Shown here: positions 1 through 64,000 of the stretch, one piece after another | Layout: every line of letters begins with the position of its first letter | How positions within the stretch are numbered: the first letter of the stretch is position 1 | DNA from: an uncultured Planctomycetaceae bacterium | Lineage (GTDB): Bacteria > Planctomycetota > Planctomycetia > Planctomycetales > Planctomycetaceae | NCBI GenBank assembly: GCA_963815195.1 | Contig: CAWFGE010000001.1 | Span: 1-64,000, forward strand | DNA: 64,000 bases | Direction of reading: 5' to 3' | The notes under the pieces: model-generated | Database searches by the model: none | The model's input: only the letters and a program-made list of their open reading frames with translations | What the model was told of the DNA's origin: nothing | Translations under genes and position numbers: made by a program

Positions 1-1571
1 ACAAAGCCAACGCAATTGAGGTTGCGCAGGCGACACGGTGCCGATTCCAATGACGCCGCCAGGCGTTGAGCACTTCCGGATGGCTTCGATTCGGTGAAGC
101 TGGCAGCCGGTGCCGATTCCAATGACGCCGCAGGCGTTGAGCACCACGGTCCGCGTTGGGGTGGTGTCGGCTTTGCGGCGTGCCGATTCCAATGACGCCG
201 CCAGGCGTTGAGCGCGTCGCCCCATGGCCGAGACGGAAGATCGCAAGAGTGCCGATTCCAATGACGCCGCCAGGCGTTGAGCACCTGGGGGAATGATCGA
301 GGGAGATAGTGAAGAGGTCGTGCCGATTCCGATGACGCCGCCAGGCGTTCAGCACTTCAAAGCGCCGCCGACTTCCTCAAGCTTGGAATCGTGCGGATTC
401 CAATGACGCCGCCAGGCGTTGAGCACACGGGAGCGGCATTCATGTCCAGGAACGAGGCTCGCAAGTGCCGATTCCAATGACGCCGCCAGGCGTTGAGCAC
501 ACGGACCAGTTCAACGATGCCGACAACGATCGCCGGTGCCGATTCCAATGACGCCGCCAGGCGTTGAGCACCTCTTTCCGGTCCCGCCCACGTCGGCCAG
601 CTCAATGTCCAGATTCCAATGACGCCGCCAGGCGTTGAGCACTCGCAGGGATCCTAAGCGTTGGCACGATCTATCGAGTGCCGATTCCAATGACGCCGCC
701 AGGCGTTGAGCACCGGGCGGTGTCCGGCAATCCGATCCTGGTGGGCGGGTGCCGATTCCAATGACGCCGCCAGGCGTTGAGCACAACGCTGCCGCAATGG
801 GCTGGGTCCGGCATCACCGTATGCCGATTCCAATGACGCCGCCAGGCGTTGAGCACCGGGTTCGGCCCGTTGATCGCCGATTTGAATGAAAAGTGCCGAT
901 TCCAATGACGCCGCCAGGCGTTGAGCACTTGGCGGACCTGCGGGCGATTGATCCTGATAAAATGGCGTGCCGATTCCAATGACGCCGCCAGGCGTTGAGC
1001 ACTGCCAGGCACATTACGGGGATTTCCAACTGCCCTCCCGTGCCGATTCCAATGACGCCGCCAGGCGTTGAGCACAAAGCCAACGCAATTGAGGTTGCGC
1101 AGGCGACACGGTGTGCCGATTCCAATGACGCCGCCAGGCGTTGAGCACGAAGCGGAAATCTTGTGAGAGCGTTGGACGATGACGTGCCGATTCCAATGAC
1201 GCCGCCAGGCGTTGAGCACAAGCACTAGGTGTCGGCGGGATCGAAGTCACGCGCAGTGCCGATTCCAATGACGCCGCCAGGCGTTGAGCACCCGATGTAC
1301 CATACGCCGTTTGTGCGTTCGCATTGTGCCGATTCCAATGACGCCGCCAGGCGTTGAGCACCGGAAATGATCGATTGCGGACATCGCTTTACAAACTGTG
1401 CCGATTCCAATGACGCCGCCAGGCGTTGAGCACGCGGTCGGCGCGACTACGACGGTTGACCTCACCGGCGTGCCGATTCCAATGACGCCGCCAGGCGTTG
1501 AGCACGTCTCCTGCGCCTTGGTTCCAGATCGCAACATTGTGTGCCGATTCCAATGACGCCGCCAGGCGTTG
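1..1571 (-). CRISPR. CRISPR array, 36-bp repeat GTGCTCAACGCCTGGCGGCGTCATTGGAATCGGCAC (minus strand), 21 near-complete repeats plus 1 truncated; continues off the left edge
   Basis: Repeats start at 38,110,180,249,320,391,465,536,607,678,749,821,893,967,1040,1113,1184,1256,1326,1398,1470,1541 with ~33-38 nt spacers. Variant repeats cluster on the left, suggesting minus-strand transcription. The repeat resembles GTGCTCAACGCC-type repeats of Myxococcus/Leptospira type I-B-like systems (recognition only). Confidence 0.98.
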
Positions 1572-1633
1572 TCACCGGGCACTTTAAAACCGGCCAGGGG
1601 TGGGCACTTCAAAACCGACAGGGGTGTGAATGA
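1570..1633. mobile_element. IS21-family-like terminal sequence (single end) inserted in the last CRISPR repeat
   Basis: Begins TGTCACC and carries two subterminal repeats, GGGCACTTTAAAACCGGCCAGGGG (1577-1600) and GGGCACTTCAAAACCGACAGGGG (1602-1624), typical of IS21 ends. No istA/istB seen. Confidence 0.7.
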
Positions 1634-1634
1634 T

Positions 1635-3413
1635 CCCGGATTATTCATCAGGTCCGTGCGTGGTGAGTATTTCCGTGGCGGAAAGTGCACAGGGTGGTTG
1701 GGGAGCGGAGGATGGGCGGACCGCCCCCTTTCCCCCCTGGGGCCTGGCGATCGTTGGGTGAGTGAAGGAAAGAAACAGAAAGGCGGATGCCACGATGGCG
1801 AACTGCTCAGTCCCGAAGAACCAGTTGCTCATGGGCGTGACGTGGGAGAGGTGTGTAGGGCCGCGGGCGAGCTCCACGCGGACGTGGCCAGAGGTTGGCC
1901 AGACGCAGCGATCGGATGCGGGAAGACATCGCGGCCCAAAACGCGCTCACGCTTTCCTCAATGTAAATCACGAGGCGGCGGGAGTGCTTCACGACCCGCG
2001 CTCCTGTCCGCAGCACCGACTGCTGGAAACGATGCAAGTCCCAGCAACCGCCCAACTCGTCCTCGAACTCGATCCGCAGCATCGACGCCAGGTTGAACGC
2101 CAGCAGGCCCAACAGCAACGTCACTTCGTTCTCCGCAAACACCGATGACGAAAGACGGCAGCCAATCACCGCGTTGAATTCGCCCAGCCGGTCCTCGAAC
2201 GTGCCGCGCTTGCGGTAGTGCGACAACACCTCATCCGCCGAGCGTTGCTCCTCGATCCAGTTTGTGATCAGGAAGAAGTAACGCGGAAACAGAGCCAGTT
2301 GGCCCGTCTTCGCCTCCGGCTTGTCGACGATGACCAGAATCACCCGCTGCGGATGACGCCAGCCCTCGGCTTGGTACTTTCCGAGTTCGATCACGTCCTC
2401 ATATCCGCCTTTGGGCGGCCGGCCCGCGGGACGTGTCAGATAGGGCGCGGCCATCTCTTCCAGCACGTTGTTCTTCTTGATTCTCCCGCAAAAACGGATG
2501 TTTTCGTCGGTCAACTCATCCAACACCGGGCCGGCGATGAAACCCGCATCGATCCGGAGGTCGAAGCTCCACGCCAGTTGCCGGGCCTTGCCGACCACGT
2601 TGCGAATAAACCGCCGGATGCCATTGGCCGTATGCACGCTGCCTTGCCGCAGGATGGCATGAATGAAGCCGTTGCCCAGCCGCTGGCCTTCCCGCGCGCT
2701 ATCGTAGTCGCCGCCGACCGAGAAACTAGCGACCAGCGGATGATAGACGGTCTCCTTGTAGTAACCGTTGTAGCGGGCCCCCGGCTGCTGGCCATAAACC
2801 TGCATCGGGAAACTGTCGATGTCGATGGTGGCGTAGCGGACGCGGCGGTCGCTGTCGCCGGTGCTTTTGATGTGCCGATGGATCCAGTCGAACAAGGCGC
2901 TCCGCACGGCCTCGAGATTCGTCTTGCAGTCGGCCAGCCAATCGATGAGCCGGGATTGAGTGGGTTGGCTGGCCAGGCGTTGGTTGAGCACTTCTTCGCC
3001 GGGCCGGTCCCACGCGGCCATCTTCATAGCGGGATCATGGGCGAGCCGGTCGAGATCATCCTGATCGGACTCTCCCAGAGCCATGGCATAAATTCTTTCC
3101 CGCCGCAGTTCGACGCCTTGATAGCGGACGCGGTCTTGCCGGCGAGGATCGATCAGTCGATCGGCAAGGGATTCGGTGAGTCCGAGCCGATGATCGAAGT
3201 CCCGCAGGAGAACGGCACCGGCGTGTGACGTGAGCCGCCCATCGACGGCCTTGACCTTGATGGAACGATTGAAATCGGGCTCGAAAATGTTAGGCTGAAC
3301 TTCACCCATCGCGTGTTTCCTCCGTAGGGTTTCGGGATTAGATATAACCCTTAAACGCACAGGGTCACGCGATGGTTCCTTCTTTTTTCAGCTTTTTTGG
3401 TGAATAATCCGGG
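1635..3413 (-). mobile_element. IS1380-family insertion sequence
   Basis: 13-bp perfect terminal inverted repeats CCCGGATTATTCA (1635-1647) / TGAATAATCCGGG (3401-3413). ATGA lies on both flanks (1630-1633, 3414-3417; 1-nt offset). Single transposase. Confidence 0.9.
1807..3309 (-). CDS. IS1380-family DDE transposase
   Basis: Motifs LTSHAGAVLL, DPR, LASQPTQSR, IDIDS, YHPL, RIDAGF, YRKRGTFE. Confidence 0.92.
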   Translation of the reverse strand: MGEVQPNIFEPDFNRSIKVKAVDGRLTSHAGAVLLRDFDHRLGLTESLADRLIDPRRQDRVRYQGVELRRERIYAMALGESDQDDLDRLAHDPAMKMAAWDRPGEEVLNQRLASQPTQSRLIDWLADCKTNLEAVRSALFDWIHRHIKSTGDSDRRVRYATIDIDSFPMQVYGQQPGARYNGYYKETVYHPLVASFSVGGDYDSAREGQRLGNGFIHAILRQGSVHTANGIRRFIRNVVGKARQLAWSFDLRIDAGFIAGPVLDELTDENIRFCGRIKKNNVLEEMAAPYLTRPAGRPPKGGYEDVIELGKYQAEGWRHPQRVILVIVDKPEAKTGQLALFPRYFFLITNWIEEQRSADEVLSHYRKRGTFEDRLGEFNAVIGCRLSSSVFAENEVTLLLGLLAFNLASMLRIEFEDELGGCWDLHRFQQSVLRTGARVVKHSRRLVIYIEESVSAFWAAMSSRIRSLRLANLWPRPRGARPRPYTPLPRHAHEQLVLRD

Positions 3414-3576
3414 ATGACTGGTCGAAGTAAACCGAATTGAATCGCTTTTCCGTAAGATCAATAATGTATTTCATGACTTAATTAGTAACACCTTGACTAT
3501 ATATTCAGGAACCGAAGAAAGAAAAACGAACTCAAATGCTTGGCGATCACTCATATTGATATAATGTATGCTCTTC

Positions 3577-3921
3577 CTAGAACCCAAACAAGTATTTTTT
3601 CTTGTATTCAATCTGTCGGGCATTTTTCATTGAAAACGTAGGATGAGCAGGGTTTAGTACAATTGTAAACGAACCTTCCATACTCTTGAATCGTTCCTCA
3701 GCCTCAATTGAGAGTCCATGCACTCCCTTACCGCTTGGTTTGGTTGGCACAACTTTTGTAAATCCCAAACTATCGATCACGTCTTCTCCATCGCCGACCG
3801 CCCAAATGAGGGATTTTGCTGTCTTCAGGCCAACCAAAATAAGCCGCCCACCAGATTTTAAAACCGGAGCCGCAGTCTCAAAAATCCAAGAGTTCGTGTA
3901 GGGCAGGCTCCTGCCTGCCAT
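3577..3921 (-). CDS. Hypothetical protein, low GC (114 aa)
   Basis: Open frame in AT-rich DNA; LKSGGRLILV weakly resembles a methyltransferase strand motif. Confidence 0.4.
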   Translation of the reverse strand: MAGRSLPYTNSWIFETAAPVLKSGGRLILVGLKTAKSLIWAVGDGEDVIDSLGFTKVVPTKPSGKGVHGLSIEAEERFKSMEGSFTIVLNPAHPTFSMKNARQIEYKKKYLFGF

Positions 3922-4105
3922 TTTGGACTCGGTTCATTGGGGGAATTGAGGAAGGCTCTTGAAAAGACCTCAGTAGCCTGCCATTTTGGACTTGGCTTGG
4001 CTGCTTTCATCGAATGAGGAACGTATGGTTGGGCGTGTAACGGCTCAGTTCGAACTGGAATTTCTGGCTGGTTGGGTTAGTCTATTCTTATGAGAGGACC
4101 GACCC

Positions 4106-4429
4106 ATGAGCAACAGCAAACGACGTCATTTTACGCCCGAGCAGAAAGCCGAGGTTGTCAGGCGGCATCTGTCGGGGAAGGAACCCGTCTCCAAACTCGC
4201 TGAGGAGCTTGGGGTGCAGCCGAGCCAGATTCATGCGTGGGTGAACCTGGTTCTGGCGCAGGCGGAGCGGGCATTCGAGAAGTCTCAGCAGAATGGACGC
4301 GCACGGACGGACAAGGTCAAGGACCGCCGCATCGAACAGCTCGAAGGTAAGATCGCCGACAAGAACGAAGTGATCGCCGAGTTAATGGAGGCGAACGTTC
4401 GCGCAAAAAAAGAGCTTGGGGAACTCTAA
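4106..4429 (+). CDS. IS3 transposase OrfA (HTH)
   Basis: RRHFTPEQKAEVV...VSKLAEELGVQPSQIHAW. Confidence 0.92.
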   Translation: MSNSKRRHFTPEQKAEVVRRHLSGKEPVSKLAEELGVQPSQIHAWVNLVLAQAERAFEKSQQNGRARTDKVKDRRIEQLEGKIADKNEVIAELMEANVRAKKELGEL

Positions 4430-4467
4430 AAGGAGGCTGGGTTCCCCACGACACGCGCGACGAAATC

Positions 4468-5397
4468 GTGGATTACATCACGTATTGGACGGACCGCGCC
4501 GAGATTCCCGCCAAAACCCTTTTGGGTTGGTTGGAACTGGGCACGAGCAAGTACCACTCGTGGAAAGACCGCTACGGAAAAGCCAACGAGCACAACGGGA
4601 AGATTCCCCGGGATCATTGGCTGGAGGATTGGGAGAAGGCGGCGATCGTCGACTATTTTGACCAGCATCCCTTGGAAGGCTATCGCCGGCTGACGTTCAT
4701 GATGCTCGATGATGACATCGTCGCCACAAGCCCGGCGACGGTGTATCGCGTGCTCAAAGCGAACCGGCGATTGGACCGCAGGAAGTTCTCGCCGTCCAAG
4801 AAAGGCACAGGCTTCGTGCAGCCCTTAAAACCCCACGAACACTGGCACATCGACGTGTCTTACATCAACGTGGAAGGCACGTTTTACTACCTGACCAGCG
4901 TCTTGGATGGCTGCAGCCGGGCCATTTTGCACTGGGACCTCAAGGAGTCGATGACCGAACAGGACGTGGAAGTTATTCTGCAAAAAGCGATCGAGACCTA
5001 CCCCGGCGAATCGCCGCGGATCATCTCGGACAACGGGCCGCAGTTCATCGCGCGGGACTTCAAAGAGTTCATCCGCCTCGTGGGCGCCGCACACGTGCGG
5101 ACCAGTCCGTACTATCCCCAATCGAACGGCAAGATCGAACGTTGGCACGGAAGTTTGAAGTCCGAATGTATCCGGCCGAGTTGTCCGGCCAACGTCGAGG
5201 AAGCCCGGCGAAAGATTCAAAGCTATGTGGATCATTACAATAATGTGCGGCTGCATTCGGCCATCGGCTATGTGACGCCCGCCGATAAACTGGCGGGCAT
5301 CGAACAGGAGATCTTCACCGAACGCGACCGCAAGTTGGAAACCGCCCGAACGCGCCGTCAGGCCGCCCGGCAATTCGCGCGACAGGAGGTTGCTTGA
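4468..5397 (+). CDS. IS3 transposase OrfB (rve/DDE), probably joined to OrfA by a -1 frameshift
   Basis: WHIDVSY, SDNGPQF, PQSNGKIERW, YNNVRLHSAIGYVTP. Confidence 0.93.
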   Translation: MDYITYWTDRAEIPAKTLLGWLELGTSKYHSWKDRYGKANEHNGKIPRDHWLEDWEKAAIVDYFDQHPLEGYRRLTFMMLDDDIVATSPATVYRVLKANRRLDRRKFSPSKKGTGFVQPLKPHEHWHIDVSYINVEGTFYYLTSVLDGCSRAILHWDLKESMTEQDVEVILQKAIETYPGESPRIISDNGPQFIARDFKEFIRLVGAAHVRTSPYYPQSNGKIERWHGSLKSECIRPSCPANVEEARRKIQSYVDHYNNVRLHSAIGYVTPADKLAGIEQEIFTERDRKLETARTRRQAARQFARQEVA

Positions 5398-5664
5398 TGA
5401 CAAGCCGCATGGCACAATCGAATGCGACCTGGGCGGAGGATACGGCTCTGCTGAGGAGCACCCGGAGCGCCGCCCCAGGGGCCAAGACCGGAGGCGGGAT
5501 CAAGCCCCTTCCCTTGATCCCGCCCGTTTCGAAAACCCTCCGGGATTGGCACCAAAGCGAAAAACCTTCCCGCGAGCAGGATGCCGCGAAATCCGCGACA
5601 GGAGGTCACCTTCCACTGACTAACACCAACACGCCCAAATTCCACTTACCGCTGAACCAGGACA

Positions 5665-5925
5665 CTCGTGCAAAAACTGGTAGGACCCGTATCCTGCTAA
5701 TGCGATTACTACCCCGATCAAACTTCCGGCCAAAATCAACTTGGCATTCTCGATGGAGTTAGTGCTGGCGGATTGTGGGTGGGTGCTCGATTTTAGCTCT
5801 CCCCGGGGGAATCCGTCGATTTGCCTCTCTGGGGTCACAAATTGGGCAGAGTTGAGGGAGCGGGGCGACATTTGGGATCTTGTACGCTTTGTGGCATTGA
5901 GGGCATCGCCAATCGATTCGTTCAA
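5665..5925 (-). pseudogene. Small single-TM ORF truncated by IS3
   Basis: Hydrophobic LILAGSLIGVVIALAGYG segment; the frame runs into the IS3 end exactly at a codon boundary. Confidence 0.3.
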
Positions 5926-6157
5926 CCATTGTTACGGTTCCCCCAATGAATCAACGCCATCCTGGGAAGTGAACCTCCATGAAAACAAAAGCCCGCCCTG
6001 CGGATTGTCCAGCCAGCAGAGCGGGCGATACCTTTCGGCATGAATCCAGATTGTCGCTTCGGCTGCACCTTGTTCATAGTACCCATGAATTCACTGAGCG
6101 CCAAACAAAAAGCCGGCAGCCCCGAAAAGGCCTCCGGCTTGATGATTCACCCGGCGG

Positions 6158-6349
6158 TCATCCCCGACCATCGACCCCATCGACCAGGGCCAGAATCCGC
6201 TGCTTCACCGCCTCGGAAAATCCCGGCCACGCCGCCGCCAAACGCTCGAAATCGGGGTCGTTTACGACAGTGGGTACGACAGCGCCGGGGGCATCATCGC
6301 GTAAACCCTTATCCTGATTATGGTTATACGTTTCGTCGGCTGGATTCAA
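6158..6349 (-). CDS. Small island-boundary ORF (DPDFERLAAAWPGFSEAVKQRILALV motif)
   Basis: Motif recalled from small ORFs next to att sites/integrases in planctomycete elements; abuts the tRNA fragment. Confidence 0.4.
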   Translation of the reverse strand: MNPADETYNHNQDKGLRDDAPGAVVPTVVNDPDFERLAAAWPGFSEAVKQRILALVDGVDGRG

Positions 6350-6397
6350 AATCCAGTGAGGGTAAACCTCGTGGGGGTTCGAGTCCCCCCTCCGGTA
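6340..6397 (+). tRNA. 3' half of tRNA-Leu(CAA); att-like duplication, not a full gene
   Basis: Anticodon arm CTGGA-TTCAAAA-TCCAG, long variable arm GAGG-GTAAA-CCTC, T-arm GGGGG-TTCGAGT-CCCCC, 3' acceptor strand CTCCGGTA. No D-arm or 5' acceptor strand upstream. Confidence 0.85.
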
Positions 6398-6507
6398 TTT
6401 TGCTATAAATCATTGAATTTCAATGGTTTGTGACAAATGCATTAAGCCTGTGTTCTTGGTTGGGCCAATGAAAATCACTTCATTGGGCACAAATTAGGAA
6501 CACACAA

Positions 6508-6720
6508 ATGGCTTCAATTTCAAAGGCTGGACGCAAATTCTCGATTCGTTTCTGATACATGGGAACGCAACATCGGGTGACGGTCGAAAGCCGAATCCGT
6601 CAGACTGGTGATAGAAAATACACTGACTGACTTGGAACTCGGAAGGCTTTCAATCCCCGATGGAATCGACGCTGCAAAATTCATAGCCTCCGGTGGGAAA
6701 AACCCCGGCTCTCTCTCTTC
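6508..6720 (+). pseudogene. N-terminal remnant of a tyrosine integrase
   Basis: MASISKAGRKFSIRF*YMG (TGA at 6553-6555), then in another frame IENTLTDLELGRLSIPDGIDAAKFIASGGK, resembling planctomycete integrase N-termini. Lies 110 bp after the tRNA fragment; no catalytic domain. Confidence 0.55.
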
Positions 6721-6997
6721 CAACCCTCTCAAATCTCATCGAACGGTGGGAATCTGCGAAGTGTTGCTGAGACAACTCAAAGGGCTGATTCGGTACGCTG
6801 TCGGCATCTCAAGAGACATCTGGGTTCTCAAAGAATCGATCCCCTCACAGTCGAGAAATACATCAAATCAGAGAATCGGAGAAAATCCGCGATCCGTATC
6901 AATCCAGACACTCGGTTTCACCCTTCCTCAACAAGCGGGCTGCGAGAAACCGCATAACCCCTACCAGCGGTGAAGGCAGAATCCCAGGATTCGACTG

Positions 6998-7268
6998 TTA
7001 CGACGGCTCGGTTTCGGTCATGTGGCGCTTTTCCGCGACTTCGATGGTCTTTCCCAATCCATCCAGCAGATCGGGCAGGCTTCCCAGGATTTGGACCAGA
7101 CCTAAGAACAGAACTCCATGCGTGCGCACCGAAGTGAAGGGTGCGTTCGGTGCTGGTAATGTCGGAATAGACGGACGCCACGCCCGATCCGAGCAGTATC
7201 AATCCCGTGACCAGCTTCGTTGCGGGATGTTCAATCGCGTTCTTCATGCGTTGTAACGAGGGCCTCAT
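6998..7268 (-). CDS. Small 2-TM membrane protein (one apparent frameshift ~7120)
   Basis: KLVTGLILLGSGVASV, then GVLFLGLVQILGSLPDLLDG in the adjacent frame; ATGA overlap with upstream gene. Confidence 0.55.
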
Positions 7269-8044
7269 TTTTTCTCCTTGGAGACATCATTATTCGTTTT
7301 GTCCGGGTCGCGCGCCGGTCGAATCCAACCCTTATACAAATCGCCGTCCGTAAACCACGGGTTCCCTTCGCCATTCTTCCCTTTCCGAACCTTGTGAAAG
7401 CCGGGCACGATCTCGAAATGGGACAGGTCGCCCGTCTCTTTCAAATCCGCAAACAACTTGTCGCGCTCGGCGTCGATGTCGGGAGCCGTTTTGTGCGTGA
7501 TTTGCCCCGTCGTGTGGCTCAACCCGACCTGCTCATCAAAAATTGCAGCCCCGAGCCACACGGGACGACCATCGGCATCGAGTTTGTCCGACTTCCAGAA
7601 GCGGACGTGGTGCCGCTTTCGAGGGTCCGGCCCGACCGCTTCCTCGAAGGAAAGGCCTTCCTTTCGCCCGAACAGGTATTCGCTGCTCACAGGCGCGCTG
7701 AGGTCGGGCCGCTTGAAGACCGACGCTTCGGCAATCTCAAGGGAGCTTTTGAGCGTCAGCGGATCCGCCGGGGACCACCCGGCGGCGACCATGATGCGCA
7801 ACACGTCGGTTTGCGTTCCGACCAAGGCCACATTAATGGGATCCGCGGGGATTCCGTCCGCCGTGTAGGTCATGCCCGGCTCCTCCTCCAACTGGGGATG
7901 CCGGTCGGCGTAGTTCTTCCAGAAGCGGGGCATGACGAGGTACGCGACGATCGCATACACGATCAACAGGCCGAGAACGATCGCGCCAGAGTGCCGCAAT
8001 CGGTTCCGGGGTTTCCTTTCCTGGGATGGGGAGGCGTCGGACAT
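7265..8044 (-). CDS. LssY C-terminal-domain protein with N-terminal TM helix
   Basis: GIPADPINVALVG, AGWSPAD, APVS, RHHVRFW, TGQITH..APDIDAERD, WFTDG. Confidence 0.85.
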   Translation of the reverse strand: MSDASPSQERKPRNRLRHSGAIVLGLLIVYAIVAYLVMPRFWKNYADRHPQLEEEPGMTYTADGIPADPINVALVGTQTDVLRIMVAAGWSPADPLTLKSSLEIAEASVFKRPDLSAPVSSEYLFGRKEGLSFEEAVGPDPRKRHHVRFWKSDKLDADGRPVWLGAAIFDEQVGLSHTTGQITHKTAPDIDAERDKLFADLKETGDLSHFEIVPGFHKVRKGKNGEGNPWFTDGDLYKGWIRPARDPDKTNNDVSKEKK

Positions 8045-8057
8045 CGGATTCGTTGAC

Positions 8058-9071
8058 TTACTCATCGAACGAGAAGACCCGCTTCCAATCGTTCTTGATA
8101 CTGATGACGGTCCAGCCTGCTTGCCGGGCTTTATCGTAAAGGTTTTGACTGAACGTGCCGACTTTGGACTCCGGCAAGCCCTGGGCAGGTCCGTAGACGT
8201 ATTCACGGTTTTGGTCGTCGTGCAGCACCAACATCCCCAACCGCGGACCTTGGCCGGCCGTCGTGTATTCCAACATCTGCTGATCGCCCGCCGTGTTCCC
8301 AAACGCCGCGACGGGCCGGCGGCCGATCACCAGATGAATGCCTTCCGGCTTGCCGGTTTTGTCATTGATGAGCAACACTTTCGGTTCTTTGATGAGGGTC
8401 GGCTTGCCATTCTTGTCATAACCGAATTTCGTTTCGGCCATGCTGCCGACGACTTGCTCCGGCGGGATGCCGTACACGACTTCGACATACACGCGGACGA
8501 AGTCCTGCCCGCCCCCGGTGACGATATAGGTTTTGTAGCCGTTGGCTCGGAGAAATTTCAGGACTTCTTGCATCGGCTGATAGGTCAACTCGGTGTAAGC
8601 CCGCTTGAAGCGCGGATGCCTGGCCGTCTTGAGCCACTGCTTGACCTCCGCCTGGAACTGCTCCACGGACATCCCGGTGAGCGTGGCGGCCAAGATCTTT
8701 TCCAGTTCCGGCAATCCAAATCTGGCGATGGCGTCCTGGTTGCCCGAAAGCACCGTCTTGAAGGGTTCGACCTCTTTAAGTTCCGGTTTCTGCTTCACCA
8801 CCTCAGGCACGCGGTCCAGGCAATAGGCCACTTGGGTGTAGATCGGCTGCTCGACCCACAGCGTCCCATCCTGATCGAACGTGGCAATGCGCTCGGCGGG
8901 CGGGACAAACTTTTCGCTGCCCGTCGTCGTGGTTTCCCGCACGAAATTCAGGATGGCAGATTTCGCCGTTCCCTCATTCCACGACGGCAAAGGATCGGCT
9001 TGTGAATGCCCTATGCTTGGACAAGTAAGCAGAATGGCAAGGAAGACTGAAGCGGATGGAATCAATTTCAT
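8058..9071 (-). CDS. Secreted HAD-family hydrolase (NapD-like acid phosphatase)
   Basis: Signal peptide, DPLPSWN, RIATFDQDGTLWVEQP, IVTGGG, AFGNTAGD. Confidence 0.9.
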   Translation of the reverse strand: MKLIPSASVFLAILLTCPSIGHSQADPLPSWNEGTAKSAILNFVRETTTTGSEKFVPPAERIATFDQDGTLWVEQPIYTQVAYCLDRVPEVVKQKPELKEVEPFKTVLSGNQDAIARFGLPELEKILAATLTGMSVEQFQAEVKQWLKTARHPRFKRAYTELTYQPMQEVLKFLRANGYKTYIVTGGGQDFVRVYVEVVYGIPPEQVVGSMAETKFGYDKNGKPTLIKEPKVLLINDKTGKPEGIHLVIGRRPVAAFGNTAGDQQMLEYTTAGQGPRLGMLVLHDDQNREYVYGPAQGLPESKVGTFSQNLYDKARQAGWTVISIKNDWKRVFSFDE

Positions 9072-9127
9072 CGCGTGACCTCGTAAGTCGTGAAGATTTC
9101 AGCCAGCCACGTTTCGTTCCCGCTGGC

Positions 9128-9298
9128 TTAGGGCGCTGCGGGCACTTGGGGTTCGACGCCGTTACCGCCCGGCGCGACGGCTTCATCGATCGTCAGAATG
9201 TAAATCAGCATGGCGCCCAACATCAAAATGACGACGGCCCATGCCCGCCAGTCTTTGTGCAGGCCCGGCTTGGGAGAATTGTGTTCGTGCTTGGTCAT
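9128..9298 (-). CDS. Small single-TM protein
   Basis: HKDWRAWAVVILMLGAMLIYILT; co-oriented with the cluster. Confidence 0.6.
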   Translation of the reverse strand: MTKHEHNSPKPGLHKDWRAWAVVILMLGAMLIYILTIDEAVAPGGNGVEPQVPAAP

Positions 9299-9605
9299 GG
9301 CCTTAGCCTTACTCAAAAAAGGAATCCGCGAAAACTTGTCATGGCGGTGCGACAAAAATGCCGGGCGCATCCAAAAGAGCGCCCAGCATCGTCACATCTG
9401 GGCATCCGCCCTCGCCAGATCACCCGACAACAGGGCCGCCGCGACAAGCAGGCCCCGGCCAATGAGGTCGCGATTCTTGAGGTCCATCATTCGTGTTCCT
9501 TTGCAATGAAGGTTTGTAGATTCACAACGCCAAACACTTTTCCACGAACGTCGTTTCATTGGCTAGGCCCAAGCCACCTCCTTGTTGATTCCTCAGCGGG
9601 GCGGA

Positions 9606-12119
9606 TCACTCGCTGGATTTGTTGTTCCGTGTCGCCGCTTCGAGCTTTTTGATGTCTTCAGGCGACAATTGGGGCCGGTCCACCTTGAGCGTCAGCTTGT
9701 TGAGTTTGGCCGTCAGCGGGAACGGTGGCTTGTAGTCCGCATCGTTCACGCCGGTGAGGGTGTCGGAACCTATGTCGAAGCTTTCGTCCCATTGCAGGAT
9801 CATGGGAATCGTCTTCGCCATCCTTTTCGTGGCGACGACCTTGCCGTCCACCTTGAGGGTCCCGGTGCCGGGCCGGCCCAGGCCGCTCATGTTGTTGAAC
9901 AGGAGCGTGCCCACGCCCAGGCCATCGTATTTGAAATCGAACTCCAGCGTGTGTTTGCCGGGCGAGAGGGCGTCTGGACCTTCCCACTTGATGCGCTCCA
10001 GGTCGATCAGGTTCCAGAGGAACACCGGCCTGCCCTTGAGCAGATAGAATCCGTAACCGCAAAAACGGCCGCCGGAGGTGAGAATCATGCCCTTGGCCCC
10101 GCTTTCAGGCACCGTGATGTCCGCGGTGATGGTGTAGGAACTGTTGAGAAGGAACGGTGAATCCCCTTGGGGCAGGCCGACCATGGGCAAGGTGTAGACA
10201 AACTCGTTGCGGCCGGCGGTGATGTTCGGGCGCGGAGCCACGATGCGGGTGGCCACCGAGGCATCCATGGGGAAAACCTGGTACTTCTTCGCTTCCGCGA
10301 TGAACAGCTTTTTCATTTCCTGGACCTTGTCCGGATGCTTGTCGGCGAGGTTCACCGATTGGCTGAAGTCGGTGTTCAGGTCGTAGAGTTCGAGCACCTG
10401 GTTATTGAGCGGATCGGGGTTGGCGGCGCCGAAGGCTTCCCACGGCGCGCGGTTCACCTCGGTGCTGAGCAGCCAGCCTTGGTTATATAAAGCCCATTGG
10501 CCCATCATCTCGAAATACTGAATCTTGTGCCGCGACGGTTCCTGGGCGTTCTTCGCGTCAAACGTATAGGCCAGGCTCGTGCCTTCGATGGGCGCCTGTT
10601 TAATTCCGTCCACGGTTTCCGGGGCAGGGATTCCGGTGACCTCCAGAATGGTGGGCACGATGTCGATCACGTGGCAGAACTGTTCCCTGAGCCCGCCTTT
10701 GTCCTTGATTCGCGCCGGCCACGAAATCGCCATGTTTTGGCGGATGCCGCCCAACTTCGAGGCGTTCTGCTTGAACCAGGTGAAGGGCGTGTCAAAGGCC
10801 CAGGACCAGCCTGCCGACATGTGATTGTAGGTCTCTTCCGTGCCCCACACATCGTACCATTTCATCTGCACATCGACCGGCATCTCGTTGACGCCGTTGA
10901 AGAACGCGACCTCGTTGGGGGTTCCCAGCGGGCCGCCCTCGGCACTTGTGCCGTTGTCCCCGTTGATGTAGATGATGAGCGTGTTGTCGAGCTTTCCCAT
11001 GTCTTCAATGGTTTGAATGACGCGGCCAATCTCGTGATCGTTGTAAGCGGCATAGGCCGCGAAAATCTCCACCTGCTTGATGAACAATTTCTTCTCATCC
11101 GCCGTGCAGTCCTCCCAATTCTTGATGAGATCCGTCGGCCAGGGCGCAAGCTGGGTGTCTTTTGGGATCACCCCGAGGTGCTTTTGAGTCTCGAAGATTT
11201 TCTCGCGTACTTTGTTCCAGCCCTCATCGAACAAGTGCATGTTGTGAATCTTGTCGACCCATTCCTTGGTCGGGTGATGCGGCGCGTGCGTGGCACCGGG
11301 CGCATATTTGACGAAGAAGGGCTTGCTGGGCATGGTCTGGTTGATGCGATTCAGGTACTCGATCGCGTCGTCCGCCATGCCGGTGACCAGATTCCAGCCG
11401 GGCTTGCCTGAGAATGGATAAATCTGCGTGGTGTTGCGGAACAGGTTCGGCTCCCACTGGTTGGCATCGCCGCCCACGAAGCCGTAGAAATACTCGAAGC
11501 CCATCCCCGTCGGCCATTGGTCGAAGGGACCGACCTGGCTGGCCGCGAAAGCCGGGGTATTGTGATCCTTGCCGAACCACGACGTGGCGTAGCCGTTGTC
11601 GAGCAGAATCCGCCCGATGGTGGCCTTGTCCTTGGCGATGATGCTGTTATAGCCGGGGAAGCCCGTGGACTGCTCGGAAATGACTCCGAAACCGGCCGAG
11701 TGATGGTTCCGCCCGGTGATGAGCGCCGCCCGCGTCGGCGAGCACAGCGCGGTGGAATGGATGTTGTTGTAGCGCAGCCCGTTCTTCGCGACGCGGTCCA
11801 TCGTGGGCGTGGGAATGACCCCGCCGAAGGTGCTCGGCACGCCGAACCCCGCATCGTCCGTGATGATAAGGAGCACATTGGGAGCATCCTGGGGAGGCAC
11901 GATCCGCGGTGCCCACCACGGTTTCGATTGCAGGGCGCCATTTTTAATCACGCCGCCGAATTTTGGTTCGGGCGCGGGCAATTGTTTGCCGCTGATGGTC
12001 GTCGTGGCGCTGGGCGAACCGGGCGTGCCGGTGATGACTTGCGCCTCGGTGGATGCGGAAATCGTCAGGGTGATGGCAGCCATCATCCCGCAAAGTGCAC
12101 TGAGTCGATGTCGTTTCAT
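9606..12119 (-). CDS. Arylsulfatase (Cys-type) with C-terminal extension
   Basis: Signal peptide, PNVLLIITDD, CSPTRAALITGR signature, GKDH, HAPHH, GDNG. Confidence 0.95.
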   Translation of the reverse strand: MKRHRLSALCGMMAAITLTISASTEAQVITGTPGSPSATTTISGKQLPAPEPKFGGVIKNGALQSKPWWAPRIVPPQDAPNVLLIITDDAGFGVPSTFGGVIPTPTMDRVAKNGLRYNNIHSTALCSPTRAALITGRNHHSAGFGVISEQSTGFPGYNSIIAKDKATIGRILLDNGYATSWFGKDHNTPAFAASQVGPFDQWPTGMGFEYFYGFVGGDANQWEPNLFRNTTQIYPFSGKPGWNLVTGMADDAIEYLNRINQTMPSKPFFVKYAPGATHAPHHPTKEWVDKIHNMHLFDEGWNKVREKIFETQKHLGVIPKDTQLAPWPTDLIKNWEDCTADEKKLFIKQVEIFAAYAAYNDHEIGRVIQTIEDMGKLDNTLIIYINGDNGTSAEGGPLGTPNEVAFFNGVNEMPVDVQMKWYDVWGTEETYNHMSAGWSWAFDTPFTWFKQNASKLGGIRQNMAISWPARIKDKGGLREQFCHVIDIVPTILEVTGIPAPETVDGIKQAPIEGTSLAYTFDAKNAQEPSRHKIQYFEMMGQWALYNQGWLLSTEVNRAPWEAFGAANPDPLNNQVLELYDLNTDFSQSVNLADKHPDKVQEMKKLFIAEAKKYQVFPMDASVATRIVAPRPNITAGRNEFVYTLPMVGLPQGDSPFLLNSSYTITADITVPESGAKGMILTSGGRFCGYGFYLLKGRPVFLWNLIDLERIKWEGPDALSPGKHTLEFDFKYDGLGVGTLLFNNMSGLGRPGTGTLKVDGKVVATKRMAKTIPMILQWDESFDIGSDTLTGVNDADYKPPFPLTAKLNKLTLKVDRPQLSPEDIKKLEAATRNNKSSE

Positions 12120-12193
12120 GATTTGCCTTTCGAGCAATGGATTTTGTTCAATCGATTTGAGGCCGAACTTCTCCATGACAACAACGGCCTCGT

Positions 12194-12553
12194 TCATTTT
12201 TCTTCCAGCCAGACCCAGGCTTCTTCGGTTTCCGAAACGTCAAAGTATCGAATCGTCCCCTCGGTGAAGGGCTTGCAAATCGTGGCCATCCAATGCTCCC
12301 ACTTCTTGTCGCCAACAAGGGCGATGCGTTCCACATCGTGGCAATGCGTGGACGAGAACTTGATGTCGTCCCAAAGCGCGTGCGGATCCCAACCGTTGAA
12401 ATCGTGAAACAGAGCGAGCAAACGGACCTTGCCGTGCTCGGCGACGGCGGCATCAATCACCGGAACGAATTTCTGATAGTCCAAATCGTGCAAGCGGCCC
12501 GATAATCGAAATCCGAGAAGGGGGCCACTGCTACGGGGAAGCTGCTCGATCAT
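12194..12553 (-). CDS. STAS/SEC14 (SpoIIAA-like) domain protein
   Basis: LSGRLHDLDY, KVRLL, FNGW..ALWDD, ERIALVGD..W, IRYF...EAWVWL. Confidence 0.88.
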   Translation of the reverse strand: MIEQLPRSSGPLLGFRLSGRLHDLDYQKFVPVIDAAVAEHGKVRLLALFHDFNGWDPHALWDDIKFSSTHCHDVERIALVGDKKWEHWMATICKPFTEGTIRYFDVSETEEAWVWLEEK

Positions 12554-12739
12554 GACGCGGTCCTTTGCAATGAAACGCCGATTGAACGGAACGGATGGCG
12601 AATCGACGATTATCCGGGCCAGAGGCGGAATGATATACTAACGCTTGGCCATTGCGATTGCATGGGACTTTGGTCCAACTCGCGAGAATTTCACATCAAA
12701 GAATGCACCGCGGTTTGCTCGGCATGGCATCAATCCGCA

Positions 12740-13026
12740 ATTGCGCGAGGATGATCGTTCGACGGCGAGCGCAATCGCATCCAGCAGAGCTTGATCGTCA
12801 AACGGCTGGAGCCCCCCAGCCCGCAAGATATTGGACCTTGGTGCAATGGACTGGCGGATTCGGCTCTACGGAATTGGCTGGCCGAACATCAACCGGAAAT
12901 CGGGCCGCTCCCCGTTTTGATTCCCCCCAGGCCGGCGACTCGCACCAGGTCGGCCACCGAATCCGCCGGCATTTTGGCCATCACCCGGCCGCGGTAGACC
13001 TTGACTGTTTTTTCCACCGTGCCCTT
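12740..13026 (-). pseudogene. Remnants of a FixJ/LuxR-type response regulator C-terminus and a receiver protein
   Basis: ~13025-12925 reads GTVEKTVKVYRGRVMAKMPADSVADLVRVA; ~12810-12750 reads LQPFDDQALLDAIALAV; no starts or N-terminal domains. Confidence 0.65.
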
Positions 13027-13029
13027 TCC

Positions 13030-14520
13030 CTATTTCCTGTCGTCCGCTTCGCGGGCCAACGTCAACAGCCGCTCGGTGAAACGCCGCCGCACCGGACCCG
13101 AGGCTTCCTCGATCGTTTTCCCGAGAAAGATCACGGAAATCCCGGATTGAAATTGCAGCCGGCCGACGTTGAAAAAGATCAGCGTACCGCGCCCGGTCCG
13201 CGCATCAAACAGATCGTCCTCGAACTTCTCGAGGATTTCGGCAAAGGGAACTTTCTCCAATCCGTGGAGATGATGAAACACCTCGACCGCGAAGGGCTGG
13301 GTTTTCCAGTCCCCGAACAGGCGGTTCATCAGCAGCATGGGCAGCGACGTGCCGCCCCAACGCCCGTTGCATTCGATCAGCTCCGCTCGGCAGGTCTTGA
13401 ATTCCTCTCCCACGAGAATCCAATCGAACGAGCACCGGCCCACGTAGCCCAGCCGCTGATACAACCGGGCCAGCGTCCACGAGCGATCGACCATCAACTG
13501 CGCGGGCGGATCGGGAAGGTCGGCGGGGATCGTGCCCACGAATGTGCCTTCGTCGCCTTGGGTGAGTTGGGTGAAGAGGCCTTCGATCACCGGCGGTCCC
13601 TCGGCTTCGGGCGGAATCCAAACCTGGACCGACGGCGAAGACAACACGTTCTCCTCCCACACATCGACCTGAAGCTCGCAATCGCCCTTCCATGCCAGCA
13701 AGCCGGTTTGTTTTTGCACGATCTGCTCGATCTCGATGAGCGACGCCCCCGCGAGCGTCTTGCACTTCAACTGCACGTTGCCCACGCCCCCGGAGGAATC
13801 CGGCAACTTGAGGACAATCGCATTCGCTTTCTTCGCCAACTCTTGAACTCGGCAGGCGAGTTGGCTCAAGTTCCAAGCGGATTCCGTTAAGGGAATCGAT
13901 CCCGCGCCAAACAGCCGGCAAACCGTCTTGGCGAATGCGACTTTATGATTCACCCAACTTGCCAGTCCCGGCGGCGGGGCGATGACTTGGAGCGGGCGGC
14001 CCGTTTCCTCCGTGAGCAGCACCGCCAGTTCCCACGCTGCCAGCGTGCCCATGTGCGGATGCAAAGCCCCGAGGTCCCCGCTGGCGACCTTCGCGATCAG
14101 TTTTTGCCGAATCGCTTCATCTTCCCAGCAGGCTTCGGCGATTCGCAGCGGGTTATGAGGCAGCCGGGGCCTGAGCCATTCCACGCGTCCCAAGCCGAGG
14201 CGGTCGCGAAAATAATCTTCCGCTCCCTCGACCTCATTCGCGCAGGTGGCGATCAAATCCCCGTCGCCCGCCCGCAGCCGCGCGCGGTCCTGATAGAACC
14301 GCTGGTCTTCTCCGGGAATGACCCGCGTGATCTCGCTGAGATCATCCAGATGCAAAGCCGGCCCTTCGCCCAGACGCTCGGGACGGAGTTTTTGAAATTC
14401 CGGAGGCATGGCCAATTCCGGCTGCTCCGCCAGCAACCGCGCGGCCATCCGTTCGGCCAATTCTTCCAACTCCGGCTTTTGGGAAGAAACCCGCATGTGT
14501 TCGACGATGGGCAACATCAT
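13030..14520 (-). CDS. Pre-ATP-grasp/ATP-grasp peptide-ligase-like protein
   Basis: NHKVAF, VLKLPDSSGGVGN, SPSVQ, GYVGRCSFD, IECNGRWGG. Confidence 0.75.
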   Translation of the reverse strand: MMLPIVEHMRVSSQKPELEELAERMAARLLAEQPELAMPPEFQKLRPERLGEGPALHLDDLSEITRVIPGEDQRFYQDRARLRAGDGDLIATCANEVEGAEDYFRDRLGLGRVEWLRPRLPHNPLRIAEACWEDEAIRQKLIAKVASGDLGALHPHMGTLAAWELAVLLTEETGRPLQVIAPPPGLASWVNHKVAFAKTVCRLFGAGSIPLTESAWNLSQLACRVQELAKKANAIVLKLPDSSGGVGNVQLKCKTLAGASLIEIEQIVQKQTGLLAWKGDCELQVDVWEENVLSSPSVQVWIPPEAEGPPVIEGLFTQLTQGDEGTFVGTIPADLPDPPAQLMVDRSWTLARLYQRLGYVGRCSFDWILVGEEFKTCRAELIECNGRWGGTSLPMLLMNRLFGDWKTQPFAVEVFHHLHGLEKVPFAEILEKFEDDLFDARTGRGTLIFFNVGRLQFQSGISVIFLGKTIEEASGPVRRRFTERLLTLAREADDRK

Positions 14521-14685
14521 TGTGAGTCCAACTTTCCGAGATTCACCCCTCGAACTAGAAACTTGCGTTGCACGCGCTGAGTTTACGGACGCCCCACCTA
14601 ACTTTTTAAGACACCCGTTTGTTCCCGCGGGCTACCGTCCGAGAGGAGATTTTGAATAAAATGTTATTGATCCAAAAATTTTCTG

Positions 14686-17600
14686 ATGGAATTGCGCGTC
14701 ATCATGCCTAGGCCGAAGTATTTTAACCGGATTTGCAAACGAGCATTGCTGTCGGCGGTGATTTGGCTGGCGGGCGTTTTCTCGTTTCGCGCGGCCGCCG
14801 CCGAGTCGGAGTTCGCGACCGCCGCGGCTCCGCTCCTGAAAACCTATTGCTTTGACTGCCATAGCAACCAACATGCCGAAGCCCACGTGAATTTGGAGAG
14901 ACTGGCCGCCGACACCTCTTCCTTCGCCACGGATTTCAAAACCTGGCGGACGGCGGTCCGGATGCTCGATCAAAACCGCATGCCGCCTGCCGAGGCCACA
15001 AAACCGGATGCCAAGGAACGCCGAAGGCTGCTGGAGGGCATTCGGCGTCGGCTCGATCAAACGGCCCGCGAACACGCCGACGATCCCGGCGAAGTCCCGC
15101 TCCGCCGGCTGACGAGTGCCGAATACGATTACACATTCGGCGATCTGACGGGACTGGATTTGAAGCTTCAAAACCAACTCGCGGGCGATGCCGTGGGCGG
15201 GGAAGGTTTTTCCAACGTGGGCCTGGTGCAGTTCCTGCAGGATTCGACTTTGGAGCAATACCTCGCCGCCGGCAAAACCGTCGCCTCGCATGCCGTCGTT
15301 GGTGCGGGGCCGCTCGGGTTTTACGAAACGCCCGGCAAGACGGGCCTGGAACTTTCAGCCATTTCGAGAATCCAAGACATCTACCGCCAGCACGGTTTTC
15401 GCACCGCGGCGGGCGAAGGCGGCGAAGCCTTTGGCTTGGACCATTATCCCAGAGCCTTTTTCGCCTGCTGGCGATACAAATCCCGCAAAGAACTGGGGCG
15501 TGAAGACGCGACTTTCAAAACAGTCGCGGTTGAGGAAGGCTTGGATGTCCGTTTCGTCGAGCATATCTGGTCGGTGCTCACGATGGATTCGCCCGCGTTT
15601 CCAACCTCCGAAATCGTCTCCCGCTGGCAAAAACTTCCCGCTCCCGTTTCACAAGGCGATAAAGAGCAAACCGAGATTCGGGGCCGCTGCCGGGCGATTC
15701 ACCAGGTCATGCTCGATTGGCAAACCCGCTTCGGCAAAAACCCCGACGCCAAGGAGGAAGCCCCGCTCTTGGCGGAGGATATGTTCCACGTCTCGCGGTT
15801 CCAGCCGTTCGACATGAACATCAACTGGCCCAAGGGAACAACCGCGGCCCATCTGCAAATGTCGATCGATCTCGCGAACCGCGAAGGCGAGGCGAACGCC
15901 GTCGTCATCTGGAAAAAGCCGCGAATCCAGTTCCGCATGACGGATGGAAAACTGGGACCATTCCGGCCGCTCCGCGAAATCCTGCCGGCCGGCGAAGCGC
16001 AAAAACTCAAATTCGGCCGGCATCCCAATCGAGCGAAAATCGGCCAGGATGACTTCGTGACGACCTCCGCCAAATCGCCCGTGATGGAGATCCCGATTCC
16101 CGACGGGGCCCGCATCGGCCGGCTTTTAGTCGAAGCGGAACTCGATGTGACCCACGGCGAGGATTGCATCGTGCGTTGCAGCATCGCGCAGGAGGAAGAC
16201 ACGGACCAGGGCAAATCGGTGTCGGGCCTGCTCGCGAACCCCGATCATCCGGACTTCGACAAATGGAAAGCGGGCGTGGTGGAGTTTGCCCGTTTGTTGC
16301 CGCAGGTTTCGCACCGGGAACCGGCCCCGTCGGACCGCGATCCCATCCCGCCGCCTTTCGACGGTTCCTATAACAACGCCGAGCGAAACCTGTTTCACAC
16401 CAAGATCAAGTATTACCGCGACGACGGCTTTCTGGTCCGGCACATTCTGGACGATGCCACCCGGAGCCGGCTCGATCAGGCTTGGATCGATCTCTTGGGC
16501 TCGTTTGATTTTTACGAGGCCAACTTGCGATTCGTCGCGAAAAAGTATCAGTTCGATCTCGCCGGCCGAAGCATCCACGATCTTGACGAATCCTGGATCG
16601 GCCAACTCCCGGCGGAACCGCGACCGTTCGTGCGCAGGCTGCACGAAAGTTTTCAAAAATCGCAAGACGCCTTCCGAACCGCGGAGCCGGGGCACGTGGA
16701 AGACGCCCTGAAATTTGCCCGCTTCGCCTGGCGGCGGCCGTTGTCGATCCAGGAAACCCAGCGGCTGCGGGAGTACTATCAACGGCTCCGCACCGAACGC
16801 CGGCTCGATCATGCCTCGGCGATTCGCGTTCTGCTTACGCGGATTTTGATGGCTCCGGAGTTTCTGTACCGCACCGAAAAACCCCCGGCGGGCGAAGTCG
16901 TTCCGCTCTCGCAACGGGAACTCGCGAGCCGGTTGAGCTATTTCCTGTGGTCGTCTGTCCCGGATGCGGAATTGAACCGCGCGGCCGAGGCCAGGGAACT
17001 CGCGGATCAAAAACAACTCGCCAAACAAGCCCGCAGGATGCTCCAGGACCCCAAAGCCCGCAGACTGGCGGCGGAGTTTTTCGGGCAGTGGTTCGGGTTT
17101 TATCGCTTCGACCAGTACCGGGGCATCGATCCCAAACGCTTTCCCGAATTCGATGACGGCCTCAAAACCGCCTTGCACGAAGAAGCGGTGTCGTTTTTTG
17201 AGCACATCGTCCGGGAAGACCGGCCGGTCAAGGACATCCTGTTCGCCGACTATGTATTTCTCAACGGCGAACTCGCGAAGCATTATGGGATCGATCAAAC
17301 CGCGGCGGACAATGCGGAAAGTTTTCAGCGGTTCGAGAACGCGGGGCGGTTTCATCGCGGGGGCCTGTTCGGATTGGGAGCGGTGCACGCGGTGACGTCC
17401 GCTCCGCTGCGGACCAGTCCGGTGAAGCGGGGCGATTGGGTGCTTCGACGCGTGCTGGGAACGCCGGTCCCGCCGCCGCCTCCCGACGCCGGCTCCATTC
17501 CCGCCGATGATGTGCTCGGCGACGGCAAAACCGTTAGAGAGCGGCTGGAATCCCACCGCCGGGGCGTCTCCTGCCGAAACTGCCACGCGCGGATCGACCC

Positions 17601-17985
17601 CTTGGGATTCGCGCTCGAGCAATTCGATCCCATTGGCCGCTGGCGGGACAAATACCGCGACGGCCAGGCGATCGACACCACCGGCGTTCTCAGCGACGGC
17701 TCGACGATCACCGGCCTCGACGATTTGAAAAGTTACCTCAAAACGCACCGGGATCTGTTCGAGCGCACGCTGTGCATAAAGCTCGCGGGATACGCCTTGG
17801 GACGGAGCGAATCGATCGCGGATGTCTATCTCATCGATCAAATGCTCGCGGGCTTGGAAACGGACGACCGGTTTTCGACGCTGGTGGGAAAGATCGTCAC
17901 CAGCCCGCAGTTCCGCTACCAACGCGGCCGGGATTTCAAGACGATGATTGATAAACAACTCAAACGTTCGGGTGGCACGCCCTGA
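14686..17985 (+). CDS. DUF1592/1588/1587/1595/1585-type planctomycete cytochrome-c-domain protein
   Basis: YCFDCH, MPP, LRRLT..EY, AWRRPL, ELASRLSYFLWSSVPD, RTSPVKRG, CRNCHARIDPLGFALE. Confidence 0.92.
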   Translation: MELRVIMPRPKYFNRICKRALLSAVIWLAGVFSFRAAAAESEFATAAAPLLKTYCFDCHSNQHAEAHVNLERLAADTSSFATDFKTWRTAVRMLDQNRMPPAEATKPDAKERRRLLEGIRRRLDQTAREHADDPGEVPLRRLTSAEYDYTFGDLTGLDLKLQNQLAGDAVGGEGFSNVGLVQFLQDSTLEQYLAAGKTVASHAVVGAGPLGFYETPGKTGLELSAISRIQDIYRQHGFRTAAGEGGEAFGLDHYPRAFFACWRYKSRKELGREDATFKTVAVEEGLDVRFVEHIWSVLTMDSPAFPTSEIVSRWQKLPAPVSQGDKEQTEIRGRCRAIHQVMLDWQTRFGKNPDAKEEAPLLAEDMFHVSRFQPFDMNINWPKGTTAAHLQMSIDLANREGEANAVVIWKKPRIQFRMTDGKLGPFRPLREILPAGEAQKLKFGRHPNRAKIGQDDFVTTSAKSPVMEIPIPDGARIGRLLVEAELDVTHGEDCIVRCSIAQEEDTDQGKSVSGLLANPDHPDFDKWKAGVVEFARLLPQVSHREPAPSDRDPIPPPFDGSYNNAERNLFHTKIKYYRDDGFLVRHILDDATRSRLDQAWIDLLGSFDFYEANLRFVAKKYQFDLAGRSIHDLDESWIGQLPAEPRPFVRRLHESFQKSQDAFRTAEPGHVEDALKFARFAWRRPLSIQETQRLREYYQRLRTERRLDHASAIRVLLTRILMAPEFLYRTEKPPAGEVVPLSQRELASRLSYFLWSSVPDAELNRAAEARELADQKQLAKQARRMLQDPKARRLAAEFFGQWFGFYRFDQYRGIDPKRFPEFDDGLKTALHEEAVSFFEHIVREDRPVKDILFADYVFLNGELAKHYGIDQTAADNAESFQRFENAGRFHRGGLFGLGAVHAVTSAPLRTSPVKRGDWVLRRVLGTPVPPPPPDAGSIPADDVLGDGKTVRERLESHRRGVSCRNCHARIDPLGFALEQFDPIGRWRDKYRDGQAIDTTGVLSDGSTITGLDDLKSYLKTHRDLFERTLCIKLAGYALGRSESIADVYLIDQMLAGLETDDRFSTLVGKIVTSPQFRYQRGRDFKTMIDKQLKRSGGTP

Positions 17986-18050
17986 GGAACGAAGGGCGTG
18001 GCCTTTGTGATCGCCACGCCCTTCGCTGCGCTCAGGGACGTGCCACCCAC
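17970..18050. repeat. REP-like palindromic element
   Basis: GGGTGGCACG.CCCTGAG..CGAAGGGCGTGGC ... GCCACGCCCTTCG..CTCAGGG.CGTGCCACCC. Confidence 0.75.
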
Positions 18051-18125
18051 CGCGGCCGGGATTTCGAGTCCAAGCAATCGGCCGCAGCGATCAACACAAG
18101 AAACTAAAACCAGGAAGCCGAGCAA

Positions 18126-19496
18126 ATGAGACAGCACACAGAACCCCATTGGAGCGAAGGCATTTCCCGGCGGGGATTTTTGCGCGGGGCCGGGTTGGCG
18201 CTTGCCCTGCCTTGGCTGGAATCCCTGCCGCTGCGGGCGGAGGATTCGGGAAAAAAGGCCGCTCCGAAAAAATCCGCCAGGCCGCCGGTGCGGTTTGGGT
18301 GCGTGTATTTCTCCAACGGCGTCGAGCCGGAACATTGGTGGGCCAAGGGCCGCGGATCCGAGATGGAATTGGGTCCCGGCCCGAAACCTTTGGAGCCGTT
18401 CCGCGACGACCTCGTGTTTTTGAAGGGACTGTTCAACGAGCAGGCGGTGAAAAACCGCAGCGCCCACTTGGGCCGGATGCCGAACCTCTTGTCCGGGGCC
18501 TGGGTGAGCCTGGATCAGAACGACATCCGCGTCGGCAAAACGATGGACCAGGTCCTCGCCCAGAAAATCGGCCGGCGAACCGCGATCCCTTCGCTCGTCG
18601 TGGGCATCGAGCCGACGGAACTCCGGCTGGAAGATGGGCTGTCCATGATCTATGGCTCCTCGATCTCCTGGGCCTCCGCGACCAAGCCCGCCACCAAGGA
18701 AATCTACCCGGCCCGCGTGTTCGATCTCATCACAGGCGGCGGCAAAAGCCGACGGCTCGACCGCAGCATCTTGGACGAAGTCCTCGCGGATGCCCGTTCG
18801 CTCGAAACACGGCTGGATTCCGGCGACCGCAACAAACTGGGCGAATACCTGGACTCCATCCGCGACATCGAACACCGCATGGACCGCGCCGCCAAGGATC
18901 ATCGCCTGGAAGGTTACACGCCGACGCTCGCCGCCCCCAACATGGCCCGGCCCGCCGAAGACCTGCCGCAGGATGTGCCCGAGCACATGCGACTGATTTT
19001 GGATTTGATCGTGCTGGCGTTTCAGATGGACAAAACCCGCATCGCGACGTGCATGCTCAACAACGACCTTTCGCAAATGAACTTCGGGTTTCTGCCCGGC
19101 GTCCAGGGAAGTCTGCATCTCGACCTGACCCACAACGGCCGCGATCCAAAGCTCGAGGCGATGTACCTCAAGACCAACCAATTCCACGTCCAGCAGTTCG
19201 CGTATCTGCTCAAACGGCTCAGCGAGATCGACGAAGGCGGCACGTCGTTATTGTCCAATTCGCTGTTGATGTTTTGCTCCAACTTGTTCGACGGCGACAA
19301 GCATCAGGCGGACGAAATGCCGATCGTGCTCGCCGGCCAGGCGGGCGGAACGCTCAAAACGGGCCGGGTGCTGGATTACCTCAACCAAGGCGATGAAAAC
19401 CGCCGGGCTTGCAGTTTGTACCTGTCGATCCTGGACCGCCTGGGCGTCAACCTGCCCGCCTTCGGCGACACCAACCGGCGTTTGGCCGATCTATAG
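18126..19496 (+). CDS. DUF1552 protein with twin-arginine signal
   Basis: [39 protein letters not shown]; typical partner of the DUF1592 gene. Confidence 0.92.
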
Positions 19497-19668
19497 TGGC
19501 CTTTGGCTCACATTTCGGATATTTCGTGATCTGGTGCTTGGTGGGTCGCGAAAACACGCCCGGCGGCTGGAAGGTGCCGCTACGGCTTTGAGGCGTCCCG
19601 CCCAGGACGAAAAAACGCCGCGATCGCATTGAAAATTGGATTTTTCCCCGCAACGGGAAGCGGTTTCG

Positions 19669-19697
19669 TTGACAAACCGGGAGCCGGCAACTAAATT
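19669..19697 (+). promoter_or_regulatory. Sigma70-like promoter of the S10 cluster
   Basis: TTGACA-N17-TAAATT, ~120 bp upstream of rpsJ. Confidence 0.65.
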
Positions 19698-19818
19698 CAC
19701 CATTTCCCGCCGCCCGGCGGGGTAACCCACTCCCCACAAACGAGTCCCTCCAGGCGGAGAACGACGTGAGAAGTTGGGGGCAGAGTGATTTTTGAGGTCG
19801 ATACGAGGGGATCGGGTT

Positions 19819-20157
19819 GTGGCCGCAGCAGCAGAATCCAAAGAGCAAATACGAATCCGCATGGAGGCCTACGACCATTCGGTGCTGGATCAGTCGGCAT
19901 CGGACATCGTGGACACCGCCAAACGGACGGGGGCGATTGTGCATGGGCCGATTCCGCTGCCGACGCGCATCGAACGGTACACGGTGCTCCGCAGCCCGCA
20001 CATCGACAAAAAGTCGCGCGAGCAGTTCGAGATTCGGACGCACAAGCGGCTGATTGATATTGTGCAGCCCACGGGCAAAACCATCGACGCTTTGAACAAG
20101 TTGTCGCTGCCTGCCGGGGTGGACATCAAAATCAAAGCGACCGCAGCGGGCGGGTAG
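19819..20157 (+). CDS. rpsJ: 30S ribosomal protein S10
   Basis: [30 protein letters not shown]. Confidence 0.97.
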
Positions 20158-20169
20158 GAGTTTCAGCAG

Positions 20170-20196
20170 AAAACCTGGGGTGTTCCCCGGGTTTTT
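20170..20196 (+). terminator. Intrinsic-terminator-like hairpin between rpsJ and rplC
   Basis: AAAACCTGGGG-TGTT-CCCCGGG-TTTTT. Confidence 0.5.
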
Positions 20197-20370
20197 CGTG
20201 TTGCTGGGAATCGGTCGCCGGGTAAAAGTGATTTGGCCGGCGTCGTCGATTGAGGATTCTTTCGGGGATTGTCCCGGAAGGCTTTTCAGTTCAAAACACG
20301 AGTCCGCCGGAAGTTTCCGGTTGATTGGGTCTTACACAATTTTATTGGTGAAGTAGGGGAAGGTGCCGCC

Positions 20371-21086
20371 ATGCCTGTCGGCCTCTTGGGAAAGAAAATC
20401 GGCAGTACGCAGATCTACGGGGAAGACGGCGAGTTGATCCCCGTGACGGTCATCGAGGCCGGGCCTTGCGTGGTTCTGCAGCTGCCGCACCAGGGACCGC
20501 GACGGCTACGAAGCCGTGCAGTTGGGTTTCGACGACAAGCCGGTCCGCCGCAAGGGGGACGAAGTCCAATCGCCCTCGCGGGCCGAGCGAGGCCACGTGC
20601 GGAACATCAAAAGCAAACGGCAAGAGCAGACTCCAGGCCGCGGGCGTCGAGCCGACCGCCAAAGCCGGCTGCGAAGCCAAAAGGTTCGTCCGCGAGTTCC
20701 GCACCGACGGCGAAACCCACGGGCTGGAAGTCGGCCAGAAGCTGGGCGTCGGGCACATGGCGGAGATCGGCTTCGTCGATGTCATCGGCACGTCCAAAGG
20801 CCGGGGCACGGCGGGCGTGATGAAGCGGCACAACTTCAGCGGCCAGCGGGCCAGCCACGGCGTCAAGCGGGTGCACCGGCATGGCGGTTCCATCGGGATG
20901 AGTGCCGACCCCTCGCGCGTCCTCAAGGGAACCCGTATGTCCGGCCGGTACGGAAACAGCCGCATCACCGTCCGCAACCTGAAAGTCGTGCGGGTTGACG
21001 AGGAAAACAACATGCTCCTTGTCAAAGGGGCCATTCCCGGCCCCAACGGCGGATACGTGATGATCCGCAAAACGAACAAACACTAA
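20371..21086 (+). CDS. rplC: 50S ribosomal protein L3 (apparent frameshifts ~20485 and ~20620)
   Basis: [46 protein letters not shown] across three frames. Confidence 0.95.
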
Positions 21087-21173
21087 AAAGGCGAGCGTGG
21101 GACGTAAGCCCCATGATTCCGGGATAAAAAACAACGCGCATTCGTCAAAGTTTCGTGGAAGAAGTGTGAAAAA

Positions 21174-21833
21174 ATGGCTTCCTTTGTTGTGTACAATGTG
21201 AGCGGTTCCGAGGTCGGCAGCTACGACTTCGACCCCGAGGAACTCGCTTCCTCCATCAATAAACAGTTGCTCCACGATGTGGTCGTGATGTACGAGGCCA
21301 ACAAACGCGTGGGCACCGCGCGGACCCGCTCGCGCGGCGAGGTCGTCGGGAGCACGAAAAAGCTCTACCGTCAAAAAGGAACGGGCCGAGCCCGGGCCGG
21401 GGCTCGCCGCACGCCGGTCCGCCGAGGCGGCGGCCACGCATTCGCGAAACGTCCGCGGGACTTCAGCTACCGCCTGCCCAAAAAGGCGGTCCGCCTCGCG
21501 ACGCGAATGGCCCTGCGAAGCAAATTCGACGACAGCCAGGTCATCATTCTGGACGGTCTCCATATCGGCGAAATCAAAACCAAGCCCATCGCCCAGATGG
21601 TGAAGGCGTTGGGTCTCGCGGGCACGCCGTCGCTGTTGGCGATTCCCGAATATCACCGCGAACTCTGGCTCTCCGCCCGGAACATCGTGGGGCTCCAGGT
21701 TTCGCCGGTGTTCGATTTGAACGCGTACGATTTGCTCCATCAGCATCATTTGATTATCACCAAGGACGCCTTGGACCGGTACCGCGAAGGCCGGCCCGCC
21801 CAGGCCGAGGCCGCGGAAGCCGCTTCCGCGTAA
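21174..21833 (+). CDS. rplD: 50S ribosomal protein L4
   Basis: GTARTRSRGEV, KLYRQKGTGRARAG, RGGG. Confidence 0.97.
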   Translation: MASFVVYNVSGSEVGSYDFDPEELASSINKQLLHDVVVMYEANKRVGTARTRSRGEVVGSTKKLYRQKGTGRARAGARRTPVRRGGGHAFAKRPRDFSYRLPKKAVRLATRMALRSKFDDSQVIILDGLHIGEIKTKPIAQMVKALGLAGTPSLLAIPEYHRELWLSARNIVGLQVSPVFDLNAYDLLHQHHLIITKDALDRYREGRPAQAEAAEAASA

Positions 21834-21904
21834 ATGTCAAAGATTAAAACATTCAACCGTAGCACGTGGAATCACAGAATCATCCGGTGGCCGAGGTTTG
21901 AGTT

Positions 21905-22213
21905 ATGAGTGACGGGGAAAAATCAAGTCTGGTGCTCGAGCCGTACCAGATTATTCTGCATCCGCTGGTGACGGAAAAGGGCACGCACCTGGCGACGGCG
22001 ACCAATTCCTACACGTTCGCCGTCAATCCGCTCGCCACCAAGAAGGACATCAAACGGGCGGTGGAGGCGCTCTGGGACGTCAAGGTCCACAAGGTGCGGA
22101 CCCAAAACCGCAAGGGCAAACCCCGCCGGTATAAGTTGGCGACGGGGCACACCAGCGACTGGAAGAAAGCCATCGTACAATTGGACGAAGAAGACCGCAT
22201 CGCGTTCTTCTAA
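21905..22213 (+). CDS. rplW: 50S ribosomal protein L23
   Basis: PLVTEK, YTFAV, IKRAVE, WKKAIV. Confidence 0.96.
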   Translation: MSDGEKSSLVLEPYQIILHPLVTEKGTHLATATNSYTFAVNPLATKKDIKRAVEALWDVKVHKVRTQNRKGKPRRYKLATGHTSDWKKAIVQLDEEDRIAFF

Positions 22214-22227
22214 ACTGGGCAGCTAAT

Positions 22228-22455
22228 AGCCGCGAAGCGGCGAAAGCCTGTAGCTGCGGGCGTCAGCCCGCAGGACTGAGGCTCGAATAAAAGTTGAAGC
22301 CGCGAAGCGGCGCTAGCAACGAATAACGTTAAAGGAAGAGTTCCTCCATTTTTCTCGAGGAATTGCTGTCGCCGCTACGCGGCTTGTGGTGTCTTCTTAG
22401 CATCCGTTCTGCGGGCTTACGCCCGCAAGCTAAATGCTGCCGCCGGTTCGCGACT
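22228..22455. repeat. ~225-bp palindromic REP/MITE-like element
   Basis: AGCCGCGAAGCGGCG twice, CTGCGGGCGTCAGCCCGCAG and inverted counterparts. Confidence 0.7.
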
Positions 22456-22506
22456 AAGACACCTCGACGAGATGACACGTCGGATTAATGCGAAGAAAGT
22501 GAAACC

Positions 22507-23366
22507 ATGGGGATTAAAGTTTACAAGCCGACCACGCCGGGCCGTCGAAACGCTTCGGTGAGCGACTTTGCGGACATCACCGACCGCAAAAAGAAGCCGG
22601 AGAAATCGCTGCTGATCCGCGCAAGAAAAAAGGCGGGCGGAACAATCAGGGCAAGATCACGTGCAGGCATCGCGGCGGCGGTCACAAGCGGATGTACCGC
22701 ATGATCGACTTCAAACGGAACAAGGACTCGGTCCCGGCCAAGGTCGCCTACATCGAATACGATCCCAACCGCTCCGCGAGGATTGCCCTCCTGCATTATG
22801 TGGACGGGGAAAAGCGGTACATTCTTGCTCCCAAGGGTTTGAAGGCGGGCGATACCGTTGTCAGCGGGAACGAGAACGTGGAGCCGAACGTCGGCAACTG
22901 CATGCCTCTCTCAAAAATCCCGCCGGGTACGAATATTCACAACATCGAAATGCGGCCGGGCCGGGGCGGGCAGTTGTGCCGGAGTGCCGGGGCGTCCGCC
23001 GTGATGAACGCCCGCGAAGAAAAATGGGCCCAGATCACGTTGCCTTCGGGTGAAGTTCGCCGGCTGCCCAGCGGCTGCCGGGCGACGGTGGGCGAAGTTG
23101 GCAATGCGGAACATAACAACATCGAACTCGGCAAAGCCGGGCGGAAACGCTGGATGGGCCGTCGGCCGCACGTGCGGGGCACTGCGATGAACCCCGTCGC
23201 GCACCCGATGGGCGGCGGTGAAGGCCGCAACTCCGGGGGCCGGCATCCGTGCAGCCCCACCGGCAAACTCGCCAAAGGCGGCCATACCCGCAAACGCCGG
23301 AAAGCCTCCTCGAAGGCCATCATCCGCCGCCGAAAGTCGCGCCGTTATGGGGTGCTGAAGGTTTGA
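22507..23366 (+). CDS. rplB: 50S ribosomal protein L2 (apparent frameshift ~22630)
   Basis: [46 protein letters not shown]. Confidence 0.96.
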
Positions 23367-23541
23367 TCGGTCAGTTCATCTGGCTGTTAAGTTGACAGAT
23401 AAGTAAATGAGGTTGGAGGATAGAGGTTAGAAAAAGACAAGAGGGCGAACCTCCAACTTCTAACGTCCATCCTCACATAAATAAACAATTCGCCCCCATC
23501 AGCGGGGAAGACACTGAACAACCAAGACACGAGGAAGCAAA

Positions 23542-23811
23542 ATGGGTCGCTCGAATAAAAAAGGCCCGTATGTGGATGAGGGGCTGTTGCAGAAGGTCGA
23601 TCGCCTGAACGCCTCCAACCGGAAGGAAGCGATCAAGACCTGGTCCCGCAGTTGCACGATTGTGCCGGAATTCATCGGGCATACGTTTCTCGTTCATAAC
23701 GGCCGCCACCATGTGAATGTGTACGTCACCGAAGACATGGTGGCCCATAAGTTGGGGGAGTTCGCTCCCACGCGGACGTTCCGCGGCCACGGTGCGAAAG
23801 GAAAGAGGTAG
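23542..23811 (+). CDS. rpsS: 30S ribosomal protein S19
   Basis: [23 protein letters not shown]. Confidence 0.97.
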
Positions 23812-23815
23812 AGCT

Positions 23816-24157
23816 ATGGCGGAATTTCGAGCCACGCATCGCTACGCCCGGATCTCGGCGACCAAGGTGCGTCCGTTTGCCGACATGATTCGCGGAAAAA
23901 CCGCCCAGGAAGCCCTGGACGCGCTCCGCTACGTCCCCAACCGCGGGGCGAGGTTTTTGGAGAAGGTGCTCAAAAGCGCGATGGCGAACGCCGAGCACCG
24001 TAGCGTCCGCAATGTGGAACAATTGGTGATCAGCGAAGCCCGCGTGGACGGCGGGCCGATGTATAAACGGATTCGGCCCCGGGCCCGCGGGATGGCGTTC
24101 CTGGTCCGGCACCGCTCGGCCCACATCCACGTCGCCGTCAATGCGCCGGGCCATTGA
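23816..24157 (+). CDS. rplV: 50S ribosomal protein L22
   Basis: RISATKVR, LKSAMANAE, KRIRPRARG. Confidence 0.97.
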   Translation: MAEFRATHRYARISATKVRPFADMIRGKTAQEALDALRYVPNRGARFLEKVLKSAMANAEHRSVRNVEQLVISEARVDGGPMYKRIRPRARGMAFLVRHRSAHIHVAVNAPGH

Positions 24158-24488
24158 GATTCAAGTCGGGTGGGCATCGCCCACCGTAAACGGAATACAC
24201 TGAAGTCATCGGTGGGCGATGCCCGCCCTGCATAGGTAACCCAAGCCGACGGCTTTGCCGTCGGTTCCGACGCCAGAGGCGTCGGCTTGGGGGAGTCGAA
24301 TAGGAAATCGAACCGCCGAGGTCGAAAATGGTCCCGGTCGGTTGACGGGGGCGGACTCGATCGGCATAATTCCCGATCCCCAAATTTAGTAATCCGTAAC
24401 CCGAAGCGTCAGCGAGGGAAACCGTTTTTGTCCCTCCGAAGGCCCTTCGGGTTATCGCAAAGACAGCATTCAAAAGGAAACCCGTCAC

Positions 24489-25548
<1,060 letters not shown>

Positions 25549-25671
25549 TTGTAAAATCAGCCGCAGGGGGGTCCGCCCCGGTTTTTGTGGGCGAAGTGGA
25601 CGTGAACACCGTTCCGGCCGACCCCACTGTTATGAGTGTTATAAGGTATCGTGATACGGGAGTTTTGGCTG

Positions 25672-25872
25672 ATGACCAAGGCGAGCGAGCTGCGGGAAAT
25701 GTCGGACGAGCAGTTGGAGTTTTCGCTGAAGGAAACGCAGGACGAGTTGTTCCATCTGCGGTTCCAGGCGGCCACCGAACGGTTGGACGCTCCGAGTAAC
25801 CTCCGCCGCCTCCGCCGCGAGATTGCCCGGATCAAGACCCTCCAAACCGAACGGGCGATGAAAGAAGCCTAG
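25672..25872 (+). CDS. rpmC: 50S ribosomal protein L29
   Basis: [23 protein letters not shown]. Confidence 0.96.
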
Positions 25873-26030
25873 GACAGGTCGTAGCGGCCGCTTTTGGCCG
25901 CCGAATTGAAGCGACGGCAAGATGCCGCCGCTACGGGCGTCGGAGAGGGTCGGTCAATGTGGGAAGATGTTTGGTTTCATCCGGTGGGCGGTGCCCACTT
26001 TGCTTTTTTGATTGTCGTGCGGCAGAGATT

Positions 26031-26333
26031 ATGAAGAAAAAACTCACGGGAACCGTCGTCAGCAACAAGATGAACAAGTCGTGCCGGGTGGACATCAAGC
26101 GGCTCTACCGCCATCCCAAGTACGGCAAGATTGTGCATGGGCGGACGGTGTGCCATGTGCACGATGAAAACAACACCTGCCAGGAAGGCGATCTGGTGGA
26201 GATCGTCGAATGCCGGCCCCGCTCGAAAACCAAGCGGTGGGAGCTGGTGCGGGTCGTAAAATCCGCGGCCGCGGCGGCGGGCTTGGAAGAGACCGGCCAG
26301 GAAACGCCGGCGGCGGAGCAAGCGGAAGCTTGA
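26031..26333 (+). CDS. rpsQ: 30S ribosomal protein S17
   Basis: [32 protein letters not shown]. Confidence 0.97.
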
Positions 26334-26411
26334 ATTCACTGTGTTGGAAGCCATTTGGCATAAAACAAATTGGTGTTTCGCCCGGGTGGCGAGGGTGAAG
26401 GACATAAAAAC

Positions 26412-26795
26412 ATGATTCAGATGCAAACAACGCTCGATGTGGCCGACAATTCGGGGGCGAAAGTCGCCCGGTGCATCAAGGTGCTGGGCGGATCGCGGAA
26501 GCGGACGGCCGGTCTGGGCGACATCGTGGTGGTCAGTATCATCAAAGCCCTGCCGGGCAGCCCTTATACCGATAAGCGCAACAAAGCCGCCCGCGTCACG
26601 CGGGGTGTGATCGTCCGCTGCAAAAAGCCGACCCGCCGGCCCGACGGCAGCTACGTCCGCTTCGACCGCAACGCGATCGTGCTGGTGGACAACGACGGCA
26701 ATCCGCGGGGCACCCGGATTTTCGGCGCGGTCGCCCGGGAACTCCGCGATCGGCGGTTCATGAAAATTATCAGCCTGGCCAGCGAGGTCGTTTAG
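26412..26795 (+). CDS. rplN: 50S ribosomal protein L14
   Basis: [27 protein letters not shown]. Confidence 0.97.
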
Positions 26796-26797
26796 TT

Positions 26798-27148
26798 ATG
26801 AAAATCCATCGAGGCGATTCTGTCATTGTAATTTGCGGCAACGATGCCGGCCCCACGCCGCACCGCGTCGTTCAAATCGTGGACGGCGACAAGGTGATGA
26901 TCGAAGGCGTGAACCGGGTGCTCAAGCACGTCCGCAAAGGCCATCCGCGGAGTCCGCAGGGCGGCCGGTTGACGCTCGAAAAGCCGATTCATATTTCGAA
27001 CGTCATGTACTACTGCCCCAGTTGTGCCAAGGGGACCCGCGTCGGCTACCGCTACGCGGCGGATGGCAGCAAAGAGCGGTTTTGCAAATCCTGCGGAGCC
27101 TCCGCGGGAACCATCAGCCCGCCCCGGGCCAAGTATGCAAAACAATAA
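26798..27148 (+). CDS. rplX: 50S ribosomal protein L24
   Basis: GDSVIVI.G.D.G, EGVN, PIHISNVM; CxxC..CxxC present. Confidence 0.95.
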   Translation: MKIHRGDSVIVICGNDAGPTPHRVVQIVDGDKVMIEGVNRVLKHVRKGHPRSPQGGRLTLEKPIHISNVMYYCPSCAKGTRVGYRYAADGSKERFCKSCGASAGTISPPRAKYAKQ

Positions 27149-27236
27149 AATGGCGAGCGTGGGGCGTCAGCCCCATGATCCCGATAAGAAATGCGTTAGC
27201 AATCTCAACACCTTATTAACACAGTCGGTTCGCGTT

Positions 27237-27780
27237 ATGGCTCGGTTACAGGAAGAATTTCAAAGCCGGATTGTCCCGGCCCTCAAACAGCAGCTGGGCC
27301 GGGAAAACGCTCACGCGCTGCCCCGGCTCGAAAAAGTCGTGGTGAGCATGGGCGTGGGGACGGCCATCCAGGACCGCAAGCACCTGGACGAAGCGGTGCA
27401 ACACCTGCAGCAGCTTCTCCGGCCAAAAACCCCAAATCTGCCGCTCGAAGCGGGCGGTGTCTTCGTTCCGGCTTCGCGTCGGGATGGAAATCGGCTGCCG
27501 GGTAACGCTGCGGGGCCGGCGGATGTATGAGTTTGTAGATCGGCTGATCACGCTGGCGCTGCCGCGGGTTCGCGACTTTCGCGGCCTGAATCCCGACGCC
27601 TTCGACGGCCGGGGCAACTACAGCCTGGGCCTTAGCGAACAACTCGTGTTCCCGGAAATCAACGCCGACAAAGTCAGCCACATGCAAGGCATGAACATCA
27701 CGTTCGTGACCAGCGCCAAAACGAACGAAGAAGGCGAACTCCTGCTCCGCGAACTCGGCTTGCCCTTGCGTCCGCGGTAG
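27237..27780 (+). CDS. rplE: 50S ribosomal protein L5 (apparent frameshift ~27415)
   Basis: [40 protein letters not shown]. Confidence 0.95.
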
Positions 27781-27830
27781 TTTGGGGAATCGATCGCCGT
27801 CCATTTTTGAATAGTCACCCCATAAGAGAG

Positions 27831-27908
27831 TGAGGATAGAAGTTAGAGGATGGAGGTTAGAAAAATGCCAAATCAGAATCTAACCTCGATCCTCCAGCCT
27901 CTATCCTC
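27831..27908. repeat. Inverted heptamer-repeat hairpin (GAGGATA/GAGGTTA-type); related copy at 23409-23473
   Basis: GAGGATAGAAGTTAGAGGATGGAGGTTAG ... CTAACCTCGATCCTCCAGCCTCTATCCTC. Confidence 0.7.
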
Positions 27909-27978
27909 ACCATGAAGTTAATTCGTTCTGAATTGTGAAGAAACTGAGTTAGCAGTTAATCGAAGGAAGCAACGACCG

Positions 27979-28374
27979 ATGATGACCGACCCGATCGCTG
28001 ATTTGTTGACGCGCATTCGCAATGCGGTTCGGATCGAGCGTCCGTACGTGGACATCCCGGCGTCCAAAGTCAAAGTGGCCATCGCGGAGACTTTGAAGCG
28101 GGAAGGCTACATTTGGGACCACGAGATCGTCGAGCAGCCGCCGCAGAACGTCTTGCGGATCAACCTGAAATACGGACCCAACGGTGAAAAAGTCATCCAG
28201 CACATCGAGCGGGTGAGCAAACCGGGCCGCCGGCAATACTGCCAGCACACGGAAATCCCCGAAGTGCTCCAGGGGCTGGGCGTTTGCGTAATGTCCACGA
28301 ACCAAGGCGTTTTGAGCAACCGCGAAGCCAAGGCCAAGGGCGTCGGCGGCGAAGTGCTCTGCAGAGTCTGGTAA
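27979..28374 (+). CDS. rpsH: 30S ribosomal protein S8
   Basis: TDPIADLLTRIRNA, RVSKPGRR, GGEVLC. Confidence 0.97.
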   Translation: MMTDPIADLLTRIRNAVRIERPYVDIPASKVKVAIAETLKREGYIWDHEIVEQPPQNVLRINLKYGPNGEKVIQHIERVSKPGRRQYCQHTEIPEVLQGLGVCVMSTNQGVLSNREAKAKGVGGEVLCRVW

Positions 28375-28439
28375 ACTCGGCCGGCGATCGATCGCCCGGC
28401 CTTTTGGAATCAAACAGTTTGGCCTAAGCGAACAGAACC

Positions 28440-28988
28440 ATGTCACGAATCGGAAAACAACCAGTGGTCGTTCCCGACGGGGTGGATGTGACCGTGAATA
28501 ACGGCACGATCACCATCAAGGGCAAAAACGGCGAGTTGCCTTTCACCTATCATCAAAAGATGAAGGTGGAATACGACACGGATGCGCGGAAAATCGTGGT
28601 CATCCGGCCCGACGACCTGCGCGAAAGCCGGGCGCTCCACGGCTTGACGCGGAGCCTGATCCAGAACATGGTCGAAGGCGTGGTCAAACCGTTTGAAAAA
28701 CGGCTGGAAATCCAGGGGGTGGGCTATAACGCTCAACTCGTGGGGAACACGCTCCGGCTGACCGTCGGGTTTGCGAACACGGTGGAACTGGAAGTGCCCC
28801 AGGGCGTGACCTGCGAAGTGCCCAACCCGACCAACGTCATCGTCAGAAGCGCCGACAAGCAAGCCGTCGGACAGTTCGCCGCGAACATTCGCCGCGTCCG
28901 TCCGCCGGAACCGTATAAAGGCAAGGGCATCCGGTATCAGGGAGAGCACATCCGCCGCAAGGCCGGCAAAGCCTTCGGGGCGAAGTAG
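28440..28988 (+). CDS. rplF: 50S ribosomal protein L6
   Basis: MSRIGKQP, RPPEPYKGKGIRY. Confidence 0.97.
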   Translation: MSRIGKQPVVVPDGVDVTVNNGTITIKGKNGELPFTYHQKMKVEYDTDARKIVVIRPDDLRESRALHGLTRSLIQNMVEGVVKPFEKRLEIQGVGYNAQLVGNTLRLTVGFANTVELEVPQGVTCEVPNPTNVIVRSADKQAVGQFAANIRRVRPPEPYKGKGIRYQGEHIRRKAGKAFGAK

Positions 28989-29141
28989 TCGTTTCAGTTA
29001 CAACGTGTTTCAAAATCTGAGCGGTAGGCGCTAGCCTCCGGTTTCGATCAAATCGATATTCCCAAAGTCAAGACCGGCGGCTACGCGCCGTACCGCTCAC
29101 GTTTCCAGATGAATACATTATTTTGACATCGGTTCGATCCC

Positions 29142-29513
29142 ATGAGCGTCAATCATCGACTGGCAAAGCGTATTACTCGGCGGCGGTTTCGCGTTCGCAA
29201 TGGCGTACGGCGTGCGGCGAACGGCCGGCCTCGGCTGTCCGTGTTCCGCAGCAACAAGCACATTTACGCCCAAATCATCGATGACGCCGAGGGCCGAACG
29301 CTGGTCTCGGCGAGTACGATGGAAAAAGACGTGGCCGGTGCGGGCAGTTACGGGGGCAACAAGGAATTCGCCGCGAAGATTGGAAAAATCGTGGCCGAAC
29401 GCGCGATCGAGCAGGGTATCAAAGAGGTCGTCTTCGACCGGGGTCCGTATCAATACCACGGCCGAGTCGCGGCGCTCGCCGAAGCCGCCCGCGAAGCGGG
29501 ATTGCAGTTTTAG
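29142..29513 (+). CDS. rplR: 50S ribosomal protein L18
   Basis: [30 protein letters not shown]. Confidence 0.97.
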
Positions 29514-29560
29514 AACCGAACACCGAAACCTGAAAACTTTCGAGCATTGGAGTCAATCGC

Positions 29561-30037
29561 ATGTCCAGTGACGTGCAGTCAAGTCCCGAAAAGGTCGTCC
29601 AGATTCGCCGGTGTGCGTGCGTGGTCAAGGGCGGCCGGCGGTTTAGTTTCACGGCGCTCGTGGTCGTGGGCAACGGCAACGGCAACGTGGGCTGGGGCTA
29701 CGGAAAGGCCGTCGAGGTCCCGCTGGCGGTCGAAAAGGCCACCAAGCAGGCCAACCGCAGCCAGGTCCGCGTGCCGGTGGTGGGAACCACCATCCCGCAT
29801 CAGGTGACGGGCGTGTTCCGCTCGTCGAAGGTGCTGCTCTTGCCGGCCAAGCCGGGGACGGGCATCATTGCCGGGGAAGCGGTGCGGTCCGTTGTGGAAT
29901 CCGCCGGGATCACCGATATTCTCACCAAGAGCTTCGGGTCGAACAATCCGATGAACCTCGTCAAAGCGACCTTTGAAGGGCTCAAGCAGCTGCGGACCCG
30001 CGACGACGTGGCCCGGCTGCGGGGAGTGGAACTCTAA
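29561..30037 (+). CDS. rpsE: 30S ribosomal protein S5
   Basis: [25 protein letters not shown]. Confidence 0.97.
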
Positions 30038-30510
30038 TGATTATAAACGACGTCCATCAAGGCATTAAAAAAAACAAGCCGCGAAAGCGGATCGGCCGCG
30101 GGATCGGTTCGGGGCACGGCAAAACGGCCGGCCGGGGCCACAAGGGCTACTACAGCCGGGCGGGGGCCAGCCGCCGCACGGGATTTGAAGGCGGCCAAAT
30201 GCCCATGGCCCGCCGGATTGCGAAGCGGGGCTTCAACAACCGCCAATTCGCCGACGAGGTGGTGATTGTGAATCTGTCCACCCTCGAGCAGAACTTCGAG
30301 AACGGGGAAACCGTCAACCGGGCGACTCTCGCGGAAAAACGGATCCTCAAAGGCCGGTACGACGTGCTCAAGGTGCTGGGCAAGGGAAAATTGACGAAAA
30401 AACTGACCGTGGAAGCCGACCGATTTTCCAAGTCCGCCAAGGAAGCCATCGCCTCCGCCGGAGGCACCGCCACGGAAGTGGTTCAAGAAACCGAAGAAAC
30501 GAACGAATAA
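30037..30510 (+). CDS. rplO: 50S ribosomal protein L15
   Basis: [27 protein letters not shown]. Confidence 0.97.
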
Positions 30511-30902
30511 GAGGCTCTCCGAAAACGAGCTCGCCGTCAGAGCAAAACTTTGAGTTGAAGAATTAGCCGCAGGGGGCACCGCCCGCAGGGTGGTCCGCCC
30601 CGGTTTTCGTGGACCAAGTGGACGTTAGTAGGTTCCAGCCGATCCACTTTTGCGAAGGTTGGTGACCCTTGCTTGCGTTTCGAGCGAATTGGAAGAAGCA
30701 AGTTTTCAGATAGGTTCTAATTTCATTTTTTCCAGATAAATCGAGAAATCTGGCGAAAGGGACATCGCCCGAGAGCGAATGGCGAAAGAGTGGTTTCTCT
30801 GTTTGTTTCGTCTTCGTTCCGCGGTGACGGCCATCAAAACCTCCCGGCGTAAAACGTTTCCCGGACCCAAAGCCGCACCTGCCCCCAAGGACTCTGGATG
30901 AT

Positions 30903-32301
30903 ATGTTTGGCAAACTGTTTACTGTTTTCAAAGTTCCCGAGCTGCGTCAGCGAATCCTGCTGACGCTCGGTCTGTTGGCGATCTATCGCATGGGGTTTTC
31001 GATCCCGTTGCCGTTCATCGATCAGCAGGCGCTCGTGGAACGCATGCAGGACATGACCAAGGGCGGCGAAGGCGGCCTGGGGCAGGTCATGCAGATCGTC
31101 GCGCTGTTTTCCGCCTCGAACATCGGCAACAGCACGATTTTCGGCCTGGGGATCATGCCCTATATCTCGGCCTCGATTATCTTCCAGCTCTTAGGCAGCG
31201 TTTATCCGCCGCTGGAAAAACTCCAAAAGGAAGGCGAAGCCGGCCGGCGGAAAATCAATGAATACACCCGTTTGGCAACCGTCATCATCTGCCTCGGCCA
31301 AAGCTGGTTCTGGCTGCAGGCGCTGAGCGCCGGCTTCGGCACCGGCGGGGGTTTGATCCTGCCCGGATTTGACAACGTGTTCTTCATGCTGGCGGGCACG
31401 ATTACGATGACCACCGGCACGATCTTTTTGATGTGGGTCGGGGAGCAGATCGACGCCTACGGCATCGGCAACGGGATCAGCCTGCTCATCATGGCCGGCA
31501 TCCTGGCCCGCATGCCGCAACGCCGCGATGGACATGCTCTCGCCCGCCTTCACCCAAGGCGTGAAGTTGGGCAGCGACACCGGCATCGAGCGGTTTCTGC
31601 TGTTGGGGTCGCTGTTTGTGTTTGTCGTGGTCTGGGTAATTGCGATCACCAAAGGCGAACGGCGGATTCCGATCCAGTCAGCCAAGCACGTTCGCGGCCG
31701 GCGGGTGATGGGCGGACAACGGCAGCACCTCCCGCTCCGCGTGAACCAGGCCGGCGTGATGCCGATCATCTTCGCCTCCAGTCTGTTGATGTTCCCCTAC
31801 TTTCTGTTCAGCAATCTCTCGAAATTCTGGCCGCCGGGGATCTATGAAGAAGGGGCGTTCTACTACTATTGGAGCCACATGATCGCGAACATCGACGCCG
31901 CGTTTGCCGGCCGCGGTTATGTTTACAACTTGTGCTACGTCGCCTTGATTTACTTCTTCTGTTACTTCTGGACCGCGATCACCTTCAATCCGAAGGACAT
32001 GGCGGAGCAGCTCAAGGACTACGGCAGTTTCATTCCGGGTTATCGCCCCGGTGACCGGACGGCCGCCTATCTGGAGCAGGTGATGGTCCGCATTACCTAT
32101 GTGGGGGCGGCGTTTTTGGCCATCGTGGCGATCATTCCCACGATCGTCGCCACGTCGCTGGGGATCCCGTTCCTCATCGCCAGCTTTTACGGGGGCACCG
32201 GGCTGTTGATCGTCGTGTCGGTCTGCCTGGACCTCGTGCAAAAAATCGACAGTCATTTGACAATGCGAAACTATCCGGGGCTGTTGGATGTGGATAGCTA
32301 A
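30903..32301 (+). CDS. secY: Preprotein translocase SecY (apparent frameshift ~31520)
   Basis: IFGLGIMPYISASII, GIGNGISLLI, NQAGVMPIIFA, FIPGYRPG, GGTGLLIVV. Confidence 0.96.
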
Positions 32302-32329
32302 CTCCGGCCCGGTTCAGGGCTTGGGTTGG

Positions 32330-32359
32330 TTGTCTCCGGCGTGTTGTCATGTGTATAAT
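32330..32359 (+). promoter_or_regulatory. Possible sigma70 promoter for rpmJ-rpsM-rpsK-rpoA-rplQ
   Basis: TTGTCT-N18-TATAAT upstream of rpmJ. Confidence 0.45.
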
Positions 32360-32395
32360 TTCCCTCCAGCCCCGCGAACCCCGATAGGTTAAGTC

Positions 32396-32512
32396 ATGAA
32401 AGTTCGTTCAAGCGTCAAGCGGATTTGTGAAAGATGCAAGATCGTCCGTCGTAAAGGGAAGGTCTACGTGATCTGTTCCGCCAATCCGCGCCACAAACAA
32501 CGCCAAGGCTGA
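32396..32512 (+). CDS. rpmJ: 50S ribosomal protein L36 (Zn-binding form; absent from ORF track)
   Basis: [38 protein letters not shown]. Confidence 0.97.
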
Positions 32513-32627
32513 TCGCGCAAACCGGCCCGAAGCGCAAGCGAAGGAAAAATCAAAAATCCCTCGCTTGCGGGCTAGTGAAACACAAAAACACCCAAAGCCA
32601 TCATTCGCTCGCAGGAGTTTACGAACC

Positions 32628-33032
32628 ATGCCCCGTTTACAGGGTGTCGACGTTCCCAACAACAAACCCACGTACATTTCCCTGACCTACTTGTATGGGA
32701 TCGGTCAGCGGACGGCGATCGAGATCTGCCACAATCTGGGCGTCAACTCGCACACCAAGGCGAAGGATCTCACCGACGATGAGCTCGCCCGCATCAACAA
32801 CTTCCTGGATAAGGGCACGGTTTTCGACAAGGAGTTGATCGTCGAAGGGCAGTTGCGGCGGACCATTCAGCAGGACATCGCCCGCCTGCGGGACATCAGT
32901 TGCTACCGGGGCATCCGGCACCGCCGGGGACTGCCCGCCCGCGGCCAGCGAACCCGCACCAACGCCCGCACCCGTAAAGGGGCCAAAAAGACCGTGGCGG
33001 GCAAGAAAGGCGTCAAGGACATGCGGCACTAA
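32628..33032 (+). CDS. rpsM: 30S ribosomal protein S13
   Basis: LTYLYGIG, YRGIRHRRGLP.RGQRTRTNART. Confidence 0.97.
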   Translation: MPRLQGVDVPNNKPTYISLTYLYGIGQRTAIEICHNLGVNSHTKAKDLTDDELARINNFLDKGTVFDKELIVEGQLRRTIQQDIARLRDISCYRGIRHRRGLPARGQRTRTNARTRKGAKKTVAGKKGVKDMRH

Positions 33033-33147
33033 GAGAGTCGCCCTTCGCTCCGCGAACGGAGGCAGACCACCCGTCGGCGATTTTTTCGGATCAGGTTCCT
33101 CTTCCACAGTTTTTCAGGCACAAACCGGTTTATAGGAAGCAGTCTCC

Positions 33148-33527
33148 GTGGCAAAAGCAAGAAAAAGAAGGTGCGTCGCAACGTGACGAGTGCGATCGCC
33201 CACATCAAAGCGACCTTCAACAACACGACGGTCACCATCACCGACACCAACGGCGACGTGCTCTGCTGGGCGACCGCCGGCACGGTGGGTTTTAAGGGCA
33301 GCCGCAAGAGCACGCCCTTCGCGGCGCAGCGGGCGGCGGAAATCTGTGCCGAGAAAGCCGTCAAGTTCGGCGTGCGGACCATGGAAGTCCGCGTGAAAGG
33401 CCCGGGCTCCGGGCGGGAAAGCGCGATCACGGGCCTGCAGGTGCCGGGCCTCAGCATCAAGGCGATCGAAGATGTCACGCCGCTCCCGCACAACGGCTGC
33501 CGGCCTCCCAAAAAACGCCGCGTGTGA
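33148..33527 (+). CDS. rpsK: 30S ribosomal protein S11 (one base apparently missing in the A-rich 5' end ~33155)
   Basis: [35 protein letters not shown]. Confidence 0.96.
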
Positions 33528-33603
33528 ATAGGGCTTCGGGAGTGGTTTGAGTTTTCTCCGGCCTCACGCCGGATTTTTCCCTCTGGGAATCGGAGAGTGT
33601 TTC

Positions 33604-34618
33604 ATGCGTATTCGTTGGCGTGGTTTGGAATTGCCCAGTCGCGTGGTCCCGGACAAATCCTCGGCCACATCCACCTACGGCCGGTTCGTCGCGGAGCCGT
33701 TTGAACGGGGTTTCGGGGCGACCATCGGCAACAGCCTCCGGCGGATCTTGCTGTCGAGCCTGGAAGGCAGCGCGATCACCCGCGTGAAGATCCAGGGGGT
33801 GCAGCACGAGTTCACGACCATTCCCGGCGTCGTCGAGGACGTGACCGACATCTGCCTGAATCTGAAATCGCTGATTATCAAAAACCGCTCGGCCTCCACC
33901 AAGACCCTGCGGATCGAACGCCATCAGCGCGGCGTGGTGACTGGGGCGGACGTGATCACCGACGACCAGGTGGATGTCGATCAACAAAGACCTCGTCATC
34001 GCGACCATGACAGACGATGTGCCCTTAAACATAGAACTCACCGCCGCCAACGGCCGCGGCTACGTCCCCGCGGGCGAGCATTACGAGCGGGATCCTGAAG
34101 TGGGCGTGATTCCGCTCGATGCGATTTTTTCGCCCGTGGTCCGCGTGCGGTATTCCATCGAAGACACGCGCGTCGGCCAGCGGACCAACTACGACAAGCT
34201 CAACATGGAAATCTGGACGGACGGCACGGTCTCGCCCGAGATGGCCCTCGTGGAAGCGGCCAAGATTCTGCGGAAGCATCTCAATCCGTTCATCACCTAC
34301 CGCGAGCCCGGCCCCGAAATGCCGCCGGAAGCGGGACTCAAAAACATGGCCCAAGAGATCGGCTACGCCCCGGTCGATTTGGAACTGGAAGAAAAACTCA
34401 ACCGCAGCCTGGCGGAGTTGAACCTCTCGGTGCGGGCAACGAACTGCCTGGAATCCGAAGGCATCAATTCGGTTCGCGATCTGGTCAACCGGACGGAAGA
34501 CCAACTGCTCACGGTGCGAAATTTCGGCGAAACCACGCTGCAAGAAGTCCGCGAGCGGCTCGCCAGCCTCAACCTGCGATTGGGCATGAAGCCTTCCACG
34601 ACCAATCCGAAGCAATAG
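33604..34618 (+). CDS. rpoA: RNA polymerase alpha subunit (apparent frameshift ~33975)
   Basis: [45 protein letters not shown]. Confidence 0.96.
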
Positions 34619-34691
34619 CCCGTCTTCGGGCGGCCGTCCGTTTGGAATCTGTCACATTCGAAATCATCCTTGCAAAAAACGATCAACTGTC

Positions 34692-35373
34692 ATGCGTCAC
34701 AAAATGAGAGGCCGGAAACTCGGCCGGAACGCGTCCCACCGCAAAGCCATGTTTCGCAACATGGCCTGCAGCCTGATTCGCTCGGTCGCGGTGAACGAAG
34801 ACGACCCCGCCAAGCCCAAGGTGCCGGGGCGGATCGTCACGACGCTGCCCAAGGCGAAGGAACTCCGGCCGTATATCGAAAAGCTGATCACGATGGCCCG
34901 CAAATCCCTGCCGCACCAGGAACACGCCAGGAATTCGCCACTTCGGCCGAGCGCAATTCGCAGGAATGGAAAAGCTGGCGGGAGTCCGATCGATGGAACC
35001 AATGGAACCAGGCGGTCGCCCCGCGCTCGCTCTCCGGCGGCGGGTGTTTGCGATTCTCCGCGACAACGAAGCGGTCGACATTCTATTCGAACAACTCGCC
35101 CCGAAATTCGCCGACCGTCCCGGCGGCTACACCCGCGTGGTGCGAATGCCGGAAGTCCGCTTGGGCGATGCCGGTGCTCAGGCGATGATTGAATTCGTCG
35201 GCGACGACCGCGACCGCGTGAAATCCGGCCGTCGCACCGGACCGGCTCCCGTTGTGTCCGAAGAACCCGCCGCCCAAGCCCCCGCCACAGAAACGCAAGA
35301 ACCCGCACCCGAAACCTCCGCGGAAACGGAATCCGCCCAGGAGACCCCGGAAGGGGAAGACAAAGCCGAATAA
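34692..35373 (+). CDS. rplQ: 50S ribosomal protein L17 with internal insertion (apparent frameshifts ~34930, ~35020)
   Basis: MRH...RKLGR...[28 protein letters not shown]. Confidence 0.94.
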
Positions 35374-35455
35374 CTCTCGGAGGAGAACCGGCTTGGGGAA
35401 GCCATCCTCGCCATCGCGGGGTTTTCGGAAACCCCCCTTTGACTTTACCGGGGCC

Positions 35456-36019
35456 ATGCGGCTGTTGTGCAGCGATGTTTGCGCCCGCTTGGCGGAGTTC
35501 GAGCACATCGACATGACCCGCGTGGCGGTGACCTTTGCCCAGGCCCGCCGGCGGGTGAATTACGGCCTGCAGGCGAAGCTTACGCCGATGCGGTTTGAGG
35601 AAGGCCGGCTTTACGACGTTCGGGAAGACGGGCGGCAGTGGACCGTCCAGCGGCTTTTCGATGTGAACGACCGCGAGATACTCTACATCCTCACGTTTTA
35701 CCTGCCGCGGTTTCTGGATCAGACCTTCGCCGAAAAGATGACCACGGTCTTCCACGAGCTGTACCACATCAGCCCCGAGTTCAACGGCGACATTCGCCGG
35801 CACGAGGGCCGGTATCACGTGCATTCCCATAGCCAAAAAGCCTACGACGAGCAAATGGCCGCGCTTGCGAAGGGCTATCTGGCGCAAAAGCCGCCCGACG
35901 AGGTTTACGGCTTTTTGCGGAAGACGTTCCGGGGACTCAAGCGGACCCACGGCGAAGTGGTGGGCCTGCAAATCCCGATTCCCAAGCTCCTGCCCGTTCC
36001 CGAATCCAAATCCGCCTGA
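35456..36019 (+). CDS. Putative zinc metallopeptidase
   Basis: TVFHELYHI (HEXXH); start uncertain. Confidence 0.75.
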   Translation: MRLLCSDVCARLAEFEHIDMTRVAVTFAQARRRVNYGLQAKLTPMRFEEGRLYDVREDGRQWTVQRLFDVNDREILYILTFYLPRFLDQTFAEKMTTVFHELYHISPEFNGDIRRHEGRYHVHSHSQKAYDEQMAALAKGYLAQKPPDEVYGFLRKTFRGLKRTHGEVVGLQIPIPKLLPVPESKSA

Positions 36020-36260
36020 GTTCCCCGTCTGCGGCGGCCGGCGAAGCGCGAATTCGCTTCTCGGAAAATTGTTCTTGATCCGATTCGCCGATTTGGGTAT
36101 CACACCCCCTCCTGGAACCTGTCTTGGAAATCCGAGCGGGGGTTCCGCCCACTCTCCTTCTCAACTCCAATCTCCAAAGCCGCTCCCTCCGCCGGCGTTT
36201 CCGATTTGTCGGCTCGGCGTGAGTGCGCTGTTTCTCCACTTTAATCGGTAAGCAAATCTC

Positions 36261-37458
36261 ATGATGAGATCCGGCCCAATCCTGTTCGCAGCCGGGATGC
36301 TGTGCATCGGCGGCTGCGCTTCGCGCGGCAACGTGGAACTGTTGGAAAGCCAACTCCGGAAGCGGGAAGACCAGTTGTACGCGGTCCAGTCGCAGACTGG
36401 AACAGAGGGAATCCGAGCTCGGCGTGGCAAAAAAAGAGGCGGAAACGCTCAGGGGCCAGTTGGCCGAGCGCGGCGGGCCCGCGGTGTTCCCGGAACAACT
36501 GCAATCGCTGTCCCGCGTGAAGGCGATCCAGATTAATAAGCTGCTCACCGGCGGCTTGGACCGCGACGGAAAACCGGGCGACGATCAATTGAACGTCGTG
36601 CTCGTTCCCCAGGATGAGCGCGGCGAACCTGTCAAGCTCCCCGGCACCGTCGAGTTGGAGGTCCTCGACCTCGCCGCCTCGCCGAAGGCCCGCCAGATCG
36701 GCGTTTGGCGATTCACGAGCCAGGAAGTCGCGGCCCAGTGGCAAAGCGGACTGTCGTCGGGCTTCCAGTTCCAAATTCCCTGGCAGGGCCGCTCCGACTC
36801 TCAGAATCTGGTGCTGCATGCCCGGCTCGCCACCGCGGACGGCCGGCAGTTTGACACGAGCACCGACGTCCGCATCACCCCCGGTCCCGCCGTCGGTCAA
36901 ACTCAAATCGCCGAGCAGTCCAACCCGTCGGCGAACCAGGTTCCGCTGGCTCCCGAACCCGATTTATTCGCGGCCGAGCCCGGCGGAGCGATCGAGTCGT
37001 CCCATCCCGCGAAAGCCCTGCGCATGATCGGCGGCGACGGCCTCAATGAGAAACCCACGATCCGGCAGCAATCCGGGACGGACGGTTTAACCGAGGACGA
37101 CTTCTTCCCAATGGCAGCCCCCGAACCCGTGGGCACAACGTCGGTCCAAACACCCGCTCTGCCGAGCGACGCGTCCGAGGAATTCTTCCCGGCGGATGCG
37201 CCCGTTCCCGTGGGCGCGGCCGAAATCCAGCCGATCGAACCCGCCGGGACTCCGGAATTGGCGACAAAGACCGCCAGTGCTCCCGAGACCGACGTCCCCT
37301 TGGAGGTTGAACTCCCTCCCACACCCGAGGCCGATGAAGAACCGGCAAAGGCCGCCAGCGCGCCGCAGCTCGAAAAGCTCATCCCGATGCGATATCAGCG
37401 CACCGCCAAAGCGCCCCTCTGGGAACCGCCGGCCGATGCGTCCAAAAACGCTCCCTAA
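36261..37458 (+). CDS. Putative lipoprotein with Pro/Glu/Ala-rich tail (apparent frameshift ~36400-36420)
   Basis: Lipobox-like IGGC, coiled segment, LTGG.D.DG.PGDD, low-complexity C-terminus. Confidence 0.65.
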
Positions 37459-37483
37459 GCGGGCGGGACGGGGGCTTGGGGAT

Positions 37484-37807
37484 TTAGTGAGGCGGGTTCA
37501 TTTGCACGGCGTGGGCTTTGGCCATCGCGTCTTCGGCTTCGGGAATCTTTCCGCAGCGCTGATAGATCACCGAAAGCTGCGTGAACGAAAACGAATCGTG
37601 CGGCTCCAGTTCGGTCACGCGCACGGCGTGTTTGATGGCGTCCTCGTTTCGCCCCAGCTTCTGCAAATGGACGCCCAAGGCCATGTGGGCCAGCACGTAA
37701 TCGGGATCGATCGTGAGGATTTCCTGCCATTTGGCGACGGCCCCCTCCAGGTCCCCTTGCTCCTTGAGTGCCGTGCCTTCATCATAAAGTTCGTTCGGTG
37801 TGGGCAT
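37484..37807 (-). CDS. Small TPR protein
   Basis: TPR helices GDLEGAV..IDPDYVLAH..LG, LEPHD. Confidence 0.85.
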   Translation of the reverse strand: MPTPNELYDEGTALKEQGDLEGAVAKWQEILTIDPDYVLAHMALGVHLQKLGRNEDAIKHAVRVTELEPHDSFSFTQLSVIYQRCGKIPEAEDAMAKAHAVQMNPPH

Positions 37808-37968
37808 GATGCAATTCCTGGTGGAATGAAAAATCGATCGAGCGAGCCGCCGGATTCTTTGAAATGATCGAACCCGCCGCCGTTTGTTGTATCATAGTCG
37901 GGCCCACTCTTCGAGCAAGTCCCCGCCATCGCCTTGGCCCGTTTTGGATCCGCTGTGTCCGTGCCTTC

Positions 37969-39738
37969 ATGATTCCCCGCGCCTGGATTCGCCCTCAAAC
38001 GTCCGAACCCACGTCCCCCGGCCGCCGGGAATGGATGCTCGTGGGGTTGATCCTCGTGGCCGGTTTCGGAATAAGGGCCGCGTTTCCCGGACGGATGGCG
38101 GTCGAGCATTTTGATGAAGGCGTTTATGCCTCGAACATCTTTTTTGGCGCCGATCGCGGGTTTCAATACCCGGCCCGGCATTTGTACGCCCCGCCGCTGT
38201 GGCCCTGGCTGGTGGAATGGTCGATTATTTTTTTCGGTCCGACGCATTGGGGAACGATGCTCGTGGGCGTCGTTTCCGGGACATTGACCGCCCTCGTCGT
38301 TTGGCGGTTGGTGCGGGAATCGTTCGGGATCGCTCCCGGATTGACGGCCGCGGCGCTGTGTGCGTTCAACGATTATCACGCCCTTTACAGCCGGACCGCG
38401 TTGACGGAACCGCTGTTGTGTTTCTGGCTCGCGGGGGCGGTGTATTTTCTGTTTCGGGCCTTGACCGATGGCAACCGCCGGTCGGTGATTCTGGCCGGCC
38501 TGTTCACCGGTCTGGCCTGGTGGACCAAATACAACGGCTGGCTGCCGTTGGCGATCGGAACCGCCGGGCTCGCGGCGTGGGCGATTCGGCCGCACACCGC
38601 GTCCCCCAAACGTGGCCGGCGATTTTTGATTTTGCTCGTCATCGGGATGCTCGCGGGACTGGTGTTTCTTCCGGTGTGGTGGGATCTTCGAGATGTCGGA
38701 GGTTACAAGGCCGTCCAGGAAAACCATGCCCGCTACTTTGTGGGCCTGGCCGGATGGGCGACGGCGTGGCAGCGGCAACTGGCCAACCTGCGATTCTTCG
38801 ACGGCCCGCTGAGTTGGATCGGCCTGGTCCTCGCCGTGTTTCTGTCGCGATGGGGAAGCCGGATCGAACCACGCCGCTCGGCTTCCAACGAAACCGCCGT
38901 TTCCCGCGGCGTGCAGATGTGTTGGTGCAGCGTGTTTGCGGCGATCCTCGCGGCCGCGGCTTATTGGCTGGGAACGAGCGTGGTGCTGGGCCTGTTGGGT
39001 TTTGTCTGGTTGGTTCTCGCCTGCCCGTGGTGGGCGCGAAATCAGGACGCTGCCCGCAGCGGCTTGGCATATTGGCTCAGCGCCGCGTGGTTTGCGGGGC
39101 TGTTCTTGGCGACGCCTCTTTACACGCCCTACCCGCGGCTCTGCGCTGCCTTGGCTCATGGCGGCATGGATGACCGCGGGGGCGATGATTGGTTCCCCCG
39201 CCGGGCGCGGCTGCTCTCCGGGCAATATGACTGGCAAGCGAAACGCTGGAGCATCGCATTGACCGGTCTCGTTGCAGTGGCCGGGATTTTCTCCGCGGGA
39301 ATGAACGCGATTCAAAACGATGGGTTCCGCGTCCCGGCGTGGCAGGATCGTACGGGGCTGGAACACATCGCCGCCCGCATCGAGAATCTAGATTCGCGGC
39401 AAAATCGCCCGCCGCTGATTTATGTCTATGCGGAGCCGGCGTTGTTTTTTCATTTGCGCGCGGAGGGCTTGGAAGCCGTGGCTCCGGTGGCGGATTTGCA
39501 ATTTGCAGAGATGCCCGCGGAGTGGCCGACCTTCCTCGTCGTTGGCCCCCATGCCGAGCGGAGCGAAGCCTTTCAGCGGCAATGGCGGGACACTTCCGAT
39601 CGGTTTGAACGGATCGCCCGCTTCCGCGATCAGCCGAGCGATCTGGTGCTGCTCAATCAATATCCCCCGAAAGCCCTCAAGAATAAAAACTTCTCGCGAG
39701 CCGAGACGATCTCCATTTACCGCCTGAAATCGCGATAG
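37969..39738 (+). CDS. GT-C (ArnT/PMT-like) membrane glycosyltransferase
   Basis: HFDEGVYA, PPL, SRTALTE, WTKYNG, many TM helices; probable compensating indels ~39140-39230. Confidence 0.82.
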   Translation: MIPRAWIRPQTSEPTSPGRREWMLVGLILVAGFGIRAAFPGRMAVEHFDEGVYASNIFFGADRGFQYPARHLYAPPLWPWLVEWSIIFFGPTHWGTMLVGVVSGTLTALVVWRLVRESFGIAPGLTAAALCAFNDYHALYSRTALTEPLLCFWLAGAVYFLFRALTDGNRRSVILAGLFTGLAWWTKYNGWLPLAIGTAGLAAWAIRPHTASPKRGRRFLILLVIGMLAGLVFLPVWWDLRDVGGYKAVQENHARYFVGLAGWATAWQRQLANLRFFDGPLSWIGLVLAVFLSRWGSRIEPRRSASNETAVSRGVQMCWCSVFAAILAAAAYWLGTSVVLGLLGFVWLVLACPWWARNQDAARSGLAYWLSAAWFAGLFLATPLYTPYPRLCAALAHGGMDDRGGDDWFPRRARLLSGQYDWQAKRWSIALTGLVAVAGIFSAGMNAIQNDGFRVPAWQDRTGLEHIAARIENLDSRQNRPPLIYVYAEPALFFHLRAEGLEAVAPVADLQFAEMPAEWPTFLVVGPHAERSEAFQRQWRDTSDRFERIARFRDQPSDLVLLNQYPPKALKNKNFSRAETISIYRLKSR

Positions 39739-39996
39739 GCGACCCAAATTCCCCGCCTTATCCGCCTCGCGCAGGCCGTGCAATGCGGCGGGTCTGCCCG
39801 GAATCGGCAATCAGAAAGTGCGGAGGCTCTCTGGTTCGGAATGGGCAGAATCTGCGGCCTTTCCTGAAATTTCCGCCAGCCGCGTTCGATGAATAACCCT
39901 GCGCGATGATCGCGGAAGGACTCAATGACATCGAGCGCGGCGTTCGCGGCGCGGACGGCGGCGTTTCTCAGGGACTCTACAGAGGCGGCATGAATC

Positions 39997-41006
39997 ATGG
40001 ATGAACATGCGACTTTGACGGCTGAAAACCAATCCGAAAATCCGCAGGACAAAGGCGTCATGCGGCGGCGGTTGGGGCGGGGGCTCAATGCGCTCTTGGG
40101 CGGGGCCGTGCCCGATTCGCAATCGAACGAAGCCTCCGACGAGAATGCCGCCGGGCCCAATGCGACCGATGAGATTTCGGTGGACCTCATCGAGCGGAAC
40201 CCCTTCCAGCCGCGGAAAGACTTCGAGAAAGAATCCATCAACGAGCTCGCCGAGAGCATGATGACGCACGGCATCTTGCAACCGCTTTTGGTGCGGCCTC
40301 ATAACGGCGGCTATCAACTCATCGCCGGGGAACGCCGCTGGCTGGCCGCAAAAGAAGCGGGCATCGAGAGCGTTCCGTGCCGGGTCCTGGAACTCGAAGA
40401 CAAGAACGTCTGCGAAGTCGCGCTCGTCGAAAACGTGCAGCGGAAGGACCTCGGCGATCTGGAGAAAGCCCAGGCCTTTCAGGATTATCTGGACCGCTTC
40501 GGCGGCACGCCCGCGGACTTGGCGAAGCAACTGGGCATGAACCGCTCCACGGTGGCGAATTTTATCCGGCTGTTGGGGCTGCCGGATCCTGTGAAAAAAG
40601 CCTTGAACGCGGGCCGGATTTCCAACGGCCACGCGCGGCGCTCTTGACCTTGGAGGAGCGCGATCAGATCGAGCTCTGCAAGCTGATCCAGCGGGATTCG
40701 CTCTCCGTCCGCAAGACGGAAGAGGCAGTCAAAAAGCTTTTAGGCCGGGACGATTCGGAACCCGACACGATTCCGTTCGAGCAAAAGCCCGACGAGCCGA
40801 AAGCCGAGGAGACGGGGAAATCCAACCACATTATTTCGCTGGAAGGCCAACTCCGCGAATGCCTGGGGACCAAGGTGGAGATCCGCGTGACGGGCAAAGA
40901 CGCCGGCCGGATCACGGTCGAGTTCCACAACAACGCGGAGTTCGAACGCCTGGTCAAAGCCCTCCGCGCCGCGGGAGAATCCCAACCCCTGGCCGAGGCC
41001 GCGTGA
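39997..41006 (+). CDS. parB: ParB/Spo0J partition protein (apparent frameshift ~40640)
   Basis: LGRGLNALL, NPFQPRK.F, LIAGERRW.AA, ENVQRKDL, RSTVANFIRLL. Confidence 0.93.
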
Positions 41007-41016
41007 TCCCTCCGGT

Positions 41017-42303
41017 TCACATCGACCAGCCGTCGGGGAGCACGGCTCCTTTTTTCACGACGATCACCCCGTCGCGGACGACGACCGAATCGCCGAAGTC
41101 GGCGTTTTCGATGGAGTCGTCCGGGAGGTGGATGGAGACGTTTCTCCCGATCCGGCAGTTCTTGTCGATGATCGCCCCGTCAATCTTCGAGCCTTCGCCG
41201 ATGCCGATGGGCGGCAACTCCGCGCTCGAGCCATGCGGGACTTTGGGAGATTCGTAGTTGTCCGCGCCCATCAGGATGGAATTCTTGATGGTCGCGTTGC
41301 CGCCGATGCGATACCTGAGGCCGATAATGCTGTGCTCGATGATCGCCCCGGCGCCCAATTCGCAGCCGTCGGCGATCATGCTGCCTTTGATGTTCGCGCC
41401 ATCAACGCGCGTCGGCGGCAGGAACCGGGCATGCGTGTAAATCGGAGCGTCGGCCTCCACAAACTTAAAGGGCGGCTCCTTGCCGGCAAGCGCCAGGTTC
41501 GCATCGTAAAACGCCCGGATCGTGCCGATGTCCTCCCAGTAACCGTCGAACAAATGCGTCTGCACTTTGCGGGTGCGGATCGAAAGCGGGAAGACCTCTT
41601 TGCCGAAGTCGGCATACTCCGAGCCACGCAACAACTCCAAGAGCGTGTTGCGGTTGAAGAGATAGATCCCCATGCTCGCGAGGCAATCGCGGCCGTGGGC
41701 TTCGACGCCCTGGGATTCGATCCACGCCGGGTCCGTGCGGACGAGGTCGAGTTCCTCTTTCGTCTGCGGCTTTTCCAAAAAGCCCCGCACCCGGCCGGTG
41801 TCGTCCAGCCGCATGATCCCGAACGCTTTGGCCTGCTCCGGCGTGATGGGCACGGCCGAGATCGTCACGTCCGCCCCGGATTCGACGTGCGTCCGGAGCA
41901 TGTCGTTATAGTCCATGCGGTAGAGCTGATCGCCCGAGAGAATCAGCACGTAATCGACGTTCTCCTGCTCCAAGTACCTGAGGTGCTTGCGGACGGCGTC
42001 GGCGGTGCCTTGATACCAGTCGGCCCCTTCCATCGTCTGCTGGGCGGCGAGGATCTCCACAAACCCGCCGTCGAAGCGGTCGAACTTGTACGTCTGCCGA
42101 ATGTGCCGATGCAAACTCACCGAGTTGAACTGCGTGAGCAGATAAATCCGGTTGATCTGGCTGTTTAGGCAGTTGGAGATGGGAATATCGATCAGGCGAT
42201 ACTTCCCCGCCAAGGGCACCGCGGGCTTCGAGCGGTATTCCGTCAACGGAAACAGACGGGTGCCTTTTCCTCCGCCGAGGATAAAACTGATGACGTTGCG
42301 CAT
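41017..42303 (-). CDS. glgC: Glucose-1-phosphate adenylyltransferase
   Basis: ILGGGKGTRLFPLT..RSKPAVP, WYQGTADAV, LSGDQLY, YWEDIGT. Confidence 0.96.
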   Translation of the reverse strand: MRNVISFILGGGKGTRLFPLTEYRSKPAVPLAGKYRLIDIPISNCLNSQINRIYLLTQFNSVSLHRHIRQTYKFDRFDGGFVEILAAQQTMEGADWYQGTADAVRKHLRYLEQENVDYVLILSGDQLYRMDYNDMLRTHVESGADVTISAVPITPEQAKAFGIMRLDDTGRVRGFLEKPQTKEELDLVRTDPAWIESQGVEAHGRDCLASMGIYLFNRNTLLELLRGSEYADFGKEVFPLSIRTRKVQTHLFDGYWEDIGTIRAFYDANLALAGKEPPFKFVEADAPIYTHARFLPPTRVDGANIKGSMIADGCELGAGAIIEHSIIGLRYRIGGNATIKNSILMGADNYESPKVPHGSSAELPPIGIGEGSKIDGAIIDKNCRIGRNVSIHLPDDSIENADFGDSVVVRDGVIVVKKGAVLPDGWSM

Positions 42304-42632
42304 GGTCTTGGAGCGTGTGTGACAGAGGGGCGAAATCACGGGCGTGGACGACAATTCTTCCTCCACCACCCTATCGAGAAACACCCCGGCCCGCAATACA
42401 TGTCTGAATCTGTCTCACCACAAACCCAGATGGAATGCCAGTCCTGCACTTCGGGTAAATAAATCCGGTTTGCGGAAATCGGATTAGGCGGAGATCCTGC
42501 TTTTTTTTCCTAAATGAATGCGGTAATTATGTTCACACACCGAGTCCTGTGGTGTACACTGCTAATCACAGCCCAAAGCCGCAAATCGCTTTTTTCATCA
42601 CAGAATCTCGTAAGCGCTGGAGAAGCCTGGCA

Positions 42633-44078
42633 ATGAAGTTTTGGAACGATCAACTCCGCGTCTGTCCGAAATGCAAGGCTGCGGTCAAGATGGCAGAGGA
42701 GTTGCGCACAAGCTGTCCGAAATGCGGATCGCAGGTTTGGTTTTATAACTATCGTCCTCTTCCGCCGCCGCTAAAACCGCCTGAAACACGGCCGCGTGAT
42801 TTATGGAAGAACCCGACGACGACTTTGCTCCTTGCAGGTGTCGCTCTTTTTGGACTTGTCGCACTCGTGGGAATTTCCAATCGATTCATCGTGGCGGTCG
42901 TCTGTTCTTTGGCCGCCATTGGATTTGCGGTATTCGGCCTTATCCGGCACGCGGAAACGCGGCGGATCGAAGAAGGTTTGGAACATGCCGATGAGACTTT
43001 TCAATACGCAGAAGCAATGCAGGGACGCATCAGCGAACTTATCAACCGATATAACTATTTGCTAAAGACCGGCAACCAGCGGATTGAAGAGTATTATGGT
43101 GAAATCTATCTCCGAGCGGAGAAAGAAAAAGAGGAAGCGCAGAGGTTGCGTCAACGGGCGCAACGCGATCGCGAAGCGGTTCGCAGTGTTGAGGTGCGGA
43201 TCTACAACATGGCCGAACGGCTGATCGACGACCACCGTAAATGGGCAACGAAAAAACTTCGCCCGGATCCGGAGAACTATCAGCGGCGGAAGCTGGAGAT
43301 TGAAAAGATGTTTCAATTCGTGGATGCTGCGGGCTACGAACCTCCTGCGGATCTTCGGAAAGGAATGCTTTCCAAGTTAAAGGGCGATTATAAAGCCATC
43401 GTGCGGGAGCACACCCTCAAGGAGGAACAGAAACGAATCAAACAACAAATGCGGGAGGAAGAGCAACTTCGCCGGGAACGAGAACAGGCGATAAAAGAAG
43501 CCGAAGAGAACCAACATGAATTAGAACGGCTGCTGGAAGAAGCACTGAAAGAGCATAAAGACGCTCATAATGCCGAAGTTGAGGAATTGCGTTTGAAGCT
43601 CGCGGAAGCGCAGGCCAATTCGGAGAGAGCAAAATCCATGGCGCAGCTTACCAAGGCCGGGCATGTCTATATTCTGTCGAATATTGGCTCATTTGGGGAA
43701 GGGATCTTCAAAGTCGGCATGACCCGCCGGCTGGAACCGCAGCTTCGGGTGAAAGAACTCGGAGATGCAAGCGTGCCTTTTCCCTTTGACGTCCATGCTA
43801 TGATCTCCTGCGAAAATGCACCCGGCTTGGAAAACGCATTGCACAAGGAATTGGCCCGCTTTCGTGTGAATCGGGTCAACCTGCGAAAGGAGTATTTTCG
43901 AGTGGATTTGGAAACGATCGTGAAGTTCGTCAAACATCATCACGGACACGTCGATTATATCGCAGAGGCAGAAGCTTTAGAGTATCGAGAAACGGTGACA
44001 ATTAGCCCCGAAGATTTGGTGGAATTGGAATCCGAACTCGCCGAAATGGGTGTCACCTTTGAAGAGTGGGACGACTAG
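42633..44078 (+). CDS. Zn-ribbon + 2TM + coiled-coil + T5orf172/GIY-YIG-like (DUF4041-type) protein
   Basis: CPKC..CPKC, two hydrophobic helices, AGHVYILSNIGSFGE..FKVGMTRRLEP..RV.ELGDASVPF.FDVHA, RVN.VN.RKEYF. Confidence 0.87.
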   Translation: MKFWNDQLRVCPKCKAAVKMAEELRTSCPKCGSQVWFYNYRPLPPPLKPPETRPRDLWKNPTTTLLLAGVALFGLVALVGISNRFIVAVVCSLAAIGFAVFGLIRHAETRRIEEGLEHADETFQYAEAMQGRISELINRYNYLLKTGNQRIEEYYGEIYLRAEKEKEEAQRLRQRAQRDREAVRSVEVRIYNMAERLIDDHRKWATKKLRPDPENYQRRKLEIEKMFQFVDAAGYEPPADLRKGMLSKLKGDYKAIVREHTLKEEQKRIKQQMREEEQLRREREQAIKEAEENQHELERLLEEALKEHKDAHNAEVEELRLKLAEAQANSERAKSMAQLTKAGHVYILSNIGSFGEGIFKVGMTRRLEPQLRVKELGDASVPFPFDVHAMISCENAPGLENALHKELARFRVNRVNLRKEYFRVDLETIVKFVKHHHGHVDYIAEAEALEYRETVTISPEDLVELESELAEMGVTFEEWDD

Positions 44079-44130
44079 GAAAACTGTAGCTCCAGCAAAT
44101 GTGGCTCTTGATTGGTCAAGGAAACAACAA

Positions 44131-45855
44131 TTACCCGTTCCGCAGCAGTTTGCGAAATTGACTGAGCGTGCGGGTGTTGGCGACGTCTTTTTTCTCTAAG
44201 CCGGCTCGGCGGGCTTGGAAGACGCCGTATGGCATCATGTCGAATCCCTCTGTGCTGTGGGAGTCGGTGTCGATCACGATCAGAATGCCCTGTTCCTTCG
44301 CGGCTTGGGCGTGGATGTCGTCCAAATCGAGCCGGGATGGATGGGCGTTGATCTCCATCATCACTCCATAATCGGCGGCGGCTTTGAAGACTTCCTTGTA
44401 ATTCACATCCGCCCCCGGCCGTTTCAGCAACAGCCGCCCCGAAGGATGCCCGATGGCCGAAATGTACGGGCATTTGATCGCCGTCAAGAGCCGCCTGGTG
44501 ATCTGGTCGCGGGGCTGCTTGAGGCCGTAATGCAGCACGGCGAGGGCCCAGTCTGCCTCTTTTAAGACATCGTTCGGCAAGTCCATCGTGGCATCTTCGA
44601 GGATGTCGCATTCGATGCCCTTCAGGATTTCGATGCCTTGGATGTCGGCGTTGATCTTGTCGATTTCCTCCCAATGTTTGAGCAGGCGTTTGCCGTCGAG
44701 GCCGTTGGCCATCGTGACGCGTTTGGAGTGGTCCGTAATCGCGATGTATTTGAGGCCCCGCTTCTTGGCGGCCTCGGCCATTTCCCGAATGCCCGCGGTG
44801 CCATCCGAGGCGGTCGTGTGCATGTGCAGGTCGCCCTTAATGTCTTCGAGCTCCAGCAGTTTCGGCAGGTGATGTTTTTCCGCGGCTTCGATCTCGCCCC
44901 GGTTCTCGCGAAGCTCCGGGGGAATCCACGGGAGGTCCACCGTGGCGTAAACTTCTTCCTCGGTCTTGCCGGCGATGCGCGTGTCGTCTTTTTCGCGGAA
45001 CACGCCGTATTCGTTGATCTTCAAACCGCGTTCCTGGGCCCGGCGGCGGATGACGATGTTGTGCTCTTTCGACCCGGTGAAATACTGGAGGGCCGCCCCG
45101 TAGGATTCATCGGGCACGACCCGCAAATCGAGTTCGATCCCCGAATACAGCCGGACCCGCTGCTTGGTCTCGCCGCGGGCGAGCACTTTTTCCACCAACT
45201 CATGCCCGGCGAGGCGGTCCATCGCTTCCGCGGAATTGGTCGACGTGACGAGCACGTCCAGATCGCCCGCCGACTCCCGGCACCGCCGGCAACTCCCCGC
45301 GACCGAAGCCTGTTTGACGGATTTCAACTTGAGGAGATCCGCGACGATGGTATCGGCGGCCGTTTTGGCTTCGTTGATGTAAAACCGCTTGCCGGCTTCT
45401 TTGACGGCGTCGATGTTTTCCAAAATCGTCTGCTCGGTCTTTTTGCCGAAACCTTTGAGCTCGGCAATCTGCCCGTTCTCGGCGGCGGCTTTGAGGCTCT
45501 CTAAGGAATCGATGTTGAGTTCTTTATACAGCGCGGCCACCTTCTTCGGGCCGATGCCCGGAAGCCCCAGCATGTCCAACACGCCGGGCGGGATCTCTTT
45601 GCGGAGTTCCTCCAATTGCGGCAGGCTGTTGGTCTCGACGATGGTTTTGATCTTCCCCGCGAGGTCTTTCCCGATGCCGGGCAAGTCGTCCAGATCGCGT
45701 TCGGGGTCGGCGAGGATGTCGGCGACGGCTTCGCTCAAGTTGCCGATGGTGCGGGCGGCGTTGCGGTAGGCGCGCACGCGGAACGGGTTCGCCTCTTGAA
45801 TTTCCAAGAGGTCGGCGAGCTGGTCAAAAATCCGGGCCACATCCGCGTTTTGCAT
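44131..45855 (-). CDS. polX: DNA polymerase X / PHP 3'-5' exonuclease
   Basis: [47 protein letters not shown]. Confidence 0.96.
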
Positions 45856-45887
45856 AAGGGTCACTCGAAGAAGAGTTGTCGCATTCA

Positions 45888-46040
45888 TCAGCCACTGGCG
45901 CTAGCCCACCGTTCCCCTGAGAACCGGACGCCAGCGCGTTCCGGCTGATTGATCGGAAAGGAGTTATTGTCGGATTCATCAGCCGTTGGGCGCTAGCCCC
46001 GGTTCACCGGACAACCGGACGCGAGCGCGTCCCGGCTGAT
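45888..46040. repeat. Two REP-like palindromic units (ATCAGCC...GGCTGAT family); related copies at 53332-53402 and 59286-59430
   Basis: ATCAGCC..GGCGCTAGCCC..CCGGACGC.AGCGCGT.CCGGCTGAT twice. Confidence 0.7.
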
Positions 46041-46137
46041 CGGAAACGCACCGCACCGAAACGGAAATCGAGGTGCGAGCGAACATCGCTCGCACCTCGA
46101 CCTTATTGTCGGGAACACAAGTTTGAGATTCAATCCC

Positions 46138-47019
46138 TTATTTCTGGACCAACCGCGTGGGAGCGGGGACGGGGATCCAGCCGAGGTTGATCTCGGAGGA
46201 TTCACGGCGGGGGTTTTCGGCAAGGGCCGGTTCCGACCAGGATTGGCGTTCGATCAACCGCGTGCGCTCCGGCATCGGGCGGGTGGTGATTTTGTCGTCG
46301 AGTTTCGCCAACGCGGGCGCGGCTTCGGCCTGGAACTTCACCTGCTGAACCGCGGTTCGGTGGGCCGGGGCCGGCTGGCGGCGGGCGAGAATTGCTTGGG
46401 GGATGCGAAGCTCTTCGCGGCCGCGCGTGCTCGGGTTTTCATCGAGCGTGTCCGGCATGTAGTCTCCGTCTTTGATGCCCATGTTATTGGGATTCCGCGG
46501 CTGGAACCCTTCGCCGGTGCCTTTTTTATCCTCTTCGTCGATAAACGTGCGTTGGCGAGCGCCGGCGGCATCGGGGCGAGGTTTGATGTTTGTGCCGGAT
46601 TGCGACCCCGAACTGGAAGCCAAATCGCAATTCCCGCTACTGCAATCCGTGCAACAGGACGAGTTGCTGCACGAGACGCAGGACGTGCAAGGCGAACAGC
46701 ACGCCGAGGAGGAATAGCAGCTCCGTTGCACGCCGCACGAACCGGTGGAGCAGCAGGGCGTGCAGCAGCTCGACGAGCCGGCGTAATAGGTCGTGGTGGG
46801 AACGTAAGAGGCTGTGTAGCTTGGAACGTAGGACGCTGTATAATAGCTGGAGTAGGAGGGATAATAGCTGGAGTACGGAGAGTAGTAAGAGGAATAATAC
46901 GACGGCCAGCCCCACATACTGTCATACCAACCAAAACCAAACTGGGCGGATGCCGAAGAGCAAGCCATCATCGCGGCCGCGAAGATGGGCAGCATGATTT
47001 TCAAAGTGGGATGTCTCAT
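46138..47019 (-). CDS. Secreted Tyr/Ser- and Cys-rich low-complexity protein
   Basis: RBS GAGG, signal peptide, YYSSYYSPYSSYY tract, multiple CC pairs. Confidence 0.7.
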   Translation of the reverse strand: MRHPTLKIMLPIFAAAMMACSSASAQFGFGWYDSMWGWPSYYSSYYSPYSSYYPSYSSYYTASYVPSYTASYVPTTTYYAGSSSCCTPCCSTGSCGVQRSCYSSSACCSPCTSCVSCSNSSCCTDCSSGNCDLASSSGSQSGTNIKPRPDAAGARQRTFIDEEDKKGTGEGFQPRNPNNMGIKDGDYMPDTLDENPSTRGREELRIPQAILARRQPAPAHRTAVQQVKFQAEAAPALAKLDDKITTRPMPERTRLIERQSWSEPALAENPRRESSEINLGWIPVPAPTRLVQK

Positions 47020-47251
47020 GGTTGAAACCTCAAGTTGGATGGAAGGATCCCGGAACGATGCAAAACCACCACGGCTACTGCTTCACTCAGAGTTATCAGC
47101 CCGCATTTTACACTAGTTGTACCGTTTGCAGCGGGGGAGTGTCAATCACCTGTCCGAACCGGGAATCCGAATTATAACAATCCAGCGGGAATGTTCCGAT
47201 CGCACCGGTTGGCGAGACTCAGTCCATTCGGAATATTCGTTATAACAGGCC

Positions 47252-48304
47252 ATGTTGTCGCAATCGCTACAAAAGATCCTGGCTGCCTATTCTCCGCGCT
47301 ATCGTCCAGTTCGCTGGGAAAACCTGCATTCGTCCGGGGGCTTTAGCGGCGCGGTGATCGGGCGGTTGGAAACCTCGGCGGGATCGTTTTGCCTGCGGGG
47401 CTGGCCGGCCGGTGCGCTGCAGGCGGTGCGGATCCTGGGACTGCATCGGCTGCTCAAGCGGGTGTTCGAGGCCGGCGTCCGCGAAGTCGCCGTGCCCGTT
47501 CCCGCTAGGAACGGCGAAACGCTAATCACCTGCCGAGGACAAAACTGGCAACTCGAACCGTGGATGCCCGGCACCGCGGACTTCTGGAACTCTCCGAGTC
47601 CAAAGCGGCTCGAAAACGCGATGGCGAAACTCGCGGCGTTTCATCAAGCCACCCGGTATGACACCGATGAAGGCCCCGCCCGGACGTGGTTCTTTCATCG
47701 GGAATCCGCTCCCTCGCCGGCGGTGGCGGAGCGGCTGATAATCCTCCGAGATTGGCAGCGGACGAAAATCCATCGGCTCGCCCATGACCTTTCGTTGGAA
47801 CCCGGCCGCGAACTCGCGGAACTGGCCGCGGAGTTCGTTTCGCGCTTCCCGCTGGTCGCGAATGTGGTGGGAACGCAATTGGATTTCTTGAGCCGGGTCC
47901 CGTTCCGATTGCAACCGTGCCTCAGGGACATTTGGCACGACCATGTCCTGTTTACCGGCGATGAAGTGACAGGGCTGATCGATGCGTCCGCCTGCCGGAG
48001 CGAACATATCGCCGCCGACCTCGCCCGGCTGTTGGGCAGTCTGCTGGGCGACGACAGCGAACGCTGGATGCAGGCGATCACCGTTTACGAACGCCACGCC
48101 GGGCCGTTGGATTCGCACGAGCGGGCCTTGATCGAAGTCCTGGACCGGAGCGGCGTTTTGCTCTCCGGGCTGATCTGGCTCGAACGGCTGCTGCTCGAGC
48201 GCGAAACCTTCGCCAACCGGCCCAAAGTGATCGCGCGGCTGGAGTCACTCCGCGGGCGGTTGAAAACCCTGGAAGCGACAATTCGCGGAAGCTTCTTGCC
48301 ATAA
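47252..48304 (+). CDS. APH/homoserine-kinase-type phosphotransferase
   Basis: GGFSGA, WMPG, LAAFH, QPCLRDIWHDHVLF, GLID. Confidence 0.85.
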   Translation: MLSQSLQKILAAYSPRYRPVRWENLHSSGGFSGAVIGRLETSAGSFCLRGWPAGALQAVRILGLHRLLKRVFEAGVREVAVPVPARNGETLITCRGQNWQLEPWMPGTADFWNSPSPKRLENAMAKLAAFHQATRYDTDEGPARTWFFHRESAPSPAVAERLIILRDWQRTKIHRLAHDLSLEPGRELAELAAEFVSRFPLVANVVGTQLDFLSRVPFRLQPCLRDIWHDHVLFTGDEVTGLIDASACRSEHIAADLARLLGSLLGDDSERWMQAITVYERHAGPLDSHERALIEVLDRSGVLLSGLIWLERLLLERETFANRPKVIARLESLRGRLKTLEATIRGSFLP

Positions 48305-48410
48305 GTGAGTTAGGATTACGAATTTTTCCGTATTCCCCCCGATCGGGGAAGTTTGTTATAACTCCCGGCCCTCTCCAGTTCTCGGCCGATCGTCTCCTGT
48401 CGGAACCGTC

Positions 48411-49418
48411 ATGCAACGGGCCTGTTCTGACGCTTGCTCCGAACCCAATGCGGATCGAACCCTGTCGTCCATCCGCCGGGGCCGTTCGCTGCGCTATGGG
48501 GTGTGTTTGCTGCTCGTGTGCGGCTCGCTGTCGGGCTGCACCTGGGTGCGGAAATGGCTGGGTCCCTCGCCGGAAAAATCGCACCGCCTCGCCGAAGAGG
48601 CGCGGCAGGCCGAGGAAGCCGGCCAGATTCCACAGGCGGTGGTGCTGCTCGAAGAAGCCCTTGAGGAAACGCCCAACGATCCCTACCTGCACCGCGAACT
48701 CGCCCGGTTGCTGCTCGGCCGGCAGGACTTCTACGCGGCGGCGGAGCATCTTGAGCAAGCCGTCGAGCAAAATCCCGACGATGTGGAAGCCAATGTCGAG
48801 TTGGCGAAGTTGTACATCGAGCACCAGCAGCCCGCCGCCGCGGCCGAGCGGTTGGACGCCGCGCTTCAGAACGATCCGAAACATCTGGCGGCGCTCTTGC
48901 TGCGGGCCAAGCTCGCGGAACATTTGCAGGATCCGCAAACGGCGATCGAGACCTATCATCGATTGTTGAACTGCGATCCCCACCACGTCGAAGCCCGGCT
49001 AAGAATCGCCCGCCTGCAGTTGGCGGAGAACGAGCCGAACCTGGCGGCACCGCTGCTCAGGTCGGTCTGCCAGTGTTCGCGGGCGGGTTGCGATGAAGTC
49101 GCCGACGCCCGCTGGTGCCTGGGCGTGGCTTACGGTCAGGAACGGCGGTGGTCGGACGCGGTCGAAGCGTTGTCCTCGTCCGCGGAGATCCGCCAATCGA
49201 TGTCGGCCGACGACTGGTACCGCCTGGCCTACGCCCGCACGCAAACGGAAGACTGGTCCGGGGCCCGAAAGGATTTGGACCGGGCCCTCCACATCAATCC
49301 CCGCCACGAAAACGCCCAAGCCATGCGGGGCGTCTTGAACCGCCAACTCGCCCCGGACGAGCCGATCCTGCGCATCGGTTATTCCGTCGCGCAAATCCCC
49401 GTGCCGGAACTCTGGTGA
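48411..49418 (+). CDS. TPR lipoprotein
   Basis: Lipobox LSGC, multiple TPR repeats; start uncertain. Confidence 0.82.
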   Translation: MQRACSDACSEPNADRTLSSIRRGRSLRYGVCLLLVCGSLSGCTWVRKWLGPSPEKSHRLAEEARQAEEAGQIPQAVVLLEEALEETPNDPYLHRELARLLLGRQDFYAAAEHLEQAVEQNPDDVEANVELAKLYIEHQQPAAAAERLDAALQNDPKHLAALLLRAKLAEHLQDPQTAIETYHRLLNCDPHHVEARLRIARLQLAENEPNLAAPLLRSVCQCSRAGCDEVADARWCLGVAYGQERRWSDAVEALSSSAEIRQSMSADDWYRLAYARTQTEDWSGARKDLDRALHINPRHENAQAMRGVLNRQLAPDEPILRIGYSVAQIPVPELW

Positions 49419-49560
49419 GCCTCGCCGTTGGACGCTCTGTTCTTCTGCGGATTTCAACAACCGGATTGCACGATCGTCGACATGGCGAAGTGTGTGGCGA
49501 ACCTCTTAAATCGCACCGAATATGCCTGTCATGCCTCAGGGCTGCCCGCTCGCAATCGGA

Positions 49561-52311
49561 TCACGGCAAGCCGTTGAGTTTTCGGACGACCCATTCCACC
49601 GTGAGCAGACCGAAGAACAACAGCAGGATCGGCCAGTTGTCCCAGAGTTCGATTTCTTCGCGGTTCTTCGTGCGGAACTCCGGCGGGACGAGGCGGTCGG
49701 GCAGGCTCTTGAGGGTGTCGGGGAAATACAGATAGCCGTCGCTTACGTCGGCCAGTTGTTGGAGCAGCTTGCGGTTCGCGGAGAGGTCGCTGAGTTCCAG
49801 CGTGGGCTTCTCGTTGACGTAAAATGTCGTCGCGATTTCGCCTTCGCCGAGGCCGGCGCTCGCGTCCAGCTTCACGCGGTATTCGCCGGGAGGCAGCGAG
49901 ATGGCCCGGGCTTCGTAAAGCAGCGAGCCGGTGCGGGTGGGTTCCAGTTCGATCGTCGTAAACGGCCGGTTTTCAAATTCCACGTTGCCGTTCTCGTCGA
50001 TGCGTTTGCGGTAGATCACCGCCTTGGCCTGGATGTTGGGATTCTGGTCCAGGAACTTTTGCGTCCAGCGGGCTTGGATGACGGCATCGTCGCCGTGCTC
50101 GATTTCGGTCTTCTGAAGTCCGAAGCGGACGACTTCGTTCCCCGCGCTGGCTTTGTTGCGGGTCGCCCAGCGGCCGAGTTGGCCCCAGAAGCGGTGATGG
50201 TATTTGTCGCCCACCCGGTGCCGCCAGCGCCAGGTGCTGTCGATGCCGATCCACAGCACCTGTCCCGTGCCCAGGTATTGATGGACAAACACCGCGTTTT
50301 TTCGCTCGTCCGCCAAGGTCAGGTTCCGGCCGAAGCCCATCTCGGCGGAGACGAACACGCTGGCGTTCGGTTTGACCTCGCCGAAGAGTCCCCAGGTATG
50401 GCCGGGCAGGTTTTGCCAGATGCGGGCGTTCTCGGCCCGGCTGGTCGTGTCGAATTGGAACATCGCTTCGCGTTCGCCGTCGGGCGTCAGCTGCAAATGA
50501 AAGCCCCGCTCCAAAGGATGGCCGGTGGACTTCACATCGTCGATGTTGATGGCCCGCAGCCGGGTGACGGGCAGCAGCCGTTCGAGCGTCGGCGATTGAT
50601 GAAACAGCGGAAAATCGTTTTTGCCCGCCGTCAACACCAGCGTCCCGCCGGACTCCGCGACGAACCGCTCCAACAAGAGCCAGGCTTTCTCCGGCATGTC
50701 GGCGGCGGCGACATCGCCGATGATGATCAGATCGGGATCGGCGAACGGCGAATGGGCCAGGTCGTCGGCATCCTCGGGAAGCTTCAGTTCGTGGGGGAAC
50801 CAGGTGTCTTCCAGAATCCCGATGTAGGGCTGATGAAACACAACCTCTTTCACATTCTCGCGGCCGATGCCTTCATCGCGGTAAAACGCATTCGTGAGAT
50901 AGCGGAACTCCCAGCGGGCTTCGCCCTCGGCGATCAAGACGTGCACTTTGTCATCCACGATGGTGAGCGCGAATCGGCGGGAGTTGTTGTCCCGGCGGGT
51001 TTCACCGTCTTCCGGTTTGACGCTCAAGGTGTATTCGTGCCGGCCAATTTCCTCTTCGTCCAATTCGAAGGTGAGGACGGTCTCGGTTTGCGTCGGCGTG
51101 ATTTTTCGCGTGATCGGTTCGCCCGCGGTGGGCTTCAGGATCACCGTGATTTCCTTGCCGGAGAAGCCCGACGTGTTGAGCACCGCCGTGAGGATGCGGG
51201 TGTCTTTTTTGAAGGACAACTGCGGGAAATCCAAATGGGCAATCGCGAGATCTTTGGGCCGCTGCTCCGAGCCGAGCAGGATGGGAAACACCGGAGCCTT
51301 GGCGTTCCCCAACCGGGCGGCGAGCCGGGTCGCATCCCGTCCCGCATTGTCGCGGCCGTCGGTCATGAGGACCACGCCCATCAAGGGGGCCGTGCTTTCG
51401 TTCCCCGCGGTCGGGGAAAGTCCCTGAGTCAAATCCGAGATCTGCGGCAGAATGCTCGCGGGCGGGTGGCTCAAATACTTTTTGAGCGTTTCCGCGTCGG
51501 CCGATTCCGACTTGCCGCCGAAGACCAAGAGCTCCGGGCTGCCGAGTGCTTCGAGCTGGGGCAAGAGCGGATCGGCGGTTTCGGTGAGCAGCCGCCGGGC
51601 GATTTCCTTGCGGGGGATTTGGTCGAGCCGCTGGAAAATCTCGTTCAATTGATCTTGGCGGGATTGGGTCAAGACCCGGCGGCGCTCGGGGTCCTGCGAT
51701 TCGTTCGGGCTGACCCACTGGGGCTCTTCGCCTGCATCGAACGCCTTCTGCCATTCGTCGAGCCGATCTTTGTTGGCTGCGTTGCCGATGAGCCCCAGCG
51801 TTCGGGCCCAGCGCAGTTTTTCCGCGGGCGTCGCGTGGGCATCGGAGGTGCCCATGCTTTCGGACAGGTCGATCGCGACCAGAATCCGCCCAGAGTGCTT
51901 TTTGTCGAGTTCCCAAGTCAGCGCGGGCTTTAAGAGCGTCAGAAAAAACACGCCCAGCACCAGGAGCCTTAAAATCAGAAGCGAATTCCCCACGGTCTTG
52001 GGAACGAGCTTGCGCTCGTATTGCAGGAGCATCACGATCAACACGCCCGCGGCGGCGGTCATCAGGATCGAAGCCCAAATCCAGCCGGTGAGGTGCATTC
52101 GCACGAGCAGCCAGCCGCAGCCCAAGAGCATCAGCACCGCGATCGCCTCGGCGAGGATCCCGGCTTTGCCCCCGGCCGGTTTCGACTTCCCACCGAAACG
52201 AGCCATGCCCCGGAGCGCCAGAATCAAGAGTGCGATCCCAGCCCCGGCCAGATACAACAGCAGCCAGCCGGAGGCGTCGCCTTCCTGAAAAATAAATTTG
52301 CGCTCAAACAT
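49561..52311 (-). CDS. Membrane protein with VWA domain and GATase-like/Ig-like regions
   Basis: N-terminal TMs, IDLSESM (MIDAS), LMTDG, RWEFRYL, TWRWR, C-terminal EWVVRK TM. Confidence 0.85.
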   Translation of the reverse strand: MFERKFIFQEGDASGWLLLYLAGAGIALLILALRGMARFGGKSKPAGGKAGILAEAIAVLMLLGCGWLLVRMHLTGWIWASILMTAAAGVLIVMLLQYERKLVPKTVGNSLLILRLLVLGVFFLTLLKPALTWELDKKHSGRILVAIDLSESMGTSDAHATPAEKLRWARTLGLIGNAANKDRLDEWQKAFDAGEEPQWVSPNESQDPERRRVLTQSRQDQLNEIFQRLDQIPRKEIARRLLTETADPLLPQLEALGSPELLVFGGKSESADAETLKKYLSHPPASILPQISDLTQGLSPTAGNESTAPLMGVVLMTDGRDNAGRDATRLAARLGNAKAPVFPILLGSEQRPKDLAIAHLDFPQLSFKKDTRILTAVLNTSGFSGKEITVILKPTAGEPITRKITPTQTETVLTFELDEEEIGRHEYTLSVKPEDGETRRDNNSRRFALTIVDDKVHVLIAEGEARWEFRYLTNAFYRDEGIGRENVKEVVFHQPYIGILEDTWFPHELKLPEDADDLAHSPFADPDLIIIGDVAAADMPEKAWLLLERFVAESGGTLVLTAGKNDFPLFHQSPTLERLLPVTRLRAINIDDVKSTGHPLERGFHLQLTPDGEREAMFQFDTTSRAENARIWQNLPGHTWGLFGEVKPNASVFVSAEMGFGRNLTLADERKNAVFVHQYLGTGQVLWIGIDSTWRWRHRVGDKYHHRFWGQLGRWATRNKASAGNEVVRFGLQKTEIEHGDDAVIQARWTQKFLDQNPNIQAKAVIYRKRIDENGNVEFENRPFTTIELEPTRTGSLLYEARAISLPPGEYRVKLDASAGLGEGEIATTFYVNEKPTLELSDLSANRKLLQQLADVSDGYLYFPDTLKSLPDRLVPPEFRTKNREEIELWDNWPILLLFFGLLTVEWVVRKLNGLP

Positions 52312-52387
52312 GCCGGAATGCCGAGGAAGCCCTCCGCCCACCCATCACAAAATCATGCGAAACAGAATCATTGCCGCGGAATGGTTA

Positions 52388-52711
52388 TTATAACTCAAAC
52401 TGTAAGCGGGGTGAGGGTGGCTGGGGCGCAAAGGAATGCATCAAGCAAAAAACGCGTTCGGAAGGCTGGGGCCATGGGAGTGATTTCTCTCGCGTCCATG
52501 GCCCCAGTTTTCGCTTGCCTAAGATCGCCAACGAAATAATTTAAACTTTTGAACTACTCAACATAACCAGGGGGCTTACGCGGGCACCGACCGCAGGTTG
52601 GTCTGCTCGCCTTTTTGTCCCCATGTTGAAGTTATTTTTTTGATGTTCCGAACTTTATTCATAGAGGAATCTGCGCCCCAGCCACCCAACCGCTTACAGT
52701 TTGAGTGATAA
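52388..52711. repeat. ~40-bp inverted repeat pair enclosing ~240 bp
   Basis: TTATAACTCAAACTGTAAGCGGGGTGAGGGTGGCTGGGGCGCA (52388-52430) vs revcomp TTATCACTCAAACTGTAAGCGGTTGGGTGGCTGGGGCGCA (52672-52711). Confidence 0.85.
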
Positions 52712-52810
52712 GAGCATTCCGCCCGACGAGTGCAGAACGAGGCCGCGACATTTTGAAAAGCGCCCTGCGAGCGGATGATTTTGTGCGACATGATTCTGTG
52801 ATTCTCTTCT

Positions 52811-53278
52811 TCAACCGAGGTCCGCGAGTTTCTCCGCGACCTCGGCGACGTGGCCGGCGACTTTGACTTTGGGCCACACGGCCGCGATTTTGCCTTCTTT
52901 GTCGATCAAGAACGTCGCCCGCTGAATGCCCATCGACTTTTTGCCGTACATGTTCTTCTCGACCCATACGCCGTATTTCTCGCAGACGGCGTGGTCTTCA
53001 TCGGCGAGCAGCGTGAACGGCAACTCGTGCTTGGCGGCGAACTTTTCGTGCGAAGCGACCGAATCGGTGCTCACGCCGAACACCACAGTGTCTGCGGCAT
53101 CGAACCCGCCGGCCTGGTCGCGAAAATCACAAGCCTCCGTCGTGCAGCCGGGCGTGTTGTCCCGCGGATAAAAATACAGCACCACGTTCTTGCCCACTTG
53201 ATCTTTGAGGGCGACTTTTCCCTTCGGGCTCGGCAAATTGAAAGCAGGGGCTTTTTTTCCAACTTGAGGCATCGGCAT
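52811..53278 (-). CDS. bcp: Thioredoxin-dependent thiol peroxidase (BCP)
   Basis: LYFYPRDNTPGCTTEACDFRD, RATFLID. Confidence 0.95.
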   Translation of the reverse strand: MPMPQVGKKAPAFNLPSPKGKVALKDQVGKNVVLYFYPRDNTPGCTTEACDFRDQAGGFDAADTVVFGVSTDSVASHEKFAAKHELPFTLLADEDHAVCEKYGVWVEKNMYGKKSMGIQRATFLIDKEGKIAAVWPKVKVAGHVAEVAEKLADLG

Positions 53279-53405
53279 GGGAGGTCTTTCTGGGATATTG
53301 GGCTCGCGGATCAATTAGGGGCATCGGATGGAACCGGGGCTAGCGCCCTGCGGCTAATGATGTGACAATGTCGCAACCGACACTAGCGCCCTGCGGCGAA
53401 TAATG

Positions 53406-54206
53406 CTAACGCGCATCGGTTTCGGGTTTTGGTTTTTCCTTGAGCAGCAGATCATAATGCACCCGGCCCACGTGCCACATGTAATTGGGGCCGAAACCGG
53501 CATCCTGCGCCCAGGTGTTTTTCGTCGCGGCGGCGAGGTGCTTTAAGGCGGGCCCTCGGCGGTTGTGAAGCGCGTGATTGAGGCCGATGTAAAGATGGGC
53601 GTAGAACTCGCGCTTCTGGCGTTCTTCGTCCGGGATCTTCGCATCCTGGATTTGCTTTAGGATTTGGTCCGGCGTGATTTCCTCGGCGAACAACCGATAC
53701 ACATCGGGAAACGGTTCGCGGTCGTCTTTTTCATATTTGAGCAAACCCTCGCGGGCTTTTTTCAGCCCGTAGGCTTTGGTCTGCGAGAAGAACCGCCAGA
53801 TCCCGTTTTCGCGGTCCACATCGTCGAAGGTGTGATAGGTCTCAAACTGGTTCGCGGCCTGTTTGTATTTCTTGTCGTAGAAATAAGCGATCCCCCGCCG
53901 CCAGTGCGACGGGGCGATCTTGGGTTCGAGCTCGACCATCTTTTCGTAGTCCGCGACGGCTCCCGCAAAATCGCCCAGAAAGAACCGGGCATCGCCCCGC
54001 TGGGAATAGCTGGGCGTGCGGTCGGGGTCGGCTTTGATTTGGGCCGTGGTCTTTTCGATCACCTTCTGAAACTGGGATTTCAGCTCCGCGCGTCTGGCCT
54101 CGGAGAGCGGATGTTCTTCCGCCCGCGTGGAATGGGTTTGAACCAACCCCGTCAATAGAAAGACCGCGACGGGAAACAGAGGCAAGCGGATCGGCAGAGG
54201 CATCAT
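53406..54206 (-). CDS. NlpI-like TPR protein with signal-like N-terminus
   Basis: RGDARFFLGDF..AVADY, HWRRGIAYFY, D.ENGIW, FYAHLYIGL; ATGA overlap with upstream gene. Confidence 0.85.
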   Translation of the reverse strand: MMPLPIRLPLFPVAVFLLTGLVQTHSTRAEEHPLSEARRAELKSQFQKVIEKTTAQIKADPDRTPSYSQRGDARFFLGDFAGAVADYEKMVELEPKIAPSHWRRGIAYFYDKKYKQAANQFETYHTFDDVDRENGIWRFFSQTKAYGLKKAREGLLKYEKDDREPFPDVYRLFAEEITPDQILKQIQDAKIPDEERQKREFYAHLYIGLNHALHNRRGPALKHLAAATKNTWAQDAGFGPNYMWHVGRVHYDLLLKEKPKPETDAR

Positions 54207-55973
54207 CGAATATCCTTCTCGTCGGGATCGATGGGGGGATGGTTCGGCAACGGGGTCGGCGATTCGAGTTCCGGTTCCGTTTCTTCAGGTTCGTTGAGTT
54301 CGATGGTCTTGGCGTCGCTGCCGCGGCCGAGCGTGATCGTGTTCCAGTTCACCCGCAGGGTTTTCTCGGCCCGCGAAAACGCGCGGAGATACCGGCTGCG
54401 TTTGGTGGCGGGCGAGTCGTGCGGCGGGAAATGCGTGGCATCTTCGATTTCGTCCGCCGACAAAATCGCCCGCGTGCAGCCGGTCGTCTCCAATCGGCGA
54501 TAATAACCGTCCGGCGAGAGTTCGTGGTAGCGAATGTCAATTTTCTTTTTCACCGCCTGGTCGGTGTCGGCGTCGGCGTCCTGAGTCTGCTCCAAGAGAA
54601 ACCGCTTGGTGATCCAATCCAACCGGCCGACGAGCGCCCCGGGATTGGTTTCGAGCAGCGAAAGCACTTCGCCCCAACGGCTCAGGATGTCGCGGGCTTC
54701 GTCGTTGGCGTCGGGAGACTCGGCGACGAGCCGGGCGCAGGCTTCGTAATAATGCCTTTGAATGTCGAGGGCCGACCGCAGGACGCCGTCTTTGCAGCGA
54801 ACTTTCGCTTCGAGAGACGGGTCGGCACAGAAGATCCTGAGGGCCTTGATGGGGCGGGAGATCAAAGGCACCTTGGACAAATAGCCGGCTTCGAGGGCGT
54901 CCAAGGCGAGCATCGTCGTGCCCACGCGGAGGTACTCGGCTTCCTCGGCCATGTTGGAATCGCCCAAGCAGATTTGCAGCCGTTGCCGGGTGCAAGCAGC
55001 CGGGCGAACTCGCGGGGTGAAGACCAGGCCCGAAACATCAGGGCTTTGAAAAAATGCCCGATGCTGAAAATCGGCCGGTCGAACACGATCCCGTTGTATC
55101 CCAAGAGGCAATTCATGCCCCAGGCTTTGTCCGAGATTTGGAACTTTCCTTCCGCATCGACAAACCCCGCGCCGGCGAAGACGGGCGCGAAATCAGGAAT
55201 GGCACCAGATCCCGCCGGACCTGATAAAACGCCGTCGCCCGCACCAAAAAATAAAGCCCCAAGGCCAAGGGGCCGGCGGCGAGGCGGATGAATCCGAGCG
55301 CCGTGGCTTCCACCCATTCGGGCACGGGCGACGAGTAAGGCACGCGGCCGCTGAGTTCGTCTCCCAGCAAGGCCGCCTGCACGGGGCCGCGCCATTCGGC
55401 TTTCAAGAACGGCCACAAGAGCAGATACAGCACCCCCGCGACCAGCAGATATAAAATCAGCCCCAGGATCAAAACCAAATGCCCCAGCCACGCGAGCAGC
55501 ATCAGCGGAAATAACCCATAGAGCCCCCACCGCCAGAACCGCATCTGCCAGCCCGTGGCCAGGGTGAGTTCGTAGTTTTCCTGCGCCCCGTAGAGGTGGC
55601 CCCGGCTGTCGCAATCGTTTTTGATGAGCGAGAACACGCCCGGCACGTCGGCATCGCGGGCCGCTTCGGACAAAAGCAAATCCTGGGCCCGCTGATAGAG
55701 CACCGCTTCCTTGGGGCCCCGGCACTCGGGGGTGCTGCCTTCGACGAGACCGAAGCCGCCGGCAAACCGCACGCGCTCGAACCACACCGCCCCGCCGGTA
55801 TCCGTAAAAACGCCCTCCTTCAAATCGCTGGCCGGGACGGTGAGAACCCGTTGCCCCAGCGTATGAACGAGGGCGTGATAGAGTTGGTAGTCGGCGGTCT
55901 CGTCAATCTGCGGATGGTCCGGATGAAACCGGATCGCATATTCCGTCTCCAAACCGACCAGCCGATTCAGCAT
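54203..55973 (-). CDS. Pup-ligase/deamidase (PafA/Dop) family protein with inserted TM segment (two homopolymer frameshifts ~55184, ~54989)
   Basis: GLETEY, EGSTPEC, KNDCDSRG..YGAQENY, PFLISR..FAGAG, RLQI.LGDSNMAE, LDWITK, IDIRYHE, PP..SPA..R in canonical order. Confidence 0.9.
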
Positions 55974-56012
55974 CGAGGGCAGGCTCCATTGGCAGGAGAC
56001 GGAAAATCGAAA

Positions 56013-56195
56013 TTACTCGCCGCCGTGCGGAACCACGACTTCGTCGAGGTAGTTTTCCGGCTGGCGGCGGCTGTCGCGTCCGATGCTGAAGAGCACCCGG
56101 CTCAGCGGGACAATTTCTTTCCAAGGCGGGGCGGGGACAACCGCCGGCGCGGCTTGAGTTTCGGGCAAAGGGGTTTGCTGGGTTTTCGTGTTCAT
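56013..56195 (-). CDS. Pup/UBact-like small modifier candidate, 60 aa, C-terminal GGE
   Basis: RBS TGAGGT before ATG; MNTKTQQTPLPETQAAPAVVPAPPWKEIVPLSRVLFSIGRDSRRQPENYLDEVVVPHGGE*; ends 39 bp before the ligase start. Confidence 0.78.
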   Translation of the reverse strand: MNTKTQQTPLPETQAAPAVVPAPPWKEIVPLSRVLFSIGRDSRRQPENYLDEVVVPHGGE

Positions 56196-56638
56196 GGTTG
56201 ACCTCAGTGATGATAAAAAAACGATCGACCGGCTTTGCCGATTTTTCCGAATCTTCTGGCCTTTGTTTATTGTAACTGCCGATTGGGGCGGAAACAACAG
56301 GCCGGATTCCCAAGTTCGCCACGAATTTTGGAGAGACATTGGTTTCGAGGCATAATCGTTGAAGTCGCCCGCGTTTCCCATTACAACGAAATTGAGGAAT
56401 CCACGGACCAGGGAATCTCCGAAAAACTTCCGTTTTCATTTTGGACACTTGGGCCGCACTCGAAAGGCGGGAAACCACGAAGCACACACCGGCTCCGCGG
56501 CAATCATCCTCTTCAGTCTAAGCCGGCACGGTCGGGCGGAAAATCCGCAGATCCTGCCGAACCAAGGTAGGCGTTTTTCCCAGAACCGTGTCTGCCGGCC
56601 GCGTTTCATCGTTCCCTTCTCGCGTTTGAGCACTTCCC

Positions 56639-57505
56639 ATGAGCGACCTGTATTGGGGCTTCGGCATCCTGGCGGTTTGGTCGGCGGCGATGTTTGCCCT
56701 GGCCCGGCGTCTCACGCGGCGCCGCGTGGGCCGGCGGCTGGAAATCCTGGCCGCGACGACGATTCTGGCCATCGGTGGTTACGTCATCTTTCTCTGGGAC
56801 CACATCTTGCTGGCGAGGCTGCTGCCGTTTTCCAATCTGATCGTGCTCGCCAACTGGTTTCCGCCGCTGTTGGGGTTTTTGGGCGGCCTGGCGTGGAACG
56901 GGATTCCGGGTTCGCGGCTGAAGAAATCCGGCTATCTCGCGGGCCTGTTCGCTCTTATGGTGTCTGCCGTTGCCAGGCCGCTGTGGGGCCGGCCGCCGGT
57001 GTGCCACGATCACTGGCAGAACGGCGTCTGCATTCAGACGTCGCCCAAGACGTGCAGTCCGGCGTGTGCCGCCACGATTTTGGCCGGAGCCGGCGTGGAA
57101 GCGAGCGAGCAGGAAATGGCCGAGATGTGCCTCACGCGCAAGGGCACGCTTTGGCAGGGACTTTATCGAGGGTTGAAACTCCAGACTGACGGGACTTCTT
57201 GGGACGTGGAAGTCTTCACCGGCGATGTGGACCGGCTTCGCGAACTCGTTTCGGAGGGTCCGGTGATTCTGACCGTCGGCTTGCCCCGCGAACCGGTCGA
57301 TGAAATCTACACCACCCGCTACGGCTGGTCGCGGGGCGAACTGCATTCGGTCGTGCTGTTCGGGTTTGGAGCCGAACGCGGAACGGAAGCGGAGCAGCGC
57401 GTGCAAATGGGAGACCCCAGCGTGTCCGGCGGCCGCGAGTCGTGGAGCGTGGAAGATCTCCGCGTTCTCTACCGGGGCCGGGGTTTGCGTCTGGTTTGCC
57501 GTTGA
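56639..57505 (+). CDS. Membrane-anchored C39-like cysteine peptidase
   Basis: About 4 N-terminal TM helices, then QTSPKTCSPACAAT, HSVVL, GDP. Confidence 0.8.
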   Translation: MSDLYWGFGILAVWSAAMFALARRLTRRRVGRRLEILAATTILAIGGYVIFLWDHILLARLLPFSNLIVLANWFPPLLGFLGGLAWNGIPGSRLKKSGYLAGLFALMVSAVARPLWGRPPVCHDHWQNGVCIQTSPKTCSPACAATILAGAGVEASEQEMAEMCLTRKGTLWQGLYRGLKLQTDGTSWDVEVFTGDVDRLRELVSEGPVILTVGLPREPVDEIYTTRYGWSRGELHSVVLFGFGAERGTEAEQRVQMGDPSVSGGRESWSVEDLRVLYRGRGLRLVCR

Positions 57506-57604
57506 CCGTGAGCCGAAGGCCGTAGCCGATGTTCGCTTCGCAAATTCCTCGGCAGTTTTATTAGCCCGAATCGCAAGTTTTGAAGTGGCGCGAAGCCGCA
57601 AAAT

Positions 57605-57862
57605 GTGAGCGGAAGGGCGCTAGCCCCCGGCCTTTGCGATGGAGATTTGGATATTACATCGCCGGCGGCTAGCGCCGGGCCGCTCATTTTAAGTGAGCGG
57701 AAGGGCGCTAGCCCCCGGCCTTTGCGATGGAGATTTGGATATTACATCGCCGGCGGCTAGCGCCGGGCCGCTCATTTTAAGTGAGCGGAAGGGCGCTAGC
57801 CCCCGGCCTTTGCGATGGAGATTTGGATATTACATCGCCGGCGGCTAGCGCCGGGCCGCTCA
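57605..57862. repeat. Three tandem identical 88-bp palindromic REP-like units; related single copy at ~29018-29100
   Basis: GTGAGCGGAAGGGCGCTAGCCCCCGGC...GCCGGCGGCTAGCGCCGGGCCGCTCA starts at 57605, 57693, 57781. Confidence 0.95.
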
Positions 57863-57867
57863 CTTTG

Positions 57868-58059
57868 TTACCAGGGTTTCAGCTTCCAGCCGACGATGAA
57901 TCCGATGCCGAAGCACCAAAGGGCCGCGGTGCCCGGATTTTGGCGGGCATAACATTTGAGGTATTCGATGATGTCGTCCGAAGGCTGCAGGCTCTCTTTG
58001 GGAATTGAAGAAGAGGAATAGGTTTCCCGCATTTCGGGTCTCGTGCTTGTGGTATTCAT
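57868..58059 (-). CDS. Small DUF883-like tail-anchored protein
   Basis: RBS AGGAGG; YARQNPGTAALWCFGIGFIVGWKLKPW. Confidence 0.75.
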   Translation of the reverse strand: MNTTSTRPEMRETYSSSSIPKESLQPSDDIIEYLKCYARQNPGTAALWCFGIGFIVGWKLKPW

Positions 58060-58106
58060 TAAAACCTCCTGATGGGCGATCGTCAAAGGGGTTGGGTTGT
58101 TCGAGT

Positions 58107-58553
58107 TTATGAGCGCTGAGCGGGGCGGTAAGGCCGGGGGTGCTTGAGGACATGCTTGATCCATTCGAGGTTGTTGTGGAATTCCTCGCGGGAGCGTTTC
58201 AGCGCGGCCACGCCGACCCGCAGCCCTTTCCAAGCGATGAAGAACAGGATCGCGGCGAGGATCAATCCGCCCAAAGCCACGATCAGGGCCGACTCGGCGA
58301 CGGTGAGCACCGTGAGGCTGGCAATCCACCAGGACAAGCCCAACAGCGCCAGCGGGCAACTTCCAAGCACGAAGCCGACGGCCAGGACAATCAAAAACGC
58401 GGGCACGCGGGCGTGCTTCAGCGTTTCGCCGGCATCGACCGTGAGCAACTCCAATTGGAGCTCGGCGAGACTCACCAGGTCCGCGCCCAGGGATCCCAGG
58501 TTGCTGACGATGTGCGGATCGGGTGGCTCGTTTTCCCGCCGGGGCGCGTTCAT
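58107..58553 (-). CDS. Phage-holin-like (YqjE/DUF1469) membrane protein
   Basis: DLVSLAELQLELL..D, two TM helices, SREEF..NL.WIK. Confidence 0.8.
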   Translation of the reverse strand: MNAPRRENEPPDPHIVSNLGSLGADLVSLAELQLELLTVDAGETLKHARVPAFLIVLAVGFVLGSCPLALLGLSWWIASLTVLTVAESALIVALGGLILAAILFFIAWKGLRVGVAALKRSREEFHNNLEWIKHVLKHPRPYRPAQRS

Positions 58554-58774
58554 CGCTTCACCCACCATCCCAGCAGAAGGCCGGCCACCATGCCCGTTGC
58601 CAGCGTGAGTCGAGGATGATCGATGATTTGCTTGCGGAGACACGGCTCCCACCTTTCGCTGAAGGATAGATTCGTTTCACTCCCGGCCGCAAACGGGATG
58701 CCGAACGACGCGAACGGCTCGTGTCGCCGAGGGCTTGTCTCGAAGTTTTGCATCGGGCTTTGTTGTCCTTTCAT
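58550..58774 (-). CDS. Small DUF883-like protein
   Basis: IIDHPRLTLATGMVAGLLLGWWVKR; ATGA overlap. Confidence 0.7.
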   Translation of the reverse strand: MKGQQSPMQNFETSPRRHEPFASFGIPFAAGSETNLSFSERWEPCLRKQIIDHPRLTLATGMVAGLLLGWWVKR

Positions 58775-58780
58775 GTGGAT

Positions 58781-59257
58781 TTAGTGTCGCCGCCTCGGAC
58801 GGGCCGTTTCCATATCGCGGGCGGCCGGCGGAGTCGTTTGGGAGCTGCTTCCGCTCAGCGGCCCACTCTCGAAAATCTCGCCCAGTCGATTTCCCAGGTG
58901 CATCATGGCGGTTCTCAAGACCAGCGTTGTCAGAAAACCGAAGGCCCCGGCGACAAACCCGCTCTTCTCTTCTGCCTTAGGTCTCTGTTCCACGACGAGA
59001 TGGTGCCTGCGGGCCAGTTTCTCCAAAGCCTCCACGTCGGGGGCTTGGATTTCGAGCTTTCGCGGCACGACGAGGTAGCCGATCAGAGCCGCCCCCCCCA
59101 GGCAGGCCCACGGGTAGTTGCGGATATAAAAATGCCAGTCCAACAGCGTCCTGGCACTGGTTTGCACTTTGCCCAGATCTTTATCGAGTTGGCCGCGGAT
59201 GGAGTCCATCGTTTTGCGGATTTCCGCTGCTCGATCGTGTGGGCTTGGCTGACTCAC
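58781..59257 (-). CDS. YqjK/DUF3618-like membrane protein
   Basis: IRKTM..IR..L, DW..YIR.YPWACLGGAALIGYLVVP. Confidence 0.7.
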   Translation of the reverse strand: MSQPSPHDRAAEIRKTMDSIRGQLDKDLGKVQTSARTLLDWHFYIRNYPWACLGGAALIGYLVVPRKLEIQAPDVEALEKLARRHHLVVEQRPKAEEKSGFVAGAFGFLTTLVLRTAMMHLGNRLGEIFESGPLSGSSSQTTPPAARDMETARPRRRH

Positions 59258-59464
59258 GCTGTTCTCCTGACATGATTTCCGGCCGTCAGCCGAAACGCGC
59301 TAGCGTCCGGTTGTCTGCATAAACCGGGGCGAGCGCCCGGCGGCCGATCAATGCGACTTTGCAATTATCAGCCGGAACGCGCTCGCGCCCGGTTGTCTGC
59401 ATAAATTGGGGCGAGCACCGGCGGCTGATTTACGTGACAACGATTCTTCGAGCGATTTTAGATT

Positions 59465-59761
59465 TTAAGACGCAAAATGGTCCGTCCACGAAGAGGGGAC
59501 GATGCCGCGAAGGTCGCGGAGCGAATCCATCACGCGGTGGCCGAGCTGCTCGGCGAACGATTCTTTGTTCGGCAAGAGTTGGGACGGGTTTTTCATTGTG
59601 CAGGACAACAAAACGCCGGCCCCCACTCCCAGGCCGAAACCGATCAAAACCGACGCGGCGGGATGCTGTTCGATCAATCCCTCCAGCCCGGAATGGCACG
59701 GACCCTCCTCGCAAGCGCCCTGCGACGGAAACCCCCGCGTCGAATGGGACGTGGAAATCAT
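59465..59761 (-). CDS. Small DUF883-like protein
   Basis: IEQHPAASVLIGFGLGVGAGVLL. Confidence 0.6.
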   Translation of the reverse strand: MISTSHSTRGFPSQGACEEGPCHSGLEGLIEQHPAASVLIGFGLGVGAGVLLSCTMKNPSQLLPNKESFAEQLGHRVMDSLRDLRGIVPSSWTDHFAS

Positions 59762-59807
59762 GCTGCTGCTCCTTCTGGAAATCTCAGGGTTCGGGAAACG
59801 TAAGGGC

Positions 59808-60245
59808 TTACCGCTTGAGAACCAGGCCCACGATCAGCCCGGTAATCACGCCGGTGCCAAATGCCACGGCCACGGATTGCGTAGGCCGTTCGCGGATGGC
59901 GTTCTCGGCGCGGACGTAGCCGTCCTGGAAGGACTGCTGCATCTGCTCGTATTGCTGCCGGGCGGCTTCGCTATAGTGCTCGGCTTGCGCCTTAGCCTGT
60001 TTCGCGTACTCGCCCATCTTTTCCGTCGCGCTCGATGCCGACGCTGCCACGTCCCGCAGCAACTGGTCGAGTTCTTCTTCAATTTTCTGCCGGGCCTGGC
60101 CGGTTTTTTGTTGAATGGCTCCCACAAGCTGGTCGGTATTGCCGTCCATGTTGTCCAGATCATGGGGATTGAGCTGGGTCCAGCGTTCTTCGATTCGGCC
60201 GCGCAGTTGGTTCCAATGTCCGCGAATTTCTTCTTGGGTCGTCAT
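59808..60245 (-). CDS. CsbD-domain + ElaB/YqjD (DUF883) tail fusion
   Basis: GHWNQLRG.I.ERW..L..DL....G..DQLVGAIQQKTG; IRERPTQSVAVAFGTGVITG. Confidence 0.88.
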   Translation of the reverse strand: MTTQEEIRGHWNQLRGRIEERWTQLNPHDLDNMDGNTDQLVGAIQQKTGQARQKIEEELDQLLRDVAASASSATEKMGEYAKQAKAQAEHYSEAARQQYEQMQQSFQDGYVRAENAIRERPTQSVAVAFGTGVITGLIVGLVLKR

Positions 60246-60727
60246 CTCCTACTCCTGACGTTTATGAAGGTTGATTGGTTGGATTGTGACTCGTTCATCA
60301 CCCGCCGCTACGAAAGGGCAATTCGCATGCCAGAACGCGAATCCCTCCGCGGAGGAGTCCGGGAGGCTGTCTTCAGGGCGAATGCTGGAGGAATTCCGGC
60401 AAATTGCCGGGGGAGCCTCCGGGGCGGTGCGATCCGCGCGGTCGCTCATCGATCACGCTGATCCCCGATCGACCAATCGAATTTCTGTTGGCTCCAACGT
60501 AGGCACCTCGCTCGTTGGCCGAAGCTTCCCACGCCTGGCTCGATGGCGGAAACAATTTCGAAATCGATCGGCCCGCGGATGGATTCTCCCTAAGACAACG
60601 TCGGAGGAAGTCCCTTTCTTTTTCCCGCCCGTCCTCGAGATCGGTGCGGGGATTCGTTTTGGAACCGTTCGGCACGCAAACTGCGTTTGGTTGGGGCGAA
60701 CGTTGCGAATCATTGAGGGATCAACCC

Positions 60728-60904
60728 ATGAATCTCAAGAGCCGAACCTTGACCGTTCCCAAAAACTTGGGAATTCTTTTGCTCTCGATCTGGCTGATTG
60801 CCGTCGGACTGGTTCCGCTGTTGGGCTTGGGGAGCGTGTTTCTTTCGATGCTTCTGAATGTGCTTGCCGTTGCCGCAGGCGTGCTGATGTTATTGGGCCG
60901 ATAG
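60728..60904 (+). CDS. Small 2-TM membrane protein
   Basis: RBS GAGG; KNLGILLLSIWLIAVGL...LAVAAGVLMLLGR. Confidence 0.72.
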   Translation: MNLKSRTLTVPKNLGILLLSIWLIAVGLVPLLGLGSVFLSMLLNVLAVAAGVLMLLGR

Positions 60905-60957
60905 CGTCCAGCCGAATCTTCACCGAGTTTTCGAGTTTTTAGGGAAAGGAAATCGTC

Positions 60958-61122
60958 ATGTTGGGATGGGCAATCTTCTTTTTTATTGTTGCGTTGATCG
61001 CGGGGCTCCTGGGCTTTGGATTCGTCGGCGGGATGGCCTACGGTGCCGCAAAGATTTGCTTCTTCGTCTTTCTGGTGCTGTTTATCATCGCACTGGTGAG
61101 CGGGCGAAGGGTGAGCGTTTAG
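60958..61122 (+). CDS. DUF1328 (YtjA-like) small membrane protein (absent from ORF track)
   Basis: MLGWAIFFFIVALIAGLLGFGFVGGMAYGAAKICFFVFLVLFIIALVSGRRVSV. Confidence 0.9.
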   Translation: MLGWAIFFFIVALIAGLLGFGFVGGMAYGAAKICFFVFLVLFIIALVSGRRVSV

Positions 61123-61192
61123 CTTGAAGCGCTGAAGCATTCGGAAACTCTCAAGGCTCGATGGTTTTTCAGACCCCATCGGGCCTTGTCTT

Positions 61193-62113
61193 ATGGACGG
61201 AGCTCGCGGATACTTGAACCAGGCGGGCATTGCATTCGTCATTGGGCCATTGGACGAAAAACACTTAGCCCCGTTTTCCCAAGTATTCGTCGCCGTGTCT
61301 GTGGAATCGCCAACCAGTTCCAACTCGATCGAGTGGACCCAGCCGACTCGCCGCGAAAGGCGAATCCTCCTCGTGGACGATACGCCCGCCAATCAGATGC
61401 TCGCGCGGGCGATCCTGGTGACGCGCGGTCACGTGGTCGAGGTTGCGGGCGACGGGCGGGAAGCCCTCGAACTCATCCAACGGTCCGCCTTCGATGTCGT
61501 GCTGATGGATGTGCAAATGCCGACGATGGACGGTTTGACGGCCGTGCGGTTGATCCGCCAATTGCCCAAGGCTTTGCAATCGGAAATGCCGATTGTCGCC
61601 ATGACCGGCCATAGCGCGCGCCAGGACCTTCGGGATTGCCTCGCCGCGGGCATGGATGCGTGTCTTCCCAAACCGGTGGACGCCGCCCAACTGATCAAAA
61701 TGATAGAAACCATCGAGCGGCGTCCCGGCGGTTCGCATTCGAGCGAAACGGGCGGCAAACGGGTTCCCTCGCCCGCAGACATCTCCGCGATCAATATCGA
61801 GTCCGCGCGTGCGCGGCTGGGAGGCGATGAACTGGTCGCGGAACTCGCGCGGTTGTTCCTCGACGATGCCCCGGAGCTGTTGGCGAAGATCGAGCAAGCC
61901 GTTCATGCCGGCCAGCTTGAAGAACTCAACCGCGGGGCGCACAGCCTCAAAGGATTGGCCGCCAATTTTGACGCCGAAATTCTGATCGTGGCGGCGATCC
62001 AACTGGAAGACCGGTCCCTGCAAGCCGACCTCTCCAAAGCGCGCCGGCTTCTGCCCGAGTTAACCCGCGCCGTGCAAGAGGTCTCCGCAGCGCTTGAACG
62101 CTATCTGCGGTAA
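61193..62113 (+). CDS. Receiver + Hpt phosphorelay protein (start uncertain)
   Basis: ILLVDD, VLMDVQMPTMDG, AMT, KP; Hpt AHSLKG. Confidence 0.88.
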   Translation: MDGARGYLNQAGIAFVIGPLDEKHLAPFSQVFVAVSVESPTSSNSIEWTQPTRRERRILLVDDTPANQMLARAILVTRGHVVEVAGDGREALELIQRSAFDVVLMDVQMPTMDGLTAVRLIRQLPKALQSEMPIVAMTGHSARQDLRDCLAAGMDACLPKPVDAAQLIKMIETIERRPGGSHSSETGGKRVPSPADISAINIESARARLGGDELVAELARLFLDDAPELLAKIEQAVHAGQLEELNRGAHSLKGLAANFDAEILIVAAIQLEDRSLQADLSKARRLLPELTRAVQEVSAALERYLR

Positions 62114-62267
62114 CTCGCTCGGGCGTCCCGGATCTGTGGACGCAAACGCCGGGCGAATCTTGGCGGGGTTGTCCTAAAATCAGGGATGCTTTATAAATCC
62201 GGTTAGTCAAAACGGCCGGGGATCGGCCCGCGGCCAATTTCATTTGTGCTTGGGAAGGAGTCATCCG

Positions 62268-63200
62268 ATGCCGGTTTTCAAAGACAATTCCGAATCCATT
62301 GGCCGCACGCCGCTCGTGCAAATCAATCGGCTGACCGAGGGACTCAAGGCCCGCGTGCTCGCGAAAATCGAAGGCCGAAACCCGGCTTACAGCGTCAAAT
62401 GCCGCATCGGGGCCAACATGATCTGGGACGCCGAGAAGCATGGCAAACTCAAGCCCGGCATGAAAGTCGTCGAGCCGACCAGCGGCAACACCGGGATCGC
62501 GCTCGCTTACGTCTGTGCCGCGCGGGGTTATCATCTCACGCTGACGATGCCCGACACCATGTCCATCGAACGGCGGCTGATGCTCAAATCCTTCGGGGCG
62601 GAACTGATCCTCACGCCCGGCGCGGAAGGCATGAAAGGCGCGATCTCCAAGGCGGAAGACCTCGCCAACAACCCGGAATACTACATCCCCCAACAATTCA
62701 AAAACCCCGCCAACCCGGAAATCCACTTTAAGACCACAGGGCCCGAAATCTGGAACGACACCGACGGCCAAGTGGATATTCTGATCTCCGGCGTGGGCAC
62801 CGGCGGCACGATCACCGGCGTGTCCCGCTACATCAAAAAAGAAAAAGGCCACGCCCTCAAAGCGATCGCCGTCGAGCCGACCAACAGCCCGGTGCTCTCC
62901 GGCGGCTCGCCGGGCAAACACAAAATCCAAGGCATCGGTGCGGGCTTTGTCCCCGACGTTCTCGATATGTCCCTCGTGGATGACGTCGTGCAGGTCACCG
63001 ACGACGAGGCGTTCGAAATGGCCCCGCGGCTGGCCCGCGAGGAAGGCATCACCTGCGGCATCAGCAGCGGCGCCGCAATGGCCGCCGCCCTCAAAGTCGC
63101 CGCCCGCCCCGAAAGCGCCGGGAAAACCATTGTGGTCGTCCTGCCCGACTCGGGCGAACGCTACCTCTCCACCCCGCTATTCGACGACGTCCGCGATTAA
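62268..63200 (+). CDS. cysK: Cysteine synthase A
   Basis: [51 protein letters not shown]. Confidence 0.96.
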
Positions 63201-63348
63201 AGTTTTTGTTCTTGCAATGTGCGAAATGGCGAGCGAGGGATTTCTTTTCATCCCGCTCGCTATTCTACCTTCAACGCAATGGTCATCGACGGGGACTCGT
63301 GAGCCGTTTACAATAACGGGAGACCTCTTTTCCTGGGAAAGGCTGCCG

Positions 63349-63873
63349 ATGTTGCGTCTCTTGATGTTCTCGTTGTTGGGTATTGTTTGCTGGCGGTTGG
63401 CCGGCGGGGAAACCGCGGTGGCCGCGGGGATGCGGGCGGGAACTCAAAAGTATTGCCCCGTGTTCACGGACCGCATTGTCGGGCCGAGCAGCCGCGCCAT
63501 CCGGTATAAGGGGATCAAAGTCTACTTCAGCTCCGACTTGGCCGCCCGCAAGTGGATGCGCGATCCGGAGTCGTATTTGGACACGGACATCCTGCCTCAG
63601 CTCAAGGGTTTGACGTTTCGCGAACGGCTCATCCCGCAGCACTACTGCCCGGTCAATCGCAAACGAAAAGTCGGCATGAAGGATCCTTCGTTGATCTACC
63701 AAGGCCAGCGGGTGTATTTCTTCGATCAGGAGGCGCTCAAGACGTGGAACTCGGCGCCGGAGAAATTCTTCGATCCCAAAATCCTCCCCCAATTCGCCAA
63801 AGAAGAAAAATCCCCCGACTCGGAAGGCGACGACAAAGATGGCAAAGACGACATGCCTCCCGAAAAACCGTAG
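63349..63873 (+). CDS. Secreted protein with two YHS-like repeats
   Basis: Signal peptide; Q.YCPV...Y.G..VYF...W...PE...ILPQ twice. Confidence 0.72.
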   Translation: MLRLLMFSLLGIVCWRLAGGETAVAAGMRAGTQKYCPVFTDRIVGPSSRAIRYKGIKVYFSSDLAARKWMRDPESYLDTDILPQLKGLTFRERLIPQHYCPVNRKRKVGMKDPSLIYQGQRVYFFDQEALKTWNSAPEKFFDPKILPQFAKEEKSPDSEGDDKDGKDDMPPEKP

Positions 63874-64000
63874 CCGGCCAATCGCCCGGCCGATCCAAAA
63901 TCGCGGGAATTGGGAATTTTTTGAAGTTGTCCATCGTATCTCTCGGTAGAAGTTGTTCTCGAATTAGACAAATCTCTGCCGAGGAGTGACAGAATGGGTT

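Follow-up and report, generated by a model that had tools for sequence, protein, structure and literature searches.

Gene content of the locus

The window analyzed here comprises 64,000 nucleotides from an uncultured Planctomycetaceae bacterium (assembly GCA_963815195.1, contig CAWFGE010000001.1, positions 1 to 64,000). Its reverse strand carries a gene of the Pup-ligase family together with a small open reading frame (ORF) for a Pup-like tag, and the following features are referred to below.

56013..56198, reverse strand: 61-amino-acid Pup-like tag ending in HGGE; an ORF, upstream of the ligase in 75 of 77 loci, that docks in the model
54203..55973, reverse strand: Pup-ligase-family gene (PF03136) with a predicted membrane insert; in three frames in the window copy, with intact orthologues in genomes G001 and G003
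55776..55778, reverse strand: Glu66, aligned with the catalytic Asp (PafA D64, Dop D94); contacts the tag in the complex model
55209..55571, reverse strand: 121-amino-acid insert, residues 135–255, after core strand 4; from hydropathy, Dop alignment, model and relatives
55404..55529, reverse strand: uncharged hydrophobic run, residues 149–190, the predicted main membrane-embedded helix (Kyte–Doolittle hydropathy, KD, 2.85)
55236..55319, reverse strand: second, weaker hydrophobic helix, residues 219–246, with conserved W220, E222 and R230 and invariant P235
55183..55186 (~55185), reverse strand: first one-base deletion, within a short run rich in C; probably an error of assembly
54997..55119, reverse strand: rebuilt extended loop, residues ~286–326, between the frame breaks; from alignment and model
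54987..54991 (~54990), reverse strand: second one-base deletion; the extra base is present in a short-read contig of 99% identity
53406..54206, reverse strand: TPR (NlpI-like) protein overlapping the ligase stop; a neighbor at genus level only

In a Pfam profile search two separate parts of the ligase gene matched PF03136 (E = 2.6e-21 and 4.2e-52; 76.6 and 178 bits, with a gathering cut-off of 25), and the intact orthologue from the same genus is 588 amino acids long. Neither equivalog model was reached by an intact relative, which scored 177 bits against PafA (TIGR03686, cut-off 551) and 194 bits against Dop (TIGR03688, cut-off 492); by sequence and fold the ligase is nearer to Dop than to PafA. 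In its translation the motif YGAQENY occupies residues 128–134 and LVPFLISR begins at residue 256. The window genome has this single ligase-family gene; no second was found.

The first frame break falls in a gap between short-read contigs (55172–55203), and the base missing at the second is recovered from one contig of depth 2.8 covering position 54987, in a run that may be that of the source sample. One uninterrupted frame is present in 72 of 80 relatives; of the others, four are cut by contig ends and four are frameshifted. Among the 76 not cut, the frameshifted ones all come from one assembly series (four of its six members and none of the 70 others) and are broken at different sites. The orthologues in the same-genus genomes G001 and G003 are intact, that in G002 is broken elsewhere, and conservation continues between the breaks and beyond them. 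Both frameshifts are probably assembly errors, and the window's ligase copy is probably intact in the cell. A true pseudogene, to which the two breaks in the assembly and the position of the first outside short-read contig coverage might point, is very improbable given the base recovered at the second break, the conservation beyond the breaks, the intact orthologues and the confinement of broken relatives to one series.

No conserved third gene travels with the ligase–tag pair, the largest neighbor cluster covering 12 of 81 loci. The TPR gene lies beside the ligase in three same-genus genomes (five overlapping loci) among the 106 loci tested and was rejected as a conserved part of the system. 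A divergently transcribed gene upstream (56639–57505, forward strand), whose membrane-protein product weakly matches Peptidase_C39_2 (E = 3.7e-5), was found at none of 106 other loci. Recurring neighbors in a second ligase subclade, described below, are mostly limited to one family, and no conserved target gene was found in the neighborhoods of either subclade. Two further regions of the window were recorded. One (57860–60245, reverse strand) encodes small CsbD/YjbJ- and ElaB/YqjD-like proteins and probable membrane proteins (one was tested, with a positive result), which we take to be a typical general-stress cluster, and the other (46138–47019, reverse strand) encodes a secreted-looking protein with Tyr/Ser-rich and Cys-rich low-complexity repeats and no NCBIfam match.

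Hydrophobic insert

The first-pass annotation of this DNA placed a membrane segment of ~110 amino acids at 55225..55545, between the two motifs of the ligase. The segment is present, although its extent is larger, at 121 amino acids (55209..55571), and encloses that range. Both hydrophobic peptides quoted in the annotation lie in the insert, with best 19-residue KD windows of 2.85 for the first stretch, in which the uncharged run is 42 residues long, and 1.78 for the second. That frameshifting had created the hydrophobic stretch was rejected, since the stretch shares the reading frame of the N-terminal motifs and is conserved; the insert lies upstream of both frame breaks.

The annotation had also stated that soluble PafA and Dop have only a short linker at this point, and this holds. 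The span between the motifs is 12–20 amino acids in all 16 soluble homologues, among them an actinobacterial Dop (above the TIGR03688 cut-off) and its PafA, whereas it is 97–130 amino acids in 91 of 91 insert-clade relatives, a sample that favors the insert because the 80 relative loci were fetched with an insert-containing query. The Dop structure 4B0R joins the flanking motifs directly, query residues 78–140 aligning with Dop 99–164 and 241–560 with Dop 158–473. A KD of at least 1.6 is reached within the span in all members of both insert subclades (74/74 and 17/17), by the second helix (219–246) in only 43 of 74, and outside the insert in only three of 63 proteins, these being the 63 of 73 rows that contain both search motifs.

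Across 132 non-redundant relatives, residues 157–186 have a mean KD of 2.25 and are 1% charged, residues 192–208 have a KD of −0.13 and are 28% charged, and residues 219–246 have a KD of 1.3 and are 9% charged. P235 is present in all 132 and R230 in 117. The flanks are basic at both ends (R148 in 125 and R253 in 122 of 132), and residues 186–200 are basic too, with 2.8 Lys/Arg.

Fold and membrane topology

Because the window copy is frame-broken, the structural work used the intact orthologue from G001, which is 92% identical over residues 1–264 and has the same numbering there. Its model (pLDDT 92.2, pTM 0.91) was superposed on PafA and Dop, a comparison that had been proposed with the annotation, and the fold proved to be intact, with Z = 43.2 and an r.m.s.d. 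of 2.1 over 372 residues for Dop and Z = 37.3 and an r.m.s.d. of 2.9 over 418 residues for PafA; the next family in the fold comparison reached Z = 20.1. The insert protrudes from this fold as a long helical hairpin, the helices of which span residues 141–153 (interfacial), 155–189 (hydrophobic), 192–208 (in the polar linker) and 219–246 (return). Folded alone, the insert gave a continuous helix at 141–189 and a return helix at 219–247. The first hydrophobic stretch, earlier considered long enough for two transmembrane helices, instead models as one continuous helix. A fold search with the insert alone returned only generic helical hairpins (best Z 7.7, none at 8 or above), matches that, for a modelled fragment, indicate a hairpin and not a relative.

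In the first two insert helices (141–153 and 157–186) the hydrophobic and the variable faces are 24 and 32 degrees apart among the 132 relatives, whereas the same angle is 110–178 degrees in six core helices. Such a shared face, read from the alignment, is the pattern that lipid-facing helices would show. For helix 157–186 the variability moment is small (0.07), and the face angle of the return helix is ambiguous (77–127 degrees). Covariation across 132 sequences is mostly phylogenetic noise; one pair, 150–243 (z 4.7), fits the base of the hairpin, weakly.

A four-span topology was considered but is not supported, as only two of the insert helices are long and hydrophobic and residues 192–208 are polar. 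From the model, two topologies remain, a tilted two-span hairpin and a long hairpin lying in the inner leaflet, and both would keep the catalytic halves on one side of the membrane. Since residues 186–200 are basic as well as the flanks, a bilayer-crossing topology is not established. The annotation had staked its proposal on three points, and on each the result agreed with it: hydrophobic helices are present, the modelled catalytic halves are not split across the membrane, and close homologues carry the insert.

Active site and substrate-contact loops

The position of the catalytic Asp is occupied by Glu in 74 of 75 and 16 of 16 members of the two insert subclades, whereas Asp is kept in 15 of the 16 soluble homologues. 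The roles of this residue (Dop D94, PafA D64) are described in the accessible parts of PMC8599861, PMC3511204, PMC12288473 and bioRxiv 10.64898/2026.04.10.717840. The β3–4 loop that follows Glu66 is longer by 7–9 residues in the alignment rows shown. The extended loop is hydrophobic, contains ~14 extra residues arranged as two short helices, and has the TRDEPHAD motif replaced; K310 within it is near-invariant. In PafA these two loops contact the protein substrate and are strictly conserved, according to the available text of bioRxiv 10.64898/2026.04.10.717840. The PafA-type combination of a catalytic Asp and a conserved extended loop (RSRPIINTRDEPHA) was not found in the insert clade, where Glu stands in 90 of 91 proteins and the loop is rebuilt.

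The metal- and ATP-binding residues E9, E11, E78, R332, D339 and W542 are kept in 131–132 of 132 relatives and R300 in 125 of 132. In the window's subclade the Dop positions H155 and H241 are Gln (75/75 and 74/75), the R227 column is Gly (71/75), and a near-invariant Lys lies four residues past that column. The second subclade mostly keeps both His residues (16/16 and 11/16) and has Lys in the R227 column (16/16). R227 and H241 hold phosphate in Dop, as stated in the accessible part of PMC8599861, and the R207A mutation nearly abolished PafA activity, as reported in that of bioRxiv 10.64898/2026.04.10.717840; K310 may take over this role. The Dop-loop is absent, the median spacing from GhExE to the acid being 57 residues, compared with 86 in Dop and 48 in PafA. 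At the discriminating positions of Table 1 in PMC7947786, a few are PafA-like (Phe for Dop I84, Ala-Thr for S101-T102) and most match neither enzyme.

Upstream tag gene

The tag ORF stops 39 bases upstream of the ligase. A similar ORF precedes the ligase in 75 of the 77 loci with enough upstream DNA, and one of the two remaining loci has a GGE-ending ORF under a looser rule; in the second subclade, ORFs ending in GGE or GAE lie upstream in 18 of the 21 loci fetched. The family consensus is L..I..DS...P..YL.ET.VP.GGE, the median length is 56 amino acids, and the last two residues are GE in 76 of 76 tags and never GQ. None of these 76 matched the Pup models (TIGR03687 and Pfam Pup) at E ≤ 0.1, compared with E = 9e-21 for an actinobacterial control, and no consistent Pfam or NCBIfam family was found among them. 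The likeness to the C-terminus of actinobacterial Pup is weak (hhalign probability 15%, E = 0.0017). Of the traits of Pup-type tags, a length in the 50–90 amino-acid range, a helical core and a G[EQ] end were all found, and groove binding was seen in the model only.

A model of the orthologous tag with its ligase scored 0.80, compared with 0.01 for the best control, although Pup–PafA and Pup–Dop complexes have already been solved, so that the score may reflect likeness to those rather than binding. The mark applied to this score was reached by 116 of 157 solved pairs and by two of 215 mismatched pairs. The runs shared at least 91% of contacts, with a partner pLDDT of 76, and the modelled interface comprises ligase residues 11, 66, 74–76, 117–129 and 460–498 and tag residues 50–61; the insert lies outside it.

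Longer tags were observed in one family (f27), in which four of the six loci examined have a GGE-ending tag of ~100–115 amino acids with a hydrophobic segment (KD 1.7–2.2), at L131:2283–2684, L134:~6180–6492, L135:6388–6726 and L136:7201–7569. The other two loci, L137 and L138, have ordinary short tags. The two long tags tested had no Pfam match, and the hydrophobic segment suggests that the long tags may themselves be membrane-bound.

Distribution and genome partners

A family search of 301 Planctomycetota genomes, which did not use the insert-biased query of the 80-locus set, gave matches in 34, of which 24 have insert-bearing ligases only, one has both kinds, eight have soluble pairs and one has fragments. 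The insert-bearing ligase is found in 25 of the 301 sampled genomes and also in Myxococcota. Named isolates with relatives are Thalassoroseus and Anatilimnocola, and the relatives fetched include Pirellulaceae and Nannocystaceae (Enhygromyxa). In a tree built without the insert columns, 37 insert-bearing proteins are fully split from 16 soluble ones (SH-aLRT 100; a quick IQ-TREE run of 53 rows with a midpoint root, no bootstrap and 20 of the 74 first-subclade rows), the clade that the annotation had proposed to look for. Myxococcota and one spirochaete fall within the insert-bearing side, and the topology is consistent with a single origin of the insert. One genome, G116 (loci L098, L128 and L130; contamination 8%), has two insert-bearing ligases and one soluble pair.

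No linked proteasome genes were found among the window ORFs or the recurring neighbors. A PF00227 search of the window genome found no 20S pair, the only match being HslV on another contig. Many insert-only genomes likewise have a single HslV-sized PF00227 match, and several, including the single-contig genomes G011 and G015, have none at all. Two full-length PF00227 matches were found in none of 38 genomes, and as these included the soluble-pair genomes the search may miss divergent subunits. A full-length ARC-like ATPase at E ≤ 1e-45, a cut that hides divergent copies, flanks the pairs in six of eight soluble-pair genomes and was found in none of 29 insert-only genomes.

That the window genome has no ARC proved to be wrong in part, as a divergent ARC-like ATPase is present in a separate operon on contig C6 of this genome (G000). 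It is common to G000, G001 and G002 only; two of the 29 insert-only genomes share it, and it was not found in the other 27. The operon (G000:C6:70256–80875; loci L153 and L160) contains this ARC/Mpa-like AAA ATPase at 73691–75400, two ThiF/E1-like genes, one above and one just below the Pfam cut-off, two small ORFs that are related to each other and end in KG or MG, and two ORFs with JAB-like His motifs, which were recognized by eye and have no Pfam match. Its gene content resembles that of a ubiquitin-like conjugation system of bacteria, with an ARC-like ATPase linked to it.

Other Planctomycetota have soluble operons (L121–L125 and L129, in G080, G090, G109, G113, G172 and G151) that encode an ARC-like ATPase, a Dop-like protein, a GG[EQ] tag and a PafA-like protein, and these are presumably of the UBact type. 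No 20S pair was detected in their genomes, three of their tags that were tested had no NCBIfam match, and their Dop-like copies have GxDxEL in place of GhExE.

Proposed mechanism and alternatives

The reading that we consider probable, with appreciable room for doubt, is a membrane-tethered, pupylation-like module that activates a Glu and attaches the tag to lysine residues in proteins close to the membrane, with a non-proteasomal outcome. In this two-gene module the ligase would be anchored at the inner membrane by its insert, and the 61-amino-acid tag would occupy the Pup groove and place its terminal Glu at the active site, as modelled. By analogy with PafA chemistry, ATP and Mg would be used to phosphorylate the γ-carboxylate of that Glu, and the tag would then be moved to a lysine of a few membrane or membrane-proximal proteins. 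A tag that already terminates in Glu does not require a deamidase. With neither Dop nor a 20S proteasome found, the mark would probably be long-lived and regulatory, or else read by membrane quality control. The first-pass annotation had likewise proposed a membrane-tethered ligase acting on membrane proteins, possibly on amine-bearing lipids, rather than on bulk proteasome substrates. Tethering, with both catalytic halves on one side, fits the present analysis; for a lipid acceptor nothing specific was found; and non-proteasomal use agrees with the genome searches, subject to the divergent ARC-like ATPase and to the 20S subunits that a PF00227 search may miss.

The departure of the active site from those of PafA and Dop counts against the membrane-tethered module, and the enzyme may instead be non-ligating. 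It could bind the tag and serve as a scaffold or sensor at the membrane, or it could be an ATPase or hydrolase that the tag stimulates. In the window's subclade, PafA and Dop are not matched at four positions involved in catalysis or phosphate binding, and the protein is nearer to Dop than to PafA. However, the substitutions are fixed and not drifting (Glu in 131 of 132, Gln in 132 and 131 of 132), the second subclade mostly keeps both His residues and has Lys in the R227 column, there is no Dop-loop, and the tag needs no deamidation; a hydrolase, moreover, would find no other ligase in the genome to make conjugates for removal. Such an enzyme is judged to be unlikely. As read from the alignment, the fixed changes would favor an enzyme that works but has a different acceptor surface, the acceptor itself not being specified by them.

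That acceptor could be a membrane lipid or a small amine at the bilayer, such as phosphatidylethanolamine or an ornithine lipid, so that the tag is lipidated. Both substrate-contact regions of PafA are rebuilt here, with a longer β3–4 loop, a change from Asp to Glu and a hydrophobic extended loop, and the searches turned up neither a conserved target gene nor Dop nor a 20S pair. According to the accessible part of PMC5952411, PafA can also use free lysine. No sign of a lipid site was seen, however, nothing found points specifically to lipids, and lipidation would be redundant at the four loci of one family where the tag has its own hydrophobic segment. We regard a lipid acceptor as distinctly unlikely. 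In eukaryotes ATG8 is lipidated, and the broader idea that the whole clade is a peptide-lipidation system, in which a membrane-embedded ligase of glutamine-synthetase fold, its acceptor site rebuilt and hydrophobic, places a GGE tag on an amine lipid or a non-protein membrane amine as an ATG8-like mark of planctomycetes and myxobacteria made by unrelated chemistry, is given the same low probability.

The tag might also mark membrane proteins for non-proteasomal removal by FtsH, HslUV or a divergent ARC-like ATPase. The precedent of PafA, the divergent ATPase of G000, G001 and G002 and the HslV-sized PF00227 match in many insert-only genomes speak for removal, but the ATPase is missing from the search results of 27 of 29 insert-only genomes and lies in a separate operon with two ThiF-family genes, and several of these genomes, the single-contig G011 and G015 among them, have no PF00227 match. 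Removal of this kind is about as improbable as a lipid acceptor.

If the membrane-tethered module is correct, these bacteria, which have an unusual membrane biology, would possess a ubiquitin-like mark reserved for the membrane. Two genes suffice for the system, which has been a prediction since 2008. The change from Asp to Glu and the rebuilt substrate loops offer specific mutants and a reason to seek a non-standard acceptor. PafA is used for proximity labelling, and the ligase may be a naturally membrane-tethered counterpart of it.

Comparison with known systems

The soluble operons of other Planctomycetota belong to the same superfamily and have a small GG[EQ] tag, but differ in having two paralogues, an adjacent ARC-like ATPase, no insert and a place on the opposite side of the tree. 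Actinobacterial PafA (TIGR03686; PDB entries 4BJR and 4B0T) shares with the present ligase the fold, GhExE and the other metal/ATP residues and the lack of a Dop-loop, and its system likewise has a partly helical tag whose GGE tail lies in the Pup groove, as modelled here. Unlike PafA, the ligase has a membrane insert, Glu for the catalytic Asp and a replaced TRDEPHAD motif; unlike the PafA system, with Pup and a 20S/ARC proteasome, its tag is unmatched by Pup models and no 20S pair was found in the genome searches. Dop (TIGR03688; PDB entries 4B0R, 7OXV–7OYH and 9CKU) is the best match in both sequence and fold, but the ligase has no Dop-loop and, in the window's subclade, is changed at the D94, H155, R227 and H241 positions. 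A single-copy paralogue of PafA and Dop with ~30% identity to both, present in some Planctomycetes, served as an outgroup in PMC7947786 and is likely to be the insert clade; the accessible part of that paper mentions neither a membrane insert nor an assay.

The closest precedent is the study of Iyer, Burroughs and Aravind (2008; PMC2588565). In Rhodopirellula and Plesiocystis these authors recognized the insert, and they suggested that the ligase is anchored on the cytoplasmic face and that proteins associated with the membrane are pupylated. The observation of a membrane-inserted ligase and most of its interpretation were already described computationally there. In the literature covered, which leaves out most subscription journals, no experiment on the insert clade was found. 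The ligases of that study, whose Rhodopirellula and Plesiocystis proteins are matched here by description only, likewise have the insert directly after core strand 4, Gln variants of the strand-4 and strand-6 motifs, an adjacent small gene ending in GE without linked proteasome genes, and a distribution in Planctomycetota and Myxococcota. A membrane-protein gene was linked to them as well; in the loci examined here none was recognized as a conserved neighbor, the C39-like membrane gene of the window being absent from 106 other loci. Four transmembrane segments were counted in 2008, whereas the present model has four helical segments of which two are long and hydrophobic; this is a difference of prediction, not of family. 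The main text of PMC2588565 contains neither the change from Asp to Glu nor the rebuilt substrate loops nor the second subclade, although the alignments of that study may already display the residue changes. Together with the anatomy of the insert and the docked tag, these three are the additions of this work, which make the 2008 prediction easier to test.
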